Shown: positions 1 through 64,000, numbered from the stretch's first letter. The stretch: DNA of 64,000 bases from Acidimicrobiales bacterium (GCA_049523315.1 JBEKMZ010000001.1:15147-79146), one strand, 5' to 3'. The notes: a model not told the origin generated them from the sequence alone. Numbers and translations are program-made.

Positions 1-710
1 TCATCTGCAATCCAGATCTCGTCGTAGAGCCCGGCGCCATGGAACATCTCAACCGAGCGCTCGGGGCCCGGCCAGACGCGGCCGTGGTGGGCCCGATGCT
101 CTTGGAGCCAGACGGCTCGGTGTACCCGTCGGGCCGGTCCTTCCCGGGACTCGGCGACGCGCTCGGTCACGGCTTTGTCGGGCTGTTCTGGCGCGACAAC
201 CCGTGGACCCGCCGGTACCGCCTCGTCGGCGAGAGCCAGCACACCGCTCGCGACGCCGACTGGGTCTCGGGGGCGGGCTTCCTAGTCCGGCGGGACGCCT
301 TCGAAGCGGTCGGCGGCTTCGACGAGGCATACTTCATGTACGTCGAGGATGTCGACCTCTGCTGGCGGCTGCACCGCGCCGGCTGGGCCATCCTCTACGA
401 GCCATCCGCGCACGTCGTCCATGAGCAGGGTGTGTCCACCTCCCTACACCCCTACCGGATGCTCGCGGCCCACCATCGCTCCATCCTCAGGTTCGCACGT
501 CGCTCGGGATCGGGGCGCGAGCGGTTCTTGCTGCCCTTGGTGGCGGTCGCTCTCGGCGCCCGTTTCGCACTTGCCAGCTTGCGATGCTTTCTGGCTGAGC
601 GTCGCGACCGCCCCGTACAGACGCGCGACGGCCCGTTCCGGCGGCTTTTCAGGCGTTCCGCGAGCCCGCTGGGATCCCGACCGAAAGATGCAGGAGCCAG
701 CCGAGGCTAG
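1..710 (+). CDS. GT2 family glycosyltransferase (WbbL-like), 5'-truncated by the window edge
   Basis: The frame is open from base 3 (ICNPDLVVEPGAMEHL). It contains GT2 motifs WVSGAGFLVRR, GGFDEAYFMYVEDVDLCWRL and HEQGVS. Confidence 0.85.
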   Translation, partial: ICNPDLVVEPGAMEHLNRALGARPDAAVVGPMLLEPDGSVYPSGRSFPGLGDALGHGFVGLFWRDNPWTRRYRLVGESQHTARDADWVSGAGFLVRRDAFEAVGGFDEAYFMYVEDVDLCWRLHRAGWAILYEPSAHVVHEQGVSTSLHPYRMLAAHHRSILRFARRSGSGRERFLLPLVAVALGARFALASLRCFLAERRDRPVQTRDGPFRRLFRRSASPLGSRPKDAGASRG

Positions 711-721
711 AGTCGGGGCCC

Positions 722-1624
722 GTGCCCAGGAATTCGATCAGCCGAAGGGTCGCGCGTGCCGCGTCGATCGGCGGCAGCCGCAGCTACAGGCAGCGCACGC
801 CCTTGGGGTGGTACACGATCTTGCTCGCGGTCTGCATCATCGGGCTCGGGCTGATCGTTTTCAGCCGCCACGAGCGTGAGGTCGCAAGCCAGACTGCCTC
901 CACTACGACCACGACGACCCAGGCCAACGCGACGCCCCCGCTCATAAGTTCGCACTGGCAAGTGGCCCTCTCGGTCGACGTCTGCGGGACGGTCTCCAAC
1001 CTGCCGGCCAGCGCCAACAAGACCTCGGGCATCATCACCGACGGCAACGGCGTCGTCGACATCGAACCGGCACGGGCGGGCAGCGACGCCAAGCAGTTCG
1101 AAGGCGCCAACGCCACGCTCGGCAAGTTCCTCACCGCGGAAGGCGTGAGTCTCAGCGCCACCTCGATGAGGCTGCCGAAGTCGGTCGGCAAGCTTGCCGG
1201 GACCTATGCCGACGGCCGCAAGTGCGGCACCAAGCCCGCGAGCTTGCAGCTGGTCAGCTGGCAGAGCGCGAGCTCGACGACCTCATTCAGTGGACAGCCC
1301 GATCCCGGAGTCACTTACGGCAACGGCGAGCTGTTCATGCTGGCATTCGTCACCAAAGGTGCTTCGGTGCCCAAGCCCCCGGCCGCTCATCTGGTAGCCG
1401 CATTCGTCAAGTCTCAAACCACGACCACGACCACGACGACTACGACGATCAAGGGCGCCACGACGACGACGCTCAAGGGCGCCACCACGACGACGCTCAA
1501 GGGCGCCACGACGACGACGCTCAAGGGCGCCACGACGACGACGCTCAAGGGCGCCACCACGACGACGACCTCGAGGAGCACCACGACGACCAGCGCTTCG
1601 AGCACGACGACCACAACCGGTTGA
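722..1624 (+). CDS. Membrane-anchored hypothetical protein with a Thr-rich repetitive C-terminal tail
   Basis: Basic N-terminus, one hydrophobic helix (YTILLAVCIIGLGLIVF), a globular part with two Cys, then poly-Thr and KGATTTTL repeats. TAGAGT at 708-713 lies 8 nt before the GTG. Confidence 0.75.
   Translation: MPRNSISRRVARAASIGGSRSYRQRTPLGWYTILLAVCIIGLGLIVFSRHEREVASQTASTTTTTTQANATPPLISSHWQVALSVDVCGTVSNLPASANKTSGIITDGNGVVDIEPARAGSDAKQFEGANATLGKFLTAEGVSLSATSMRLPKSVGKLAGTYADGRKCGTKPASLQLVSWQSASSTTSFSGQPDPGVTYGNGELFMLAFVTKGASVPKPPAAHLVAAFVKSQTTTTTTTTTTIKGATTTTLKGATTTTLKGATTTTLKGATTTTLKGATTTTTSRSTTTTSASSTTTTTG
1451..1570 (+). repeat. In-frame 24-bp tandem repeat, 5 copies, encoding KGATTTT(L/T)
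   Basis: Unit AAGGGCGCCAC(G/C)ACGACGACGCTC starts at 1451, 1475, 1499, 1523 and 1547; the last copy ends ACGACC. Confidence 0.95.
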
Positions 1625-1637
1625 TGGACACTGGTTG

Positions 1638-2711
1638 ATGGACGCGGTCGTTCTCGTCGGCGGCGAAGGGACACGGCTTCGGCCGCTCACGTACGAGATC
1701 CCCAAGCAGATGTTGCCGGTCGTCGAGCGGCCGATGATCGTGCACGTGATCGAGTGGCTGGCCTTACATGGCGTCGACCGTGCCGTTCTCTCGCTCGGCT
1801 ACAGGGCCGATGCGTTCATCGATGCCTTCCCGTCCGACGAGATCGCCGGGGTCGCCCTCGAGTACGTCGTCGAGCCTGAGCCGCTCGACACTGCGGGCGC
1901 GATCCGCTTCGCAGCGGAGAAGTCGGGCGTCGACGAGACCTTTCTCGTACTGAACGGGGACGTGCTCACCGACTTCGACGCCTCAGAGCTCATCGCGTTC
2001 CACCACTCGCGCGCCGCGGACGCATCCATCGGGCTGACACCGGTCCCAGATCCGTCACGCTTCGGAGTCGTACCGACCGACGCGAACGGCCGCGTCACGG
2101 ACTTCATCGAGAAGCCTCCCCGGGGCGAGGCGCCCACGAACCTCATCAACGCGGGCATCTACGTGTTAGAGACGTCGGTGCTCGACCGGATCCCGGGCGG
2201 CCGGCGCGTATCGATAGAACGCGAGACGTTCCCAGATCTGGTCGCGGGGGGCATCTTGTACGCCCTCGCGTCCGATGCGTACTGGCTCGACACGGGCACC
2301 GCACAGCATTTCCTCCAGGCGCAGCTCGACGTCCTGTCCGGGCGCCGGGCATTTTTGCCGGAAATACCGCAGATGCGCGACGGGGTCTGGGTCGACGCGG
2401 GTGCGGAGGTCGCTGGCACCCTCGAGCCGTACTGCCTCGTGGGCACGAGGGCGGTGATCGCGGGTCGGGCAGAGGTCTCCGACAGCGTCATCGGGTCCGA
2501 GTCTTCGGTCGGGCCGGGCGCAGTGGTCTCGCGCTCGGTCCTAATGACCGGATCGGTGCTACGCCCTGGCGCCGTCGTTCGCGACAGCATCGTCGGGCCG
2601 GGCGCGGTCATCGGCGAGGGCGCGCAGCTTGGCCGGATGACAATAATCGGGGTCGGGGCCGAGGTGCCTGCGAACGCCGTGCTCGAGTGCGCCCGTTTCC
2701 CCCGGTCCTGA
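1638..2711 (+). CDS. NDP-sugar pyrophosphorylase, probably mannose-1-phosphate guanylyltransferase
   Basis: AVVLVGGEGTRLRPLT, PKQMLPV, EPLDTAGAI, LVLNGDVL, FIEKP, INAGIY and WLDTG, followed by C-terminal hexapeptide (left-handed beta-helix) repeats. Confidence 0.85.
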   Translation: MDAVVLVGGEGTRLRPLTYEIPKQMLPVVERPMIVHVIEWLALHGVDRAVLSLGYRADAFIDAFPSDEIAGVALEYVVEPEPLDTAGAIRFAAEKSGVDETFLVLNGDVLTDFDASELIAFHHSRAADASIGLTPVPDPSRFGVVPTDANGRVTDFIEKPPRGEAPTNLINAGIYVLETSVLDRIPGGRRVSIERETFPDLVAGGILYALASDAYWLDTGTAQHFLQAQLDVLSGRRAFLPEIPQMRDGVWVDAGAEVAGTLEPYCLVGTRAVIAGRAEVSDSVIGSESSVGPGAVVSRSVLMTGSVLRPGAVVRDSIVGPGAVIGEGAQLGRMTIIGVGAEVPANAVLECARFPRS

Positions 2712-2739
2712 ACCAAACCGAAGCTAGGAGGCCGACGAA

Positions 2740-3687
2740 GTGCGAGCACTCGTGACCGGAGGTGCGGGCTTCATCGGGTCGAACCTCGTCGACCGGCTCA
2801 AGGCCGAGGGCCACGAGGTGGATGTCGTCGACGACTTGTCGACCGGGTCGCTCGCGAACCTGGCCGACGCCCGCGCCTCGGGCGGATCGCTCCGCTTCCA
2901 CAACATCGATGTCCGCTCCCACGACTTCGTCGACCTGGTCGGACACCGCAGGCCCGAGGTGATATTCCACCTGGCAGCCCAGGCGGACGTCCGGGTCTCG
3001 GTGGACCGTCCCGTCTTCGACGCGGAGGTGAACATCCTCGGCACGATCCAGGCGCTCGAAGGCGCACGGGCCGGCGGCGGCGCAAAGATCGTCTTCGCGG
3101 CCTCCGGCGGGACTTTGTATGGCGAGCCCGACCAAGTTCATCTCCCGGTCGACGAGCATCAGCCGCACCGGCCCCTCTCGCCGTACGGGGTGTCGAAGAA
3201 GTCCGCGATCGACTACATGGTCGCCTACCGCGAGCTGCATGGCATTGAGTTCACCGCCCTCGCCCTCGCCAATGTCTACGGACCGCGCCAGGATCCGCAC
3301 GGCGAGGCGGGCGTCGTGGCGATCTTCGCCGGGAACCTGACATCCAGGCGACAGTGCGTGATCTACGGCGACGGCAAGCAGACTCGCGACTATGTCTATG
3401 TCGACGACGTCGTCGACGCTTTTGCCCGTGCAGCCCGGCGCGGGGACGGGCTCGTGCTGAACATCGGCACCGGTCAGGAGACCTCGGTTAACAGGCTGTA
3501 CGAGATAGTGGCGGCCGCCGCGGGAAGCGAGCTCAGCCCCAAGTCGGCGCCGGCCCGGCCCGGTGAGCTGCAGAGGAGCGCTCTCGACCCGCGCCGGGCC
3601 GGGCTGCACCTCGGCTGGAAACCGTGGACCAGCGTGGAAGCAGGCATCGAGTCCGTAGTGGCCTACGTCCGCCAGGCTGGTACGTGA
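2740..3687 (+). CDS. NAD-dependent epimerase/dehydratase (UDP-glucose 4-epimerase-like extended SDR)
   Basis: VTGGAGFIGS, HLAAQADVR, YGVSK (YxxxK) and ANVYGPRQDPHGEAGVVAIF. An AGGAGG ribosome-binding site precedes the GTG. Confidence 0.9.
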   Translation: MRALVTGGAGFIGSNLVDRLKAEGHEVDVVDDLSTGSLANLADARASGGSLRFHNIDVRSHDFVDLVGHRRPEVIFHLAAQADVRVSVDRPVFDAEVNILGTIQALEGARAGGGAKIVFAASGGTLYGEPDQVHLPVDEHQPHRPLSPYGVSKKSAIDYMVAYRELHGIEFTALALANVYGPRQDPHGEAGVVAIFAGNLTSRRQCVIYGDGKQTRDYVYVDDVVDAFARAARRGDGLVLNIGTGQETSVNRLYEIVAAAAGSELSPKSAPARPGELQRSALDPRRAGLHLGWKPWTSVEAGIESVVAYVRQAGT

Positions 3688-4667
3688 TAGCCGTCCTTTG
3701 CGGCGGTGTGGGTGCCGCCAGGCTCCTGGCGGGCATGCAGCAAGTCGTAGATCCCGCGGAGATCGTCGGCATCGTGAACACGGGCGACGACACCGAGCTC
3801 CACGGTCTGCACGTCAGCCCGGACCTCGACACCATCACCTACACGCTTTCGGGTGCCGTCAACCTGGACACGGGATGGGGGCTTGCTGGCGACACGTTCC
3901 GTGCGATGCAGGCTCTGGAGCGCTTCGGCGCCATCACCTGGTTCCGCCTTGGCGACGCCGATCTGGCGACCCACCTCTACCGGACCACCCGGCTTGGCGA
4001 AGGGGCCCCCCTCTCGGAGGTGACCGCCGAGGTCTCGGCTGCCTTCGGCCTCGGCATCCGTCTGATCCCCATGAGCGACGACCCGGTCCGCACGCGCCTG
4101 CGGCTCCCCGACGGCAAAGAGCTCGCCTTTCAGGAGTACTTCGTGAAGCTGCGCCACTCGGTTGTTGTGACCCAGGTGCGCTTCGAAGGCGCCGAGCTCG
4201 CCCGTCCCGCCCCCGGGGTGATCTGTGCCCTCGAGACCGCCGAGGTCATCGTCGTGGCGCCTTCGAACCCGATCGTGTCGATCGGTCCGATCCTCGCGGT
4301 GCCGGGCGTGGCTGAGGTGTTGCAGGCTCGCCGCGACTCGGTCGTGGCGGTTTCCCCGATCGTGGCGGGGGCGGCCTTAAAGGGCCCGGCCGATCGGCTC
4401 CTCGTCGAGCTCGGGGGAGAGGCATCGGCGGCCGGAGTTGCCCGCCATCTCGCGACGTGGGTGGGCACTCTCGTGATCGACGAGGCGGACGCCGGGCTCG
4501 AGGGCGAGGTGCGGGAGGCGGGGTTGAACTGCATCGTCGCCGCGACGATCATGAGGACGCCCTTGGCGGCGGCGGGCCTGGCGCGCGTCGTCGTCGGTGC
4601 CACCGCGCCCGCCAATGGGAGGGCTCTTTTGAAGTCCCCCCGCCCGGCGAGGCGCGATGGCGCTTAG
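3684..4667 (+). CDS. cofD: 2-phospho-L-lactate transferase (F420 biosynthesis)
   Basis: LCGGVGAARLL, VNTGDD, SPDLDT, GDADLATH, FQEYFV and APSNPIVSIGPIL. GTG 3684 overlaps the upstream TGA. Confidence 0.92.
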   Translation: MIAVLCGGVGAARLLAGMQQVVDPAEIVGIVNTGDDTELHGLHVSPDLDTITYTLSGAVNLDTGWGLAGDTFRAMQALERFGAITWFRLGDADLATHLYRTTRLGEGAPLSEVTAEVSAAFGLGIRLIPMSDDPVRTRLRLPDGKELAFQEYFVKLRHSVVVTQVRFEGAELARPAPGVICALETAEVIVVAPSNPIVSIGPILAVPGVAEVLQARRDSVVAVSPIVAGAALKGPADRLLVELGGEASAAGVARHLATWVGTLVIDEADAGLEGEVREAGLNCIVAATIMRTPLAAAGLARVVVGATAPANGRALLKSPRPARRDGA

Positions 4668-4699
4668 CGCGCACACGGGTCACAGGTAGAGACTGCGAC

Positions 4700-5407
4700 A
4701 TGGCCTCGGGAGCATCGCTGTTGGTGTTCGGCGTCACGGGCCTCGGTGAGATCGCGCCGGGAGACGACCTCGCCTCGCTCATCGCCGAGCAGGCGGCGCT
4801 CATCGACGGGGACGTCGTCGTCGTCACCCAGAAGATCGTCTCGAAGGCCGAAGGCCGCACCGTCCGGATCGACCCGTCCGACCCGGACGCGAAACGCGCC
4901 TTGGCTGAGTCCGAAGCCGTCCGCGTGCTCCGCCGCCGCGATGACCTCGTCATCACCGAGACGCGGCACGGCTTTGTGTGCGCCAACTCGGGCGTCGACC
5001 TATCCAACGTCGCGGACGGATGGGCAGCGCTGCTGCCGGTGGAACCCGACCGTTCCGCGCGCCGTCTGCGCGACGGGATCCGGGCGCGCACAGGCGTCGA
5101 GGTAGCCGTCGTCATCTCGGACACCTTCGGCCGGGCATGGCGCCAGGGGGTCACCGACGTTGCCATCGGTTGTGCCGGCATCCGCGCCGTCATCGATCTC
5201 CGCGGCACGACCGACGCGCTCGGCCGCGAACTCGTCGCAACCGAGATCTGCGTTGTGGACGAGGTCGCATCGGCGGCCGACCTCGTGATGGGAAAAGCGC
5301 GCGGTGTCCCAGTCGCGGTCGTGAGGGGCCTGGACGCTGCCTTCCTGGGCGAGGGAGCAGTCACCGAAGAGGTGGTGCGACCCCATGGTGAAGACCTGTT
5401 CCGGTGA
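4700..5407 (+). CDS. cofE: Coenzyme F420-0:L-glutamate ligase (short form, no nitroreductase domain)
   Basis: GDVVVVTQKIVSKAEGR, CANSGVDLSN, VISDTFGRAWRQG, VDEVASAADLVMGK and PVAVVRG. Confidence 0.92.
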   Translation: MASGASLLVFGVTGLGEIAPGDDLASLIAEQAALIDGDVVVVTQKIVSKAEGRTVRIDPSDPDAKRALAESEAVRVLRRRDDLVITETRHGFVCANSGVDLSNVADGWAALLPVEPDRSARRLRDGIRARTGVEVAVVISDTFGRAWRQGVTDVAIGCAGIRAVIDLRGTTDALGRELVATEICVVDEVASAADLVMGKARGVPVAVVRGLDAAFLGEGAVTEEVVRPHGEDLFR

Positions 5408-6591
5408 CAGGCGGGCGAAGACCGCGGCGCCCTCGTGAGGAGCTCAGCGGGTCACGGGCCGCGGTGACCAGGCTCCGAGTGGCCCTCGACGTGCTTCCCC
5501 TCGCCGGCGCTCGCACGGGGGTTGGCCGGTTCTGCGCCGGCCTCGCCGGTGCTCTCGCTGTACGAGAAGACCTCGAGCTGCGCGCCTACGCGATCGCGAG
5601 GCGCGCCCGGAGCGAGGTTGCTGTTCCCGCGGCCGCACTCGGACTCGGCTTAAGGACCTGGGCCGTACAGGCGCGCGTCGCCAACGCGCTCTGGGCACGG
5701 GTCGAGCTGCCGCCTGTCGAATGGCTAGTGGGACGCGTCGAGGTCGTGCACGGCACGAACTACGTCGTGCCGCCGGCGAGTCACGCCGGCCGCGTCGTAA
5801 CCGTGCACGACCTGACGGCGGTGCGCTACCCGCAAATGTGTGTGCCGGCCTCGTTGGCCTACCCCCACCTCGTGTCGCGCGCGGCGCGCCGGGGCGCCTT
5901 CGTGCACGTGCCGTCGAGCTTCGTGCGTGACGAGGTCGTCGAGCTACTCGGCCTCGATGCCGAGCGCGTCCGTGTCGTGCCGCACGGGCTCGACGAGCCG
6001 GGCCGCGGCGACCTCGACGAGGCGCCTCGGGGCCGGTCGGCGCCTTATGTGCTCGCGCTCGGGGCCGTCGAGCCGCGCAAGGACCTGCCGACGCTAGTGA
6101 TGGCCTTTGCGGAGCTGGCCCGCGACCACGACGACCTCGAGCTCGTCGTCGCCGGGCCGGACGGGTGGGGAGGCGAGGCCTTCTCCGCCGCTGTCAGAGC
6201 TTCGGGGTTGGCGGGCCGTGTTGTCCGGGTCGGTTACCTGGACGAGCTCGAGCTGAAGTCCCTGCTTTCCGGCGCCACAGTTCTCGCCTACCCATCGCTT
6301 TACGAGGGGTTCGGGTTCCCGCCCCTCGAGGCGATGGCGGCCGGGGTGCCCGTGGTCGCGACCGCGGCGGGTGCTGTGCCCGAGGTCGTCGGTGACGCCG
6401 CCGAGCTCGTCGTGCCGGGCGACGTGCCCGCTCTTGCGGAGGCCCTGACTAGGGTCATCGAAGACGATTCGCTACGCGCCCGGCTCATCGCGGCCGGCCG
6501 TGCCCGGGCGGCATCTTTCACCTGGGCGTCCGCCGCGGCCTCCATGGTGGAGCTTTACCGCGAGGCTGCTTTGTGGGGGCGATCGAGGTGA
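5404..6591 (+). CDS. GT4 family glycosyltransferase (MtfB/WbpY-like) 1
   Basis: VVTVHDL, LGAVEPRKDL and YPSLYEGFGFPPLEAMAAG (EX7E motif). An alternative start is GTG 5464. Confidence 0.9.
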   Translation: MTGGRRPRRPREELSGSRAAVTRLRVALDVLPLAGARTGVGRFCAGLAGALAVREDLELRAYAIARRARSEVAVPAAALGLGLRTWAVQARVANALWARVELPPVEWLVGRVEVVHGTNYVVPPASHAGRVVTVHDLTAVRYPQMCVPASLAYPHLVSRAARRGAFVHVPSSFVRDEVVELLGLDAERVRVVPHGLDEPGRGDLDEAPRGRSAPYVLALGAVEPRKDLPTLVMAFAELARDHDDLELVVAGPDGWGGEAFSAAVRASGLAGRVVRVGYLDELELKSLLSGATVLAYPSLYEGFGFPPLEAMAAGVPVVATAAGAVPEVVGDAAELVVPGDVPALAEALTRVIEDDSLRARLIAAGRARAASFTWASAAASMVELYREAALWGRSR

Positions 6592-7712
6592 CGACGATCT
6601 CTGTCTGCGTGGCTGCCGAGCAGCTGCGCCGGCGCGTTCCGGGCGGCATCGGCACCTACGCCCGCGGCCTTCTGAAGGGCCTCGGCGAGCTCCCCGCCGG
6701 CGAAGGGCCGAGCCTGAGCCTGCTTGCCAGCCGCGCGCCGCAAGGGCCGGACCCGCTCGCCGTCTACGGATACCCGGTGGTGGCCTCGCGGCTACCCGGC
6801 CCGCTCATGACCAGGGCCTGGGACTTTGGCCTGTCACGCGCAGGTCGGGGCAGCGACATCGTGCATTCCGTCTCGCTGGCGGCGCCGGCGGTCTTCTCCG
6901 GGACCTCGCTCGTTGTGACCGTGCACGACGTGGCGTGGAGATCGATGCCCGAGGCCTTTCCCGAGAGGGGCCGGCGCTGGCATGAGGCGGCCCTGCGCCG
7001 CGCGGCTTCGAGGGCGGCAGCGGTCATCGTCCCCTCGCAGGCGACAGCCACGGCCGTTCTCGGCGCCGGCGTCGGCATCGCTGCCAAGCGGCTCTTCGTC
7101 GTCGCCGAGGGGGCGGACCACCTCGGCGAGCCGGACGCCGCGGCCGGCGCGGCCCTGCTGGAGCGCCTCGGGGTTGCCGGCCCGTACCTGTTGACCGTTA
7201 GCACGCTCGAGCCGCGGAAGAACCTCCGGCGCCTCGTCGAGGCCTATGAGCTCGCGCGGCCCAAGCTTGCCGAGCGCTGGCCACTCGTGGTGGTGGGGCC
7301 GAGCGGGTGGGGAGCCTCCGCCTCCCCGGCAGCCTTGGGCGGCAACGCCGGCGTCGTCTTCGCGGGCGTCGTCGACCCCGGCGCGCTCGCGGCGATCTAC
7401 TCCGGTGCCAGGTGCTGCGCCTACGTGCCGATAGTTGAGGGCTTCGGGCTGCCCGTCGTGGAGGCGATGGCGCAGGGGACCCCTGTCGTCTCGAGCCCGG
7501 TGCCGAGCTCCGGTGGGGCCTCGCTCGAGGTCGACCCGACCGACGTCGCCTCAATCGCGGAAGGCCTCCTCGCCGCCGCGGGCGACGACGCGACGCGGTC
7601 CCGGCTCAGAGCGAGTGGCCTTGCCCGGGCGGCCGAGCTGACCTGGGCCGCGACGGCCCGGGCACATGTCGCCGTCTGGGAACAGGTCGCCACCGAAAGA
7701 AGGGCGCCGTGA
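6588..7712 (+). CDS. GT4 family glycosyltransferase (MtfB/WbpY-like) 2
   Basis: VVTVHDV, VSTLEPRKNL and VEGFGLPVVEAMAQG. GTG 6588 overlaps the previous TGA. Confidence 0.9.
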   Translation: MTTISVCVAAEQLRRRVPGGIGTYARGLLKGLGELPAGEGPSLSLLASRAPQGPDPLAVYGYPVVASRLPGPLMTRAWDFGLSRAGRGSDIVHSVSLAAPAVFSGTSLVVTVHDVAWRSMPEAFPERGRRWHEAALRRAASRAAAVIVPSQATATAVLGAGVGIAAKRLFVVAEGADHLGEPDAAAGAALLERLGVAGPYLLTVSTLEPRKNLRRLVEAYELARPKLAERWPLVVVGPSGWGASASPAALGGNAGVVFAGVVDPGALAAIYSGARCCAYVPIVEGFGLPVVEAMAQGTPVVSSPVPSSGGASLEVDPTDVASIAEGLLAAAGDDATRSRLRASGLARAAELTWAATARAHVAVWEQVATERRAP

Positions 7713-8869
7713 GGCCCGAAGCCGACGGTGCCCTCGAAGTCGCGCTCGACGTCAGCGCGGTGCCCGAGCGGCCAGCCGGGGCCGGGCGCTACATAGTCGA
7801 GCTCGCGAGGGCCCTCGCCGGCCGTGGGGACTGCGGCCTCAGGCTGATCTCCCGGTGCGACGACACCGACAGGTGGGAGCGGACCGCACCGGGGCGCCAG
7901 GTCCTCGCCGTCGCGCCGAGAGACCGTCTCTCTCGCGTTTTGTACGAGCAGGCCCGCCTCGCGAGCGTGGTCGCGCGCCTCGGCCCGCCTGCGGTCGCGG
8001 TTCACCACGGTCCGCACTACACGATGCCCCGGCGTTCCAAGGTCCCCTGTGTCGTGACGGTGCACGACATGACGTTCTTCGATCACCCGGAGTGGCACGA
8101 GCGCAGCAAGGTGCTCTGGTTCCGCTCCGCGACCCGGCACTCGGTGCGCCACGCCGCGGTCATCGTCTGCGTGAGCGAGACGACCGCGCAAAGGCTCCGG
8201 GACCTCCTCCACCCTCCGTGCCCGGTGATGGCCGTCCCGAACGGCGTTGACCAGTCCCGTTTTGCGGTCGAGGAGCCCGAGCCCGGCGCCGACCGCGAGG
8301 TGCTCGCGCGCTTCGGCCTCGAGCGGCCGTACCTGTTCCACCTCGGCACCTTGGAGCCCCGCAAGGGGGTCGTCGACCTGGTTGCCGCCTTCGACCTCCT
8401 CGCCCCCAACGACCCGGATCTCGATCTCGTCCTGGCCGGCGCGAGCGGGTGGAAGGCGCAGCCGGCGCTGCAGGCCATCGCCACGGCTAGGTCGCATGCG
8501 CGCGTGCGCCGGCTCGGTTATGTCGCCGACCAAGACGTCCCGGCCCTGTTGCGCGGGGCACGCGCCGTCGTGTATCCCTCACTCGAGGAAGGCTTCGGCC
8601 TACCTGCCCTCGAAGCTCTCGCATGCGGTGCGCCGCTCGTGACGACCGCCGGGACGGCGATGGCGGAGCTTGCCGGCGAGAGCGCCCTGCTCGCTCCGGC
8701 GCGCCGGCCCGAGGCTTTGGCGTCTGCCGTCGAATCGGCCATCGCCGCCATCGGCTCACCCGCAGGCAGCCGGCGTCGCCAGGCCGGGATCGCCATCGCG
8801 GCTCGCCACAGCTGGGAGGCCTGCGCCGAGGGCCACATGGAGGCCTACAGGCTCGCGGCCCGATCTTGA
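7709..8869 (+). CDS. GT4 family glycosyltransferase (MtfB/WbpY-like) 3
   Basis: VVTVHDM, LGTLEPRKG and YPSLEEGFGLPALEALACG. GTGA overlap with the previous gene. Confidence 0.9.
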   Translation: MRPEADGALEVALDVSAVPERPAGAGRYIVELARALAGRGDCGLRLISRCDDTDRWERTAPGRQVLAVAPRDRLSRVLYEQARLASVVARLGPPAVAVHHGPHYTMPRRSKVPCVVTVHDMTFFDHPEWHERSKVLWFRSATRHSVRHAAVIVCVSETTAQRLRDLLHPPCPVMAVPNGVDQSRFAVEEPEPGADREVLARFGLERPYLFHLGTLEPRKGVVDLVAAFDLLAPNDPDLDLVLAGASGWKAQPALQAIATARSHARVRRLGYVADQDVPALLRGARAVVYPSLEEGFGLPALEALACGAPLVTTAGTAMAELAGESALLAPARRPEALASAVESAIAAIGSPAGSRRRQAGIAIAARHSWEACAEGHMEAYRLAARS

Positions 8870-8940
8870 GGCGCTTCGGTACCGTCGCCCGCCCGGGCGG
8901 CCATCCCTTACGGCGCTGATAGCCAGGTAGCCTGACGGCC

Positions 8941-9834
8941 ATGCGCGCCTATCTGACCGGTGGAACCGGCTTTGTCGGCGCCTGGCTTCTGCGCCATCTT
9001 GCCGAGGTCGGAGACACCGCCGTCGCCCCGGGCCCGGAGGTGGACGTCTTGGACCTTGACCTTTTGGCCGGCGACCTTGAAGCGGCGGCGCCCGAGGTTG
9101 TGTACCACCTGGCGGCGCTCACCCATGTCGGCCGGTCCTGGAGGGAACCGGGCGAGACCTTCCGCGTCAACGCCCTCGGCACCTTGAACCTCCTCGAGGC
9201 CGCGGCACGCTGCCCAACTCCTCCGGCCGTCGTGCTCGTGAGCTCGGCGGAGGTCTACGGGCCAGCCACCGACGCCGGGCCACTTGACGAGCAGTCGGAC
9301 CTCCGGCCCGTAACCCCGTACGCGGCGAGCAAGGTGGCAGCCGAGTTCCTCGGCCTGCAGGCCTTTTTGGGGCGCGGGCTTCGCGTCGTTAGGGCGAGGC
9401 CCTTCAATCACGTGGGGCCCGGCCAGTCCGAGGACTTCGTGGTCTCGGCGCTTGCAAAAAGGATGATAGAGGCCGAGCTCGGAAAGACCGCGACCGTCCG
9501 GGTCGGCAACCTCGCCGTCTCGCGCGACTTCACAGATGTGCGCGACGTCGTGCGCGCCTACCGGCTCCTCGCGACAGACGGGGTCGCCGGCGAGGCGTAC
9601 AACATCTGCTCGGGGCGCGCGATCAGCATCGCGGAGCTCGCCGATCAGATGGCGGGGCTGCTCTCGGGCGAGGTCCGCCTGGTCGAGGACCCTGCCCTGT
9701 TCCGCCCGATCGAGGTCCCGGTTCTCCTAGGAGACGACTCCAAGCTCGTGGCTGCTACGGGCTGGCACCCCGAGATCGCCTTGTCGAGCACGCTGTCGGA
9801 CGTCCTCGGCTACTGGCGCGGGCGCCTCGGCTGA
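8941..9834 (+). CDS. rmd: Rmd-like GDP-4-keto-6-deoxy-mannose reductase / GDP-sugar SDR
   Basis: TGGTGFVG, VYHLAA, SSAEVYG, YAASK, RARPFNHVGPGQ, RDFTDVRDVVRAY and YNICSG. TAGCCT at 8928-8933 lies 7 nt before the ATG. Confidence 0.65.
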   Translation: MRAYLTGGTGFVGAWLLRHLAEVGDTAVAPGPEVDVLDLDLLAGDLEAAAPEVVYHLAALTHVGRSWREPGETFRVNALGTLNLLEAAARCPTPPAVVLVSSAEVYGPATDAGPLDEQSDLRPVTPYAASKVAAEFLGLQAFLGRGLRVVRARPFNHVGPGQSEDFVVSALAKRMIEAELGKTATVRVGNLAVSRDFTDVRDVVRAYRLLATDGVAGEAYNICSGRAISIAELADQMAGLLSGEVRLVEDPALFRPIEVPVLLGDDSKLVAATGWHPEIALSSTLSDVLGYWRGRLG

Positions 9835-9835
9835 C

Positions 9836-10159
9836 TCAGGCCGAGAGGCCGAAGACCCGAGTGCGGAGCTCGTCGCGAGCCTCGCGAGCCTGCTGGACGA
9901 CGGCCTGCACGGGTTCGGGGAGCCGGTCGATGACTGGCTCAAGGCTGGAGTCGACGAGCTTCAACACCTGCGCGACGGTGGCGTCGAAGTCCCTCGCCCT
10001 CTTGGCCATGTGATCGCGTCCCCCCGAGAGCTCCTGGCGGCGTACCTGTGCCTTTTGGAACCCGAGGACGCCGGCTCCGATCGCGATATAGGAGGCTTCC
10101 TTTGCCAAGCTCGCCAGAGCTCCGGCCGCCTTCGCGAGATCCTGTCGTACGTCGGTCAT
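9836..10159 (-). CDS. Small helical hypothetical protein (phasin-like)
   Basis: 107 aa with SYIAIGAGVLGFQKAQVRRQEL and an amphipathic helical pattern. AGGAGCAGGAG ribosome-binding site; TATAGT -10 on the minus strand at 10190-10195. Confidence 0.7.
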   Translation of the reverse strand: MTDVRQDLAKAAGALASLAKEASYIAIGAGVLGFQKAQVRRQELSGGRDHMAKRARDFDATVAQVLKLVDSSLEPVIDRLPEPVQAVVQQAREARDELRTRVFGLSA

Positions 10160-10260
10160 CTCCTGCTCCTCTTAGTTGCCGATGTGCTAACTATAGCAAG
10201 CAAACCCAGTGAGGCAGCGCCGGTCTCGGGTTGACCGTCCGCGGTAGCGTGGTGGCCCTG

Positions 10261-13200
10261 ATGCCGGAGGACCAAGTCCCACCGGTCGTCGCCGTGGTCG
10301 TCGCCAATGACCCAGGTCGGTGGTTCGAGGAATGTCTGGAGGCTCTGGGCGCTCAGGACTATCCCAACCTCGACGTGCTCGTCGTCGACGCCGCGAGCCA
10401 CGATGAACTGACCGCACGTGTTGCTGCGGTGCTGCCGCGCGCCTTCATTCTCCGCCAGGACGACGCGACCGGGTTCGCGGCTGCCGCGAACGAGGCCCTG
10501 TTCGCTGTCGAGGGCGCATCCCACCTCTTGGTCTGCCACGACGACGTGGCACCGGCCCCGGACGCCGTGCGGTGCATGGTGGGGGAGTCCTATCGTTCGA
10601 ATGCCGGCATCGTCGGCCCCAAGCTCGTGGAGTGGGACGCCCCCGACCGCCTCCTTCAGGTCGGTATCGGCGTCGACCGCTTCGGCGCCACCGTCGAGCG
10701 CGTCGAGGCCGGTGAGCTCGATCAGGCCCAGCACGACGAGGTACGTGAGGTGTTCGCCGTGCCGGGCGGCTGCACGCTGGTTCGAGCCGACCTTTTTAAG
10801 GCACTGGGTGGCTTCGACGAGGACATCTCGATGTTCGGCGAGGACGTGGACCTGTGCTGGCGCGCCCAGGTGGCCGGAGCGCGGGTCGTTGTCGCTCCCC
10901 AGGCGCGCGTGCGGCACCTCCAGGTGGCGCGCTCGGGTTTGCGCGCCGTCGGTGACGTCGCCGCGCTGCGCCGGCGTCACGAGCTGCGTGCGGTGCTCAA
11001 GAACTACGACGCACCGCGTCGCCTGCTCGTGGGCGTCGACCTCGCGGCCGGTTCGATCGTCGAGGCCACACTCGCTCTGTTGAGGGGCGATCGCCCGCGC
11101 GCCAAGCGGGTGAGGGACGCGTGGTGGTGGAACTGGCGCCACCGCAAGAGCCGCAGGATCGCCCGCAAGGCCCTCGCGCGGGTTCGCCAGCAGCCCGACA
11201 GCGCCGTTGCGGGGTTGTTGAGCCGCGGTGGGCGACGCTCGGCCCTCGAGTCGGGCCAAGGTGGTCCCGTGCGGCCGGTCCCCGTCGGCCCGGTCGGGCC
11301 GGTCGGTCCTGCCGTCGAGACACTTTTCGGAAACGAGGACGATGCCGAGCCGATTCGACCCGTGGCACGCCGTCGCGGCCAGGTCGAGCTGCCAGGCACG
11401 GGCTGGGCGGTGGCCGGCCTGATCGTCGTTGTGGCCTTCAGCCTCCGCAATCTGTTCGCCGGCCACCTGCCGCTCGTGGGCGAGCTCCTGCCCTTCCCTG
11501 CGCCCGCCGTGCTGTTGCGCGAGTTCTTCGGCGGCTGGCAGGACGCAGGCTGGCAGGCGACCGGCCCCGCTCCCGCGGCCTTTGGCCTGGTGGGGCTCGC
11601 TGGGTCTGTTCTCCTCGGGAGCACCGCCCAGGTCGAAAAGCTGCTGCTGTTGGGCCCTATCGTTGTTGGCGCCGTCGGGATGCACCGACTCCTGCGCCCG
11701 CTCGGCTCCAGTAGGGCGCGCCTGGCAGGCACGATCGCCTATCTCGGGCTGCCGCTTGTCTGGAACGGGGTCGCGGCCGGGGACCTGCAGGCCCTCGTGA
11801 CCTTCGCCGGCATGCCCTTTGTCGTGTCGCGGGTCTGCCGTGCGACGCGCCTTTCGCCGTTCGTATCCGAGGACGACCCAACCGGCTGGCGGGCGGTGGT
11901 CGCGGAGGTGGTGCCGTTCGGCCTCCTGCTGGCTCTGCTTGCCGCCTTGGCACCGCCATCGGTGGTGGCCGTGGCGGCGCTCGCACTTGCCGTCGTCCTG
12001 GGCTCTTTGGTGGCGGGCTGCCTGCGCGCGGTCCTTCGTGCCCTCGGTGTCACAGCCGGGGCGTTGGTTGTCGCCTTCGTCTGCTGCCTCCCATGGTCCT
12101 TGACATTCGTCCAGGTGGGAGCGAGGTGGGCCATCCTGGGCGGCGCGGTCGGCTCACCGGGGACCACGGGCGGCATTCTGCGGCTATTTCGTTTCGCCGA
12201 AGGTCCGATTGGCGCGGGCTGGCTCGACTGGGGGATCCCGCTCGGTGCGGGCTTCGTGCTCTTCGTGGCCCGCGACTTGCGCCTCGAGTGGGCCACGCGC
12301 TGGTGGATCGCGGCGGTGACAACGGTGGCGTTTGCCTATGCCGGGGCGGTGGGCTGGCTCGGTGCCGGCGGGGGGGCGACGCTCGTCCTGCTGGCTCCTG
12401 CGGCTTGCTGTCTCGCGGCCGCGGTTGGCCTCGGCGTGGCCGCCTTCGAGGTCGACCTTGCCCAGAGCCGTTTCGGATGGCGCCAGAACCTCTCTCTTGC
12501 GGCGGGACTTTGCCTGGTCGTCGGGCTGTTCCCGACACTCGTCTCGTCGGTGGACGGACGTTCGTCTCTTCCTTCGGCCGGCTTCGAGCAGATACTCGGC
12601 TGGACCGCACGGGCGTCGGGCTCGCAGGGCTACGAGGTGCTCTGGCTCGGTGATCCCTCGAGCATGCCCGCACCCTCCTGGCAGATAAGGCGCGGGCTCG
12701 CGTTCGCGGTTAGCGAGGACGGGCTCCCGGACGGCAGCCGGCTCTGGCCGAGCGCGGATCCGGGCGCCGGGACAGGGGTTGAGAGGTCCGTGGTCCGAGC
12801 GGAGGAGGGCCTGACCGTCCGGCTCGGCTCCGAGCTTGCCGCGGCGGGAATCCGGTACGTCGTCATGCCAGACGGCATCGCCCCATCCCTGCCCGGCGTC
12901 CAGGCTCCGCCCTCGGTGCCGCCCTCGCGAGGCCTTATCCAGGCGCTCCAGGCACAAAGCGACCTGCGTCAGCTCCCGACCGAGGGCGGGGTGATCGCCT
13001 TCGAGAACGTGGCCTGGCCACTGGCCGGGAGCCCCACGTCGGACTCCGTCGTCACCCTCGGTCCAAGCGCCGGAGGGACTTCGGCTGATCTGAGGGAGAT
13101 AGCCTTGGCGGCGGGCCTGCTTGCCGTCGCGCTCGCGATCTGCGAGGGCATCCTCCGGCGCAGGCGCAACCGCCACCGGCGCGCCTTCGGCGCGCCTTCG

Positions 13201-13323
13201 GGTGACGACGCCGCAGAGAGCGCTCCCTGGCAGGGCGACGCGAGAGGGCCGTCCACTGACTCGGAGGCGCCGCGGGACGGGGCGACCCCACAGTCCGAGC
13301 CGGCCCCGAGCGCACTGCCATGA
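10261..13323 (+). CDS. GT2 glycosyltransferase fused to a large polytopic membrane domain and an extracytoplasmic domain
   Basis: N-terminal GT-A (LVVDAAS, LVCHDDV, GGFDEDISMFGEDVDLCWR), then more than 10 hydrophobic segments and a soluble region containing GIRYVV. The start could also be 10231 or 10252. Confidence 0.8.
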   Translation: MPEDQVPPVVAVVVANDPGRWFEECLEALGAQDYPNLDVLVVDAASHDELTARVAAVLPRAFILRQDDATGFAAAANEALFAVEGASHLLVCHDDVAPAPDAVRCMVGESYRSNAGIVGPKLVEWDAPDRLLQVGIGVDRFGATVERVEAGELDQAQHDEVREVFAVPGGCTLVRADLFKALGGFDEDISMFGEDVDLCWRAQVAGARVVVAPQARVRHLQVARSGLRAVGDVAALRRRHELRAVLKNYDAPRRLLVGVDLAAGSIVEATLALLRGDRPRAKRVRDAWWWNWRHRKSRRIARKALARVRQQPDSAVAGLLSRGGRRSALESGQGGPVRPVPVGPVGPVGPAVETLFGNEDDAEPIRPVARRRGQVELPGTGWAVAGLIVVVAFSLRNLFAGHLPLVGELLPFPAPAVLLREFFGGWQDAGWQATGPAPAAFGLVGLAGSVLLGSTAQVEKLLLLGPIVVGAVGMHRLLRPLGSSRARLAGTIAYLGLPLVWNGVAAGDLQALVTFAGMPFVVSRVCRATRLSPFVSEDDPTGWRAVVAEVVPFGLLLALLAALAPPSVVAVAALALAVVLGSLVAGCLRAVLRALGVTAGALVVAFVCCLPWSLTFVQVGARWAILGGAVGSPGTTGGILRLFRFAEGPIGAGWLDWGIPLGAGFVLFVARDLRLEWATRWWIAAVTTVAFAYAGAVGWLGAGGGATLVLLAPAACCLAAAVGLGVAAFEVDLAQSRFGWRQNLSLAAGLCLVVGLFPTLVSSVDGRSSLPSAGFEQILGWTARASGSQGYEVLWLGDPSSMPAPSWQIRRGLAFAVSEDGLPDGSRLWPSADPGAGTGVERSVVRAEEGLTVRLGSELAAAGIRYVVMPDGIAPSLPGVQAPPSVPPSRGLIQALQAQSDLRQLPTEGGVIAFENVAWPLAGSPTSDSVVTLGPSAGGTSADLREIALAAGLLAVALAICEGILRRRRNRHRRAFGAPSGDDAAESAPWQGDARGPSTDSEAPRDGATPQSEPAPSALP

Positions 13324-14873
13324 AAGGCGCCGGCCGTCTCTGGCCGCATTCGGGCAAACGTACTCTCGGCGCCAGGGGCCGGTCCCTGCTCGGAGTCGGG
13401 ATCGGTGTCGCCGCGCTCGTGGCTCTCAACGGTGTCGTGAACGAGACGAGCGTCGCGTCCTACGGGGGCCAGTTCGTTGGAGCACCGCCGCTGCCGGCGG
13501 TGCAGATGGGCCGGCCGAGCGCCTGGCGCTGCCCGGGGCCCCTGCCCGTCGGTGTGGGCAAGGAGCGATCGCGCATCGCGATCGTGAACAGCTCCGGCTT
13601 GCCTGTCGGCGTCACCGTGACCGTGTCGCGCACTGACCGCCCCGCCGGGGGGATCTCCGGCGCGAGCTCGGTCACGGCGTCACACTTCCGGCTCGACCGG
13701 CATTCGCAAGCGGTGCTGACCCTGTCCAAGACTGGTCCGGCCGGGTACGCGGCAGTCTCGGTCGAGACCGATGGGGGCGGGGTCGGCGTCGAAGAGTCGA
13801 TCCGGGGCATGCAGAGCGCCGCGGGTGCCGCCGCGGTTTCGTCCCCGTGCTCACTCGGCTCCGCGCCACGTGGGTATATTCCCACCGGGAGCACTTACGG
13901 CAGCTCCGACGTCCTCGTTTCGCTCTACGACCCCGACGCGACCTCGGCCGTCGTCGACCTGAGCGTCTCGGACGGGACGACGCTTACATCCCCGCCCGCC
14001 TTTCAAGGCGTCGTCGTCCCTGCCGACGGCCTCGCCGTTCTCGATCTGCGCCGCTGGGCCTTCCAGCTGAGCTCACTGGCCGTCACCGCGTCCGCCGTAA
14101 GCGGGGACGTGGTCGTCGGAGCGCTCGAGACCACAAAGGAGCTCGTCGCCGTGGCGACCGCGTCGACAGGTGCCCACCGGGTGGCCCATGTACACATCAT
14201 CGGCACCTCACTGCTCGTCGGGCCGGACAGGGCCATAGGGCAGTGGGCCTTCACCGCCTTGCAGTCGCGCATAGGCGTGGCAAGCATGTTCTCGGTCTAT
14301 GACCCGGGCACCAGGCAGGTGTCGGTCAGCGTCGCACCGCCCGGTCGATCGGGCATCGTGGCAGCGCTGACCGAGGACGTGCCGGCGGGCGGCATCGTCG
14401 AGTTCGCGACTCCCATCGCACCCGGGACGCGCCTTGGCGCGAACTCCGTCGTGGTCAGCGCCCAAGGCGGCACGCCCATCGTCGTCGCCCGTCTCACGAC
14501 AAGAGAGAGGGCCCGGACCCTCGAGGAGCTGAACGCGACCTCGGGCACCGCCGGGCCCCGCAAGATCTGGCTGCTGGCCGGTGCCGTGGTGACGCGCGGG
14601 ATCGATGACTTCGTGACCCTGACCGACCCGGGCGCGCAGAGCGCGTCGGTGATACTGACCGAGCTCCCCGATCTGCCGGCGGTCCCGGTCCGGTTCAAGA
14701 CGATCACCCTGCTTGCTGGAACCCAGCGCAACGTGGACCTCGGGCCCTTGATGAAAGACGTCCCCGAGTTCGCCCTCGAGGTGTCGGCAACTACCCCGAT
14801 CCTGGTCGAGGAGCAGCTCAGGCCCCGAGATGGCATCACAGCCGCAAGCGGGGCGATTCCAGTCCTGCCCTGA
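13320..14873 (+). CDS. DUF5719-like membrane-anchored extracytoplasmic protein
   Basis: N-terminal hydrophobic helix, WRCPGP motif, beta-rich repeats (LYDPDATSAVVDL, LTDPGAQSASV). ATGA-coupled to the large GT2, matching the usual actinobacterial GT2-DUF5719 pairing. Confidence 0.6.
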   Translation: MKGAGRLWPHSGKRTLGARGRSLLGVGIGVAALVALNGVVNETSVASYGGQFVGAPPLPAVQMGRPSAWRCPGPLPVGVGKERSRIAIVNSSGLPVGVTVTVSRTDRPAGGISGASSVTASHFRLDRHSQAVLTLSKTGPAGYAAVSVETDGGGVGVEESIRGMQSAAGAAAVSSPCSLGSAPRGYIPTGSTYGSSDVLVSLYDPDATSAVVDLSVSDGTTLTSPPAFQGVVVPADGLAVLDLRRWAFQLSSLAVTASAVSGDVVVGALETTKELVAVATASTGAHRVAHVHIIGTSLLVGPDRAIGQWAFTALQSRIGVASMFSVYDPGTRQVSVSVAPPGRSGIVAALTEDVPAGGIVEFATPIAPGTRLGANSVVVSAQGGTPIVVARLTTRERARTLEELNATSGTAGPRKIWLLAGAVVTRGIDDFVTLTDPGAQSASVILTELPDLPAVPVRFKTITLLAGTQRNVDLGPLMKDVPEFALEVSATTPILVEEQLRPRDGITAASGAIPVLP

Positions 14874-14924
14874 GAGCACAGTGCCGCCCGCTGCGCTGCG
14901 GCGCCCATTCGTGCGCGGCGGGTC

Positions 14925-16925
14925 TCAGACCTCGGTTGGGGGGACTGCCTTAGAGGGAAGGCTGGACACCGCCGGCGCCATCAGCCCGCCTGAGAGCGAG
15001 GGGGCGTAGCGCTCGGTGATGGCCTTCTCCTCGCCCTCGGCCGGGCTGTGCACCGGCTTGCCGTAGGCGGCGTCGATCAACCGGGCGATCTCGGCGCCGT
15101 CGACCGTCTCGAACTCGAGCAGGGCGTGCGCGACCGCTTCCAGGCCGGCCCTGTGCTCGCGAAGCACGCTCGTGGCCCGGGCCTCCTGCTCGCGCAGGAT
15201 CCTGGCGACTTCCTCGTCGACCACCCGGCTCGTGTCCTCTGAGTAGTCACGTGTGTGCATGAGGTCCTCGCCAAGAAAGACCATGCCCTGGGATCCCCAG
15301 GCCATCGGCCCCACGCGTTCGGACATGCCCCACTCGCGGACCATCTTGCGGGCCAGCTCGGTGTTGCGCTGCAGGTCGTCGCTGGCGCCGGTCGAGAGGT
15401 CGCCGTAGATCATCAGCTCGGCCACGCGCCCGCCCATGCGGACCACGAGCGAGTCTTCGATGTACTCGCGTGGGTAGATGTGCCGCTCCTCGGTCGGGAG
15501 CTGCTGGGTGACCCCGAGGGCGAGGCCGGTCGGGATGATGCTCACCTTGAGCAAGGGGTCGGCGTGCGGGAGGACGTAGGCGAGCACGGCATGGCCGCCC
15601 TCGTGGAAGGCGACCCGCGACTTTTCGAGGTCGGACAGCACCAGGCTGTCACGGGGCTGGCCCATCAAGATCCGGTCCCGGGCGGCGTCGAAATCGCGCA
15701 TCTCGATGAACTGGCTCCCGCGCCTTACCGCGTGCAGCGCCGCCTCGTTGACGAGGTTGGCGAGATCGGCACCGGACATACCGGGCGTCCCACGGGCGAT
15801 GATCGACAGGTCCACGTCGGGGCCCATGCGCTTGTCCTTGCAGTGCACCTTCAAGATCGGCAGGCGCTCGTCGAGGTCCGGCAGCGGCACGACGATCTGG
15901 CGGTCGAAGCGGCCGGGGCGCAACAGCGCAGGGTCCAAGATGTCTGGCCGGTTCGTCGCGGCCATGACGACGATGCCCTCGGCGACGTCGAATCCGTCCA
16001 TCTCCGACAGCATCTGGTTGAGGGTCTGCTCGCGCTCGTCATGCCCGCCGCCGAGCCCGGCACCGCGCTTGCGCCCGATGGAGTCGATCTCGTCGACGAA
16101 GATGATCGCAGGGGCCTGCTTGCGGGCGGTTTGGAACAGGTCACGGACGCGACTCGCGCCGACGCCTACGAACATCTCCATGAAGTCCGAGCCGCTCACC
16201 GACAAGAAGGGGACTCCGGCCTCGCCGGCGACGGCACGGGCGAGCAGCGTCTTGCCGGTTCCGGGCGGGCCTACGAGCAGCACGCCCTTTGGCACCCGGG
16301 CGCCGATCTCCTTGAAGCGCCCGGGAGACTTGAGAAAGTCGACGACTTCGCTGATCTCCTGTTTGACGCCTTGATAGCCCGCGACATCATCGAAGGTCGT
16401 ACGGGGCCGCTCGGCGGTATAGACCTTGGCGCGGGACCGCCCGATCGACATGATGCCCGACATCTGTCCCTGGGCGCGCCTCGACATCCATACGAAAAAG
16501 CCGATGATCAAAGCGACGGGGAGCAGGTATATGAGGATCTCGCCGAGGGCACTCGAGCTCGGTGTCGAGAAGGTGTACTTAATGCCGGCCGCCTTCAGCT
16601 CGGCGTAGAAAGAGTCGGGAAGCTGGCTCGGCCCGGTCGAGGTGTAGTTGGTGCCGTTGGTGAGCGTCCCGGTGATCCCGCCGGTCGTGTTGTTGAAATT
16701 GGCGGTCTTCACCTGGTGGGTGATGAGGTCGTGCTGGAACTGCGAGAACTGTATGGACTTAGAGGCCGTCTTGTTGAACATGCCCGAGCCGATGAAAAGG
16801 ACGATCAGTACGACGACGACGAGCGCGATAGCCCAGCGCCAGACCTGGTCCGAGCCCGAGGGGGAACCGGGACCGTTCCTTCCCGGTCCGCTGCCAGGGC
16901 GCATGTCTTGAGGCTGACGACTCAC
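14925..16925 (-). CDS. ftsH: ATP-dependent zinc metalloprotease FtsH
   Basis: Two TM helices, Walker [18 protein letters not shown] pore motif, Walker [32 protein letters not shown], zinc motif HEGGH and GASDDL. Alternative start ATG 16904. Confidence 0.95.
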
Positions 16926-16977
16926 GCCGCCTATCGTAGGCGGCGGCGAGACGGGGCCGGTCCGCGGGCCCGTCTCG
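16925..16977. promoter_or_regulatory. Two adjacent inverted repeats overlapping the probable ftsH -10 box
   Basis: CGCCGCCTA(16925-33)/TAGGCGGCG(16937-45) and CGAGACGGG(16947-55)/CCCGTCTCG(16969-77). Minus-strand TACGAT (16938-16933) lies 7 nt before GTG 16925. Confidence 0.5.
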
Positions 16978-17043
16978 TGGGCCTGCTCCGATCACCCCAT
17001 GCCGGGCGTGTCGCGCCACGGCCGCGTCTTGGGCTTGACCTGT

Positions 17044-17922
17044 ATGGCTCCTGACGACGACGCTCGCAGGGTGAACAGCCGCCGCGCTCGCCGCAACACG
17101 GCGACCACAAGCGAGCCGACGGTCTCCGCGCCCAGGTCGCGCTCAGAGGCTGTCTCCAACTCCTTCGGCTTGACCGAGGCGATATTCGGCATCGTGGCCG
17201 GCTTCCTCCTTGCCACCCTCGCCGTCTCGGCCTACGCGGCCTCGACCCCGCATGGCCAGCACACGAGCCAGTACGGCGAGGAAGTGGTGAGCCTGCTCGG
17301 GCTCTGGGTCGGCTTCGTCGGAGCCCCCGTCGTGGCGACGCGGGTCGCGGCGCGCGAGGCACGCGCCCGGCCCGTCCTCGCCGAGCCAGGCCGGTCCGCA
17401 CGAACGGGATCAGGGAGCTTGGTGCGTGACTACGGGCTTGTCTTGAGGCCGTGGCCCGACATACCTCTCGGGATCGTCGCCGGTGTGGCCTCCCAGTACC
17501 TCTTGGTCCCGGTGGTAGAGGCACCGCTTCTCCCCTTTGTCCACCACCTGTACACGCGCCTCGGCCATCCGGCCCAGAACCTCACAGGGCACGCCTTCGG
17601 ACCGGGGCTCGTCGTGTTGGCAGTGCTGGTCTGTGTCGGGAGCCCTGTCGTCGAGGAGCTGTTCTTCCGTGGCCTGCTGCTGCGGGCCCTCATGGGCAGG
17701 ATGAGAGATCTCGGGCCGCGCCTCGGCCCGGCGGTTTCGATAGCCCTCACGGCGCTGGTGTTCGCGTTCGCCCATTTCGAGGCTCTGCAGTTCCTCGGGC
17801 TCTTGGGTTTCGGGGTCGTGCTCAGTTGCCTCGCCTGGCGCACGGGGCGCCTCGGGCCCTCGATCGTCGCTCACATGGCGTTCAACACCGTCACGATCAT
17901 CGCCATAGTGGCCGCGCGATGA
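17044..17922 (+). CDS. CPBP family intramembrane metalloprotease (CAAX/Abi)
   Basis: PVVEELFFRGLL, FAFAHF and SIVAHMAFN motifs with multiple TM helices. Start could be 16999. Confidence 0.88.
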   Translation: MAPDDDARRVNSRRARRNTATTSEPTVSAPRSRSEAVSNSFGLTEAIFGIVAGFLLATLAVSAYAASTPHGQHTSQYGEEVVSLLGLWVGFVGAPVVATRVAAREARARPVLAEPGRSARTGSGSLVRDYGLVLRPWPDIPLGIVAGVASQYLLVPVVEAPLLPFVHHLYTRLGHPAQNLTGHAFGPGLVVLAVLVCVGSPVVEELFFRGLLLRALMGRMRDLGPRLGPAVSIALTALVFAFAHFEALQFLGLLGFGVVLSCLAWRTGRLGPSIVAHMAFNTVTIIAIVAAR

Positions 17923-17944
17923 GTCCCGAGTAGGCTCGGCCACG

Positions 17945-19375
17945 ATGGCACCCGAGCAGTCAGAATCCCCGCAGGCACACTTCGAGGCCATCTTCAAGGC
18001 ATACGACATCAGGGGCATCGTTCCCGACGAGCTCGACGCCCGCATTGCCTATTGCGTCGGCGCGGCGTTCGCCAGCTTCGTGCTCGCGAGAGGCGCCGGC
18101 GAGGCGAGGGTCGTCCTCGCACGCGACATCCGGCACTCGGGTGTCGAGCTGAGCCGGGCCTTCAGCGCAGGCGTGCTGTCCGAAGGCCTCGGCGTCGTCG
18201 ACGTCGGGCTGGCCTCGACCGACCTCCTCTACTTCGCCTCCGGGAAGCTGAACCTGGCCGGGGCGATGCTGACCGCCTCGCACAACCCGCCCGCGTACAA
18301 CGGCATCAAGCTCTGCCTGCCCGGTGCCAGCCCGATAGGGCGCGACTCGGGCCTTGGCGAGATCTGCCGCATCGCTGTCGGCGCCTACGCGAGCGCACCG
18401 GCGGACGGTGGTGTCAAGGACTTCGCGGACGACGGGCGCGTCGAGCATCGCGACCTGCTCGAGGAGTTCGCCACCCACGTGCGCTCGTTCGTTGAGCTCG
18501 AGAGCCTCCGGCCCTTGAAAGTGGTAGCCGACACGGCCAACGGCATGGGTGGCCTCGTCGCCCCAGCGGTCTTCGCGGGGCTGCCCTTCGAGCTCGAGAT
18601 CCTCTTCGGCGAGCTGGACGGTTCATTTCCCAATCATCCTGCGGACCCGATACAGGTGAAGAACCTGGCCGACCTCCGCGCTCGCATCCTCAGCAGCGGC
18701 GCGGACGTCGGGCTTGCTTTCGACGGCGACGCGGACCGCGTGTTCATCGTCGACGAGAAGGGCGAGCCCATGTCAGGCTCGCTGACGACCTCGATCGTCG
18801 CCGCGACCATGCTCGAGCGCCACCCCGGCTCGAAGATCCTCTACAATCTCATCTGCTCGCACGCCGTGCCCGAGATCGTCATCGAGCGGGGCGGTGTCCC
18901 TATACGGACGCGCGTGGGCCACTCGTTCATAAAGGCAGTGATGGCCGAGACCGGCGCCATCTTCGGGGGCGAGCACTCCGGGCATTACTACTTCCGGGAC
19001 AACTACCGGGCGGACTCTGGGATCATCGCCGCCCTCGTCGTGCTCGAAGCCTTGTCGAGGGCGGGGGTTCCCCTCTCAGAACTCAGGGTGCCCTTCGAGC
19101 GCTACTCGGACTCGGGCGAGATCAACACCGAGGTGCCAGAGCCGTCCACGGTGATCGGCGAGGTGGCCGCGCACTACCGGGCCGAGGGCGGACAGATCGA
19201 CGATCTCGACGGGATCACGGTGGACATGGGCGACTGGTGGTTTAACCTGCGGCCGTCCAACACCGAACCGCTGTTGAGGCTCAACCTTGAGGCGCGAGAT
19301 GCTGCCGAGCGAGACCTGTACCGCGACGAGGTGCTCGGGGTGATCCGGCGGCTCGCGCAGAGCACCGCGCGATGA
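17945..19375 (+). CDS. manB: Phosphomannomutase/phosphoglucomutase
   Basis: FKAYDIRG, TASHNP (phosphoserine), FDGDADR (metal), GGEHSGHYYF and LRPSNTEPLLRLNLE. Confidence 0.93.
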   Translation: MAPEQSESPQAHFEAIFKAYDIRGIVPDELDARIAYCVGAAFASFVLARGAGEARVVLARDIRHSGVELSRAFSAGVLSEGLGVVDVGLASTDLLYFASGKLNLAGAMLTASHNPPAYNGIKLCLPGASPIGRDSGLGEICRIAVGAYASAPADGGVKDFADDGRVEHRDLLEEFATHVRSFVELESLRPLKVVADTANGMGGLVAPAVFAGLPFELEILFGELDGSFPNHPADPIQVKNLADLRARILSSGADVGLAFDGDADRVFIVDEKGEPMSGSLTTSIVAATMLERHPGSKILYNLICSHAVPEIVIERGGVPIRTRVGHSFIKAVMAETGAIFGGEHSGHYYFRDNYRADSGIIAALVVLEALSRAGVPLSELRVPFERYSDSGEINTEVPEPSTVIGEVAAHYRAEGGQIDDLDGITVDMGDWWFNLRPSNTEPLLRLNLEARDAAERDLYRDEVLGVIRRLAQSTAR

Positions 19376-19407
19376 CGACAGTGTCGTGACGACGAAAGGT
19401 ACCAACC

Positions 19408-19674
19408 ATGGCGCTCGACCCGCAGCTTTTGGCGCTGCTCGCATGCCCTGAGGACAAAGGGCCGCTGCTCTATTTCGCCGACGAGGAGACGTTGTACAAT
19501 CCCCGGCTCCAGCGGCGCTATCGCGTGGTCGACGGCATTCCGGTAATGCTCGTCGACGAAGCCGAGACCGTCTCGGAGGAGGAGCACGAGCGGCTCTGCG
19601 CGAAGGCCGCGGCCGAGGGGGTCACGGCGAACTTCGACTTCGGCGAAGGCGTAGGGGGCGCCCCCTCGAGGTGA
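19408..19674 (+). CDS. Trm112 family protein
   Basis: LDPQLLALLACPEDKGPL ... YRVVDGIPVMLVDEA. Confidence 0.88.
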   Translation: MALDPQLLALLACPEDKGPLLYFADEETLYNPRLQRRYRVVDGIPVMLVDEAETVSEEEHERLCAKAAAEGVTANFDFGEGVGGAPSR

Positions 19675-20726
19675 GCTGGGTCTCGCCCGACAGCCAGGAC
19701 ATGCTCGGGGCGAGCGCGGCCCTGGGTGAGCAACTCGAGCTGTCGGCGTCACAAGCAGCCGAAGTTCCCGGTCTTCCATCGACGGAGGGTCTCGACGCGA
19801 TCGTCGTCCTCGGGATGGGCGGAAGCGGCGTGGCAGGCGAGATCCTGCAGGCCATCGGCAAGGACCGCCTTAGCCTGCCGGTCGTCCTGTCAGGCGACTA
19901 CGCGCCGCCCGCGTTCGTCGGTCCGAGCACTCTCGTGTTCGCGGTCTCGTTCTCCGGCCAGACCGAAGAGACCCTCGAGGCCACCGCGACCGCCATCGGC
20001 CGCGGAGCCAGGCTGATCGCGGTCACTGGTGGCGGGCAGCTCGCCGAGATGGCGGCCGCGGCCGGAGCGCCCGTATTCAAGACCCTGCCGGGGATCCCGC
20101 AGCCGCGCGCCGGCGTGGCCACCACGACGACGCCCCTTCTCGTCGCCTTGGAGCGGCTCGGGCTGCTCCCGGGGATGACCGAGGAGATCGGCGATGCCGT
20201 CGAACAGCTGAAGAGGCGCCGAGAGGCGCTCGTGGACGGTGCCGGCGTGGCCCTCGAGGTGGCGCAGCGGCTCGATCGCACGATCCCGCTCCTGCAGGGC
20301 GCGAGCGGGATCGGCGCTGTCGCCGCGCGCCGCTGGAAGACCCAGGTGAACGAGAACGCGAAGGCCCCGGCCTTCTATGCATCCCAGCCGGAGTGGTGCC
20401 ACAACGAGATCTGCGGGTTCGGCCAGGGCGGTGACGTGACCCGCCAGGTGACCACGATCGTCATGCTCCGGAGCGACTTTGAGCACCCGCAGATCGAGCG
20501 GCGCTTCAGCCTTGTCGATGAGTTCGTGGGCGAAGCGGTGGCTTCGGTGATTGCGGTTCGCGCCGAGGGACGGGGTCAGCTCGCGCAGCTGTTCGACCTC
20601 ATTACCATCGGCGACTTCGTGAGCCTGCACCTCGCAACACGCGAGGGCATCGACCCGGGCCCGGTCCCGGTGCTCGTCGAGGTGAAGCGCTTCCTCCAAT
20701 CCGCGAGGCAACAGGCGCCGCGTTAG
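19671..20726 (+). CDS. Bifunctional phosphoglucose/phosphomannose isomerase (SIS domain)
   Basis: GMGGSG, SFSGQTEET, QPRA, RRWKTQVNENAK, PEWCHNEI and IDPGPVP. Confidence 0.9.
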   Translation: MSWVSPDSQDMLGASAALGEQLELSASQAAEVPGLPSTEGLDAIVVLGMGGSGVAGEILQAIGKDRLSLPVVLSGDYAPPAFVGPSTLVFAVSFSGQTEETLEATATAIGRGARLIAVTGGGQLAEMAAAAGAPVFKTLPGIPQPRAGVATTTTPLLVALERLGLLPGMTEEIGDAVEQLKRRREALVDGAGVALEVAQRLDRTIPLLQGASGIGAVAARRWKTQVNENAKAPAFYASQPEWCHNEICGFGQGGDVTRQVTTIVMLRSDFEHPQIERRFSLVDEFVGEAVASVIAVRAEGRGQLAQLFDLITIGDFVSLHLATREGIDPGPVPVLVEVKRFLQSARQQAPR

Positions 20727-20735
20727 CGCCATTTG

Positions 20736-22022
20736 ATGAGCAGCCGACCGGTCGACAGAGATATCACCGACCTGGGCCTTGCGAGCCTCGGCCGCCAGAG
20801 GATCGCCTGGGCAGACGCGGAGATGCCCGTGCTCGCCTCGATCCGTGAGCGGTTCGAGGCCGAACGCCCTCTCGACGGGCTCGTCGTGGGCGTGTGCCTG
20901 CACGTGACGACCGAGACGGCCAACTTCTTGAAGACTCTGAAAGCCGGCGGGGCAATAGTGCTGGCATGTGCCTCCAACCCGCTTTCGACCCAGGACGACG
21001 TGGCCGCCTCCCTTGTAGCGGACGAGGGCATCGCCACCTTCGCGGTCAAAGGCGAGAGCCACGAGCGCTACTACCGCCACATCGATGCCGTGCTCGACGG
21101 CCACCCGCAGCTGACCATGGACGACGGGTGTGATCTCGTGTCACGCCTCCACCAGTCCCGCCCGCACCAGCTCCCCGAGCTGATCGGTGGCACCGAGGAC
21201 ACGCGCACCGGCGTGATCCGCCTCCGGGCGATGGAGGCGGCCGGGGTGCTCCGCTACCCGATCGTCGCCGTCGACGACGCCGAGACGAAGCATCTTTTCG
21301 ACAACCGGCACGGCACGGGGCAGTCCACGATCGACGGCATCGTCCGTGCGACGAACATCCTCCTCGCCGGGAAGCGCTTCGTCGTCGCCGGCTACGGCTA
21401 CTGCGGCAAGGGAGTCGCTGCGCGTGCTAGGGGGATGGGGGCGCTCGTGACCGTCACCGAGATCGACGCGCTTCGTGCCCTTGAGGCCGTCACCGACGGT
21501 TTCGAGGTAGCGCCCATGGCGGAGGCCGCCCGCAAGGGCGAGGTCTTCGTGACGGCCACTGGCAACAGCCAGGTGCTCCGGGCCGAGCACTTCGCCGAGA
21601 TGCGTGACGGCGCCATTCTGGCCAACGCCGGTCACTTCGACGTCGAGGTCGACCTCGTGGCACTCGCCCGCATGGCCGGCGACAGGCGGCGGATCGTGCG
21701 CCCGATGGTCGAGGAGTTCACCCTCGATTCCACCGACGGGTCGGCCCGGCGGTTGCTGCTCCTCGCCGAGGGCCGTCTCGTGAACTTGAGCGCGGCCGAG
21801 GGCCACCCGGCGGCGGTCATGGACTTGTCCTTCGCCAACCAGGCGCTCGCGGCCGAGTGGTTGGCGACCAAGCGCGGCCAGCTAGACAATCGCGTGCACG
21901 CGGTACCGGGCGAGATGGACGCCAAGATCGCGGAGCTCAAGCTCGAGACGATGGGGATCGACATCGATGCTCCCACGAGTTCGCAGCTGGCCTACCTGGC
22001 CTCCTGGACCAGGGGCACCTGA
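20736..22022 (+). CDS. ahcY: Adenosylhomocysteinase
   Basis: EMPVL, CLHVTTET, SNPLSTQDD, TKHLFDNRHGTGQS, GYGYCGKG, NAGHFDVE and EGRLVNL..AEGHP..VMDLSFANQ. Some motif substitutions are described under findings. Confidence 0.92.
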   Translation: MSSRPVDRDITDLGLASLGRQRIAWADAEMPVLASIRERFEAERPLDGLVVGVCLHVTTETANFLKTLKAGGAIVLACASNPLSTQDDVAASLVADEGIATFAVKGESHERYYRHIDAVLDGHPQLTMDDGCDLVSRLHQSRPHQLPELIGGTEDTRTGVIRLRAMEAAGVLRYPIVAVDDAETKHLFDNRHGTGQSTIDGIVRATNILLAGKRFVVAGYGYCGKGVAARARGMGALVTVTEIDALRALEAVTDGFEVAPMAEAARKGEVFVTATGNSQVLRAEHFAEMRDGAILANAGHFDVEVDLVALARMAGDRRRIVRPMVEEFTLDSTDGSARRLLLLAEGRLVNLSAAEGHPAAVMDLSFANQALAAEWLATKRGQLDNRVHAVPGEMDAKIAELKLETMGIDIDAPTSSQLAYLASWTRGT

Positions 22023-22049
22023 CACGCGCTCTCGGCCGGGGCATGGGCC

Positions 22050-22055
22050 TAGACT
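22050..22055 (+). promoter_or_regulatory. Putative -10 box for the raiA-motif RNA / hpf transcript
   Basis: TAGACT (TANNNT) about 10 nt upstream of the RNA 5' stem; no clear -35. Confidence 0.45.
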
Positions 22056-22065
22056 GCCGTGCGAT

Positions 22066-22327
22066 GGGCAGCGCGGGTCTGTGGTTGCAAGTCGATGCCA
22101 GTCGCAGGCGAAACGACCCACGTAAGGCGACTCGTGGTCGCTGAGCATGGTGCGGTTTAGAAGTAAGTCCTGCCCTGCGCGGCACCGGTTGGCGGTGCCG
22201 GCGGGAGAAGGGACCAACCGTGAGCTCGGGTGTGGCAGGGGTGGGCGAGGACGCCCGCCCGCACCAGGCACGGGACACCCTCAGCAGGCGAGTGTGGGGT
22301 CAAAGACCAGGTCAGCCGCGTGTGCCC
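22066..22327 (+). ncRNA. raiA motif structured ncRNA
   Basis: Conserved blocks match the raiA-motif consensus as I recall it: GGTCTGTGGTTGCAAGTCGATGCCAGTCGCAGGCGAAACGACCCACGTAAG, GAGCATGGTGCGGTTTAGAAGTAAGTCCTGCC and CAGCAGGCGAGTGTGGGGTCAAAGACCAGGTCA. The closing stem pairs 22066-22076 with 22316-22327, and the element lies directly upstream of an raiA/hpf gene. Confidence 0.9.
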
Positions 22328-22372
22328 GTCATCGGTTGCGACCGAGTGCCTGACCATGAAGGAGACGCTTCC

Positions 22373-22726
22373 ATGGAGATCACGGTGCAAGCCCGCCACT
22401 TGGAGATCCCCGACCAGCTTCGCGAGGCCGCCGTGGCAAAGGCGAAGCACCTCGAGCGGTTCCTGGAAGGGTCACAGCTGGCACAGGTGATCTTCTCGCG
22501 GGATCATGCGGCGCGAGACGACGGCCACGTGACCTGCGAGGTCCTCGTTGTCGCCCGGGGCCGTTCCGTCCGCGTCCGGGCGAAGGCGCACCTCGCGAAG
22601 GATGCCCTTGAGGCCGCGATGAGCAAGGAGGCCTTGCGACTTACGCGCATGCAGGACCGGCTCGTGAACCGCTCGCGGCCCCGCCACGGGGTGCCGGCAC
22701 AAAGACCGACGGAGCTATTGGACTGA
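22373..22726 (+). CDS. hpf: Ribosome-associated translation inhibitor RaiA / short hibernation promoting factor
   Basis: MEITVQARHLEIPDQLREAAVAKAKHLERF ... TCEVLV ... DALEAAMSK: S30AE fold pattern with no long C-terminal domain. AAGGAGA ribosome-binding site at 22359-22365. Confidence 0.85.
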   Translation: MEITVQARHLEIPDQLREAAVAKAKHLERFLEGSQLAQVIFSRDHAARDDGHVTCEVLVVARGRSVRVRAKAHLAKDALEAAMSKEALRLTRMQDRLVNRSRPRHGVPAQRPTELLD

Positions 22727-23697
22727 GCGCCTCCCAGAGCCTGAGCCCGGGTCCCGCCCTGCCCCGGGTCGTCATCGTGGGCGCGACCGGGACGGGCAAG
22801 ACTGCGCTCGCCATGGAGATAGCTCGGTCGGCGCCGGGCCGCTACGAGCTCGTGTCGGTTGACGCCATGGCCGTCTACCGCTTCTTGGACCTCGGGACGG
22901 CGAAACCGACCGAGGCCGAGCGCGCCGAGGTGCCCTGGCACCTCATCGACATCGTCGGTCCCTCCGAGCAGTTCTCGGTCGCGGCCTTCCAAGCTGCCGC
23001 GCGCAGGGCCATCGGCGGCATCGAGTCCCGCAACCACACACCGATCCTCGTCGGGGGCACCGGCTTGTACCACCGGGCCGTCCTCGACTCACTGGAGATC
23101 CCGGCCCGTTTCCCCGAGGTGGCGGCCGGCCTGGAGGAACAGGCCGAGCGGTCGGGCGGGCTGGCCGAGCTCTTCCAGCGGCTCTCGGAGCTGGACCCAG
23201 TCGCGGCACAGAGAGTCGAGCCGGGCAACAGGCGCCGGATCGTGCGTGCGCTGGAGGTGACGCTCGGCACGGGCCGTCCCTTCTCCTCTTTCGGCCCGGG
23301 CCTGCTCAACTACCCGCCGAGTGGGGCGAGCATGATCGGCCTCGAGCTTGAGCGCTCAGAGCTTGACCGCCGGCTCGCCGACCGGTTCGACGACCAGCTC
23401 GCAAGAGGGCTCTTAGAGGAGGTCCGCCAACTCGTGGGGCGCCCCGGCGGGCTCTCGCGCACGGCGCGACAGGCGATTGGCTACAGGGAGCTGCTCTCAC
23501 ACCTCGAGGGTGGCGTGGCACTCCAGGCGGCACGCTCAGAGGCGTTGCGGCGGCTTCGCGCCTTGGCCCGCCGCCAGGAGGCCTGGTTCAAGCGCGACCC
23601 TCGCGTGGTCTGGTTATGGGCGGACCGGAGCGATCTCATCGAGGCGGTCCGCGCGGTTGCGGGCGACACCGGAGTGATCGGAGCCGTGCGACACTGA
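22723..23697 (+). CDS. miaA: tRNA dimethylallyltransferase (start uncertain: CTG 22723/22741/22759, or GTG 22777)
   Basis: VVIVGATGTGKT P-loop, SVDAMAVYR..DLGTAKP, VGGTGLY, NRRRIVRALEV, QAIGYREL and ARRQEAWF. Confidence 0.92.
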   Translation: MSASQSLSPGPALPRVVIVGATGTGKTALAMEIARSAPGRYELVSVDAMAVYRFLDLGTAKPTEAERAEVPWHLIDIVGPSEQFSVAAFQAAARRAIGGIESRNHTPILVGGTGLYHRAVLDSLEIPARFPEVAAGLEEQAERSGGLAELFQRLSELDPVAAQRVEPGNRRRIVRALEVTLGTGRPFSSFGPGLLNYPPSGASMIGLELERSELDRRLADRFDDQLARGLLEEVRQLVGRPGGLSRTARQAIGYRELLSHLEGGVALQAARSEALRRLRALARRQEAWFKRDPRVVWLWADRSDLIEAVRAVAGDTGVIGAVRH

Positions 23698-24641
23698 TGA
23701 ACATGTTGGCGCTGGTCAAGTACCACGGCCTCGGGAACGACTTTCTCATTGCCCTCGACTGCGACGCGCTCGACGGCGCAGCCGCCGTGCTCGCCGGCCG
23801 GGTGCAGAACGGGAAGGAGGCCTCGAGCGGTCCCGGCGCGTCCGGCGATCTCGTGGGTTCTCTTGCACGGGCGCTGTGTGACCGGCACACGGGAGTCGGA
23901 GCCGACGGGCTCTTGGTCCTAATGCCTGCAGGCCCGGCCGCGGATGTGCGCATGGAGCTCCGCAACGCGGACGGGGGCCGGGCCGAGACGAGCGGGAACG
24001 GCTTGCGCTGTTTCGCCCTGGCCGCGATCGAGGCCGGCCTCGTGACCGGGCCAGAGGTCCGCGTGGAGACAGACGCCGGTGTCCGCCGGGCGGAGCTTCG
24101 CGCGCACCTGGGAAGCGGTTGCGCCGACGTCTCGGTCGAGATGGGGATTGTCAGGGCCGCGCGGTCGGACCCGATTGCCGACGCCGCCCTCCCGGGCTCG
24201 AGAGCGCTGCCGTGGCCCGCCTGGTCGGTCGATGCCGGGAACCCTCATCTCGTCCTGCTTGCCCCCTCGCTCGGGGGCATCGTGCTCGGCGTTATAGGCC
24301 CGGAACTCGAGCAGCGCCGCCCCGGAGGCCAGAACGTGGAGATCGTGACCTATGACCCAGCCAAGAGCGAGCTGTCCCTGCTCGTGTGGGAGCGCGGAGC
24401 CGGGGTGACGCTCGCTTGTGGGAGCGGCAGCGTGGCCGCGGCCGCGGCTTTGCATTCCGCCGGGATCGCCCCAGCGCGCGTACACGTGCGCAATCCGGGC
24501 GGGACGGCCGAGGTCTCCCTGTCCGGCGACGACCCTCTCGCGACGGTGGCAGAGCTTGTCGGGCCGGTCCACCGCGTCGCCCGCATCGAAGTCGACCCGG
24601 GCGAGCTCTGCGAGTCCACAAGGGGCGTGCCGGCGTCGTGA
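23697..24641 (+). CDS. dapF: Diaminopimelate epimerase (first catalytic Cys replaced by Ser)
   Basis: KYHGLGNDF, GVGADG, NADGGRAETSGNGLRC, GNPHLV, NVE and VWERGAGVTLACGSG. Confidence 0.88.
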   Translation: MNMLALVKYHGLGNDFLIALDCDALDGAAAVLAGRVQNGKEASSGPGASGDLVGSLARALCDRHTGVGADGLLVLMPAGPAADVRMELRNADGGRAETSGNGLRCFALAAIEAGLVTGPEVRVETDAGVRRAELRAHLGSGCADVSVEMGIVRAARSDPIADAALPGSRALPWPAWSVDAGNPHLVLLAPSLGGIVLGVIGPELEQRRPGGQNVEIVTYDPAKSELSLLVWERGAGVTLACGSGSVAAAAALHSAGIAPARVHVRNPGGTAEVSLSGDDPLATVAELVGPVHRVARIEVDPGELCESTRGVPAS

Positions 24642-25915
24642 CGGTGGTCGGGACCACGCTCATCGACCGGAGGTTCCGGGAGAAGATCGTGCTCGTGGGG
24701 ATGGTCGCCTGGCCGCGCACGCTCGAGGAGGTCGAGGCGAGCCTGGACGAGCTCTCGCTGCTGGTCGACACCGCCGGCGCGGACGAGGCCGCCCGCGTCG
24801 TGCAGCGGCGCGCGGCCGCGGACCCCGCGACCTACATCGGGCGTGGCAAGGCAGAGGAGCTGCGCAGGATCTCTGAGGCCGTCGACGCCGACACCGTCGT
24901 CTTCGACGACGAGCTGTCGCCCGCCCAGCAGCGCAACCTCGAGACGATTCTCGGCAGGACCGCCATCGACCGCACCGCGGTCATCCTCGACATCTTCGCC
25001 CAGAACGCCCATACTCCCGAGGGTCGTGCCCAGGTCGAGCTGGCCCTCAGTCGCTACCGGCTCCCTCGCCTTAGGGGCAAGGGCCTTGCTTTGTCTCAGC
25101 AGGCGGGCGGAATCGGCACGAGGGGCCCGGGCGAGACCCAGCTCGAGGTCGACAGGCGGCGGATCATGCGCCGTATCCGCAAGCTCGAGGTGGAGCTGCG
25201 CGACCTTGAGGCCACCCGGCACACCCAGCGCAAGGCGCGAGGGCGCGGAGCGCTGCGGACCGTATCGCTCGTCGGCTACACCAACGCCGGCAAGTCCACA
25301 CTGCTCAACGTCCTCACCGACGCAGGGGTCCTCGTGGAGGACCGGCTCTTTTCCACCCTTGACCCCCGCACCCGCCGGCTCCATCTGCCCGGGGGCGAGT
25401 CGGTGCTCTGTTCCGACACGGTCGGTTTCGTGCGCAAGCTGCCCCACCAGCTCGTGGACGCGTTCCACGCCACCTTGGAGGTCGTCGGCTCCTCGGACCT
25501 GTTAGTGCATGTCGTCGACGCCTCGGCCGCGGACCCAACGGCTCAGATAGAAGCCGTGCGGACGGTCCTCGGCGAGATCGGGGCCGCTGAGGTGCCCGAG
25601 CTCCTGGCGTTCAACAAGGCCGATCTCGACAGGCGCAAGGCCGGACGGCTCATGGCCTCACAACCGGGTTCGGTCGCCTGCTCGGCCCTCACCGGCCGGG
25701 GAGTGCCCGAGCTGCTCCGCGCGGTGGCGGAGCGCCTCAGGCTCGAGGACCACATGGTGGATCTCGCCGTGCCCGTGGCGCGAGGCGACGTCCTAGCCGC
25801 GATCCACCGCGAAGGCGAGGTGCTTGGCGAGCGTTACGAGGGCGAGCAGGTCCTCGTGCGGGCGCGCCTCGACGAGCGCGGGGCGAGGCGCTACGCCGAG
25901 TTCGTGCAGCAATGA
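24638..25915 (+). CDS. hflX: GTPase HflX
   Basis: TYIGRGK, IDRTAVILDIFA, GIGTRGPGETQLE, VGYTNAGKS, DTVGF and NKAD. GTG 24638 overlaps the dapF stop. Confidence 0.95.
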   Translation: MTVVGTTLIDRRFREKIVLVGMVAWPRTLEEVEASLDELSLLVDTAGADEAARVVQRRAAADPATYIGRGKAEELRRISEAVDADTVVFDDELSPAQQRNLETILGRTAIDRTAVILDIFAQNAHTPEGRAQVELALSRYRLPRLRGKGLALSQQAGGIGTRGPGETQLEVDRRRIMRRIRKLEVELRDLEATRHTQRKARGRGALRTVSLVGYTNAGKSTLLNVLTDAGVLVEDRLFSTLDPRTRRLHLPGGESVLCSDTVGFVRKLPHQLVDAFHATLEVVGSSDLLVHVVDASAADPTAQIEAVRTVLGEIGAAEVPELLAFNKADLDRRKAGRLMASQPGSVACSALTGRGVPELLRAVAERLRLEDHMVDLAVPVARGDVLAAIHREGEVLGERYEGEQVLVRARLDERGARRYAEFVQQ

Positions 25916-27105
25916 CCGAACACGCAGCCCCGAGCGGCCAGCGCCAGGCCCGAGCCGGTTTTGTGCCGCCGGTCTACCCCTACGACAAGCTGGCTGCCCT
26001 GGCCCAGCTCGGCGATCGCCACGAAGGTGGCGTCGTCGACCTGTCAATCGGCACGCCGTGTGACCCTCCGCCCGCCCCGGTCCTTCGAGCCCTCGCGGAC
26101 TCGGGAACAGAGCGCGGCTATCCGTCCTCCATAGGCTCGGCCGAGTACCGCGAGGCCGCCCTGGCGTGGATGTCACGCCGCTTTGGCGTCGACACAGCCG
26201 ATGTCGCGGTGGCAGCGTGCGTGGGTACCAAAGAGCTCGTCTCTGGCGTGCCCCACTTCTTGCAGCTGCGGACCCCTTTGCGCGACACGGTGCTCTGCCC
26301 GCTGCTGGCCTACCCGACCTACGAGATGGGCGCCATCCTCGCGGGCTGCCGCGCCGTCGCCGTCGCGCTGGCCCCGGACGGGACGATGGACCTCTCGTCG
26401 ATCTCAGCCGAGGACGCCGCGCGGGCATTGTGCCTGTGGGTGAACAGCCCCGGGAACCCGGGGGGTCAGCTCGAGGACCTTGAGGCCGCTGCCCGCTGGG
26501 GCCGCTCACATCGTGTGCCGGTCTTCTCCGACGAGTGCTACGTCGAGTTCACATGGGCGGGCGCCGGCCGCAGCATCCTCGAGCATGGTTCCGAGGGAGT
26601 GGTCGCGGTCCACTCGCTCTCAAAACGCTCGAACCTAGCTGGCCTGAGGGCCGGTTTTTTCGCTGGGGACCCCGAGCTCGTCGGCTACCTTTCGAAGCTC
26701 CGCCAGCACGCCGGGTTCATGGTCCCCGGGCCTGTCCAGCACGCCGGCGCAGTGGCTCTCGGTGACGACTCGCACGTCGATCAGCAACGGGCGCGCTACT
26801 GGTCCCGCCTAGAACGCTTCGCCGAGGTGCTGACCGCGTGCGGGATCGCCGCGGCCCCGCCTGCGGGATCGTTCTACCTCTGGGTGGCCGTGCCCGAGGC
26901 GTTCGTGACGGCGGGCGCCACGAACGGCCCGAGCGCGGGCTGGGCCTTGACACGCTGGCTCGCGGACCGAGGCGGCGTCCTCGTGGCCCCGGGCGATACC
27001 TACGGGCCCGCCGGCACCGGCCATGTCCGCGTGGCGATGGTGCAGCCGGACCAACGCCTCGAGATCGTCGCCCGCAGGCTCGCGGAGGCCAGGGTCAGCG
27101 ACTGA
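25912..27105 (+). CDS. dapC: N-succinyldiaminopimelate aminotransferase (class I/II PLP-dependent)
   Basis: DLSIGTP, YPTYEMGA, NSPGNP, SDECY and PLP-lysine motif SLSKRSNLAGLRAG; located next to dapD and dapE. Confidence 0.85.
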   Translation: MTEHAAPSGQRQARAGFVPPVYPYDKLAALAQLGDRHEGGVVDLSIGTPCDPPPAPVLRALADSGTERGYPSSIGSAEYREAALAWMSRRFGVDTADVAVAACVGTKELVSGVPHFLQLRTPLRDTVLCPLLAYPTYEMGAILAGCRAVAVALAPDGTMDLSSISAEDAARALCLWVNSPGNPGGQLEDLEAAARWGRSHRVPVFSDECYVEFTWAGAGRSILEHGSEGVVAVHSLSKRSNLAGLRAGFFAGDPELVGYLSKLRQHAGFMVPGPVQHAGAVALGDDSHVDQQRARYWSRLERFAEVLTACGIAAAPPAGSFYLWVAVPEAFVTAGATNGPSAGWALTRWLADRGGVLVAPGDTYGPAGTGHVRVAMVQPDQRLEIVARRLAEARVSD

Positions 27106-27127
27106 CGGACCCGATAGCCTCGACGCG

Positions 27128-27955
27128 ATGGACAAGCTGAGCTCCGCTGTCACCGCGCTTTGGGAGCGACGCCAGGAGCTCACCCCAGGCGACGCAGAGG
27201 CTCTCGCAGTGGTGGACGAGGCGATCGGCCTCCTCGACACCGGCGCGGCGCGTGTCGCGGAGATCGATCCGTCCAGCGACCAAGTGGTCGTCCACGAGTG
27301 GCTCAGGCAGGCCATCTTGCTCCTGTTCATCCTCTCGGAGGTCAAGTCGACCGAGCACGGGCCTTTCGAGTACACCGACAAGCTGCCTTTGAAACACGGC
27401 CTTCAGGCCGCGGGTGTGCGGGCTGTTCCGGGAGCTTCGGCCCGGCGCGGCGCTTTCTTGGGGCGTGGCGTCGTGCTCATGCCGAGCTATGTGAACATCG
27501 GTGCTCACGTGGGAGCATCGACGATGGTCGACACGTGGGCGACCGTCGGCTCATGCGCGCAGATCGGCGCGCGGGTCCACCTCTCGGGTGGTGTCGGGAT
27601 CGGCGGGGTGCTCGAGCCGCCAAACGCCAGGCCCGTCGTCATCGAGGACGAGGTCGTCATCGGCAGCCGGTCGATGGTCACCCAAGGGGCACGGGTGGGA
27701 GAGGGGGCCGTGCTGGGCGAGGGGACCATCCTCAACCCGTCGATACCGGTGATCGACGCCTGGTCCGGCGACGAGCTCGGCCGCGGCTACGTGCCGCCTT
27801 GGAGCGTCGCCGTCAGCGCGATGCGGCGCCGGAAGTACCCGGGCGGAGAATTCTTCCTGCCGTGTGTGCTCGTCGTTCGCCATCTCACGCCTGGCGAGCG
27901 CCACGACAAGGCCATGTTGAACGAGATCCTCCGCGAGCACGGGACGTCCGCGTGA
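27128..27955 (+). CDS. dapD: Tetrahydrodipicolinate N-succinyltransferase
   Basis: VHEWLRQAILL, DKLPLK, LMPSYVNIGA, VDTWATVGSCAQIG and GVGIGGVLEP. Confidence 0.93.
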   Translation: MDKLSSAVTALWERRQELTPGDAEALAVVDEAIGLLDTGAARVAEIDPSSDQVVVHEWLRQAILLLFILSEVKSTEHGPFEYTDKLPLKHGLQAAGVRAVPGASARRGAFLGRGVVLMPSYVNIGAHVGASTMVDTWATVGSCAQIGARVHLSGGVGIGGVLEPPNARPVVIEDEVVIGSRSMVTQGARVGEGAVLGEGTILNPSIPVIDAWSGDELGRGYVPPWSVAVSAMRRRKYPGGEFFLPCVLVVRHLTPGERHDKAMLNEILREHGTSA

Positions 27956-29031
27956 GCCTGCCGGGGACCGGCCTGCTCGAGCTGACCGCGGAGCTCGTCG
28001 ACATCCCCTCGGTCAGTCACGACGAGGGCAAGGCCGCGGATTTCGTTATGGCGGCACTCGAGGGGGCGGGCCACCTTGAGACAACCCGCATCGGCCACAA
28101 TGTCGTCGCGCGAAGCTCACTCGATCGGCGGTGGCGCCTGGTTATCGGCGGGCATCTAGACACCGTCCCGCCGAACGGGAACGAGCGCGCGGTGCTCGAC
28201 GCCGATCGGTGCGCCGGGCTCGGGGCGGCCGACATGAAAGGCGGCTTGGCGGTGATGCTCGAGCTAGCCAGAAGCGTTGTCGAGCCGGCTGTGGACGTGA
28301 CCTACGTCTGGTACGCGTGCGAGGAGGTCGAGCAGCGATACTCGGGCCTGATAGAGCTCGAGAAGGCGAACCCCGCCCTTCTCGTCGCCGACGCGGCGGT
28401 TCTGGCCGAGCCCACCGCCGCCGCCGTCGAGGCGGGGTGCCAGGGCGTTTTGCGCATCGGCGTGCGCCTCGGAGGTGAGCGCGCGCATGCGGCGAGGTCA
28501 TGGATGGGCGTGAACGCCATTCACCGCATCGGCCGGGTGCTCGAGCGCGTAGACGGATTCGTCGCCCGCAGGCCCGTGCTCGGCGGTTGCGAGTACCGCG
28601 AGGCCCTTCAGGCCGTTCGGGTCGGCGGCGGCGTGGCGAACAACGTCGTACCGGACGAGGCGATGCTGGTCCTGACCCACCGCTACGCCCCGGATCGCAC
28701 AAAGGAGGAGGCGTTTGGGGCGGTCTGCGAGTTGCTGGCTCCGGCGCTCGACGACGAGCTCGGAGATGCCGTCGTCCTAGAGGACTTCGCACTGGCGGCG
28801 GCGCCCAACCTCGAGCACCCTTTGCTATCTGCTCTCGTGAACCTCAGCGCGAAGCCTCCCCGCGCCAAGCTCGGCTGGTCGGACGTGAGCTTTTTCAGCG
28901 CCCGGGGGGTGCCGGCGGTGAACTTCGGTCCGGGGGACCCATTGCTGGCCCACGGCGCCGGTGAGTGGGTGGGCCGCGATGATCTCGACGCTGTGTTCTC
29001 GAGCCTCGAAGAGCTGATCTCGCGGACATGA
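27952..29031 (+). CDS. dapE: Succinyl-diaminopimelate desuccinylase
   Basis: LVDIPSVS, GHLDTVP, ADMKGG, CEEV, EPT, AHAAR, NNVVPD and NFGPGDPLLAH. Confidence 0.92.
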   Translation: MSLPGTGLLELTAELVDIPSVSHDEGKAADFVMAALEGAGHLETTRIGHNVVARSSLDRRWRLVIGGHLDTVPPNGNERAVLDADRCAGLGAADMKGGLAVMLELARSVVEPAVDVTYVWYACEEVEQRYSGLIELEKANPALLVADAAVLAEPTAAAVEAGCQGVLRIGVRLGGERAHAARSWMGVNAIHRIGRVLERVDGFVARRPVLGGCEYREALQAVRVGGGVANNVVPDEAMLVLTHRYAPDRTKEEAFGAVCELLAPALDDELGDAVVLEDFALAAAPNLEHPLLSALVNLSAKPPRAKLGWSDVSFFSARGVPAVNFGPGDPLLAHGAGEWVGRDDLDAVFSSLEELISRT

Positions 29032-29083
29032 GTCGGTGGCCGTCCGCGCGCCTGCAGGGCTGGCGCAGCTACGCAGGCTCAGC

Positions 29084-29716
29084 TCACAATCGCCTGAGGA
29101 CCGTCACGACCTTGCCGTAGATGACGAACTGGTCGACGGTGAGCTCCATTTCTGAATAGGCGGGGTTGGCGGGGACTAGGACTACTTTGCCGCGGCGCTT
29201 GCGCAGCGTCTTCACGGTCGCTTCGTCCTCACCGATGGCCACCACGACGATGTCGCCGGACTCGGCGTCGGCCTGGCGGCGGACAACGACGAAGTCGCCG
29301 TCGAGGATGCCGGCGTCGATCATCGAGTCACCGCGCACCTTCAACATGAACAGCTCACCGGAACCGGTGAAGTCGCGGGGGATGGGCAGGAGCTCCTCGA
29401 CGGATTCCTCCGCCAGCACCCCGGTGCCAGCGGCGACGTGGCCGATCAAAGGTACGTGCGCCACCGGGCGCACCCGGATCGCCGCTCCGGAGGAGGGCTC
29501 CCACCTGACGATGATCGCCCTCGGTTTGGTCGGGTCGCGCTGCAGGTAGCCCTCCCGCTGGAGAACCTGCAGGTGCGTGTGAACCGTCGAAGGCGACGTG
29601 AGGCCCACGGCCTCGCCGATCTCGCGCACAGACGGCGGATAGCCCCGTTCGCGGATCTGCTCCGCGATGAACTCGAGGATCCTGCGCCGCTTTCCTGCCA
29701 GGGTTGCCTCGGACAT
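29084..29716 (-). CDS. lexA: SOS repressor LexA
   Basis: GYPPSVREIG winged HTH, VAAG cleavage site, GDSM (Ser) and ATVK (Lys). GGAGGAG ribosome-binding site. Confidence 0.96.
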   Translation of the reverse strand: MSEATLAGKRRRILEFIAEQIRERGYPPSVREIGEAVGLTSPSTVHTHLQVLQREGYLQRDPTKPRAIIVRWEPSSGAAIRVRPVAHVPLIGHVAAGTGVLAEESVEELLPIPRDFTGSGELFMLKVRGDSMIDAGILDGDFVVVRRQADAESGDIVVVAIGEDEATVKTLRKRRGKVVLVPANPAYSEMELTVDQFVIYGKVVTVLRRL

Positions 29717-29786
29717 TCTCGCTCCTCCCGTTCAGACCCGTTCCGGTCCTCGCCGCACGAGGCTAAGCCGCGGGGGAACCGAATGC

Positions 29787-29875
29787 AAACACCCGTTCGT
29801 GAAACACCCGTTCGATATATTCCTTGACAGCGAACAGGCGTTCGTGGTCAGATGACGGAGTCGAACATATGTGCG
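29787..29875. promoter_or_regulatory. Cluster of four LexA (SOS) boxes, GAAC-N4-GTTC type
   Basis: AAAC-ACCC-GTTC at 29787-98 and 29802-13, perfect CGAAC-AGGC-GTTCG at 29831-44, and TCGAAC-ATAT-GTGCG at 29861-75. TTGACA at 29824-29. Confidence 0.85.
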
Positions 29876-29943
29876 CCGGCAGATCGCCGGGAGCGACAGA
29901 CCGGCCGCGGCGGCGCCGGTTCCTCTAGGCCCGAGGAGGGGAC

Positions 29944-30576
29944 ATGGGAGCGCTGGCAAGGACCGAGGAGATGGCTATTGGACGCATCGCCGGTTCGGCG
30001 CCGCACCCGGAGCGCTCACGGCCACGAACTCGGCCGGCCGCGCGGCGCCAGGCGAGCTGGAACGTGCTCGCCGAGGAGATCGTCCCGTTTCCCGTGCCGC
30101 GGGTGCACTGCGGTGCAGCGGAGGTTCTGCGCCGGGCTGGTGAGAGGAACCCAACGCAGGCCCGCCTCGAGGGCGGTGCGGTCCCGGGCCGGGTCACCAA
30201 ACCGTCCCTGTTCGACGTTGCGAGGCCGTTGACTGCCCGGGCGGGGGACACTATGGCTCACGTCGGGTCCCGGCGCGTCTCCCGGCCGCGAGGGTTGCGG
30301 CGCCTCCTCCCCGGCGCTGCCACCCTCGCGGTCTTGGCGAGCGTCTGGGTCGGCGCCGGGGCGCTGTCGGGCCTGCACCGCCCCTCCCTCGCGATCCCCG
30401 CCGCGGCGGTGAAGGTGCACGGCGGCTATTTGTACACCGCTCGCCCGGGGGACACTTTGTGGTCGATCGCCTCGAAGCTCGAGCCGGGTGGCGACCCGAG
30501 AATTCTCGTCGCCCAGCTCGAGCAACAGCTCCACGGCGGCGAGCTGGTCGCCGGTGACGAGCTCAAGCTGCCCTGA
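29944..30576 (+). CDS. Single-pass membrane LysM protein (YneA/ChiZ/DivS-like SOS cell-division inhibitor candidate)
   Basis: TM helix (LLPGAATLAVLASVWVGAGAL) and C-terminal LysM (YTARPGDTLWSIA...LVAGDELKLP). GAGGAGG ribosome-binding site; lies between lexA and nrdR. Confidence 0.8.
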   Translation: MGALARTEEMAIGRIAGSAPHPERSRPRTRPAARRQASWNVLAEEIVPFPVPRVHCGAAEVLRRAGERNPTQARLEGGAVPGRVTKPSLFDVARPLTARAGDTMAHVGSRRVSRPRGLRRLLPGAATLAVLASVWVGAGALSGLHRPSLAIPAAAVKVHGGYLYTARPGDTLWSIASKLEPGGDPRILVAQLEQQLHGGELVAGDELKLP

Positions 30577-30689
30577 AGAGGAGCCGGGGCAGCCCTGGGC
30601 GCGTGCAGCGCCGAAGGCTGTGTGCCCCCCGAAAGGGGCTATGCCGCTTAGCGCGCCCGTGAGTCGCGGATCGGCGCTACGGTCGACTC

Positions 30690-31208
30690 GTGCGCTGCCC
30701 GTGGTGTGGGGCGACAGAAGACCGGGTCGTGGACTCTCGCGAGGTGGAACACGGTGAGGCAATCCGCCGCCGGCGCGAGTGCCTTTCTTGCACCCGCCGG
30801 TTCACGACAGTCGAGCGCATGAGTCAAACGGTGTTATGGGTCTTGAAGCGGTCGGGTCACCGTGAGCCCTTCGATCGGACCAAGCTGATCGCCGGCGCCC
30901 GTGCCGCCTCAAAGAACCGTCCGGTGGGTCCAGAGCAGCTGGAGGACCTTGCGGCCTCGGTCGAGAGGACTGCCTGGTCACTCGGTCCCGAGGTGCAAAG
31001 CGAGCAGGTGGGACTCGCAGTGCTCGAATGCCTGCGCCAGCTCGACGATGTCGCGGCGGTGCGTTTTGCCAGCGTTTACAAGGGCTTCGAAGAGGTGGAC
31101 GACTTCGCGCGCGAGCTCGGGCTGTTGAATAGGGAGGTGGCAGCGGGCGACGCCGGCGCGGCTGATCAGGGTGCGAGCGGAGGAACGAGCGGCGGCCCGG
31201 AGCCATGA
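30690..31208 (+). CDS. nrdR: Transcriptional repressor NrdR
   Basis: MRCPWCG..DRVVDSR...IRRRRECLSC..RFTTVE zinc ribbon plus ATP cone (VLKRSG..EPFDRTK, AVRFASVY). TACGGT lies 6 nt before the GTG. Confidence 0.95.
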   Translation: MRCPWCGATEDRVVDSREVEHGEAIRRRRECLSCTRRFTTVERMSQTVLWVLKRSGHREPFDRTKLIAGARAASKNRPVGPEQLEDLAASVERTAWSLGPEVQSEQVGLAVLECLRQLDDVAAVRFASVYKGFEEVDDFARELGLLNREVAAGDAGAADQGASGGTSGGPEP

Positions 31209-31918
31209 GCGAGTCACTCCTCGGCGAGCCACCGGCAAGCGCCCTCGCGATCTATGCCCATCCCGACGACCCGGCGATCTCGTGCGGTGGCACGCTCGCG
31301 AGTTGGGCCGCTGCCGGGAGCGCGGTGCACGTCGTCATCTGCACAGCGGGGGACAAGGGCTCGGCCGATCCGGACACGGACCCCGACGACCTCGCACGGT
31401 CGAGGGTGCTCGAGGCGGAGCGTTCCGCCGAGGTTCTCGGAGTCGTCGGCACGCATTTTTTGGGCCATCTCGACGGTGAGCTCGAGAACGACAGCGCCCT
31501 GAGGCGCGAACTCGTGCTGATCATCCGGGAGCTGAGTCCTGAGGCCATCATCGGCCCCGACCCGCTTGCGGTGTTCTTCGGCGAGCATCACTACAACCAC
31601 CGGGACCACAGGGTCGTCGGGTGGGCGGCACTCGACGCGGCGGCCCCGGCTGCGGCCTTACCCCTTTATTTCAAAGGGACGGGAAAGCCTCATCAGGTCA
31701 CAGCAGCGTACCTGTCGGGATCCTTGGAGCCCAACGTCTGGGTCGACGTGACCGCGACCATCGACCGGAAGATCGAGGCAGTGGCGTGCCATATGTCGCA
31801 GCTGGCAGATGCCGGAGACTGGATCGCGAGCGCGCTGCGCGATGGCGCCGAGGATGCCGGGCGAGAAGTCGGCGTCGACTACGCGGAGTCCTTCCGGCGG
31901 ATACGGCTGGCGTCGTGA
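31205..31918 (+). CDS. PIG-L family deacetylase
   Basis: AHPDD, VICTAGDKG, DGEL, NHRDHR and KIEAVACHMSQ. Confidence 0.88.
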   Translation: MSESLLGEPPASALAIYAHPDDPAISCGGTLASWAAAGSAVHVVICTAGDKGSADPDTDPDDLARSRVLEAERSAEVLGVVGTHFLGHLDGELENDSALRRELVLIIRELSPEAIIGPDPLAVFFGEHHYNHRDHRVVGWAALDAAAPAAALPLYFKGTGKPHQVTAAYLSGSLEPNVWVDVTATIDRKIEAVACHMSQLADAGDWIASALRDGAEDAGREVGVDYAESFRRIRLAS

Positions 31919-33198
31919 CAACCGCCCTCGACATCTTGCACGTCGACATGGACGCCTTTTTCGCCTCTGTCGAGGTCCTCGACGACCCGAGCCTTCGCGG
32001 TCTGCCGGTGATCGTCGGAGGGACCGGCGCCCGTGGCGTGGTGGCGTCGTGCTCGTACGAGGCGCGGGCGACGGGGGTCCGCTCGGCGATGCCCATGGGC
32101 GAGGCCCGGCGTCGTTGCCCGAGGGCCGTTGTGCTCTCCGGCAGGCACGGCCGCTACGGCGAGGTGAGCCGGAAGCTGAACGACGTCTTCGAGGTGTTCA
32201 CCCCGCTCATCGAGCCGATCTCGCTCGACGAGGCTTTCCTCGACGTCTCGGGGAGCCACCGGCTCTTCGGCGACAGCGAGCAGATCGGCGAGGCGATCCG
32301 GGCCCGCGTCAGCGAGGACTTGAAGCTCTCCTGTTCTGTCGGTGTCGCCCGCTGCAAACTGCTGGCGAAGCTCGCCTCGCGGGCCGCTAAGCCCGTCGCC
32401 TCGCCGAAGGGCCCGATACCCGGGCCGGGGGTCTTCGTGATCCCCGCCACCGAGGAGCTCGAGTTCCTCCACCCGCGCCCGGTCTCGGACCTGTGGGGCG
32501 TCGGTCCGAGGACAGCCGAGCGGCTCGCTCGCTACGGGATTGCCACCGTCGGCGACCTTGCCAGGATCGATCCGACGCACCTGGCCCGGCTCGTGGGCAA
32601 GTCAGCCGGAGCACAGCTGCACGACCTCGCTTGGGCGAGGGATGACCGACCGGTCGTGCCCGGTCGGCCCGTGAAGTCGGTCAGCCACGAGGAGACCTTC
32701 GCGACCGACGTGCACGATCCCGAGCGGCTCCGTGTCGAAGTCGTTCGCATGTCCGACTCCGTCAGCAGCCGGCTTCGCACGAACCACCTCCAGGGCCGGA
32801 CGGTGACGCTCAAGCTGCGCTACGGGGACTTCTCGACGATCACGAGGTCACACTCGCTCATGCGCCCGGTGGCTTCGAGCGCCGAGCTCGTGAAGGTCGC
32901 GACCGCCCTGCTGTCGGCCACCGACGTCCGCCCCGGGGTACGGCTCTTGGGCGTGGGCGTCTCCTCGCTCGAGGAGCGCTCAGAGGCGGCCGCCGAACAG
33001 CTCGCGCTGTGGGACGAGGGAGAGGCGACACAGGGCCATGGCGGTCCGGCCTCGGCCGCCCGTTGCGACCTCGACGCGGCCGTCGACGCCATCCGCGAGC
33101 GCTACGGGATCGGCTCTGTCGGCCCGGCCGCCCTTGTCGGCGATTCGGGCCTGCGTGTCAAACAGGTCGGCGATTCCCCGTGGGGCCCCTCCCAGTGA
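31915..33198 (+). CDS. dinB: DNA polymerase IV (Y family)
   Basis: ILHVDMDAFFASVE, SCSYEAR, SLDEAFLD, LAKLAS, LWGVG, KSVSHEETF and VRLLGVG. Confidence 0.95.
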   Translation: MTTALDILHVDMDAFFASVEVLDDPSLRGLPVIVGGTGARGVVASCSYEARATGVRSAMPMGEARRRCPRAVVLSGRHGRYGEVSRKLNDVFEVFTPLIEPISLDEAFLDVSGSHRLFGDSEQIGEAIRARVSEDLKLSCSVGVARCKLLAKLASRAAKPVASPKGPIPGPGVFVIPATEELEFLHPRPVSDLWGVGPRTAERLARYGIATVGDLARIDPTHLARLVGKSAGAQLHDLAWARDDRPVVPGRPVKSVSHEETFATDVHDPERLRVEVVRMSDSVSSRLRTNHLQGRTVTLKLRYGDFSTITRSHSLMRPVASSAELVKVATALLSATDVRPGVRLLGVGVSSLEERSEAAAEQLALWDEGEATQGHGGPASAARCDLDAAVDAIRERYGIGSVGPAALVGDSGLRVKQVGDSPWGPSQ

Positions 33199-33363
33199 TG
33201 CCTGGGGTGTTCCAACTGGCGCTTGTGGGAATCAAGGCCGGAGCTGAGCGTCGACTCGTCGAAGGTGCCACACGGCCGAGCGTGCGGCCCCGCCGTTGTA
33301 GGGCCTATGGCCGTGTGAAATGATTGAGCTTGTGCGACAAGAGGTATCCGAGAGGGGGTGACG

Positions 33364-33738
33364 ATGCCGCTTTCTGAAGAAGAGCAGCGGATCCTCCACG
33401 AGATGGAGGAGAAGCTGTACGAGCACGACCGCGCTTTTGCCGATCGTGTCAGCACCAAGTCGTCGCGTCGCCAGACACCACGGTCCGGCAAGGGATGGAT
33501 CGTGGCTTTCTTGGCGGGTTTCGTGCTCTTGCTCGTCGCCTTCCGCTCGTCGCTGCTGCTTGGTAGCCTCGGCTTTTTGATCATGCTCGGTGCGGCCGTG
33601 GTCTATGTCCACCGTGTGAGGCAGTCCGACTCCGCGCGCTTTGGCGGTCTCAAGGGTTCGACACGTCGTTCGGGAATGGGTGACGAGCTGTCGGAGATGC
33701 GGCGCCGCCTGCGTTCCCGTTTCGGCAATCGCAACTGA
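33364..33738 (+). CDS. DUF3040 family membrane protein
   Basis: MPLSEEEQRILHEMEEKLYEHDRAFA followed by two TM helices; a typical neighbour upstream of the actinobacterial dcw cluster. Confidence 0.85.
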   Translation: MPLSEEEQRILHEMEEKLYEHDRAFADRVSTKSSRRQTPRSGKGWIVAFLAGFVLLLVAFRSSLLLGSLGFLIMLGAAVVYVHRVRQSDSARFGGLKGSTRRSGMGDELSEMRRRLRSRFGNRN

Positions 33739-33796
33739 CGCCTTCATCCTGCTGTTGAGCCGCGCCGGGCCTCGAGCTGGAAGCGACCGCCCACCC

Positions 33797-34147
33797 GTGT
33801 GTCTCGCCCTCGACATCGGAGGCACGAAGCTGGCCCTGGGGCTAGTCGACGTCCGAGCCGGCATCCTCGCACGAGATCAGGTCGCGAACCCGCGGACCGC
33901 TGACCGTGACAAGCTGTTCGGGACCCTCGGCGATCTCGTCTGGTCGTCGTCGACGCGGGCCTTGACGCTGGACCTTTTCGTCGATGCCGCCCAGGTGGAG
34001 CTCGACCTCCGCGCCTGCGTCGTGAACGCCCGCGGCGGCCGCTTGCAGGTGGTCGGCCTCGGCGCGGACGGTCCGCCCGTGGGCGCGGAGGCGGTCGGTT
34101 GGCGAGGCATCGGCTGTCTGGCCACCGCGCCTGGGCCGGCCGCATGA
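33797..34147 (+). pseudogene. Truncated ROK family (sugar kinase/repressor) gene, N-terminal part only
   Basis: LALDIGGTKLALGLVD, a VVGLGADGP strand and WRG, then a stop after about 116 aa. No NDA, GE or GTGIG motifs follow before the next gene. The start could be TTG 33755. Confidence 0.55.
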
Positions 34148-34473
34148 GCCCGGGTCTGCACCCGAGCGGAACCTCCGGGGCCGGACCGGAGCGGGTCGGC
34201 GGTCGCCGCGCCGATCGCGCGTGGTGGCTCGGCGCCGTCGTCGCCCTCGCGCGTCAGCCGCGGCTGTGGCCCGTGGCCGCCGTCGAATCGCTCGCGATGG
34301 CGCCGCGTGGGTGGTGGCACCGGTGGCCGCCCACGCCAGTCCCGTCCCCGCGCTGGCTGGCCTTTCGCATGGAGACTGCCTACGGGGACGCGACGGCGCG
34401 CCCCGATCCGGCCGACGTCGTCGCCTGGCTGGAATGGTGCAAGGTGTCACGCCGGCGTACGCGGTTGCGGTAG
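34144..34473 (+). CDS. Trp/Pro-rich hypothetical protein
   Basis: ATG overlaps the upstream TGA; GWWHRWPPTPVPSPRWLAFRMETAYG...DVVAWLEWC; GC-biased third codon positions. Confidence 0.65.
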   Translation: MSPGLHPSGTSGAGPERVGGRRADRAWWLGAVVALARQPRLWPVAAVESLAMAPRGWWHRWPPTPVPSPRWLAFRMETAYGDATARPDPADVVAWLEWCKVSRRRTRLR

Positions 34474-34514
34474 CCTCCGGCTGATGCCTGTGCCAGGACG
34501 ACAAGAGGGCTGAG

Positions 34515-35033
34515 ATGGTCGGCCGGGCGCTCGTTCTGAACGCGTCTTTCGAACCTCTCTCGGTCGTAGCGTCGCGACGGGCCCTCGTCCTGGTGCTCTC
34601 GGACAAGGCCGAGCTTCTGCACGGCACCGGTCACGATCTTCACTCCGCCAGGGCGGCGTTCCCAGAGCCGTCCATCGTCCGGCTCGTCAACTACGTCCGG
34701 GTGCCGCACCAGGCCCGTGTCGCGGTGACGCGACGCTCCGTCTTTGTCCGCGACGGCCACCGCTGCCAGTACTGCGGGGCACAAGCGGAGAACATCGACC
34801 ACGTCGTCCCGCGCAGCCGAGGCGGCACGCACAGCTGGGACAACGTGGTCGCCTGCTGCCGTCGCTGCAACAGCCGCAAGGAGGATCGCCTGCCCGACGA
34901 GGCCGGCTTTCGCCTGACCAGGATGCCCCGAGCGCCCCGTTCGCACCTGTGGCTTCTCGCCGCCAGCGGCGAGGTCCGTGACGAGTGGGCTCCCTATGTC
35001 GCGCCCGTCCTCGGCCACGCCGTCGGCCTCTGA
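34515..35033 (+). CDS. HNH endonuclease (McrA-like, CxxC...H...CxxC)
   Basis: ALVLNASFEPL, RDGHRCQYCG, IDHVVPRSRGG and DNVVACCRRCNSRK. Confidence 0.92.
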   Translation: MVGRALVLNASFEPLSVVASRRALVLVLSDKAELLHGTGHDLHSARAAFPEPSIVRLVNYVRVPHQARVAVTRRSVFVRDGHRCQYCGAQAENIDHVVPRSRGGTHSWDNVVACCRRCNSRKEDRLPDEAGFRLTRMPRAPRSHLWLLAASGEVRDEWAPYVAPVLGHAVGL

Positions 35034-35740
35034 TCACGCAAGTCCTCTCCGGTCGCCGTCGGCCCTGGCCCGTTCTCGATCGGCGCGCTTCGCCTGCGGA
35101 GCTACTCGGAGACCGCCCGGACACAGGTGGCCAGCGACTGGCGTGCGTTTGTGTCCCGCTGAGTCCGGCGGTCGTGATCGGGAGCGCCCAGTCGGCCAGT
35201 GACTTCGACGCCGAGGGACTCGAGGCCGTGGGTCTCGACCTCGTGCGCCGCCGCAGCGGGGGCGGCGCCGTTCTCATCTCGCCCGGCGGCCAGGTCTGGC
35301 TCGACGTCTTCGTGCCAAGCGGCGACCAACTCGCGCACCCGGACGTCGGAATGTCGTTCTACTGGTTGGGCGGCGTGTTCGCCGCCGCACTTGCGAACGT
35401 GCTCGCCCTGCCAGCCGGCGCCGGCGCGCCCGAGGTGCACCGCGGCCGCGTGCTCAGCACTCCTTGGTCCAAGGCGCTGTGCTTCGCCGGGCTGGGCGCC
35501 GGCGAGGTGAGCATCGCGGGCCGCAAAGTCGTAGGGATGTCCCAGCGCCGCGAGCGCTCAGGATCGTGGATCCATTCCGTGGCCGTCCTCAGTGCCAGAG
35601 CCGGCGACATCGCCGATCTGCTGTGCGGCCCTGCGGAGCGCCGCACGGCCGCCAAGGCGGTCCTGGATAGAAGCGGACTTCGGGACTCGGAGCATCTCGT
35701 CGGCCCCTTGACCGAGGAGCTGTTGAGCCGGCTTCCTTAG
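35030..35740 (+). CDS. Lipoate-protein ligase / BPL-LPL catalytic-domain protein (start uncertain)
   Basis: PAVVIGSAQ, VRRRSGGGAVL, LCFAGLGAGE and GRKVVGMSQRR. Confidence 0.75.
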   Translation: MITQVLSGRRRPWPVLDRRASPAELLGDRPDTGGQRLACVCVPLSPAVVIGSAQSASDFDAEGLEAVGLDLVRRRSGGGAVLISPGGQVWLDVFVPSGDQLAHPDVGMSFYWLGGVFAAALANVLALPAGAGAPEVHRGRVLSTPWSKALCFAGLGAGEVSIAGRKVVGMSQRRERSGSWIHSVAVLSARAGDIADLLCGPAERRTAAKAVLDRSGLRDSEHLVGPLTEELLSRLP

Positions 35741-35840
35741 GGCTGGGCGCGAGCGTCACGTCGTGGCTACCGGCCCACTCGGCCGCGCGGGCACAGAAGA
35801 AAGAGTCCCGGTTACCTTTCCGCACCCGTTGCGTGACCCC

Positions 35841-35970
35841 TGGTCGGCAGTGGCAGACCCTCCCAGACACGGTGGGGGGCCGCGCAAGCGGATGGTTGAC
35901 GAGTGGGGGGTTTGGACCATAGAGTGGCACGAAGTGGGGACCCGGGGAGGGCTGCCCCTTGACAGTGGGA
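35841..35970 (+). promoter_or_regulatory. dcw promoter with helically phased (A)GTGG MraZ boxes
   Basis: TGG cores at 35841, 35851, 35873, 35893, 35904, 35913, 35925, 35935 and 35966. -35 TTGACG at 35896-901 and -10 TAGAGT at 35920-25 (18-nt spacer). Confidence 0.75.
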
Positions 35971-36417
35971 ACGAAGGTTGCTTTGTCGGCAGGTTTCAAG
36001 TTCGTCGGGAACTTCCCCCGCTCGCTCGATGTCAAGGGCCGGGTGATCCTCCCGTCGCGGATGCGGACTCACTTCGAGGAGCACGGCTACCTAAGCCCGG
36101 GCGCCGACGGTTGCCTGGCTCTTTGGCCCGAGGAGGAGTTCGAGCTCGAGGCCGCGCGACAGCACCAAAAGGACGCTCTTGGTCCCGAGGCCCGCAACGA
36201 CCTGCGCGACTGGGCGGCTCTGGTGACAAGGGTCGAGTTCGATCGGCAGAACCGGATGCCGGTGCCCTCCGAGCTTCGCGTGCTTGGCGATCTCGACCAG
36301 GAGGTCCTCTTCGTCGGCGTCCTGGACCGCGTCGAGCTCTGGTCGCCGCAACGCTGGTCCGCGAGGCGCCTACAACCGGTGGCCGCACCCTCGCCGGAAG
36401 GGCCCGGCCGTGAGTGA
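35959..36417 (+). CDS. mraZ: Division/cell-wall cluster transcriptional regulator MraZ
   Basis: FVGNFPRSLDVKGRVILP and FDRQNRMPVP...LFVGVLDRVELW (two AbrB-like repeats); first gene of the dcw cluster. Confidence 0.92.
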   Translation: MTVGTKVALSAGFKFVGNFPRSLDVKGRVILPSRMRTHFEEHGYLSPGADGCLALWPEEEFELEAARQHQKDALGPEARNDLRDWAALVTRVEFDRQNRMPVPSELRVLGDLDQEVLFVGVLDRVELWSPQRWSARRLQPVAAPSPEGPGRE

Positions 36418-36517
36418 TGACCGACTCGTCACCCCGGCGAGGCCCCGCCGGCATCGAAACGAAAGACGTAGTTCCTGGGTTGCCCGCAGCCCCTCGGCCG
36501 AAGTGCCGGATGGCATT

Positions 36518-36589
36518 CCAACCCTCTCCGCCCTGTCTCATCCTCACTTCGGGGGACGCCCTTCCCCCGATCTGGTCGGGGGGTTGCGG
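36518..36589 (+). ncRNA. Candidate mraW-motif-like cis-regulatory RNA in the rsmH leader
   Basis: CTTCCCC at 36561-67. Two mutually exclusive hairpins: 36549-56/36563-70 and 36564-70/36576-82. Located immediately upstream of rsmH (mraW). Confidence 0.5.
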
Positions 36590-37537
36590 ATGACCCAGGA
36601 GTTCGACCACACGCCGGTCATGGTCGGCGAAGTAGTCGCCATGCTCGAGCCCGTGCCCGCCGGTTTGCTCGTTGACGCGACCGTCGGCGGCGGAGGCCAT
36701 GCAGAGGCGCTTTTGAGCGCAATGCCCGGGCACGATCTGATTGGACTCGACGCCGACGACGACGCCGTGGCCGTGGCCTCAGTACGCCTGGGCGCGTTCG
36801 GGGAGCGGGCGCGGGTTGTAAAGGCACGCTTCGACGAGATGGCGGAGGTGATTGGCGCGTTGGTGCCCCTTCGCCCGGTCGCCGGTGTCCTGTTCGACCT
36901 CGGCGTGAGCTCCCCGCAGCTGGACCGCCCCGAGAGGGGCTTCTCCTATCGCTTCGACGGCCCACTGGACATGCGAATGGACCCTTCTCGCGGGCCTACA
37001 GCCGCTGATGTCGTGAACAGCTTCAGCATCGAGGAACTGATCGAGCTACTCGTGAGCAACGGCGAGGGCCGCTTCGCCCGTCGCCTCGCCGAAGGGATCG
37101 TCTCCAGCCGGCCGATCGAGACGACCGCCCGGCTGGTCGAGGTCATCGAGCGTCACCTGCCCGGCGTTGCCCGCAAGAGACCTGGTCACCCGGCCAAGCG
37201 GGTCTTCCAGGCGCTGCGTATCGCCGTCAACCAGGAACTCGAGGTTCTCGAAGCGGGGCTGGAGATCGCCCTCGACCTGCTCACACCGGGTGGCCGCTGC
37301 GTCGTGCTGTCGTACCACTCGGGTGAGGACCGGCTCGTGAAACAGTGCTTCGCGCGTGCCGCGACCGGTGGCTGCACCTGCCCGCCCGGCCTGCCCTGTG
37401 TCTGTGGAGCGGTGGGTACGGTCAGAGTGCTTACGCGAGGGGCCCGCCTCCCGGCCCCCGCCGAAGCGGCGCGGAACCCGCGTGCCGCCAGCGCCAGGAT
37501 GCGCGTCGCCGAACGCCTCGCGAAAGGGACCGGTTGA
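36590..37537 (+). CDS. rsmH: 16S rRNA (cytosine1402-N4)-methyltransferase
   Basis: HTPVM, DATVGGGGHA, DLGVSSPQLD..ERGFSY, LDMRMD, FQALRIAVNQEL, SYHSGEDR and NPRAASARMR. Confidence 0.95.
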   Translation: MTQEFDHTPVMVGEVVAMLEPVPAGLLVDATVGGGGHAEALLSAMPGHDLIGLDADDDAVAVASVRLGAFGERARVVKARFDEMAEVIGALVPLRPVAGVLFDLGVSSPQLDRPERGFSYRFDGPLDMRMDPSRGPTAADVVNSFSIEELIELLVSNGEGRFARRLAEGIVSSRPIETTARLVEVIERHLPGVARKRPGHPAKRVFQALRIAVNQELEVLEAGLEIALDLLTPGGRCVVLSYHSGEDRLVKQCFARAATGGCTCPPGLPCVCGAVGTVRVLTRGARLPAPAEAARNPRAASARMRVAERLAKGTG

Positions 37538-38133
37538 TGGCCGTCACCGCCCGCGCGGTGAGCGCAACAGGGCGCGCTCTGCCGGCAATTGAGGCGCCCG
37601 CCGTCCACCCGGAGGACGGGGCGGGTGCCCGCCCGCGCCTTGATGTCGTCGACCGCCGCGCGAGCGCGCCACGATCGGTCCACCGTCAGGTAATGGTGCT
37701 GCGCACCCTCGGCGTGCTCTTCGTCGTCGGTGCCCTCGCAGTGACCGCGGCCGCGCACACCTTCGTCGCGTTCGATCAGCAGCGCGTCGACGCCCTGCAG
37801 CTCGAGCTCACACGTACCGTCGCCCAGCAGCAGAACCTGCAGATCTCACGGGCCGAGCTGGAGTCACCCGTGCGGGTTCTCAGCATCGCCGAGCACCAGC
37901 TAGGCATGGTCGCCCCTGGCGCCGTCTCATACCTGGCACCAGTCAACCCAGGCCTATCGGTCGTGCAGGCGGGATCCGCCGCCAAGACCGCAGCGGGCCA
38001 ACAAGCGGGGCAAGCGTCCCGTTCCGCCAGGTCCAGTCGCGGTGCCAACGCCGTCCATGGTTCGAAGACGGGTCTCGGAGCAACGAGGGGAAGTACCGGG
38101 GGCCGATCCAGCGCGATCAGCCCACCCGGGTGA
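37537..38133 (+). CDS. ftsL: Cell division protein FtsL-like
   Basis: One TM helix, then a coiled coil ending LESPVRVLSIAEHQLGMV; located between rsmH and ftsI. Confidence 0.75.
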   Translation: MAVTARAVSATGRALPAIEAPAVHPEDGAGARPRLDVVDRRASAPRSVHRQVMVLRTLGVLFVVGALAVTAAAHTFVAFDQQRVDALQLELTRTVAQQQNLQISRAELESPVRVLSIAEHQLGMVAPGAVSYLAPVNPGLSVVQAGSAAKTAAGQQAGQASRSARSSRGANAVHGSKTGLGATRGSTGGRSSAISPPG

Positions 38134-40073
38134 GCGAATTGACCCCGTCCGGCCGGGGGGCGAGGGCCCGCCCGGGCGCCAAGGCGGGACCAGGTGCACG
38201 TCGTCGCACCCCTCGAGGCGAGGTCGCGGCGCGGCCCGGGCGCTCCGCCGCGGCGAGCAGTCGCACAGGTACCCGCAGCCGCGCGAGCACGCCGGTCCGC
38301 GCTCCTGCGCGCGAGCGAAGCTCACGCGCAGGGATCTCGAGGCGGGTGGCGGCTTCGGAAAAGCCCGTCCGTACAGGCAGGCGACTGGTCGTCATGATCG
38401 GGATTGCCGCGCTCGCCCTGTCGGGCCTAGCAGCCCGCCTGGTCCAGATCCAGGGCGTCGACGCGTCCCATTACGCTTCCTACGGATCGCAAGAGGTCTA
38501 TGAGAAAGTCCCGCTGCCTGCGCTTCGCGGGGCTATCTATGACCGCGACGGCAACCTGTTGGCGGCGTCCGCCCCGCGGGTCGACATCGTCGCCGACGAC
38601 TACCTAGTGACGAATCCGGGCGCCGCCCTCGGCCGTCTCGCCTCGTTACTCCACATGTCCGAAGCGGCGCTTCGTACCAAGCTCAGCGAGCGCAGCGGCT
38701 ACGTGCCCCTCGCGTACCAGGTGAGCGGAGCCGTCGAACAGAACGTGGCCGCCCTAGACCTTCCGTATCTGAGCTACACGCCCGACGTATCCCGGGTCGA
38801 TCCGGACGGCGAGCTCTTTTCTCCCGTTCTCGGGATCGTCGGTTTCGGCAGTCGGGCCCTGTCAGGTCTCGAGTACATGGAGAACTCCGAGCTCGCCGGC
38901 TCGGCCGGCTCGGAGGTCGTGCCGACTGGTCCCACCGGTGAGGGGCTCCCAGGCTCGCCGACCGACCTTACCGCGGCGCGCCAGGGCACCAGCCTCGTGC
39001 TGACCTTGGACGAGCCGCTCCAGTTCGAGGTCACGACGGCGCTCGCCCAGCAGATCAAGGCCACCCATGCGACCGGAGGAGTGGCGATGGTCGAGGACCG
39101 CCGGACAGGCGGGATCCTCGCCATGGTCGATCTCACCGTCGAGCACGGCAAGGTGGTGCCGGCAGAACAGAACCTGGCGGTCACATCTGTCTACCAGCCC
39201 GGCTCGGTCATGAAGCTCGTGACGATCTCGGGGGCCCTCCAAGAGCGCCTGATCACGCCGCAGTCGGTCTTCACAGTGCCCTATCAGATCTCGCTCGGCG
39301 GCTGGCCGTTCAACGACGCCGAATACCACCCGACCGAGAGGCTCACTGCCACCCAGATCCTGGCCCAGTCGTCGAACATCGGCACGATCGAGATCGCCCA
39401 TCGCCTCGGGGCCGAGCACCTCTCCTATTTCCTGCGCGACCTCGGATTCGGCGAGCCGACCGGCCTCGGGTGGCCCGGCGAAAGCCCCGGCCTCGTGCCG
39501 AGCCCGAACGACCCGACCAGCTGGTCCGCCTCCTCGATGGGGACCGTCCCGATCGGCACAGGCGAGGCCGTCACCCCGCTCCAGATCCTGGACGCCTACA
39601 ACGCCGTCGCGAACGGAGGCAAGCTCATCACTCCTCGCCTCGTGGAGGCGACGGTCGGGCCCAACGGCGCCGAGCATGTCCTCCCTGCCCAAAAGGCGCG
39701 GCGCGTGCTCTCCGAACGCACCGTCAAAGAGCTGTTGCCCATGCTCGAGCAGGTGACCGAGGACGGCACCGCCGTCGCGGCCCGCATCCCGGGCTACACG
39801 GTCGCCGGCAAGACCGGGACGGCACAGGTCCCGAGTGCCGACGGGGGCTATACAGAAGGCGCCTGGAACGCCACCTTCGTCGGGTTCGCCCCCGCTCAGA
39901 ACCCGGCCCTGACGACCTTTGTCATGCTCAGCCACCCTGATCTCATCTACGGTGGCCTCGCGTCCGCGCCGGTCTTCTCCGACATCATGAGATACGCCCT
40001 GCGCCACTTCGACATCGCACCGACGGGCGGCACAGGGCTTTCCTCGGGCACTTCGGTGACTGGTGCGCCATGA
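38130..40073 (+). CDS. ftsI: Class B penicillin-binding protein FtsI/PBP3
   Basis: RGAIYDRDG, YQPGSVMK (SxxK), SSN (SxN) and GKTGTAQ (KTG); long Arg-rich cytoplasmic N-terminus. Confidence 0.93.
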   Translation: MSELTPSGRGARARPGAKAGPGARRRTPRGEVAARPGRSAAASSRTGTRSRASTPVRAPARERSSRAGISRRVAASEKPVRTGRRLVVMIGIAALALSGLAARLVQIQGVDASHYASYGSQEVYEKVPLPALRGAIYDRDGNLLAASAPRVDIVADDYLVTNPGAALGRLASLLHMSEAALRTKLSERSGYVPLAYQVSGAVEQNVAALDLPYLSYTPDVSRVDPDGELFSPVLGIVGFGSRALSGLEYMENSELAGSAGSEVVPTGPTGEGLPGSPTDLTAARQGTSLVLTLDEPLQFEVTTALAQQIKATHATGGVAMVEDRRTGGILAMVDLTVEHGKVVPAEQNLAVTSVYQPGSVMKLVTISGALQERLITPQSVFTVPYQISLGGWPFNDAEYHPTERLTATQILAQSSNIGTIEIAHRLGAEHLSYFLRDLGFGEPTGLGWPGESPGLVPSPNDPTSWSASSMGTVPIGTGEAVTPLQILDAYNAVANGGKLITPRLVEATVGPNGAEHVLPAQKARRVLSERTVKELLPMLEQVTEDGTAVAARIPGYTVAGKTGTAQVPSADGGYTEGAWNATFVGFAPAQNPALTTFVMLSHPDLIYGGLASAPVFSDIMRYALRHFDIAPTGGTGLSSGTSVTGAP

Positions 40074-41542
40074 GCAGCGCCGCGACGAGCCAGGTCGCCC
40101 CGCAGGTGCCGCTCGAGGACTTCGCGGCGCGGCTTCATCCCGTGCAGGTCATCGGATCCCTCGGCGGGGTGGTCGTCTCCTCGGTCACCTACGACCACCG
40201 CAGTGTCACACCCGGCGCCCTGCACTGCTGCCTTGTGGGAGAGCGCGTCGACGGGCACGAGTTCGCCCCTGCCGCTGCACTTAAGGGAGCGGTAGCGTTC
40301 GTCTGCGAGCGCCTGCTCGAAGACGAAGCAGCCAGTGTCGTCCAGCTGCTCGTCGGCCCGGGCGGCGCCCGCCGGGCGATGGCCCTTGCCGCCTGTGTGC
40401 TGTGGGGCGACCCGGCCTCGTCACTTAAGACGGTCGGGGTCACCGGTACCAACGGCAAGACGACAACGACCTATTTCCTCCGCGCGGTGCTCGAAGAGCA
40501 CGGTTGGCCCACGGCCGTGATCGGCACGCTCGGTGGGCCGCGCACGACCCCCGAGGCGCCCGATCTGCAACGCGCGCTCGCGCACGCAAGGGACTCGAAC
40601 CGTTCCGCCGTCGCGCTCGAGGTGTCCTCGCACGCGCTCGCGCAGCACCGCCTCGACGGCTACCGCCACGACGTGGTTGTGTTCACGAACCTGAGCCAGG
40701 ACCACCTCGACTACCACGGGACGATGCAGGCCTACTTCGAGGCCAAAGAGCTGCTCTTCACGCCCGAGCACGCCTTCCGGGCTGTTGTCAACGAGGACGA
40801 CCCGTTCGGCCGGCGCTTGCTCGAGACGGTCGCGATCCCGGTCGGAGCCTTCTCCATTGGCCAGGCCGAGCAGCTCGATGTGGGCCTCGAGGAAAGCCGC
40901 TTCCGCCTCGACGGCGAGCCGGTCCGGGTGCGTCCCGGCGGGGAGATCAATGTCCGCAACGCCCTTGCCGCGGCTGCGGCCGCGCGCGCCTTGGGAGTGC
41001 CCGCGGCGACGATAGCGGCGGGGCTTTCGGCCGCCACGGGCCCTGCCGGGCGCCTCGAGGCCGTGCCCACCGACATCGGGGTCGAGGTCGTCGTGGACTA
41101 CGCGCATACACCCGCCGGGCTCATGGAGATACTCAAAGCGGCGCGTGCCGAGGCGGGACCCCGTTCGGGGAAGGTGATCGTGGTCTTCGGCTGCGGCGGG
41201 GACCGGGACCGGGACAAGCGGCCCATGATGGGCTCGGTCGCCACCAAGCTCGCGGACGTTGCCGTCCTCACCTCCGACAACCCCCGCAGCGAGGACCCGG
41301 ACGCGATCATCGCCGAGGTGAGGGCGGGTTGTGACGGAACGGCGCGTCTCGTCATCGAGCCCGACCGGCGCCGGGCGATCGCAGCCGCGCTCGAGTTTGC
41401 CGGTGGGGGTGACGTTGTCGTCGTCGCCGGCAAGGGGCACGAGACGGTCCAGGAGATCGGGGACCGGTTGATCGAGTTCAGCGACCGTCAGGTCCTCGCC
41501 GAGGAGCTCGCACGGATTACACGCGAGGGGACCGGCAAGTGA
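40070..41542 (+). CDS. murE: UDP-MurNAc-tripeptide synthetase, meso-DAP type
   Basis: GVTGTNGKTTT, TTPE, EVSSHAL, FTNLSQDHLDYHG, VDYAHTP, FGCGGDRDRDKRPMM and DNPR (meso-DAP specificity motif). Confidence 0.95.
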   Translation: MSSAATSQVAPQVPLEDFAARLHPVQVIGSLGGVVVSSVTYDHRSVTPGALHCCLVGERVDGHEFAPAAALKGAVAFVCERLLEDEAASVVQLLVGPGGARRAMALAACVLWGDPASSLKTVGVTGTNGKTTTTYFLRAVLEEHGWPTAVIGTLGGPRTTPEAPDLQRALAHARDSNRSAVALEVSSHALAQHRLDGYRHDVVVFTNLSQDHLDYHGTMQAYFEAKELLFTPEHAFRAVVNEDDPFGRRLLETVAIPVGAFSIGQAEQLDVGLEESRFRLDGEPVRVRPGGEINVRNALAAAAAARALGVPAATIAAGLSAATGPAGRLEAVPTDIGVEVVVDYAHTPAGLMEILKAARAEAGPRSGKVIVVFGCGGDRDRDKRPMMGSVATKLADVAVLTSDNPRSEDPDAIIAEVRAGCDGTARLVIEPDRRRAIAAALEFAGGGDVVVVAGKGHETVQEIGDRLIEFSDRQVLAEELARITREGTGK

Positions 41543-42573
41543 TCCCTCTCCTGTCCGCGGGAGCTGTCTCGATTCTCGTGTCCGGCTTCGGGACGCCGAT
41601 CCTGCTTCGCTGGCTCATCCGCTGGCGGATCGGCCAGCAGATCCGTGTCGACGGGCCCGCCCACCACACGGTGAAGGCCGGCACCCCGACCATGGGCGGT
41701 GTCGCCATCTTGATGGCGGTGGTCGCCGGCTACTGCCTCGGGCACGTCGGCACCTCGGCCCCCTTCACACGGCCTGCGCTGCTCGTGCTCGCCGCCATCG
41801 TCGCCGCGGGCGCCGTCGGGGCGGCCGACGACTGGATCAAGGTGAGCAGGCGACGCTCGCTGGGACTCAACAAGCGCTGGAAGACCTTCGGCCTCGTCGC
41901 CGTCGCTGTCGCCTTTTGCATCGCGGAGGTGCACTGGGGCGGGGTCCGCACGACGCTGTCGTTCACGCGCTACGACCTGCCAGGCCTCGAGCTCGGCGCT
42001 GTGGGCTGGGTCATCTGGGGAACCGTGGTCATCTTCGGGACGGCCAACTCGGTGAACCTGACCGACGGCCTCGACGGTCTCGCCGCCGGCTCGGCTGCCT
42101 TCGTCTGCGGCTTCCTCGCCCTCGTCGGTTTCGTGCAGTACCGGCACCCGGCCATCTACGGTGTGCGCTCCGCCCTCGACCTCGCCCTCGTGGCGGTGTC
42201 GATGGGCGGTGCATGTGTCGGTTTTTTGTGGTGGAACGCCGCCCCGGCGCGCATCATCATGGGCGACACGGGCTCGCTGTCGATCGGGACGGGGCTCGCG
42301 TGTCTCGCCCTGGCGATGAACGTGCAGCTGCTCCTGCCCGTCATCGGCGGCCTGTTCGTCCTCGTCACGCTGTCGGTCGTGATCCAGGTGATCAGCTTCA
42401 GGGTCTTCCACCGTCGCGTGTTCCTGATGGCGCCCCTGCACCACCACTTCGAGTTGAAGGGGTGGCCCGAGACGACCGTCACCGTCCGCTTCTGGATCTT
42501 CTCCGGCCTGTGCGTGGCACTCGGTTTGGGCCTGTTCTACGCCGACTTCCTCTCGACGGGGTCGTTCAAGTGA
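41539..42573 (+). CDS. mraY: Phospho-N-acetylmuramoyl-pentapeptide transferase
   Basis: KAGTPTMGG, GAADDWIK, NSVNLTDGLDGL, IMGDTGSL and MAPLHHHFE. Confidence 0.96.
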   Translation: MIPLLSAGAVSILVSGFGTPILLRWLIRWRIGQQIRVDGPAHHTVKAGTPTMGGVAILMAVVAGYCLGHVGTSAPFTRPALLVLAAIVAAGAVGAADDWIKVSRRRSLGLNKRWKTFGLVAVAVAFCIAEVHWGGVRTTLSFTRYDLPGLELGAVGWVIWGTVVIFGTANSVNLTDGLDGLAAGSAAFVCGFLALVGFVQYRHPAIYGVRSALDLALVAVSMGGACVGFLWWNAAPARIIMGDTGSLSIGTGLACLALAMNVQLLLPVIGGLFVLVTLSVVIQVISFRVFHRRVFLMAPLHHHFELKGWPETTVTVRFWIFSGLCVALGLGLFYADFLSTGSFK

Positions 42574-43799
42574 GCCGCTCGGCAACGGCGCGCGTCGCGA
42601 CGGGACCGGAGCCCGCCGCGAGGCGCAGAGCGCAATCGAGCACCCGCCCGCCTATGGAGCTCGTAAAGGGCAGGGCGCGGGCGCGAGGCGCGGCTCATCT
42701 CAGCACCGAGGCAAAGGTGCTCTTCGCCTCGGTCACGGGCCTGTGCCTGCTCGGCCTGCCCATCGTGCTCTCCGCCTCGGCTCCCGGGGCTATCGTCGCC
42801 GGCGCCTCACCATGGTCCTACGAAATCCGTCAATGCATCTACATGGCCATTGGCGTGAGCGCGGCCGTGGTCGCGAGCCGCACGCCGACGGCGTACATAA
42901 GAAAGCTCCGTTTCTTGCTTCCTTTTGTTGCCCTATCGCTCCTCGTTGTCGTCTTCGTCCCTGGCATCGGACACTTCTCCGGTGGCTCGAGCCGTTGGGT
43001 CGGGGTCGGCTCGATCCAGATACAGCCCTCTGAGCTGATGAAGCTGGCCATCATCGTCTTCGCGGCCGACCTGCTCGCACGGCGCGCGAAGCGCCGCGAT
43101 CATTGGCGCGCCGTCGTTCGGCCGCTGCTCTTCTTCCTCGCGATCGCGGCCGTGCTCATCCTCAAGCAGCCCGACCTCGGCACCACGATCGTGGTCGGTT
43201 GCATCGCCTTCTCGATGCTGTTCGCAGCCGGGGTTGGGCTTTTCGCGCTCGTGGTTCCGGGCGGCATTGTGCTGGCGGCCGGCTCGGTGCTTGCGATGTC
43301 GACGACCTACATGCGCGACCGCCTGCTCTCGTTCCTCGACCCGTTCGCCCACGCCTCGACGACCGGGTACCAGGTCGTGCAGTCGCTCGCCACCCTCGGC
43401 CTCGGTGGTGTCACCGGGAGCGGCGTCGGGGGGTCGGTTACGCCCTGGGGGTACCTCCCCAACGCCCACACCGACTTCGTCTTCGCCGTGATCGCCGGCA
43501 ACCTCGGCCTCGTCGGGGCCTTCGTCGTCCTCGCCGGATTCGCCGCCTTCGGCTGGGCTGGGCTCCGTATCGCGCTCAGAGAGAAGGACCCCTTCGCACG
43601 CTTCGTCGCCGTCGGGGTCACCTGTTGGGTGCTCTCCCAGGCTGTGATCAACATCGGCGGTGTCGTCGACGCCCTTCCCGTGACGGGCATACCCCTGCCA
43701 TTCATCTCCTACGGCGGCTCTTCGCTCGTCGTCGTCCTCGTCGCGGTCGGGGTTCTCTTCGGGATCGCCCGGCGCCAATCGGCGACGGCCCCGGCGTAA
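42570..43799 (+). CDS. ftsW: SEDS peptidoglycan glycosyltransferase FtsW
   Basis: GSSRW, IQPSELMK, QPDLGT, GYQVVQS, LPNAHTDFVFAVI and GIPLPFISYGGSS. Confidence 0.93.
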   Translation: MSRSATARVATGPEPAARRRAQSSTRPPMELVKGRARARGAAHLSTEAKVLFASVTGLCLLGLPIVLSASAPGAIVAGASPWSYEIRQCIYMAIGVSAAVVASRTPTAYIRKLRFLLPFVALSLLVVVFVPGIGHFSGGSSRWVGVGSIQIQPSELMKLAIIVFAADLLARRAKRRDHWRAVVRPLLFFLAIAAVLILKQPDLGTTIVVGCIAFSMLFAAGVGLFALVVPGGIVLAAGSVLAMSTTYMRDRLLSFLDPFAHASTTGYQVVQSLATLGLGGVTGSGVGGSVTPWGYLPNAHTDFVFAVIAGNLGLVGAFVVLAGFAAFGWAGLRIALREKDPFARFVAVGVTCWVLSQAVINIGGVVDALPVTGIPLPFISYGGSSLVVVLVAVGVLFGIARRQSATAPA

Positions 43800-43801
43800 A
43801 G

Positions 43802-44974
43802 ATGGGTGGCGTCATGCGGTCAAAGCGCGCCTCGGCACGCACTTTCGCCCTCCTCACCGGCGGAGGGACGGCCGGGCACGTGCAGCCGGCGCTCGCCGTC
43901 GGCGAGGCCCTCGTTGCCCGTGGCCACGAGCGCTCCAGCATCGGCTACGTCGGTGCCCGGCGCGGCATGGAGGCCAAGCTCGTGCCCGAGGCGGGCTTCG
44001 AGGTGACGCTACTGCCCGGGCGGGGGATACAGCGCCGGCTCACGGGGGAGAACCTCGGCGCTGTCGCCAGCCTCATTCTCGCCTGTGTGCTCGCCCTCGC
44101 GATCGTGATCCGCCGGCGCCCCCGGGTCGTCGTCACAGTCGGCGGCTATGCCGGGCTCCCGTGCGCCCTCGCCGCGATCGCGCTGCGGGTGCCGGTCGTC
44201 GTCCTCAGCTACGACGCGGTTCCCGGCGCCTCGAACCGCCTCGTGGCGCGCTTTGCCCGCAAGTGCGCGGTCGCCTTCGAGGGGGCTGGCCTCCCGAACC
44301 AGGTCGTGACCGGGGCGCCGCTTCGCACCAGCGTGCTCGCGGTCGATCGCAGCCCAGAAGGCCGCGCGGCGGCCCGCGCTGTCATCGGGGTGGGCGCGGG
44401 TCGGTCCCTTCTCGTCATCGCCGGAGGCTCACTCGGCGCGAGCCGGTTGAACGACGCCGCCCTCGGCCTCGCGAGCAGCTGGGCGTCGCGCGGGGACCTG
44501 TCGATCTACCACGTCGCCGGCGAGCGGAACCTTGCCGCCGTGAGCGCCGAGGCCTCAAGGCTCGGGCTCGTACCACAGGGCGCGCCGGGTACCGGGCTTG
44601 ACTATCGCTTCGTCGGCTTCGAGGCCAACATGCCCGCCCTTCTCGCCGCATGCGACATCGCCGTGTCGAGGGCGGGCGCGTCGACGGTGGCTGAGCTCGC
44701 CGCCATCGGGACCCCGAGCGTCCTCGTCCCGCTGCCCGGTGCACCGCACGACCACCAGACGCGCAACGCCGAGGCGCTCTCGGTGCGGGGGGCCGCGTTG
44801 TTGCTGCTTGACGCCGACTGCGACGCCACCCGTCTCGCGGAGGTCGTCGAGTCCTTGCTCGCCGACCCGGAGCGCCTCGTGGCCATGGGCTCGGCCGCCG
44901 CTGCAGCCGGACACCGGGATGCCGCCGAGAAGATCGCCGCCCTCGTCGAGTCCGTGTCCGAGGGGTGCCGGTGA
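43802..44974 (+). CDS. murG: MurG lipid II GlcNAc transferase
   Basis: GGGTAGHVQPA, GGYAG, GGSLGA, SRAGASTVAE and DHQTRNA. Confidence 0.95.
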   Translation: MGGVMRSKRASARTFALLTGGGTAGHVQPALAVGEALVARGHERSSIGYVGARRGMEAKLVPEAGFEVTLLPGRGIQRRLTGENLGAVASLILACVLALAIVIRRRPRVVVTVGGYAGLPCALAAIALRVPVVVLSYDAVPGASNRLVARFARKCAVAFEGAGLPNQVVTGAPLRTSVLAVDRSPEGRAAARAVIGVGAGRSLLVIAGGSLGASRLNDAALGLASSWASRGDLSIYHVAGERNLAAVSAEASRLGLVPQGAPGTGLDYRFVGFEANMPALLAACDIAVSRAGASTVAELAAIGTPSVLVPLPGAPHDHQTRNAEALSVRGAALLLLDADCDATRLAEVVESLLADPERLVAMGSAAAAAGHRDAAEKIAALVESVSEGCR

Positions 44975-46347
44975 AAGGTCCCCCGCTGGTCGATCTCGCC
45001 AGGCCCCTGCACATTCATGTCGTCGGGGCCGGCGGGGCGGGCATGAGCGCGATCGCAGCCGTGCTCGCGGCCATGGGCCATCGCGTCACCGGCAGCGACA
45101 TCAAGGCTTCGGGATCGGTCGAGCGTCTCGAGGCGCGCGGGATCGAGGTCGCGATCGGGCACCGGGCCGAGAACATCACCGGGGCGGACGTGCTGACCTA
45201 CTCGAGTGCCATACCTGAGCGCAACGTCGAGATAGCCGAGGCCCGCAGCCTGAAGATCCCCGTGCTGGCGCGCGCAGAGATACTGGAGGCAATCGTGGCC
45301 CTGCGCCGGACGATCGCCGTCGCCGGCACGCACGGTAAGACGACGACCTCGTCGATGCTGTCCTTGGTGCTGGCAGAGGCCGGGCTCCACCCGAGCTTCA
45401 TCATCGGTGGCGAGGTCAACGAGATCGGGACGAACGCGACCTGGGACAACGGTGAGCTGCTAGTGGTCGAGGCCGACGAGAGCGACGGGACCTTCCTGCA
45501 CCTGTCGCCTGAGCTGGGCATCGTGACCAGCGTCGAACCGGACCACATAGAGCACTACGGCTCCTTTGAGGCACTGAAAGAGGCGTTCGGGACCTTCTTC
45601 GGACACCTCGGCGTCGCCGTCGTGTGCGCAGACGACCCTGTCGCGTCGTCGTTGGCCCCGCCGAGCGCGGTGACATACGGCACCGCCGACGGCGCGCGGG
45701 TGCACATCGAGGGGGTCGAGTCCGGGCGCAACCACCTCCGTTTCGAGCTCTCGCACGACGCCGAGAACCTCGGGAGCTTCGAGCTGCCCGTGCCGGGCAT
45801 CCACAACGCCCGCAATGCCGCCGCGACGGTCGCAGCCTGCATCTGCCTCGGGATCGACACCGAGCACGCCCGCCGGGCCCTTGCGCGATTCGCCGGGGTC
45901 GCGAGGCGTTTCGAGTTTCGCGGCGAGGCCGGCGGGGTCACTTTCGTCGACGACTACGCGCACCTGCCCGGGGAGGTGCGCGTAGTCGTCGGTGCCGCCC
46001 GAGGGGGCGGCTTCGAGCGCATCATCTGTGTCTTCCAGCCGCACCGCTACTCGCGGGTGGCAACTCTCGCCCATGACTTCGCGGACGCCTTCGAGGGGGC
46101 AGACATCGTCGCGGTGACCGACGTCTACCCCGCGGGCGAGACTCCGCGTCCGGGCGTCTCGGGCAAGTTGGTGCTCGACGCGATCGTTCGCGCCCATCCC
46201 GGCGCCCGGGCGGTGTACGTGCCCAACCGCGACGATCTCGTCACGTACTTGCGCGCGATCCTGCGACCGGGCGACCTGTGCCTCACTCTCGCCGCCGGCG
46301 ATCTCACCAACCTCGCCGCCGAGCTCGGCGCGGCCGCGCGCTCGTGA
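44971..46347 (+). CDS. murC: UDP-N-acetylmuramate--L-alanine ligase
   Basis: VGAGGAGMSAIA, VAGTHGKTTT, EADESDG, VDDYAHLP and FQPHRYSR. Confidence 0.95.
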   Translation: MKGPPLVDLARPLHIHVVGAGGAGMSAIAAVLAAMGHRVTGSDIKASGSVERLEARGIEVAIGHRAENITGADVLTYSSAIPERNVEIAEARSLKIPVLARAEILEAIVALRRTIAVAGTHGKTTTSSMLSLVLAEAGLHPSFIIGGEVNEIGTNATWDNGELLVVEADESDGTFLHLSPELGIVTSVEPDHIEHYGSFEALKEAFGTFFGHLGVAVVCADDPVASSLAPPSAVTYGTADGARVHIEGVESGRNHLRFELSHDAENLGSFELPVPGIHNARNAAATVAACICLGIDTEHARRALARFAGVARRFEFRGEAGGVTFVDDYAHLPGEVRVVVGAARGGGFERIICVFQPHRYSRVATLAHDFADAFEGADIVAVTDVYPAGETPRPGVSGKLVLDAIVRAHPGARAVYVPNRDDLVTYLRAILRPGDLCLTLAAGDLTNLAAELGAAARS

Positions 46348-47279
46348 GCGCCGTCGCAGCCTCGGAGCGGGCCGCCGCGATCGAGCGTGCCGCCGAGGCC
46401 CTGGGCCCGGCCGTCGAACGCGACCGGCCGATCGGCGAACTCACCACCTATCGGGTCGGCGGGGCCGCTGCGCTTTACTGCGAGCCGGCCAGCGTCGCCG
46501 AGCTCGAGCGGGTCGCCGAGGTCGTCGGCGCGACCGGGCTCGAGGTCCTCGTGCTCGGCAAGGGCTCGAACGTCCTTGTCGCGGACGCCGGGTTCGCGGG
46601 GCTGTGCGTGAGGCTCTCCGACAGCTTCGCCGCCGTCGAGATCGACGCCGAGGTAGTGCGCGCTGGCGGTGCCACGGCCTACCCGGTGCTGGCGCGCCGG
46701 ACGGCGGCAGCCGGCCTCACCGGCCTTGAGTGGGCCGTCGGCGTGCCGGGCTCAGTCGGGGGGGCGGTACGCATGAACGCCGGCGGCCACGGCGCCGAGA
46801 CGTCGGACCGCCTCGTGTCCTGCCGTGTCGTCGACCTGCGGGGAGGACGCGAGCGCCCCATGGGCGCGGACGCGCTCGAGTTTTCGTACAGGCACTCGTC
46901 GATCTCGCCCTACGAGGTCGTGACCGAGGCCTCCTACCGGCTCGAGCGTGGGGATGCCACCGAATCGGCCGCCCGCATCGCCGAGATTGTGCGCTGGCGG
47001 CGCGAGCACCAGCCCGGCGGCCAGAACGCCGGCTCGGTGTTCACCAACCCGCCCGGGGACGCCGCGGGTCGCCTGGTCGAGGCGGCCGGTCTGAAAGGGT
47101 TCCGCATCGGCTCGGCGGCGGTGTCGGACAAGCACGCCAATTTCATCCAGGCCGATCCCGCCGGTTCGGCTGACGACGTTGAGCGCTTGATCACCTTCGT
47201 GCGGACGCGTGTCGCCGAGCAGCTCGGTGTCGAGCTTTGCACCGAGCTCCGCCTGATCGGATTCGAGGAGGGGCCATGA
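46344..47279 (+). CDS. murB: UDP-N-acetylenolpyruvoylglucosamine reductase
   Basis: [42 protein letters not shown] and SDKHANF. Confidence 0.95.
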
Positions 47280-48064
47280 CCGATCCAAGGATTCAAGCAA
47301 GGCGCGTGCGGGTCGAACGCCAACGCGGCCACCGCCGCCTCGGCGTGCTAACGGCCGTGCTCGCCGCGGCCGGGCTTTCGGTGGGCGCCGTCGCCATCTT
47401 GCACTCGAGGCTCTTCGCGGCGCGAAATGTCGTGATCGCCGGCGCCGTCCACACCCCGCGCGCCGAGATCCTCGCCGCGAGCGGCCTTCACCGTGAGCCC
47501 CCGCTCATCGACGTCAACCTGGGGTCGATCACAAGGCGCCTCGACCGCTTGCCCTGGGTACTCACAGCCTCGGTGCACGTGGAGTGGCCCTCTACAGTTG
47601 CCGTCGCCATCGACGAGCGGGTGCCGGTCGCGGCGAGCCGGCTCGGCGCCGCCCGTTACGCGGTGTTCGACTCGACCGGCCGCGTGCTCGCCGACGAGAG
47701 GAGCCGGCCCGCAGGGTTGCCCCTCGTCTCGCTGCCGGGTGCCTCCTCGCCCCCCGGGGACACGCTCGGCGCCCAGGCGAGGCTCCTGCTCGCGGCGGCG
47801 GCGCAACTTCCTGTCTCGCTCTTGCCCCGCGTACAGGAGATGGTCTTGTCGGCTCCCGACGGCGTCGTGCTGCGACTCGGGGGCGGCCTGAGCGCTGTCG
47901 TGGGCGACGACGAGGCCCTCGCAGAAAAGTTCGTCTCGCTCGCGACCGTCCTTCAGAGGGTCGATCTGACCGGCGTCGGCGGGATCGACTTGAGGGTTGC
48001 AAGCTCCCCGGTCTTGACCCCCCTGGTCAGCCCCTCTAACGTTCAGGGGAAGGGTGATGGCTGA
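47276..48064 (+). CDS. ftsQ: Cell division protein FtsQ/DivIB
   Basis: TM helix, POTRA region (LDRLPWV...WPSTV...ERVPVA) and IDLR near the C-terminus. Confidence 0.85.
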   Translation: MTDPRIQARRVRVERQRGHRRLGVLTAVLAAAGLSVGAVAILHSRLFAARNVVIAGAVHTPRAEILAASGLHREPPLIDVNLGSITRRLDRLPWVLTASVHVEWPSTVAVAIDERVPVAASRLGAARYAVFDSTGRVLADERSRPAGLPLVSLPGASSPPGDTLGAQARLLLAAAAQLPVSLLPRVQEMVLSAPDGVVLRLGGGLSAVVGDDEALAEKFVSLATVLQRVDLTGVGGIDLRVASSPVLTPLVSPSNVQGKGDG

Positions 48065-48172
48065 GATCGCCCGCGACGAGATCGGTGCTGAGGGGTGATC
48101 GAGGTCGCCGGGGTGGTTCGCGTAGCCAACCAGCGGTAACCCCACTGGGACTCAGGAGAGGATGGAGCGCGG

Positions 48173-49327
48173 ATGAGCACGCCAGGCCAGAGCTTCATCG
48201 CCGTGATCAAGGTGGTGGGTGTCGGGGGAGCAGGGGTCAATGCCGTCAATCGCATGATCGACGCGGGCCTGCAGGGGGTCGAGTTCGTGGCTGTCAACAC
48301 CGACGCCCAGGCCCTGTTGATGAGCGAGGCGGACATAAAGCTCGACATCGGGCGCACCTTGACCCGCGGGCTCGGAGCAGGAAGTGACCCTGAGATCGGC
48401 CGCATGGCTGCCGAGGAGCACCTCGAGGAGATCGAGGAGGTCCTAAAGGGCGCCGACATGGTCTTCATCACTGCCGGCAAGGGCGGCGGCACCGGCACCG
48501 GTGCGGCCCCTGTCATCGCCGAGACGGCCAAGGGCCTCGGCGCCCTCACCATTGGCGTCGTGACACGGCCGTTCGCGTTCGAGGGCCGGCGTCGGTCGAA
48601 CCAGGCCGAGGAGGGCATCCAGCGCCTGCGTGAGAAGGTCGACACCCTCATCGTCATCCCGAACGAGCGCCTGCTGTCGATCTCCAACGAGCGGACCTCG
48701 ATGGTCGAGGCCTTCTCGATGGCAGACGAGGTGCTGCTGCACGGCGTCTCGGGGATCACCGACCTCATCAACGTCCCCGGCCTCATCAACACTGACTTTG
48801 CGGACGTGAAGATGGTCATGAGCAACGCCGGCTCGGCGATCATGGGGATCGGGACCGGCTCGGGCGAGGGACGCGCCGTCAACGCGGCGCGTCACGCCAT
48901 CACGAGCCCCCTTCTGGAGGCCTCGATCGAGGGGGCGAGAGGGATCCTGCTCAACATCGCCGGGGGCAGTGACCTCACCTTGTTTGAGGTGAACGAGGCC
49001 GCCGCCATCATCCACGACGTGGCCCATCCCGACGCCAACATCATCTTCGGCAACGTCATCGACGACGCCCTCGGCGACACAGTGCGCGTGACGGTCATCG
49101 CGGCCGGCTTCGACCAATACGAGGGCTCGCAATCGGCCGGGTCCGCACGCATGGCACCCGACACCCCCGCCAAGGGCGCCCCGCGTCCCGAGACCGCCGA
49201 GAGCGGGCAGAGCGACCTCGTCGTGCCCCGCCGGAGCGGCTCGCGCGGACGGGACGTCTTCGACGTCGGTGGCGACGACGAGCTCGACCTAGACGACGAC
49301 TTCGACGTCCCCTCCTTTCTCCGCTAG
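48173..49327 (+). CDS. ftsZ: Cell division protein FtsZ
   Basis: [44 protein letters not shown] and the C-terminal DVPSFLR peptide. Confidence 0.98.
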
Positions 49328-49361
49328 GGCGATCGAGATCGCGGGCACGCCCGCGATCGTC

Positions 49362-50006
49362 GTGCTGAGCGGTGCTGACGACGGTGACGTGGGACTGCGC
49401 GCGGGCGCTCCGGCCGAGCTGTTAGCGGTCCGCCGCAGCTCGCTCGTACCGGGTCGTTGGCGCTGGCTCAGCCAGTGCCACGGCAACGGTGTCGTGGTGC
49501 TGGGGCCCACAGAGACCTGCGAGGGGCGCGAGGCGGACGCTCTCGTGAGCACGATGCCGGGCGAGCCGCTCGCTGTCTTCTCCGCCGACTGTGCCGTCGT
49601 CGGCCTCGCGAGTCCGCAAGGGGTGGTCGCGGCCGTGCACGCGGGCTGGCGCGGCCTGCTCGCAGGGGTCGTGGAGAGCGCGGTCACGGCCATGGGATCG
49701 TTGGGGGCGACTGACATCGCCGCCGTTCTCGGCGCCTGCATCGGCCCGGAGTGCTATGAGTTCGGGGCCGGCGAGCTCGCCGGCATCGAGTCCCGCTACG
49801 GGCCTACGGTCGTCGCGCAGAGCGCGTCGGGGCATCTCGCGTTGGACCTTCGTGCCGGGGTGCACAGGGCGCTCGGATCTGCCGGTGTGCGGGTGGCGAG
49901 CGAGTGTGAGAGCTGCACCGCCTGCGAGCCGGGATGGTTCTCGTGGCGCGCCCGCAAGGACATGGGCCGCCAGGCCCTCGTCGTGGCGCCGGCGCCGGCG
50001 CCGTGA
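49362..50006 (+). CDS. pgeF: YfiH/PgeF laccase-domain protein (start uncertain)
   Basis: QCHG, ADCAVV, VHAGWRG, IGPECYE and CTAC...FSWR; directly after ftsZ. Confidence 0.85.
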   Translation: MLSGADDGDVGLRAGAPAELLAVRRSSLVPGRWRWLSQCHGNGVVVLGPTETCEGREADALVSTMPGEPLAVFSADCAVVGLASPQGVVAAVHAGWRGLLAGVVESAVTAMGSLGATDIAAVLGACIGPECYEFGAGELAGIESRYGPTVVAQSASGHLALDLRAGVHRALGSAGVRVASECESCTACEPGWFSWRARKDMGRQALVVAPAPAP

Positions 50007-50689
50007 GCGCGCTCGTTGAGGAGATAGCCGCCCGAGCCGAGATTGCGCGCGACCGGATCGCGAGAGCCGGGGGCGATCCGAGCCTCGTCCGGATCGTGGC
50101 CGTGACGAAGGGCTTCGGGCCCGAGGTCCTTTCTGCCGCGTTCGCGGCCGGATTCAGTGACTTCGGCGAGAACTACGCCAGCGAGCTCGTGGAGAAGTGG
50201 GCTACCGTCGCCCGGGCGGCGCGCTGGCACTTCCTGGGTGCCGTGCAGCGCAACAAGATCGGCCGGCTCGCCCCCTATGTCGACTGCTGGCAGTGCGTGG
50301 CGAGGGTCCTCGAGGGCGAGGCGATCATGCGCCACCGGGCCGAGGACGCGAGGGCCGGCCTGGAGTCTGCCTCGATGCTGGTGGAGGTCGAGACGACCGG
50401 AATCGCCGGTCGTGGCGGCTGTCGCCCGGACGAGGTCAAAGCGGTCGTCGAGGGATTGCTCGAGCACGGCTGTCGCGTGGAGGGCCTCATGACCGTGGCT
50501 CCTCCTGGCGACCCCGAACGGGCGCGGGCGGCTTTCGAACGGGTGGCGCGGCTTCGCGACGAGCTCGGTCTGAAGGAGCTTTCGATGGGCATGTCGGAAG
50601 ATCTCGAGCAGGCCGTCGCCGCTGGCGCGACGATGGTTCGCCTCGGGACCTCCCTGTTCGGTCCTCGCCCGCAACGTCGCAGGCTGTAA
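50003..50689 (+). CDS. yggS: PLP homeostasis protein (YggS family)
   Basis: VAVTK, FGENY, WHFLGAVQRNK, GLMT and LSMGMSEDLEQAV..GATMVRLGT. Confidence 0.92.
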   Translation: MSALVEEIAARAEIARDRIARAGGDPSLVRIVAVTKGFGPEVLSAAFAAGFSDFGENYASELVEKWATVARAARWHFLGAVQRNKIGRLAPYVDCWQCVARVLEGEAIMRHRAEDARAGLESASMLVEVETTGIAGRGGCRPDEVKAVVEGLLEHGCRVEGLMTVAPPGDPERARAAFERVARLRDELGLKELSMGMSEDLEQAVAAGATMVRLGTSLFGPRPQRRRL

Positions 50690-50717
50690 CAATAGGGTTC
50701 TCGGAGGAGGGCTGGAG

Positions 50718-51242
50718 ATGGCTTCGTTTGTGCAGAGAGCACTGATGTACCTCGGTTTGAAAGACATCGACGACGAGGAGGACTACGACGCTGATGAGGA
50801 GGAGGCCATGGAGCCTGCTCCGAGCCGCGTCCGCCAGAGCACATACCCCGAGCCTGTGCCGCAGCGGGCGACGGTCGCCACCGTCCGCCCGCTCGCCCGC
50901 GATGATGCCTCGGTGCAGACCCCAGTCGCCCGGGGCGCGGTCGTGCGCCCGTTCGTGACCCAACGCCACTCAAAGCCCCAGGTCGTGGCCCCGGCACGCT
51001 TCTCGGACGCGCAGGAGATCGGCGACATGGTCAAGGCGAGCATGCCGGTCATCGTCAATCTCCAGGCGAGCGAGAAGGATCTGGCGAGACGCATGATCGA
51101 CTTCTGCTCGGGGCTCACCTACGCCGTCGGGGGGTCGATGGAAAAAGTCGCCGAATCGGTGTTCCTGCTGACGCCCTCCAATGTCGAGGTCTCCCCCGAG
51201 GAGCGCCAGCGCCTGCAAGAGAACGGGTTGTTCCGGTCCTAG
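50718..51242 (+). CDS. sepF: Cell division protein SepF
   Basis: RALMYLGL amphipathic N-terminus, FSDAQEIG, RRMIDFCSGL and FLLTPSNV. GGAGGAGG ribosome-binding site. Confidence 0.95.
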   Translation: MASFVQRALMYLGLKDIDDEEDYDADEEEAMEPAPSRVRQSTYPEPVPQRATVATVRPLARDDASVQTPVARGAVVRPFVTQRHSKPQVVAPARFSDAQEIGDMVKASMPVIVNLQASEKDLARRMIDFCSGLTYAVGGSMEKVAESVFLLTPSNVEVSPEERQRLQENGLFRS

Positions 51243-51294
51243 ACGACCCGATCCCGAGGCCTAGGCGCGGTCCCACAAATGGGGGCGCCGCGAA

Positions 51295-51543
51295 TTGATC
51301 TACGTCGTCGACATCCTCAACCTGTTCCTGTTCATCCTGGTCGTGCGGGTCGTGCTCTCCTATGTCCCGACCCAGCCCGGTTCGGCGCTCATGCCGGTGA
51401 AGCGCTTTTTCGAGGCGATCACCGAGCCCGTGCTGCGACCGGTGCGCCGCGTCGTGCCGCCGCTTCGCGTCGGTGGGGGGGCGATGGACCTCTCGCCCAT
51501 CATCGTGTGGGTCGCGATCTTGATCATCAGCCGGCTCCTCTAG
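51295..51543 (+). CDS. yggT: YggT family membrane protein
   Basis: ILVVRVVLSY...ITEPVLRPVRRVVPP...DLSPII. Confidence 0.9.
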   Translation: MIYVVDILNLFLFILVVRVVLSYVPTQPGSALMPVKRFFEAITEPVLRPVRRVVPPLRVGGGAMDLSPIIVWVAILIISRLL

Positions 51544-51594
51544 ACGCGGGCGGTATCCACCCACTTCCGGGGAACGCCCGATACCATCCAGAAC

Positions 51595-52455
51595 ATGGAT
51601 CTTTCCGCCAAAGTCCTGCGAGAGGTTGAGTTTCGTGACCGCCTTCGCGGTTACGACACCGACGAGGTCGACGAGTTCCTCGAGAAGGTTGCGGTCGCCG
51701 TCGAAGAGCTGCAGGAGAAGATGCGTCAGCTTGTCTATCGCGCCGAGCGCGCCGAGCGATCGATCTCCGAGCGCGGGGTCGACGCCGACGACGACACGAT
51801 CCGTCGGACCCTCGTGCTCGCCCAGCGCACGGCCGACATGGCCGTCCGTGAGGCACAAGAGCAGGCCGCCGTTTTGATGGACGGTGCCCGGAATGAGTCC
51901 GAGAAGCTGCTCGGCGAGGCGCGCGAGAGCGCGAAGCGGCTCCAGGCTGACGCCGAGCGTCGCCACTCGGACGACATCGCGCGGCTCGAACGCCAGCGGG
52001 ACAAGGTCCGCGACGAGCTCAAGGAGCTCTCCGAGCTTCTCGACTCGGAGCGCAAGCGGCTCGCCGAGTCACTGCGCGCGGCGCTGCGTTTTGTCGAGCG
52101 GACGCTGCCGGGCTCGGGTGAGATCTCCTCGATTCACCCCACGTCACCGCCGAGCGAAACTCGGGCGCTCGATGAGCAGATCGAGGCTCAGATAAACGAA
52201 GATGCCGAGACGGCGGCTCCGTCGTTGATGCCGGCCGAGGTTGGCACCGACGCCGAGGCCGGTGACGCCGGCGCTGAGGAGGCGCGAGCGAGCCTCGCCG
52301 CCGTTCCACCCCTCGAGGACTCCGGGCCGCCCACCCAGGCCTGGCAGGCCGAGCCCATGACCATCTTCAGCGAGGGCGGCGACAAGATCGGCGGAGTGGC
52401 GATCGACCCGGGCGCCCGCCAGTTCGGCGCCGCCGGGCCTGACTGGATCGCCTGA
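51595..52455 (+). CDS. divIVA: DivIVA/Wag31 domain protein
   Basis: F..RLRGYDTDEVDEFL, IRRTLVLAQRTAD, coiled coils and an acidic C-terminal tail. TACCAT lies 7 nt before the ATG. Confidence 0.92.
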   Translation: MDLSAKVLREVEFRDRLRGYDTDEVDEFLEKVAVAVEELQEKMRQLVYRAERAERSISERGVDADDDTIRRTLVLAQRTADMAVREAQEQAAVLMDGARNESEKLLGEARESAKRLQADAERRHSDDIARLERQRDKVRDELKELSELLDSERKRLAESLRAALRFVERTLPGSGEISSIHPTSPPSETRALDEQIEAQINEDAETAAPSLMPAEVGTDAEAGDAGAEEARASLAAVPPLEDSGPPTQAWQAEPMTIFSEGGDKIGGVAIDPGARQFGAAGPDWIA

Positions 52456-52474
52456 GCCGACCTACCGGTCCGCG

Positions 52475-55400
52475 TCAGGAGCGCTTGATGCGGATGACGA
52501 TGACGCTGCGGTCCGACAGCTCGCCCACGGCGGTGAAGGCTTCGTCGTCCTTGGCGGCACCCTCGTCGCCCCCTTCGTAGGGCTCGATCTCGATCTCGAC
52601 GGCGAGCACCTGGGCGGCGATGTGGCGTGCCCATTGTGAAATGACCGGCACCGAAGCCGCCGGGACACCGATCCACAGCCGGATGCGGTCCGTGACCTGC
52701 AGCCCGGCGTCGCGCCGGGCCCGTTGCACGAGACGGATGACGTCGCGTGCTGTGCCCTCGGCCTCGAGCTCGGGGGTCGTCTCGAGATCGAGGGCGACGA
52801 TTCCGACCTCCCCGGGAAGTGACCGGCACGACTCCGGCAGAGAGGGCCGCAGGCGCAGGTCGAACTCGCCCGGCAGAAGGCCGATGCCGCCGACTTGCAA
52901 CGTCCCGTCGGAAAGCCGCGACCAGTCGCCCTTGCGGGCGGCCGCTATGACCTGCTGGGTGCGTGGCCCGAGGCGGGGGCCGAGGGCGGCGGGGATCACG
53001 TTGAGCACCTTCTCGGCGAGCTCGCCCACGGTGTCTAGGAGCTTGACCTGGCGCACGTTCACCTCGTCTGCGATGAGGTCCGCGTAGGGCAGGAGGCGGC
53101 TCGCGCCGGGGGAGGCCACCGTCAAGGACAACAGGGGCAGGCGGGCCCGGCGCCCGGCCGCCTTGCGGATCGAATGGCCGGCCGAGCAGACCTCCCGGGC
53201 GAGATCCATCGCGTCGACGAGCTCGGGGTCCGCCGGCAGCTCCTCCGCGGCGGGCCAGGGGCGGAGATGGACGCTGCGCTCGCCCGTGAGGCCCCGGTAG
53301 ACGGCCTCGCAGAGGAACGGGAGGAAGGGCGCCGCCACCCGGGTGAGCACCTCTAGGACGGTGTGCAAGGTGTCGTAGGCGTCCTGCTTGTCATCGGGCG
53401 CGGACGCGCCCGCGATCTCGCCCGGAATGCCGCCGGCGCCGACGGGGCGCCAGAAGCGGTCGCGGCTGCGGCGCACGTACCAGTTCGTGAGGGCGTCGAG
53501 GAAGGCCGAGATGTACCCGCACGCGCCTGCGAGGTCGTAGAGGTCCATCGAGGCCGTGGCGTCCTCGACGAGGCGCCGCGTCTTGGCGAGGATGTAGCGG
53601 TCGAGCACACCGGCCTGGTCGGTGCGGACGCGCCCGGAGAGCCCGTCGGCGTTCGCGTACAGGGAGAGGAAGTACCAGCTGTTCCAGATCGGGTTGCAGA
53701 CGAGCCGCAGCGGCTCGGCGAGCCCCTTCTCCTCGATGACGACGTCGAGGCCGCGAAGCACAGGCGAGCTGAGAAGGTACCAGCGCATCGCGTCGGCCCC
53801 GTAGGCGGCGAAGACCTCTTCGGGGTCGGGGAAGTTCCGAAGCCTCTTGGAGAGCTTGCGGCCATCGTCTCCGAGCACGATCCCGTGCGCGATGCAGGTC
53901 TTGAACGGGGGCCGGTCGAAAAGCGCGGTCGCGAGCACGTGCAGGGTGTAAAACCATCCCCGGGTTTGGCCCACGTACTCGACGATGAAGTCGGCCGGGA
54001 AGTGCTGCTCGAAACGCTTGGCGTGCTCGAAGGGGTAGTGGAGCTGGGCAAAGGGCATCGAGCCCGAGTCGAACCAGCAGTCGAGGACATCGGGGATGCG
54101 GCGCATCACCGAAGAGCCGGTCGGGTCGTCCGGGTTCGGCCGGGTAAGCTCGTCGATGGCGGGCCGGTGCAGGTCGTCGGGGCGCACCTTGAAGTCGGCC
54201 TCGAGCTCGTCGAGGCTGCCGTAGACGTCGACGCGCGGGTAGGCGGGGTCGTCGCTCTTCCAGACCGGGATGGGCGTGCCCCAAAAGCGGTTCCGGCTTA
54301 TCGACCAGTCCCGCGCCCCTTCGAGCCATTTGCCGAAGGCGCCGTCGCGGACGTGCTCGGGCACCCAGGTGATCTGCTGGTTGAGCTCGACCATGCGGTC
54401 CTTAAAGGCCGTGACGGCCACGAACCAAGAGCTCATCGCCCGGTAGATCAGCGGCGTGTCGGTTCGCCAGCAGTGCGGGTAGCTGTGGGTGTACTCCTCG
54501 GCCCGCACGAGCGCCCCCGCGCTCTTGAGCTTTTGGACGATCAGGGCGTTGGCCTCGAACACCTGCACGCCGGCGAGATCGGCGACTTCGCCGGTGAAGC
54601 ACGCCCGGTCGTCGACCGGGCAGATGACCGCGATCCCGGCCGCCTCGCAGGCGCGCTGGTCGTCCTCGCCGAAGCCGGGCGCCATCTGGACGATCCCGGT
54701 GCCCTCGTCCAGGGCGACGAAGTCCTCGCCGAGTACGACAAAGGCGCCCGGGGTGGCGGCGAAATAGTCGAACAAGGGCAAAAAGCGCCGCCCGACGAGG
54801 TCGGCCCCTCTCACTGTACCTAGGACCTCGGCGCCTGCCAGCGTCTCCGAGTAGGCCTCGAGGCAGGCCTCGCCGACCACGACCCGCCGCCCACCTAGGG
54901 CCAGCACGCTATAGACGAGCTCGGGCCCGACGGCAAGGGCGAGGTTCGAGGGCAGCGTCCACGGCGTCGTCGTCCAGGCGAGAAGGCCGAGCGCGCCACG
55001 CAGCAGCTCGGGTCCTTCATCTGTCGGCTCGAGGTCGAAGCGGACCGTGACGGCCGGGTCGGTCCGGTCGCGATAAGAGTCGTCCTGGCGGGTCTCGAAG
55101 TTCGACAGCGGTGTCTCGCACTCCCAGCAGTAGGGCAGGACCCGGAAGCCCTCGTAGGTGAGGCCCTTGTCATGCAGGCGCTTGAAGGCCCAGATGACGC
55201 TCTCCATGTAGGAGAGGTCCATGGTCCTGTAGTCGTCCTCGAAGTCCACCCAGCGTGCCTGGCGTGTCACGTAACGCTCCCAGGCATCGGTCGTCCGCTG
55301 CACGAGCCGGCGGCAGTACGCGTTGAAGTCGCCGATCCCAGACGCGATGACGGCCTGGCGCCCCGATAGCCCGAGCTCTTGCTCGGCCGCCATCTCCGCG

Positions 55401-55696
55401 GGCAGACCGTGGCAGTCCCAGCCGAAGCGCCGCTCGACGCGCTGGCCGCGCATGGTGCGAAAGCGCGGGACGGCGTCCTTCACGAAGCCCGTGAGGAGGT
55501 GGCCGTAGTGCGGCAACCCGTTCGCGAACGGGGGCCCGTCGTAAAAGACGTACTCGGTCTCAGGCCCGTGCATGGCCACGGACGCCTCGAAGGTGCGGTC
55601 TTCGCGCCAAAAAGCGAGGATCTCCTCCTCTACTGACGGATAACGCGGCTGGGCGGGGACCTGCGGGTATTCACTCGCGCCTGTCGGCTCGGACAT
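52475..55696 (-). CDS. ileS: Isoleucine--tRNA ligase (type 2)
   Basis: [61 protein letters not shown] and KLSKR. The true start is ATG 55696, not the 55954 ORF start. Confidence 0.96.
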
Positions 55697-55718
55697 GGCC
55701 ATACAGTAGGCGGCCATG
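55694..55718. promoter_or_regulatory. Bidirectional leaderless promoter shared by ileS and DUF167
   Basis: TACAGT (+, 55702-07) lies 8 nt before ATG 55716; TACTGT (-, 55708-03) lies 6 nt before ATG 55696. Flanked by inverted CATGGCC/GGCCATG. Confidence 0.65.
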
Positions 55719-56093
55719 ACCGATGACCTGTTCGACCTCGTGTCGAGTGAAAAAGGGCCGACCGCGATCATCCTGCGGGTCCGGGTCCAACCCGGCGCGG
55801 GCCGTTCGGCGGTCACGGGCCGCCATGGTGACGCGCTCGCGCTCCGGGTCGCCGCCCCACCGATCGACGGCCGCGCCAACCTCCAGTGCATCGAGCTCGT
55901 CGCCGACATCTTCGGCGTGAGCAAGTCGCAAGTGGAGCTGGTGGCAGGGGACAAGAGCCGCCTGAAGCGCCTGCGCGTGACAGGCGTGGAGCCAGGCCGG
56001 GCGAGGGACCTGCTCGCCCACGAGCTCCGCGCGACGACAGGACGTCCGGGCTCGCACGAGCGCGCCGAGAGGCCGGGACGGTCGAAACCTTGA
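55716..56093 (+). CDS. DUF167 (YggU/UPF0235) protein
   Basis: [27 protein letters not shown] and GDKSRLKRL. Confidence 0.9.
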
Positions 56094-56187
56094 GATCAAC
56101 AGGGGATTGTTGGCGGGTCGTGACCGCTACGGCTATCGTCAGTGGCCCTCGCCGCGACAGGAGAGACCGATCATACCGACGGCTGTA

Positions 56188-57246
56188 GTGGCGGCAGATA
56201 CCAAGAAGGGAGCGGTCGTGAAGGCGAACGCCTCCAAGGCGCCCGCGAGGGCCGCCGTGACAAAGACGGCCGGTGCGTCGTCGAAGAAGTCCGGCGCGCC
56301 GACGAATTCCTCCGTGCGTGCAGCGGCCGGGAAGGCCCTGACGACGAAAAAGGCCGTCCTGGCGCCTGGCGCCGGCACAGTGGCGAAAGCACCCGCCGGA
56401 GCTCACAAAGCCTCCAAGGCGACCCCGCCCAAGGCCGCGGTGGCCAAGGTAGGAGCGAAGACGCCGAAGGCCCCGAGCATGCCTGCGGTCAAGTCAGCTG
56501 CCAAACCCGCTGGCACCGCCAAGGACACCAAGACCCATGCCAAGGCGGCCGCGGCGAGCATCCCGAGCGTGGCCAAAGCGGCGCCGAAGGCGGCCACGGC
56601 CCCGCCAGCGACCCCGAAGCCGGTGACCAAGCACGCCGCCAAGGCGGCCCCGGTCACCCACAAGGCATCGGAGAAGGCCGTCAAGGCAACCAAGGCCACC
56701 AAGGCGGCCCCGGTCACCCAGGCCAACAAGACGACCGAGGCCGTTAAGCCCGCCAAGACGACCAAAGCCGCGAAGGCGTCTCCTGTCGTCCGTAAGACGC
56801 GGGCGCCGGCGCGCCCTGCAGGCAGGCTCGGCACCGCCACCGCGCCGCACAAGCGGGTGAGCGACGGTTATGGGAAAGACGAGCGCTTCCTCGCGAGCCA
56901 GCGCACGGCGCTGTTGCGCGAGCGGTCGACATACCTCGAGCAGGCGGCCTCGCTCAAGGCAGAGGCCGAGTCCCTCGTCGAGGAGATGGAGCCCGGCGAC
57001 ATCCAGTTCGACGACGAGTCGGGCGAGGGCGGCACCGTCACCGTCGACCGGGAGCGTGACCTCGCCCTCTCGGCGCAGGCCCTGGCCGCGGTCGAGGAGA
57101 TCGATCACACTCTTGCCAAGATGGACAACGGCACCTACGGGATATGTGAGAACTGCGGCCGCCTGATTCCAAAGGCGCGCCTCGAGGCCCTTCCCTACGC
57201 ACGGCTGTGCATCGACTGCAAGAGCGGGGGGCTCTCGAGACGTTGA
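56188..57246 (+). CDS. TraR/DksA C4 zinc-finger protein with a long Lys/Ala-rich N-terminal tail (start 56188 or 56218)
   Basis: C-terminal coiled coil plus [28 protein letters not shown]; about 200 aa of A/K/T/P low-complexity sequence upstream. Confidence 0.85.
56641..56790 (+). repeat. Degenerate internal repeat (KAAPVT..., about 60-bp period) in the DksA-like tail
   Basis: AAGGCGGCCCCGGTCACCCA is identical at 56641 and 56701, and a third degenerate KASPVV copy follows. Confidence 0.7.
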
Positions 57247-57794
57247 GCGCGGCCGGCGTCGACCGGTCCGACGCCACCGGGGGAGTGCGACCGGCCGGCG
57301 CGACCGGCCACGGCCGGCGCATTCGCGTGGCCCTGCTTGTCGCGCTCGCCGTCCTCGTCGCCGACCAGGTGACCAAGTCGCTCGCCGTGTCCCGGCTCTC
57401 GTCGGGCTCGATCCACCTGATCGGCCCCTTCGCCCTCGTGCTGTCGTACAACACCGGCGTCGCTTTCAGCATCGGCACGGGCCTCGGCTTGCCGATCGTA
57501 GTGATAGTCGTGGTCATCGTCGCGCTCGTGGCCTGGTTCGGGCGGACCGTTCCAAACATCGCCGCCGCGGTCGGTGTCGGGATGATCCTCGGGGGCGCGA
57601 CCGGCAACCTCGCCGACCGGCTCTTCAGGGGCCACCACGGAGCCGTGGTCGATTTCTTCTACTCGGGCTTTTGGCCGACCTTCAACGTCGCCGACGCCTC
57701 TATCGTCTGTGGGTGCATCGTGTTAGCCGTCGCCTTGTTTCGGGCCACCGGCGCGGCTCGCTCGCGCGAAACTGAGGAGCACTCGGCCCCGTGA
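57243..57794 (+). CDS. lspA: Lipoprotein signal peptidase II
   Basis: [28 protein letters not shown] and [11 protein letters not shown] overlaps the upstream TGA. Confidence 0.93.
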
Positions 57795-58801
57795 GCGAGC
57801 CAGATGGTACCGTGCCGGAGTCTCTGAACCGGCCGGGCGACAGCGGCGACACGGGCGCCGGAGCCGTTGTCGAGATCCCGCACGCGCTCGCGGGTGAGCG
57901 CGTCGACAGGGTCGTCGCCCTCTTGTCCGGGTGCACCCGGGCACAGGTCCAAAAGCTCATCGCGGCCGGTGGTGTACGCCTCGCCGATGTGACGGTCTCG
58001 GCCGGCAGCCGGAGGGTGAAAGCCGGCGAGCGGTTGGAGACAAACCTTGAGCTGCTGGCCGCCACCGCCCGCCCGCAGGCGCGCCCTGCGGCTCCGGGGG
58101 AGGTGGCATTCAGGGTCGTGTTCGAGGATCAGGCGGTGATCGTCATCGACAAGCCGCCGGGTGTCGTCGTCCATCCTGACGCCGCCCACCACTCGGGCAC
58201 GCTCGTCGCCGGCCTGCTCGCCTCCTACCCTGAGCTCGCCCGCCTGCCGGAGCTCGGCTGTGGCGAGGCGGACCGGCCAGGGATCGTGCACCGCCTCGAC
58301 AAGGACACCTCCGGCCTGCTCGTCGTCGCCCGCAGCCCCGAGGCGTACCGCTCGCTCACCGGCCAACTCGCGGCGCGCACGGTGCACCGCAGCTATCTGG
58401 CCCTCGCTTGCGGCGCCCTCGAGGCAAAGGCGGGAGTCGTGGACGCGCCGATCGGGCGCTCCCTGCGCCACCCGACGCGGATGGCCGTCGCCGTGGGCGG
58501 CCGAGCCGCCCGCACTCACTACGAGGTCCTTCAAAGCTTCGAACTACCCCTCGAGGCGACCTATCTCGAGCTGCGCCTCGAGACGGGCCGCACCCACCAG
58601 ATACGCGTGCACCTGGCCGCGATCGGCCACCCGGTCGTGGGCGACGCCCGTTACGGCGGGGACAGAAGACGCTCGGGCGCGCCGCGGACGTTCCTGCACG
58701 CGGGCGGCCTTTGCTTCGTGCACCCGGTGACCGGGCTGCAGGCGAGCTTTGACTCGCCGCTCCCGGGCGATCTCGCCGCCGTCCTCGAACGGTTCTCCTA
58801 G
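57791..58801 (+). CDS. rluD: RluA/RluD family 23S rRNA pseudouridine synthase with S4 domain
   Basis: GERVDR S4 domain, [22 protein letters not shown] (catalytic Asp) and [12 protein letters not shown]. Confidence 0.88.
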
Positions 58802-58885
58802 CCCGCTCGGCACCAGCGCGACCGCCCCCGGAGCGAGCGCGCCGGTAATCGCGCAGAGACCGTCAGTTGCCAAGAGGCGAGAGCC

Positions 58886-59704
58886 TCAAGCGGCGTCGTG
58901 AACTCCCTCGACCTCGGGCTGGACGGCCAGGAAGGCCAACGCGGAGGACTCGATGCGCCTCACGCGACGGACCCCTATCCCGAGGGTGCGCGCCGTCGAC
59001 TCCAACGAGGCGGGCGGGCTGCCATCGAGGCCGAAGCGCAGACGCACGACATGGCGCTCCAGCTCGGGCAGGCGCTCGATGGCGGCGTCGAGCTTGCCCA
59101 GGGTCAAGGTACGGGCGATCTCGTCCTCGAACGGGGGCTCGTCACCGCTCACGACGTCACCGAGGGTGGCGGTGGCCTCGCTGGTCAGGGGCTGGTCCAA
59201 GCTGGCGACGACACGGGGCAGCCGGGCGTGGTCCGGGTCTGCCTCGAGCTCGGATGCGAGAGCATCCTCGGGGAGCCGGATGGCGCGCCCCTTCGACTGC
59301 ACGGCGCGCTGGAGGGCCTGGCGGATCCACCAGGTGGCATAGGTCGAGAAGCGGAACCCCTTGCGCCAGTCGAACTTCTCGACCGCGCGCATCAGGCCGA
59401 ACGTGCCCTCCTGGACGAGGTCGATCAGATCGACTCCGCGTCCCTGATAACGACGCGCCCAGTGCACCACGAGGCGCAGGTTGGACCCGATCATCTGCTT
59501 GCGGGCTTCCTCGTCGCCCTGCTCGATCCTCTTGGCGAGCTCGGTCTGCTCTTCGGCGCTGAGAAGCGGGAAACGGCCGAGATCGTCGAGGAAAAGCCGC
59601 ATCAGGTCTGGCCCGCCGGAACTGGGCTCTCTCGTGACGCGATTCCGCTCGCCGGCGCTCAGCTCCGGCACGTTGGAATCCTCGATCTTGTTGTCGGCTG
59701 GAAT
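58886..59704 (-). CDS. Group-2-like sigma70 factor with shortened region 3 (start ATT 59704 or GTG 59671)
   Basis: Region 1.2 (FLDDLGRFPLLS), region 2 (NLRLVV...DLVQEG..GL.RAVEKFD..KGFRFSTYATWWIRQ) and region 4 HTH. Confidence 0.85.
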   Translation of the reverse strand: MPADNKIEDSNVPELSAGERNRVTREPSSGGPDLMRLFLDDLGRFPLLSAEEQTELAKRIEQGDEEARKQMIGSNLRLVVHWARRYQGRGVDLIDLVQEGTFGLMRAVEKFDWRKGFRFSTYATWWIRQALQRAVQSKGRAIRLPEDALASELEADPDHARLPRVVASLDQPLTSEATATLGDVVSGDEPPFEDEIARTLTLGKLDAAIERLPELERHVVRLRFGLDGSPPASLESTARTLGIGVRRVRRIESSALAFLAVQPEVEGVHDAA

Positions 59705-59841
59705 GACGCTCCTCCCCCTTCCTGAGTTCGGTGGTTCACCACCTACAACGCGATTCGCGGCTCTGCCATTCCGTACCGGCGCGACTTTCCTTGCCGATGC
59801 CGGTCCCCGTTTGCGGAGACGGGCATGCACGCGTCGGCGGG

Positions 59842-60285
59842 TCAATCGAGCGGGGTTTGCGGCGGGGCGTCGCCCCGGGCCCGCAGCACCATGTCCTTGA
59901 GGGTAAAAGAGTCGAGATGGTGTCGCATGTGCTCACCCACGTCGGCCCACACGGCCAGCAGCACGCACTGCCCCTCGTGGTCACAGGCGCCATTCTGATG
60001 CGGTGGGCCGAAGTCCCCGGCCACGATGGGCCCGTCGACCGCGCTCACGATCTGGCCCAGGGTGATCTGCTCCGGCAGGCGGGCGAGGACATAGCCGCCC
60101 CCGACGCCTCGCTTGGAGCGCACGATGCCGGCACCTTTTAAGGCGAGGAGGATCTGCTCGAGGTACGGCTGGGGAAGGCCAGTGCGCTCGGCTATGTCGC
60201 GGACCGAGGTTGGCGTCGCATCCTCGCGAAGCGCCAGGGAGAGCAGCGCCCTGCTTGCATAGTCCCCACGCGTCGACACCTTCAC
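59842..60285 (-). CDS. Rrf2 family transcriptional regulator
   Basis: MKVSTRGDYA, YLEQIL..LK.AGIVRSKRG..GGY.LA, ITLGQIV.AVDG and CDHEGQC. TACGAT lies 7 nt before GTG 60285. Confidence 0.92.
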   Translation of the reverse strand: MKVSTRGDYASRALLSLALREDATPTSVRDIAERTGLPQPYLEQILLALKGAGIVRSKRGVGGGYVLARLPEQITLGQIVSAVDGPIVAGDFGPPHQNGACDHEGQCVLLAVWADVGEHMRHHLDSFTLKDMVLRARGDAPPQTPLD

Positions 60286-60489
60286 GACTCTCATCGTACG
60301 GCCGTGGCCGCGGCCCGGGAGAGTTCGCGCCCAACCGGGCGGCCCGGCCCGGTGCGCATCCGCCTGCAAGGCGGGCCGGTCCACCAGAATGGAATGATGT
60401 GGCGGAAGCCCGACAGGGCCGTGAGCTGGGCTGATATGGTCCGCTCGCGCGCCTGGGCGCGTCCGGTGCCAAAAACAAGGGGTAAGTGT

Positions 60490-61788
60490 TTGTCGAGTCC
60501 TCGTAGGTCGCTCGGGGTGCTCGCGGTTGTCGCCCTCGTCGCGGCGGCGTGCGGCAACGCAAAGGCCACGGTGACCCATGCCGGCAACAACGAGGGAGTG
60601 AGCGGGTCGCGCATCGTCGTCGGTGGCGTCGCCTCTTTGACGGGGCCGATCACGGCAGCCTTCGCGCCCATCTTCGACGGGGTGAACGCGTATTTGGACA
60701 TGGTCAACGCGAAGGGCGGCGTGAACGGCCGCAAGATCGACTTCGCCTACCCGCTCGACGACGGGTCGAGCCCGTCCCAGGACACAGACCAGGTGCGCAC
60801 GCTCGTCGGACAGGACCATGTCTTCGCAGTCCTCGGCGTCGGCACGCCGACCTTTGCCGGGGCGAGCTATCTCGCTGCCAACGACGTCCCGACCTTCGGG
60901 TATACGGTCAGCACCCAGTGGGCGGCGGGACCGAGCCTTTTCGGGTCGGAGGGCTCCTACCTGGCCTTCACCCGCCCCGGCCCGGAGCCCGCCTACCTTG
61001 CCGAGCAGCTCCACGCCAAGGCGGTCGGCATCCTCGCCTACAACGTCAGCGGGTCATCGCAGGGCTGTGAGGGAGTCGCCTATGAGATGAGAAAGTTCCA
61101 CATACCGGTCGTCTACGAGGACACCTCCATTCCGGCCCCGCCTGTCGACCTCACCGCTGACGTCAACCGGATGAAGTCCGCAGGCGTTGACCTTGTAGCC
61201 AGCTGCATGGACCTTTCCGGCAACATCTTGCTCTCTCGCACCATGCACCAGGACGGCATGGGCGCGGTGGCCCAGTACTGGCTCAGCGGCTACGACGAGT
61301 CCGCCATCGCCAGCTACTCCTCGCTCATGCAGGGCGTCTACTTCCTCATCGGCCACGTCCCTTTCGAGTCGGCCTTACTCACGCCCGGAACGTACCCGGG
61401 GATGGACCTGTATCTGACCGAGCTCGCCAAGTACTTCCCGCACGAGCTGCCCGGGGAGGCCTCGCTCGCCGGATGGGTCGACGCTGACATGTTCGTGACG
61501 GGGCTGCGCCTTGTCGGGCGCGACGTCACCCGCACTGGGCTCGTCAAGGCCCTCAACGCCTTGACGGGTTTTACGGCCGACGGCATCGTCGCGCCGATCG
61601 ACTGGCACTACGAGCACCGCTCCGTCGGACCGGTCGACTGCAACGTCTACGTGCGGGCGCTCGGCGGCCACTTCGTGCCCTTGTTCGGCTCGGCCCGAAC
61701 CGTCTTCACCTGCTTCGAGGTGCCCCAGCCGGCCGGAGCCGCCCACGTGGACGTGATCGCGCCGCCGGCGGGCGTGCCCGGGACTTGA
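60490..61788 (+). CDS. ABC transporter substrate-binding lipoprotein (branched-chain amino acid / LivJ-like)
   Basis: Lipobox LVAAAC-G, SLTGP, NAKGGVNGRKI and DDGSSP. TTG 60490 is the likely start. Confidence 0.85.
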   Translation: MSSPRRSLGVLAVVALVAAACGNAKATVTHAGNNEGVSGSRIVVGGVASLTGPITAAFAPIFDGVNAYLDMVNAKGGVNGRKIDFAYPLDDGSSPSQDTDQVRTLVGQDHVFAVLGVGTPTFAGASYLAANDVPTFGYTVSTQWAAGPSLFGSEGSYLAFTRPGPEPAYLAEQLHAKAVGILAYNVSGSSQGCEGVAYEMRKFHIPVVYEDTSIPAPPVDLTADVNRMKSAGVDLVASCMDLSGNILLSRTMHQDGMGAVAQYWLSGYDESAIASYSSLMQGVYFLIGHVPFESALLTPGTYPGMDLYLTELAKYFPHELPGEASLAGWVDADMFVTGLRLVGRDVTRTGLVKALNALTGFTADGIVAPIDWHYEHRSVGPVDCNVYVRALGGHFVPLFGSARTVFTCFEVPQPAGAAHVDVIAPPAGVPGT

Positions 61789-61816
61789 AGGAGCTGAGCA
61801 CGGGGCCGGCGCTCGG

Positions 61817-63751
61817 ATGACACAGTTCCTCAGCTATGCCCTCCCGGGGTTGCCCTATGGGTGCGTGTTCGCCCTCATGGCCGTCGGCCTCGTGCTCACC
61901 TACCAGACATCTGGGGTCTTCAACCTCGCCTACGGTGCCCAGGCGTACGCGTCGGCGCTGATCTTCTACGTCTGCGTCCACGCCGGCTGGCCGAACTGGG
62001 CCGCATTCGTGACCGCCGTCGTCCTCGTCGCGCCCGTCCTGGGGCTCGCAATGGACCGTTTCCTCTACAGGTTCATCCGCTCGGCCCCGGTGCTCGTCAA
62101 GCTGGTGAGCGCGCTAGGGATGCTGATCGCGATCCCGAGCGCCCTCCAGCTCGTCTTCGGTGGACAGCAACGCCTGGCGCCGCCGTCGTTGTGGCTACCA
62201 CCCGGGTCGGTGTACTTCCACCTGGCGGGCGACGCCATCAACGGCACCGAACTCTCGACGGTCATCGTCACACTTGCCGTCGTGCTGCTGGCGTCGTTGA
62301 TGTCGCACTTCACCCAGATCGGCCTGAGGATGCGGGCGATGGCCGAGAGCCCGCGGATGGTCGAGCTCGCCGGGATCAACTCCGAGCGCGTCGGGATCGC
62401 CATATGGGTGCTGTCCAGCTTCCTCGCCGGCCTCGCCGGGGTGCTGTTAGCGCCGTTGTTCGCCGACCTGCAGTCGCTGAACTTCACCGAACTGCTCATC
62501 GCCGCCATCGCGGCCGCTGCCCTCGGGAGCCTGACGAGCCTTCCCCTGGCCTTCTGGGGCGGGATCGGCCTCGGCGTCGTCCAGGAGCTCCTCGGCGGCT
62601 ACCTCCCGAGCGGGAGCGTGCTGTCCTCAGGCCTGCGGCCGGCCCTTCCCTTCGTGGTGCTGATCGGACTGCTGCTGGCCCTGCCAGGGCTTCGCGAACG
62701 GTGGTTCCACGACGACCCGCTCGCGGCCTGCGACCCGCCGCCCCCGCCGATGGCGACAACGATCGCTGGAGGAAGCTTCGGGGGAGCCTTGCGCGTCGCC
62801 CGCTGGGCCGTGCTGGCGGTGTCCTTCGTCTCGTGCCTGACCTGGGTGCCGGGCAACTGGACCTTTACGCTCACCCAGGGGCTCGCGTACTCGATCGTAT
62901 TTCTGTCCATCGTGCTGCTGACGGGGATGAGCGGCCAGATCTCCCTTTGCCAGGCATCTTTCGCGGGCATCGGGGCGTTTACCTGCGCCCAGCTCGCGAG
63001 CCACTTCGGAGCCTCGGTCCTGCTCGGCATAGTGGCCGGGGGCGCCGTTGCAGCCCTGGTCGGGGTGGTGGTGGCCCTGCCCGCGCTGCGCCTCGGGGGA
63101 CTTGCCCTGGCGCTCGCGACCCTCGCGTTCGGCCTTCTGGCCGACAACGTCGGCTTCCAGTTCTCCTGGTCGGGGAACGGCGACTCGGGCGTCAACGTCC
63201 CGCGCCCGCAGATCGGCTCGCTCAGCTTCGCGAGCGGAAAGGCCTTCTTCGTCCTGGCTTTTGCCGTCCTAGTGGTCTGCTCGCTCGTCGTGCTCGCCAT
63301 ACGCCGGGGCACGACGGGACGCGAGCTCGCGGCGATGCGGGGGAGCGAACTCGCAGCCGCGTCCATCGGCACGAACCTGGCCAAATTGAAGATCACGGTC
63401 TTCGCGCTCGCGGCGGGGCTCGCGGGCGTGGGCGGGGCGCTGTACGGCTCCTTGCAGGGGACCGTCTCGCCGAACGACTTCAACTCACTCCTGTCGCTCG
63501 TGTTCATGGTCGTCGTCGTGACGACGGGGGTCTACACCGTGGAAGGCGCGATCCAAGCGGGCATGGCCTATGTGATCCTCTACCAGCTGCTCGACTACCT
63601 TCCGTCGCAGTGGCGCAACCTCTTCCCGATCCTGTTCGGGCTCGGGGCGGTCACCTACGCGCTTCATCCCGAAGGGGTCGTGGAATGGCAGAAACGGCGC
63701 GCCGTCGAGCTCGCCGTCGCCGTGCGCAAGCACCCCGAGGCGGTCGGCTGA
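61817..63751 (+). CDS. Fused LivH-LivM type ABC permease
   Basis: YALMAVG-like GCVFALMAVGLVLTYQTSGVFNLAYG, GLRMRAMAE, TGMSGQISLCQ and ALALATLAF...AAASIG. Confidence 0.9.
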   Translation: MTQFLSYALPGLPYGCVFALMAVGLVLTYQTSGVFNLAYGAQAYASALIFYVCVHAGWPNWAAFVTAVVLVAPVLGLAMDRFLYRFIRSAPVLVKLVSALGMLIAIPSALQLVFGGQQRLAPPSLWLPPGSVYFHLAGDAINGTELSTVIVTLAVVLLASLMSHFTQIGLRMRAMAESPRMVELAGINSERVGIAIWVLSSFLAGLAGVLLAPLFADLQSLNFTELLIAAIAAAALGSLTSLPLAFWGGIGLGVVQELLGGYLPSGSVLSSGLRPALPFVVLIGLLLALPGLRERWFHDDPLAACDPPPPPMATTIAGGSFGGALRVARWAVLAVSFVSCLTWVPGNWTFTLTQGLAYSIVFLSIVLLTGMSGQISLCQASFAGIGAFTCAQLASHFGASVLLGIVAGGAVAALVGVVVALPALRLGGLALALATLAFGLLADNVGFQFSWSGNGDSGVNVPRPQIGSLSFASGKAFFVLAFAVLVVCSLVVLAIRRGTTGRELAAMRGSELAAASIGTNLAKLKITVFALAAGLAGVGGALYGSLQGTVSPNDFNSLLSLVFMVVVVTTGVYTVEGAIQAGMAYVILYQLLDYLPSQWRNLFPILFGLGAVTYALHPEGVVEWQKRRAVELAVAVRKHPEAVG

Positions 63752-63752
63752 G

Positions 63753-64000
63753 ATGTCCCTCATCGAGGCCCGCGCGATAACCAAGCACTTCGGCGGCATC
63801 GTCGCCCTCGACGACGTCTCGATCGCCCTCGAGCGCGGTGAGGCCGTCGCTCTCGTAGGCCCGAACGGGGCCGGGAAGACGACCCTTTTCGATTGCCTGA
63901 ACGGGGTCCGCCACTACGAGTCGGGAGAGGTCCGCTTCGAGGGACGCCGGATCGACCGCCTGCCGGTCTACGAGCGTGCCCGGCTCGGCATCGGCCGGAC
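63753..64000 (+). CDS. ABC ATP-binding protein (LivG-like), 3'-truncated by the window edge
   Basis: Translated by hand: MSLIEARAITKHFGGIVALDDVSI...LVGPNGAGKTTLFDC (Walker A). Confidence 0.88.
   Translation, partial: MSLIEARAITKHFGGIVALDDVSIALERGEAVALVGPNGAGKTTLFDCLNGVRHYESGEVRFEGRRIDRLPVYERARLGIGR

What the first reader, a model, noticed from the sequence alone, without database searches (positions are those of the whole stretch)
22066..22327. raiA-motif RNA: a large, highly structured ncRNA of unknown function ahead of the ribosome hibernation gene
Seen: AT-richer conserved blocks inside GC-rich DNA and multiple helices: closing stem 22066-76/22316-27, GCGAC/GTCGC 22127-41, CCTGC 22169-73 with GCAGG 22284-88, and GGTC-AAA-GACC 22298-308. 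A -10 box lies upstream, and no U-tract terminator is visible before the hpf ribosome-binding site 30 nt downstream. Known: raiA-motif RNAs occur in Bacillota and Actinomycetota, often upstream of raiA, form a compact pseudoknotted fold, and have no defined biochemical function. The ORF track misses it. Here it follows ahcY rather than the comF-type neighbour I recall as common. Inference: it is co-transcribed with hpf-miaA-dapF-hflX, linking it to ribosome dormancy and rescue.
Basis: partly seen in the sequence, partly recalled or inferred. Interest (0 to 1): 0.8.

Follow-up and report, generated by a model that had tools for sequence, protein, structure and literature searches.

The report
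Ordinary raiA (ModT) RNA before hpf
The flagged stretch is a full-length copy of the known raiA/ModT structured RNA, whose function is still unsolved, in an uncultured Acidimicrobiales bacterium; it is an ordinary family member, and the only less usual point is that it appears to be made on one transcript with the ribosome-hibernation gene hpf.

Summary
Confirmed. Rfam's raiA model (RF03072) matches window 22068-22323 (+) over its full length at 142.4 bits (cut-off 101.3, E 3e-35). It is the only Rfam hit in the window and the only copy in the genome.

Comparison with 28 relatives from the same order extends the closing stem, so the RNA spans about 22063-22330 (268 nt). The fold is strongly supported by covariation. 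A -10 box (TAGACT, 22050-55) holds the same position in all 28 relatives, which argues for a dedicated promoter.

No terminator and no second promoter lie in the 42 nt before hpf (short form, 117 aa). hpf is therefore probably transcribed by read-through, followed by miaA-dapF-hflX. The usual comFC neighbour is replaced by pgi-ahcY.

The organism is an Acidimicrobiales MAG, a class already reported to carry raiA RNAs, so nothing here is new in kind.

One lead came up. Within this order the RNA begins with an AUG wherever hpf follows directly (10 of 11 genera, plus one GUG) and lacks it in all 7 genera where hpf is absent. The rule does not hold elsewhere in the phylum.

The parts
20733..22022 (+). 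ahcY (adenosylhomocysteinase), the upstream neighbour on the same strand. Its stop codon lies 41 nt before the RNA.
   Evidence: TIGR00936 575 bits; Pfam AdoHcyase and AdoHcyase_NAD. Synteny is conserved in the genus.
22050..22055 (+). -10 promoter element TAGACT (TAnnnT) of the RNA gene. The predicted start of transcription is about 22062-22064.
   Evidence: T, A and the final T are invariant and in register in 28 of 28 relatives, within otherwise unconserved sequence. The simple sigma-70 scan finds nothing because no -35 hexamer is present.
22063..22330 (+). raiA-motif (ModT) RNA, about 268 nt. The Rfam match covers 22068-22323; the closing stem P1a extends it on both sides.
   Evidence: RF03072 142.4 bits, E 3.3e-35, full model. 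P1a of 13-15 bp is seen in every relative, with heavy covariation.
22064..22066 (+). AUG at the 5' base of P1, 8 nt after the -10 box (the geometry of a leaderless start). It opens a 26-codon frame that ends at TGA 22142-44.
   Evidence: It is present in 10 of 11 Acidimicrobiales genera where hpf follows directly (GUG in the eleventh) and absent in all 7 genera without hpf. The peptide and frame are not conserved. The rule is not kept outside the order.
22077..22086 (+). GU bulge (22077-78), then the 5' strands of P1b (CUG) and P1c (UGGUU). Their partners are CAG 22313-15 and GACCA 22305-09, with the GGU bulge at 22310-12.
   Evidence: cmscan alignment. All positions are invariant in 29 sequences. 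These are the family's signature bulges as described in PMC12968392.
22087..22122 (+). J1 loop GCAA (no P2 insert). P3a is UCG/CGA and P3b is GCC/GGC. The P3b loop AGUCGCA (22100-06) forms PK1 with UGCGGUU (22151-57). Then comes the P4 5' strand CCCACG, pairing with UGUGGG 22293-98.
   Evidence: The PK1 changes seen are G-U to G-C, U-G to C-G, and one A-U to G-C, all compatible with pairing. Nomenclature follows PMC12968392.
22126..22142 (+).
   Evidence: G-C changes to A-U on both sides in 9 of 29 sequences.
22157..22166 (+). Conserved single-stranded linker UUAGAAGUAA. The family consensus is UUAGAcGUAA.
   Evidence: Described as the conserved, solvent-exposed linker in PMC12968392.
22169..22288 (+). 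Peripheral domain. It comprises helix CCUGC/GCAGG (22169-73 / 22284-88), a long hairpin at 22174-22205 (13 bp), and a long arm at 22209-22281 that holds a 48-nt insertion relative to the model.
   Evidence: 10 of 13 pairs in the hairpin and 8 of 9 pairs in the proximal arm show changes on both sides.
22332..22345 (+). Small hairpin UCGGU-UGCG-ACCGA directly after P1, with no U-tract. It is conserved only in a sub-clade of the genus.
   Evidence: L022 has UCAGU...ACUGA, a compensatory change. It is not a canonical terminator.
22359..22726 (+). hpf: Shine-Dalgarno AAGGAG at 22359-64 and coding sequence 22373-22726. This is a short 117-aa HPF/YfiA-type ribosome hibernation factor.
   Evidence: Pfam Ribosomal_S30AE 39.1 bits (cut-off 23.7). 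TIGR00741 scores 37.9 bits, below its cut-off of 40.9. It is the only S30AE gene in the genome.
22723..23697 (+). miaA (tRNA isopentenyltransferase). It probably starts at a CUG that overlaps the hpf stop codon (CUGA); the first canonical start, GTG 22777, lies inside the first beta-strand. dapF and hflX follow.
   Evidence: Pfam IPPT 240.8 bits.

Best explanation
Window 22063-22330 (+) encodes a raiA-motif RNA (also called ModT), a compact pseudoknotted non-coding RNA of about 268 nt. It belongs to the subtype without P2 and has long peripheral arms.

Shown:
- Family membership.
- The fold, by covariation.
- Single copy in the genome.
- A -10 box (TAGACT) kept in a fixed position directly upstream, 7-8 nt before the first base of the closing stem.
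- No terminator and no second promoter before hpf.

Inferred:
- RNA polymerase starts at the base of P1 and transcribes the RNA.
- At least part of the time it reads on into hpf, and through a stop-start overlap into miaA-dapF-hflX. In this lineage hpf would then depend on the RNA gene's promoter.
- The stable, closed RNA body either stays as the 5' part of that mRNA or is released by processing.

By analogy with Clostridium acetobutylicum and Clostridioides difficile, where deletion phenotypes are rescued in trans (PMC10861870, PMC11706538), its main job is most likely as an abundant trans-acting structured RNA acting around the transition to stationary phase. It may act as a ribonucleoprotein with KhpA/KhpB, both of which are encoded in this genome. 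The biochemical activity itself is unknown for the whole family.
For: - Identity: RF03072 142.4 bits, full length.
- Copy number: one copy per genome.
- Distribution: present in 29 of 41 related genomes (19 of the 20 other genomes of the genus; the 20th genome's contig breaks inside the locus), 20 of 301 genomes of the class and 144 of 401 of the phylum.
- Fold: 97.5% of cells paired, 27 pairs with double changes, 0 of 500 shuffles reaching the observed values, slid controls at 36-49%. P1a is 13-15 bp in all relatives.
- Promoter: TAnnnT is invariant in position in 28 of 28 relatives.
- Read-through: no terminator; a 42-nt spacer without any TAnnnT; the spacing is kept through the genus. Where secA follows the RNA instead, a conserved GGTAGGGT -10 is visible in the gap. 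The hpf and miaA frames overlap in a conserved CTGA.
- Independence from hpf: seven genera of the order keep the RNA and its -10 box although hpf is not downstream.
- Possible protein partners: a KH_KhpA-B match of 82 bits and a KH plus R3H (KhpB/Jag-type) frame in the genome. In vitro binding of KhpA-KhpB to four raiA RNAs is reported in PMC12968392.
Against: - The start site, the 3' end, read-through and abundance are therefore all predictions.
- In Clostridia the RNA is an independent transcript, with its own terminator in several species (PMC11706538). The organism here is non-sporulating, and the Clostridial phenotypes (sporulation, aggregation) need not transfer.
- KhpA/KhpB bind many RNAs with only micromolar affinity. 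An earlier C. difficile study did not find KhpB bound to ModT.
- Read-through from the upstream pgi-ahcY genes cannot be excluded, because no terminator follows ahcY either.
Confidence: 0.7

Rival explanations
1. The RNA is purely a cis-acting leader (riboswitch-like or protein-binding) that controls hpf and has no function of its own. Rfam labels the family 'Cis-reg; riboswitch'.
For: The linkage is tight and conserved, with no terminator and no separate hpf promoter. Similar spacing of 20-100 nt between the RNA and hpf is common in other high-GC Actinomycetota. Rfam lists the type as cis-regulatory.
Against: Seven genera of the same order keep the RNA and its promoter without hpf downstream; there it is followed by secA with its own promoter, by miaA, or by terminator-like hairpins. 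No alternative-pairing expression platform is significant: the spacer fold has z = +0.5. Published knock-outs are rescued in trans, and no ligand was found (PMC10861870, PMC11706538, PMC5737381).
Confidence: 0.12
2. The 5'-terminal AUG makes the transcript a leaderless ribosome-binding site. Capture of the AUG by 70S ribosomes before P1 closes, or its burial once P1 has formed, would couple ribosome availability to expression of the hibernation factor encoded immediately downstream.
For: Within Acidimicrobiales, AUG (once GUG) sits 5-8 nt after the -10 box in all 11 genera with hpf directly downstream and in none of the 7 genera without it. Contrasts occur inside three families: f1, f19 and f23. 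The AUG is kept while the rest of P1a and its 3' partner vary. A 125-aa ORF at 55716 in the same window has the same TAnnnT-N8-ATG geometry and no Shine-Dalgarno sequence. A similar start codon was noted by an earlier agent in Nocardioides.
Against: Outside the order, RNA-hpf linkage is just as tight but the AUG is mostly missing; for example only 1 of 14 loci in family f75 has it. The frame and the peptide are not conserved, and the AUG-to-hpf distance is not kept modulo 3. The AUG is base-paired in P1. The count is small and not corrected for phylogeny. The start site is only predicted.
Confidence: 0.12
3. There is no RNA gene: the helices are what G+C-rich DNA gives by chance, or the stretch is coding (the hpf frame is open back to 22220, and minus-strand ORFs overlap it).
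For: Mechanical ORFs overlap the region: 22220-22726 on the + strand, and 21882-22271 and 22157-22450 on the - strand. The DNA is 68% G+C.
Against: E 3e-35 to a curated covariance model. There are 27 compensatory pairs and 0 of 500 shuffles reach the observed values. The HPF family profile begins at the ATG at 22373, which has a Shine-Dalgarno sequence. Insertions and deletions among relatives are not multiples of three.
Confidence: 0.01

Closest known systems
raiA motif RNA / ModT of Clostridium acetobutylicum and Clostridioides difficile (Rfam RF03072; PMC5737381, PMC10861870, PMC11706538)
   Same: Same family by covariance model. Same core: P1 with GU and GGU bulges, P3a/P3b, P4, PK1 and the UUAGAnGUAA linker. 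Same subtype without P2 and with the multi-stem peripheral domain. Single copy per genome, a housekeeping-type promoter directly upstream, and a location ahead of the hibernation-factor gene.
   Different: About 268 nt against 204-215 nt, because of a 13-bp hairpin and a 48-nt insertion in the last arm. The J1 loop is GCAA instead of GAAA. No terminator follows. The upstream neighbour is ahcY, not comFC. The host is a non-sporulating Acidimicrobiales MAG, so the known phenotypes (sporulation, aggregation, c-di-GMP) may not apply.
Ns-raiA, the raiA RNA of Nocardioides sp. Iso805N (cryo-EM structure, PMC12968392)
   Same: Actinomycetota, G+C-rich, with a long hairpin of about 14 bp in the peripheral domain and the same conserved core and P1 geometry.
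   Different: Ns-raiA has the extra stem P2 inserted in J1. The window RNA has only GCAA there.
raiA RNA loci of other high-GC Actinomycetota with hpf 20-100 nt downstream
   Same: Same promoter-RNA-hpf arrangement, with no visible terminator or second promoter.
   Different: Those loci mostly lack the 5' AUG, usually have long HPF, and many carry P2. The neighbours there are typically comFC-like genes upstream, according to the literature; I did not check this myself.

Membership tests
raiA motif RNA (Rfam RF03072) | Covariance-model score at or above the curated gathering score, over the full model | tested here: met
   142.4 bits against 101.3, model positions 1-209 of 209, E 3.3e-35. The same result came from the whole-genome search.
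raiA motif RNA (Rfam RF03072) | Closing stem P1 in three segments, separated by a GU bulge and a GGU bulge (PMC12968392) | tested here: met
   The GU bulge is at 22077-78 and the GGU bulge at 22310-12. P1b is CUG/CAG and P1c is UGGUU/GACCA, all invariant in 29 sequences. P1a covaries.
raiA motif RNA (Rfam RF03072) | Core: P3a-P3b hairpin whose loop forms pseudoknot PK1, plus P4 and the conserved UUAGAcGUAA linker | tested here: met
   All pairs can be written on the sequence. PK1 is 99.5% paired, with four varying pairs that all stay paired. P3 and P4 never vary, so covariation says nothing about them. The linker UUAGAAGUAA is at 22157-66.
raiA motif RNA (Rfam RF03072) | Second pseudoknot PK2 and the GAA(A) tetraloop-like J1 contact | tested here: inconclusive
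   J1 reads GCAA in the window and in most of the 28 relatives; it reads GAAA in 4 and GCGA in 1. I could not assign the PK2 pairs with confidence from the text of PMC12968392, and the candidate positions are invariant.
raiA motif RNA (Rfam RF03072) | Single locus per genome | tested here: met
   One match in G000, which is 93% complete. Relatives have one each. The second partial hit in G018 is the same locus split at a contig end.
raiA motif RNA (Rfam RF03072) | Taxonomic range Bacillota/Actinomycetota, including Acidimicrobiia (PMC10861870) | tested here: met
   Close relatives are titled Acidimicrobiales/Acidimicrobiaceae MAGs. The paper names Acidimicrobiia.
raiA motif RNA (Rfam RF03072) | Typical gene neighbourhood: downstream of comFC (74%) and upstream of raiA/hpf (66%) | tested here: inconclusive
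   The hpf side is met. The comFC side is not met: the upstream gene is ahcY, and no comF match in the genome reaches the cut-off. Neighbourhood is a tendency of the family, not a requirement.
raiA motif RNA (Rfam RF03072) | Expressed as an abundant, stable RNA that acts in trans | not testable with these tools
Riboswitch / cis-regulatory leader of hpf | An expression platform (terminator/antiterminator or Shine-Dalgarno-sequestering alternative pairing) coupled to the aptamer, and strict association with the regulated gene | tested here: not met
   No terminator. The spacer fold is not better than shuffles, z = +0.5. The RNA is retained without hpf in 7 genera of the order.

The most novel reading that the evidence does not exclude
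In Acidimicrobiales the raiA RNA would not be only a free-standing RNA gene. It would be the obligatory 5' body of the hpf(-miaA-dapF-hflX) transcript and would begin with a leaderless-type AUG buried in its closing stem. Competition between 70S ribosomes capturing that AUG and closure of P1 could let the cell read ribosome availability and set production of the hibernation factor. That would give the enigmatic raiA family a concrete cis function in at least one lineage, tied to the ribosome.
Probability: 0.12. Interest if true: 0.65.

Novelty: already known. Interest (0 to 1): 0.3.

Why it matters
raiA/ModT is one of the most widespread and abundant bacterial structured RNAs whose biochemical function is still unknown, so each well-annotated instance adds to the comparative data.

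This copy does not change the picture. It is a textbook family member in a class already known to carry the RNA, and the host is uncultured.

The session adds three things:
- A lineage-level map showing that in Acidimicrobiales, and in many other high-GC Actinomycetota, the RNA and hpf look like one transcription unit driven by the RNA's promoter. This sits uneasily with the 'independent gene' picture from Clostridia.
- A different conserved neighbourhood, pgi-ahcY-RNA-hpf-miaA-dapF-hflX, which joins the RNA to three ribosome- or tRNA-related genes.
- A testable correlation between a 5' AUG and the presence of hpf.

If the read-through or AUG ideas hold, they would point experiments on this family towards the ribosome.

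Tried and rejected
- **De novo RNAalifold consensus.** It mis-pairs the 5' region (columns 10-20 with 32-42) because it cannot represent the pseudoknot. I replaced it with the Rfam- and cryo-EM-derived pairing, which I tested.
Rejected. Both arms are used elsewhere in the family fold.
- **Sigma-70 consensus scan.** It found no promoter because no -35 hexamer is present. The -10 box came out only through alignment of relatives.
- **Peptide from the 5' AUG, or an N-terminal extension of HPF.** Rejected. The ORFs are 20-32 codons long, use two different frames across families, and the AUG-to-hpf distance is 0, 1 or 2 modulo 3.
- **5' AUG as a general rule wherever hpf is tightly linked.** Rejected at phylum level.
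- **Alternative helix GGUCAG 22310-15 / CUGACC 22350-55 as a switch.** It is seen in the fold of the spacer, but the region folds no better than shuffles (z = +0.5) and the motif is kept only within the genus.
- **Automatic P1-boundary calling.** duplexfold over-extended the stem in some loci, and my stricter anchor pattern failed on P2-bearing RNAs. For loci outside the order I relied on the printed upstream sequences.

Full report

Yes. A scan of the whole 64-kb window against Rfam 15 gives exactly one match above a gathering score. It is RF03072 (raiA) at 22068-22323 on the + strand: 142.4 bits against a cut-off of 101.3, E 3.3e-35, covering model positions 1-209 of 209. The same model finds this copy and no other in the 3.99-Mb assembly, which is 93% complete.

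- The closing stem.
- GCGAC/GTCGC at 22127-41.
- CCTGC 22169-73 with GCAGG 22284-88.

The fourth, GGTC-AAA-GACC at 22298-308, is only a local complementarity. In the model GACCA 22305-09 pairs with UGGUU 22082-86, and the G-run pairs with CCCACG 22117-22.

**2. Anatomy**

Nomenclature follows He et al. 2026 (PMC12968392). The elements, in order:
- P1a: 22063-76 with 22316-30, G22322 bulged.
- GU bulge: 22077-78.
- P1b: CUG/CAG.
- GGU bulge: 22310-12.
- P1c: UGGUU/GACCA.
- J1 loop: GCAA, with no P2 insert.
- P3a/P3b: 22092-22116.
- PK1: AGUCGCA 22100-06 with UGCGGUU 22151-57.
- P4: CCCACG/UGUGGG.
- Hairpin: 22126-42.
- Linker: UUAGAAGUAA, 22157-66.
- Helix: 22169-73 with 22284-88.
- A 13-bp hairpin: 22174-22205.
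- A long arm: 22209-22281, containing 48 nt that the model treats as an insertion.

The RNA therefore belongs to the subtype without P2 but with the multi-stem peripheral domain, like the C. acetobutylicum RNA, and has long arms like the Nocardioides RNA.

**3. Is it more than chance?**

I collected 28 homologues from the same order, aligned them and counted the named structure on the alignment:
- 97.5% of 1929 pair cells are standard pairs, against 36-49% when the 3' partners are slid by 1-3 columns.
- 27 of 67 pairs have changes on both sides.
- None of 500 shuffles reaches any of the five observed measures.

The core (P1b, P1c, P3, P4) is invariant, so covariation says nothing about it. The support comes from P1a, PK1 and the peripheral helices.

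Pairing the flanks shows that P1a is 13-15 bp in every relative and reaches 5 nt upstream and 7 nt downstream of the Rfam match. Its sequences differ completely between families. The single sequence folds at -135.9 kcal/mol, z = -3.3.

**4. Organism and distribution**

Close relatives of the downstream protein come from MAGs titled Acidimicrobiales or Acidimicrobiaceae, from peat and soil. Soares et al. 2024 already list Acidimicrobiia among the classes that carry the RNA.

| Sample | Genomes with the RNA |
|---|---|
| Other genomes of the genus | 18 of 20 (one miss is 74% complete, the other 83%); G018's hit is a locus split at a contig end |
| Relatives in the same order | 29 of 41 |
| Even sample of the class | 20 of 301 (9 of 147 genera) |
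| Sample of the phylum | 144 of 401 |

The window's score is typical for the family.

**5. Surroundings**

Gene order on the + strand:
- pgm (17945-19375)
- pgi-like (19671-20726)
- ahcY (20733-22022)
- the RNA
- hpf (22373-22726, 117 aa)
- miaA
- dapF
- hflX
- an aminotransferase

The order pgi-ahcY-RNA-hpf-miaA is kept across the genus. In other families of the order the RNA is still followed by hpf. There are exceptions: in two genera of the same family it is followed directly by miaA, and in family f19 by secA. No comF match in the genome passes its cut-off, so the family's commonest upstream neighbour is missing here.

**6. Transcription (inferred, not shown)**

A TAnnnT motif (window TAGACT, 22050-55) is invariant in position in 28 of 28 relatives, 5-8 nt upstream of the first base of P1, while the sequence around it is unconserved. 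This is the signature of a dedicated actinobacterial -10 box. It places the start of transcription at about 22062-64, the base of P1.

Downstream there is no intrinsic terminator. P1 ends at 22330, the hpf Shine-Dalgarno AAGGAG is at 22359-64 and the ATG at 22373. The 42-nt spacer contains no TAnnnT in the window or in the genus. In contrast, where secA follows the RNA, a conserved GGTAGGGT -10 is plainly visible in the gap.

hpf therefore most probably depends on read-through from the RNA's promoter, or from the genes upstream of it. The hpf stop codon overlaps a conserved CTGA, across which the miaA frame stays open, which ties miaA to hpf.

**7. Function**

Nothing in the sequence reveals the biochemical activity, which is unknown for the whole family. 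What is known comes from Clostridia (PMC10861870, PMC11706538, PMC12968392):
- The RNA is very abundant.
- It is made from a housekeeping promoter.
- Its deletion delays entry into stationary phase and impairs sporulation and aggregation.
- The defects are rescued in trans.
- KhpA-KhpB bind four different raiA RNAs at about 2 µM in vitro.

This genome encodes a KhpA-type KH protein (82 bits) and a KH plus R3H KhpB/Jag-type protein, so that partnership is possible here.

Seven genera of the order keep the RNA and its promoter without a downstream hpf. This argues that the RNA has a role of its own and is not merely an hpf leader.

**8. A lead that goes beyond the finding**

An earlier agent's note on Nocardioides said the RNA there starts with a start codon. 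I tested this here.

The window RNA begins GAUGGGC. The ATG at 22064 lies 8 nt after the -10 box. That is the same geometry as a 125-aa ORF without a Shine-Dalgarno sequence at 55716 in this window.

Within Acidimicrobiales:

| Context | Genera | 5' start codon |
|---|---|---|
| hpf directly downstream | 11 | AUG in 10, GUG in 1 |
| No hpf downstream | 7 | None has the AUG |

Contrasts occur inside three families. For example, the two hpf-less genera of the window's own family read ACG and CUG at that position. The AUG is kept while the rest of P1a and its pairing partner vary.

Against a functional reading:
- The ORF it opens is 20-32 codons long, in two different frames, and is never in a fixed frame with hpf.
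- The AUG is paired in P1.
- Outside the order, RNA-hpf linkage is equally tight but the AUG is mostly absent.
- The count is small and not corrected for phylogeny.

I rate a ribosome-sensing role at about 0.12.

**9. Verdict**

This is a genuine, full-length and ordinary member of a catalogued RNA family, in a class already reported to have it.

Novelty: already known. Interest is modest (0.3). It rests on the apparent single transcription unit with hpf, on the unusual neighbourhood, and on the AUG-hpf correlation as a testable lead.

Noticed in passing
window 22373-22726; L002, L007, L008, L054, L070: The HPF of this genus is a short form of 117 aa (S30AE domain only). It is the only S30AE gene found in the 93%-complete genome. 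Other families of the same order have 186-204-aa long HPFs behind the same RNA. A short HPF is unusual for Actinomycetota and cannot dimerise ribosomes the way long HPFs do.
   Followed up: partly
window 22723-22780; L004-L026: The hpf stop codon overlaps a conserved CTGA, and the miaA frame is open across it. The first beta-strand of MiaA (PRVVIVGATGTGKT) has no ATG, GTG or TTG upstream in most genomes of the genus; only L011 has an ATG. miaA therefore probably starts at a CUG overlapping the hpf stop, which would mean translational coupling with a rare start codon.
   Followed up: partly
L057-L061, L063-L067, L071 (family f19): In this family the raiA RNA is followed by secA, not hpf. A strongly conserved (C)GGTAGGGT -10 element sits in the gap. 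This looks like the comFC-RNA-hpf-secA arrangement of other Actinomycetota after loss of hpf.
   Followed up: partly
L068, L069 (family f23, genus g41): Here the RNA is followed by a long G+C-rich perfect hairpin without a U-tract, which looks like a terminator, and there is no hpf. This is a different 3' solution from the window.
   Followed up: no
window 22310-22315 and 22350-22355: GGUCAG (the GGU bulge plus the P1b 3' strand) is complementary to CUGACC just upstream of the hpf Shine-Dalgarno sequence. CCUGAY is kept within the genus only, and the local fold is not better than shuffles (z = +0.5).
   Followed up: partly
window 55702-55718: TACAGT, then 8 nt, then the ATG of a 125-aa ORF with no Shine-Dalgarno sequence. 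This is a candidate leaderless gene with the same -10-to-ATG spacing as the raiA RNA's 5' AUG.
   Followed up: partly
L018 and L030 (genome G018): The apparent second, partial raiA hit (45 bits) in one relative is the same locus broken at a contig end inside the RNA. It is not a second copy.
   Followed up: yes
G000:C17:10659-11508: The best comF-like matches in the genome are two adjacent weak phosphoribosyltransferase-type hits (21-26 bits, cut-off 233). A true comFC may be absent or highly diverged.
   Followed up: no
L101-L167 (other Actinomycetota): In many high-GC families hpf starts only 20-100 nt after the raiA RNA, with a TAnnnT -10 box directly before the RNA and none visible in the gap. 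The 'one transcript with hpf' layout therefore seems widespread in the phylum, in contrast to low-GC relatives where hpf lies 160-700 nt away.
   Followed up: partly
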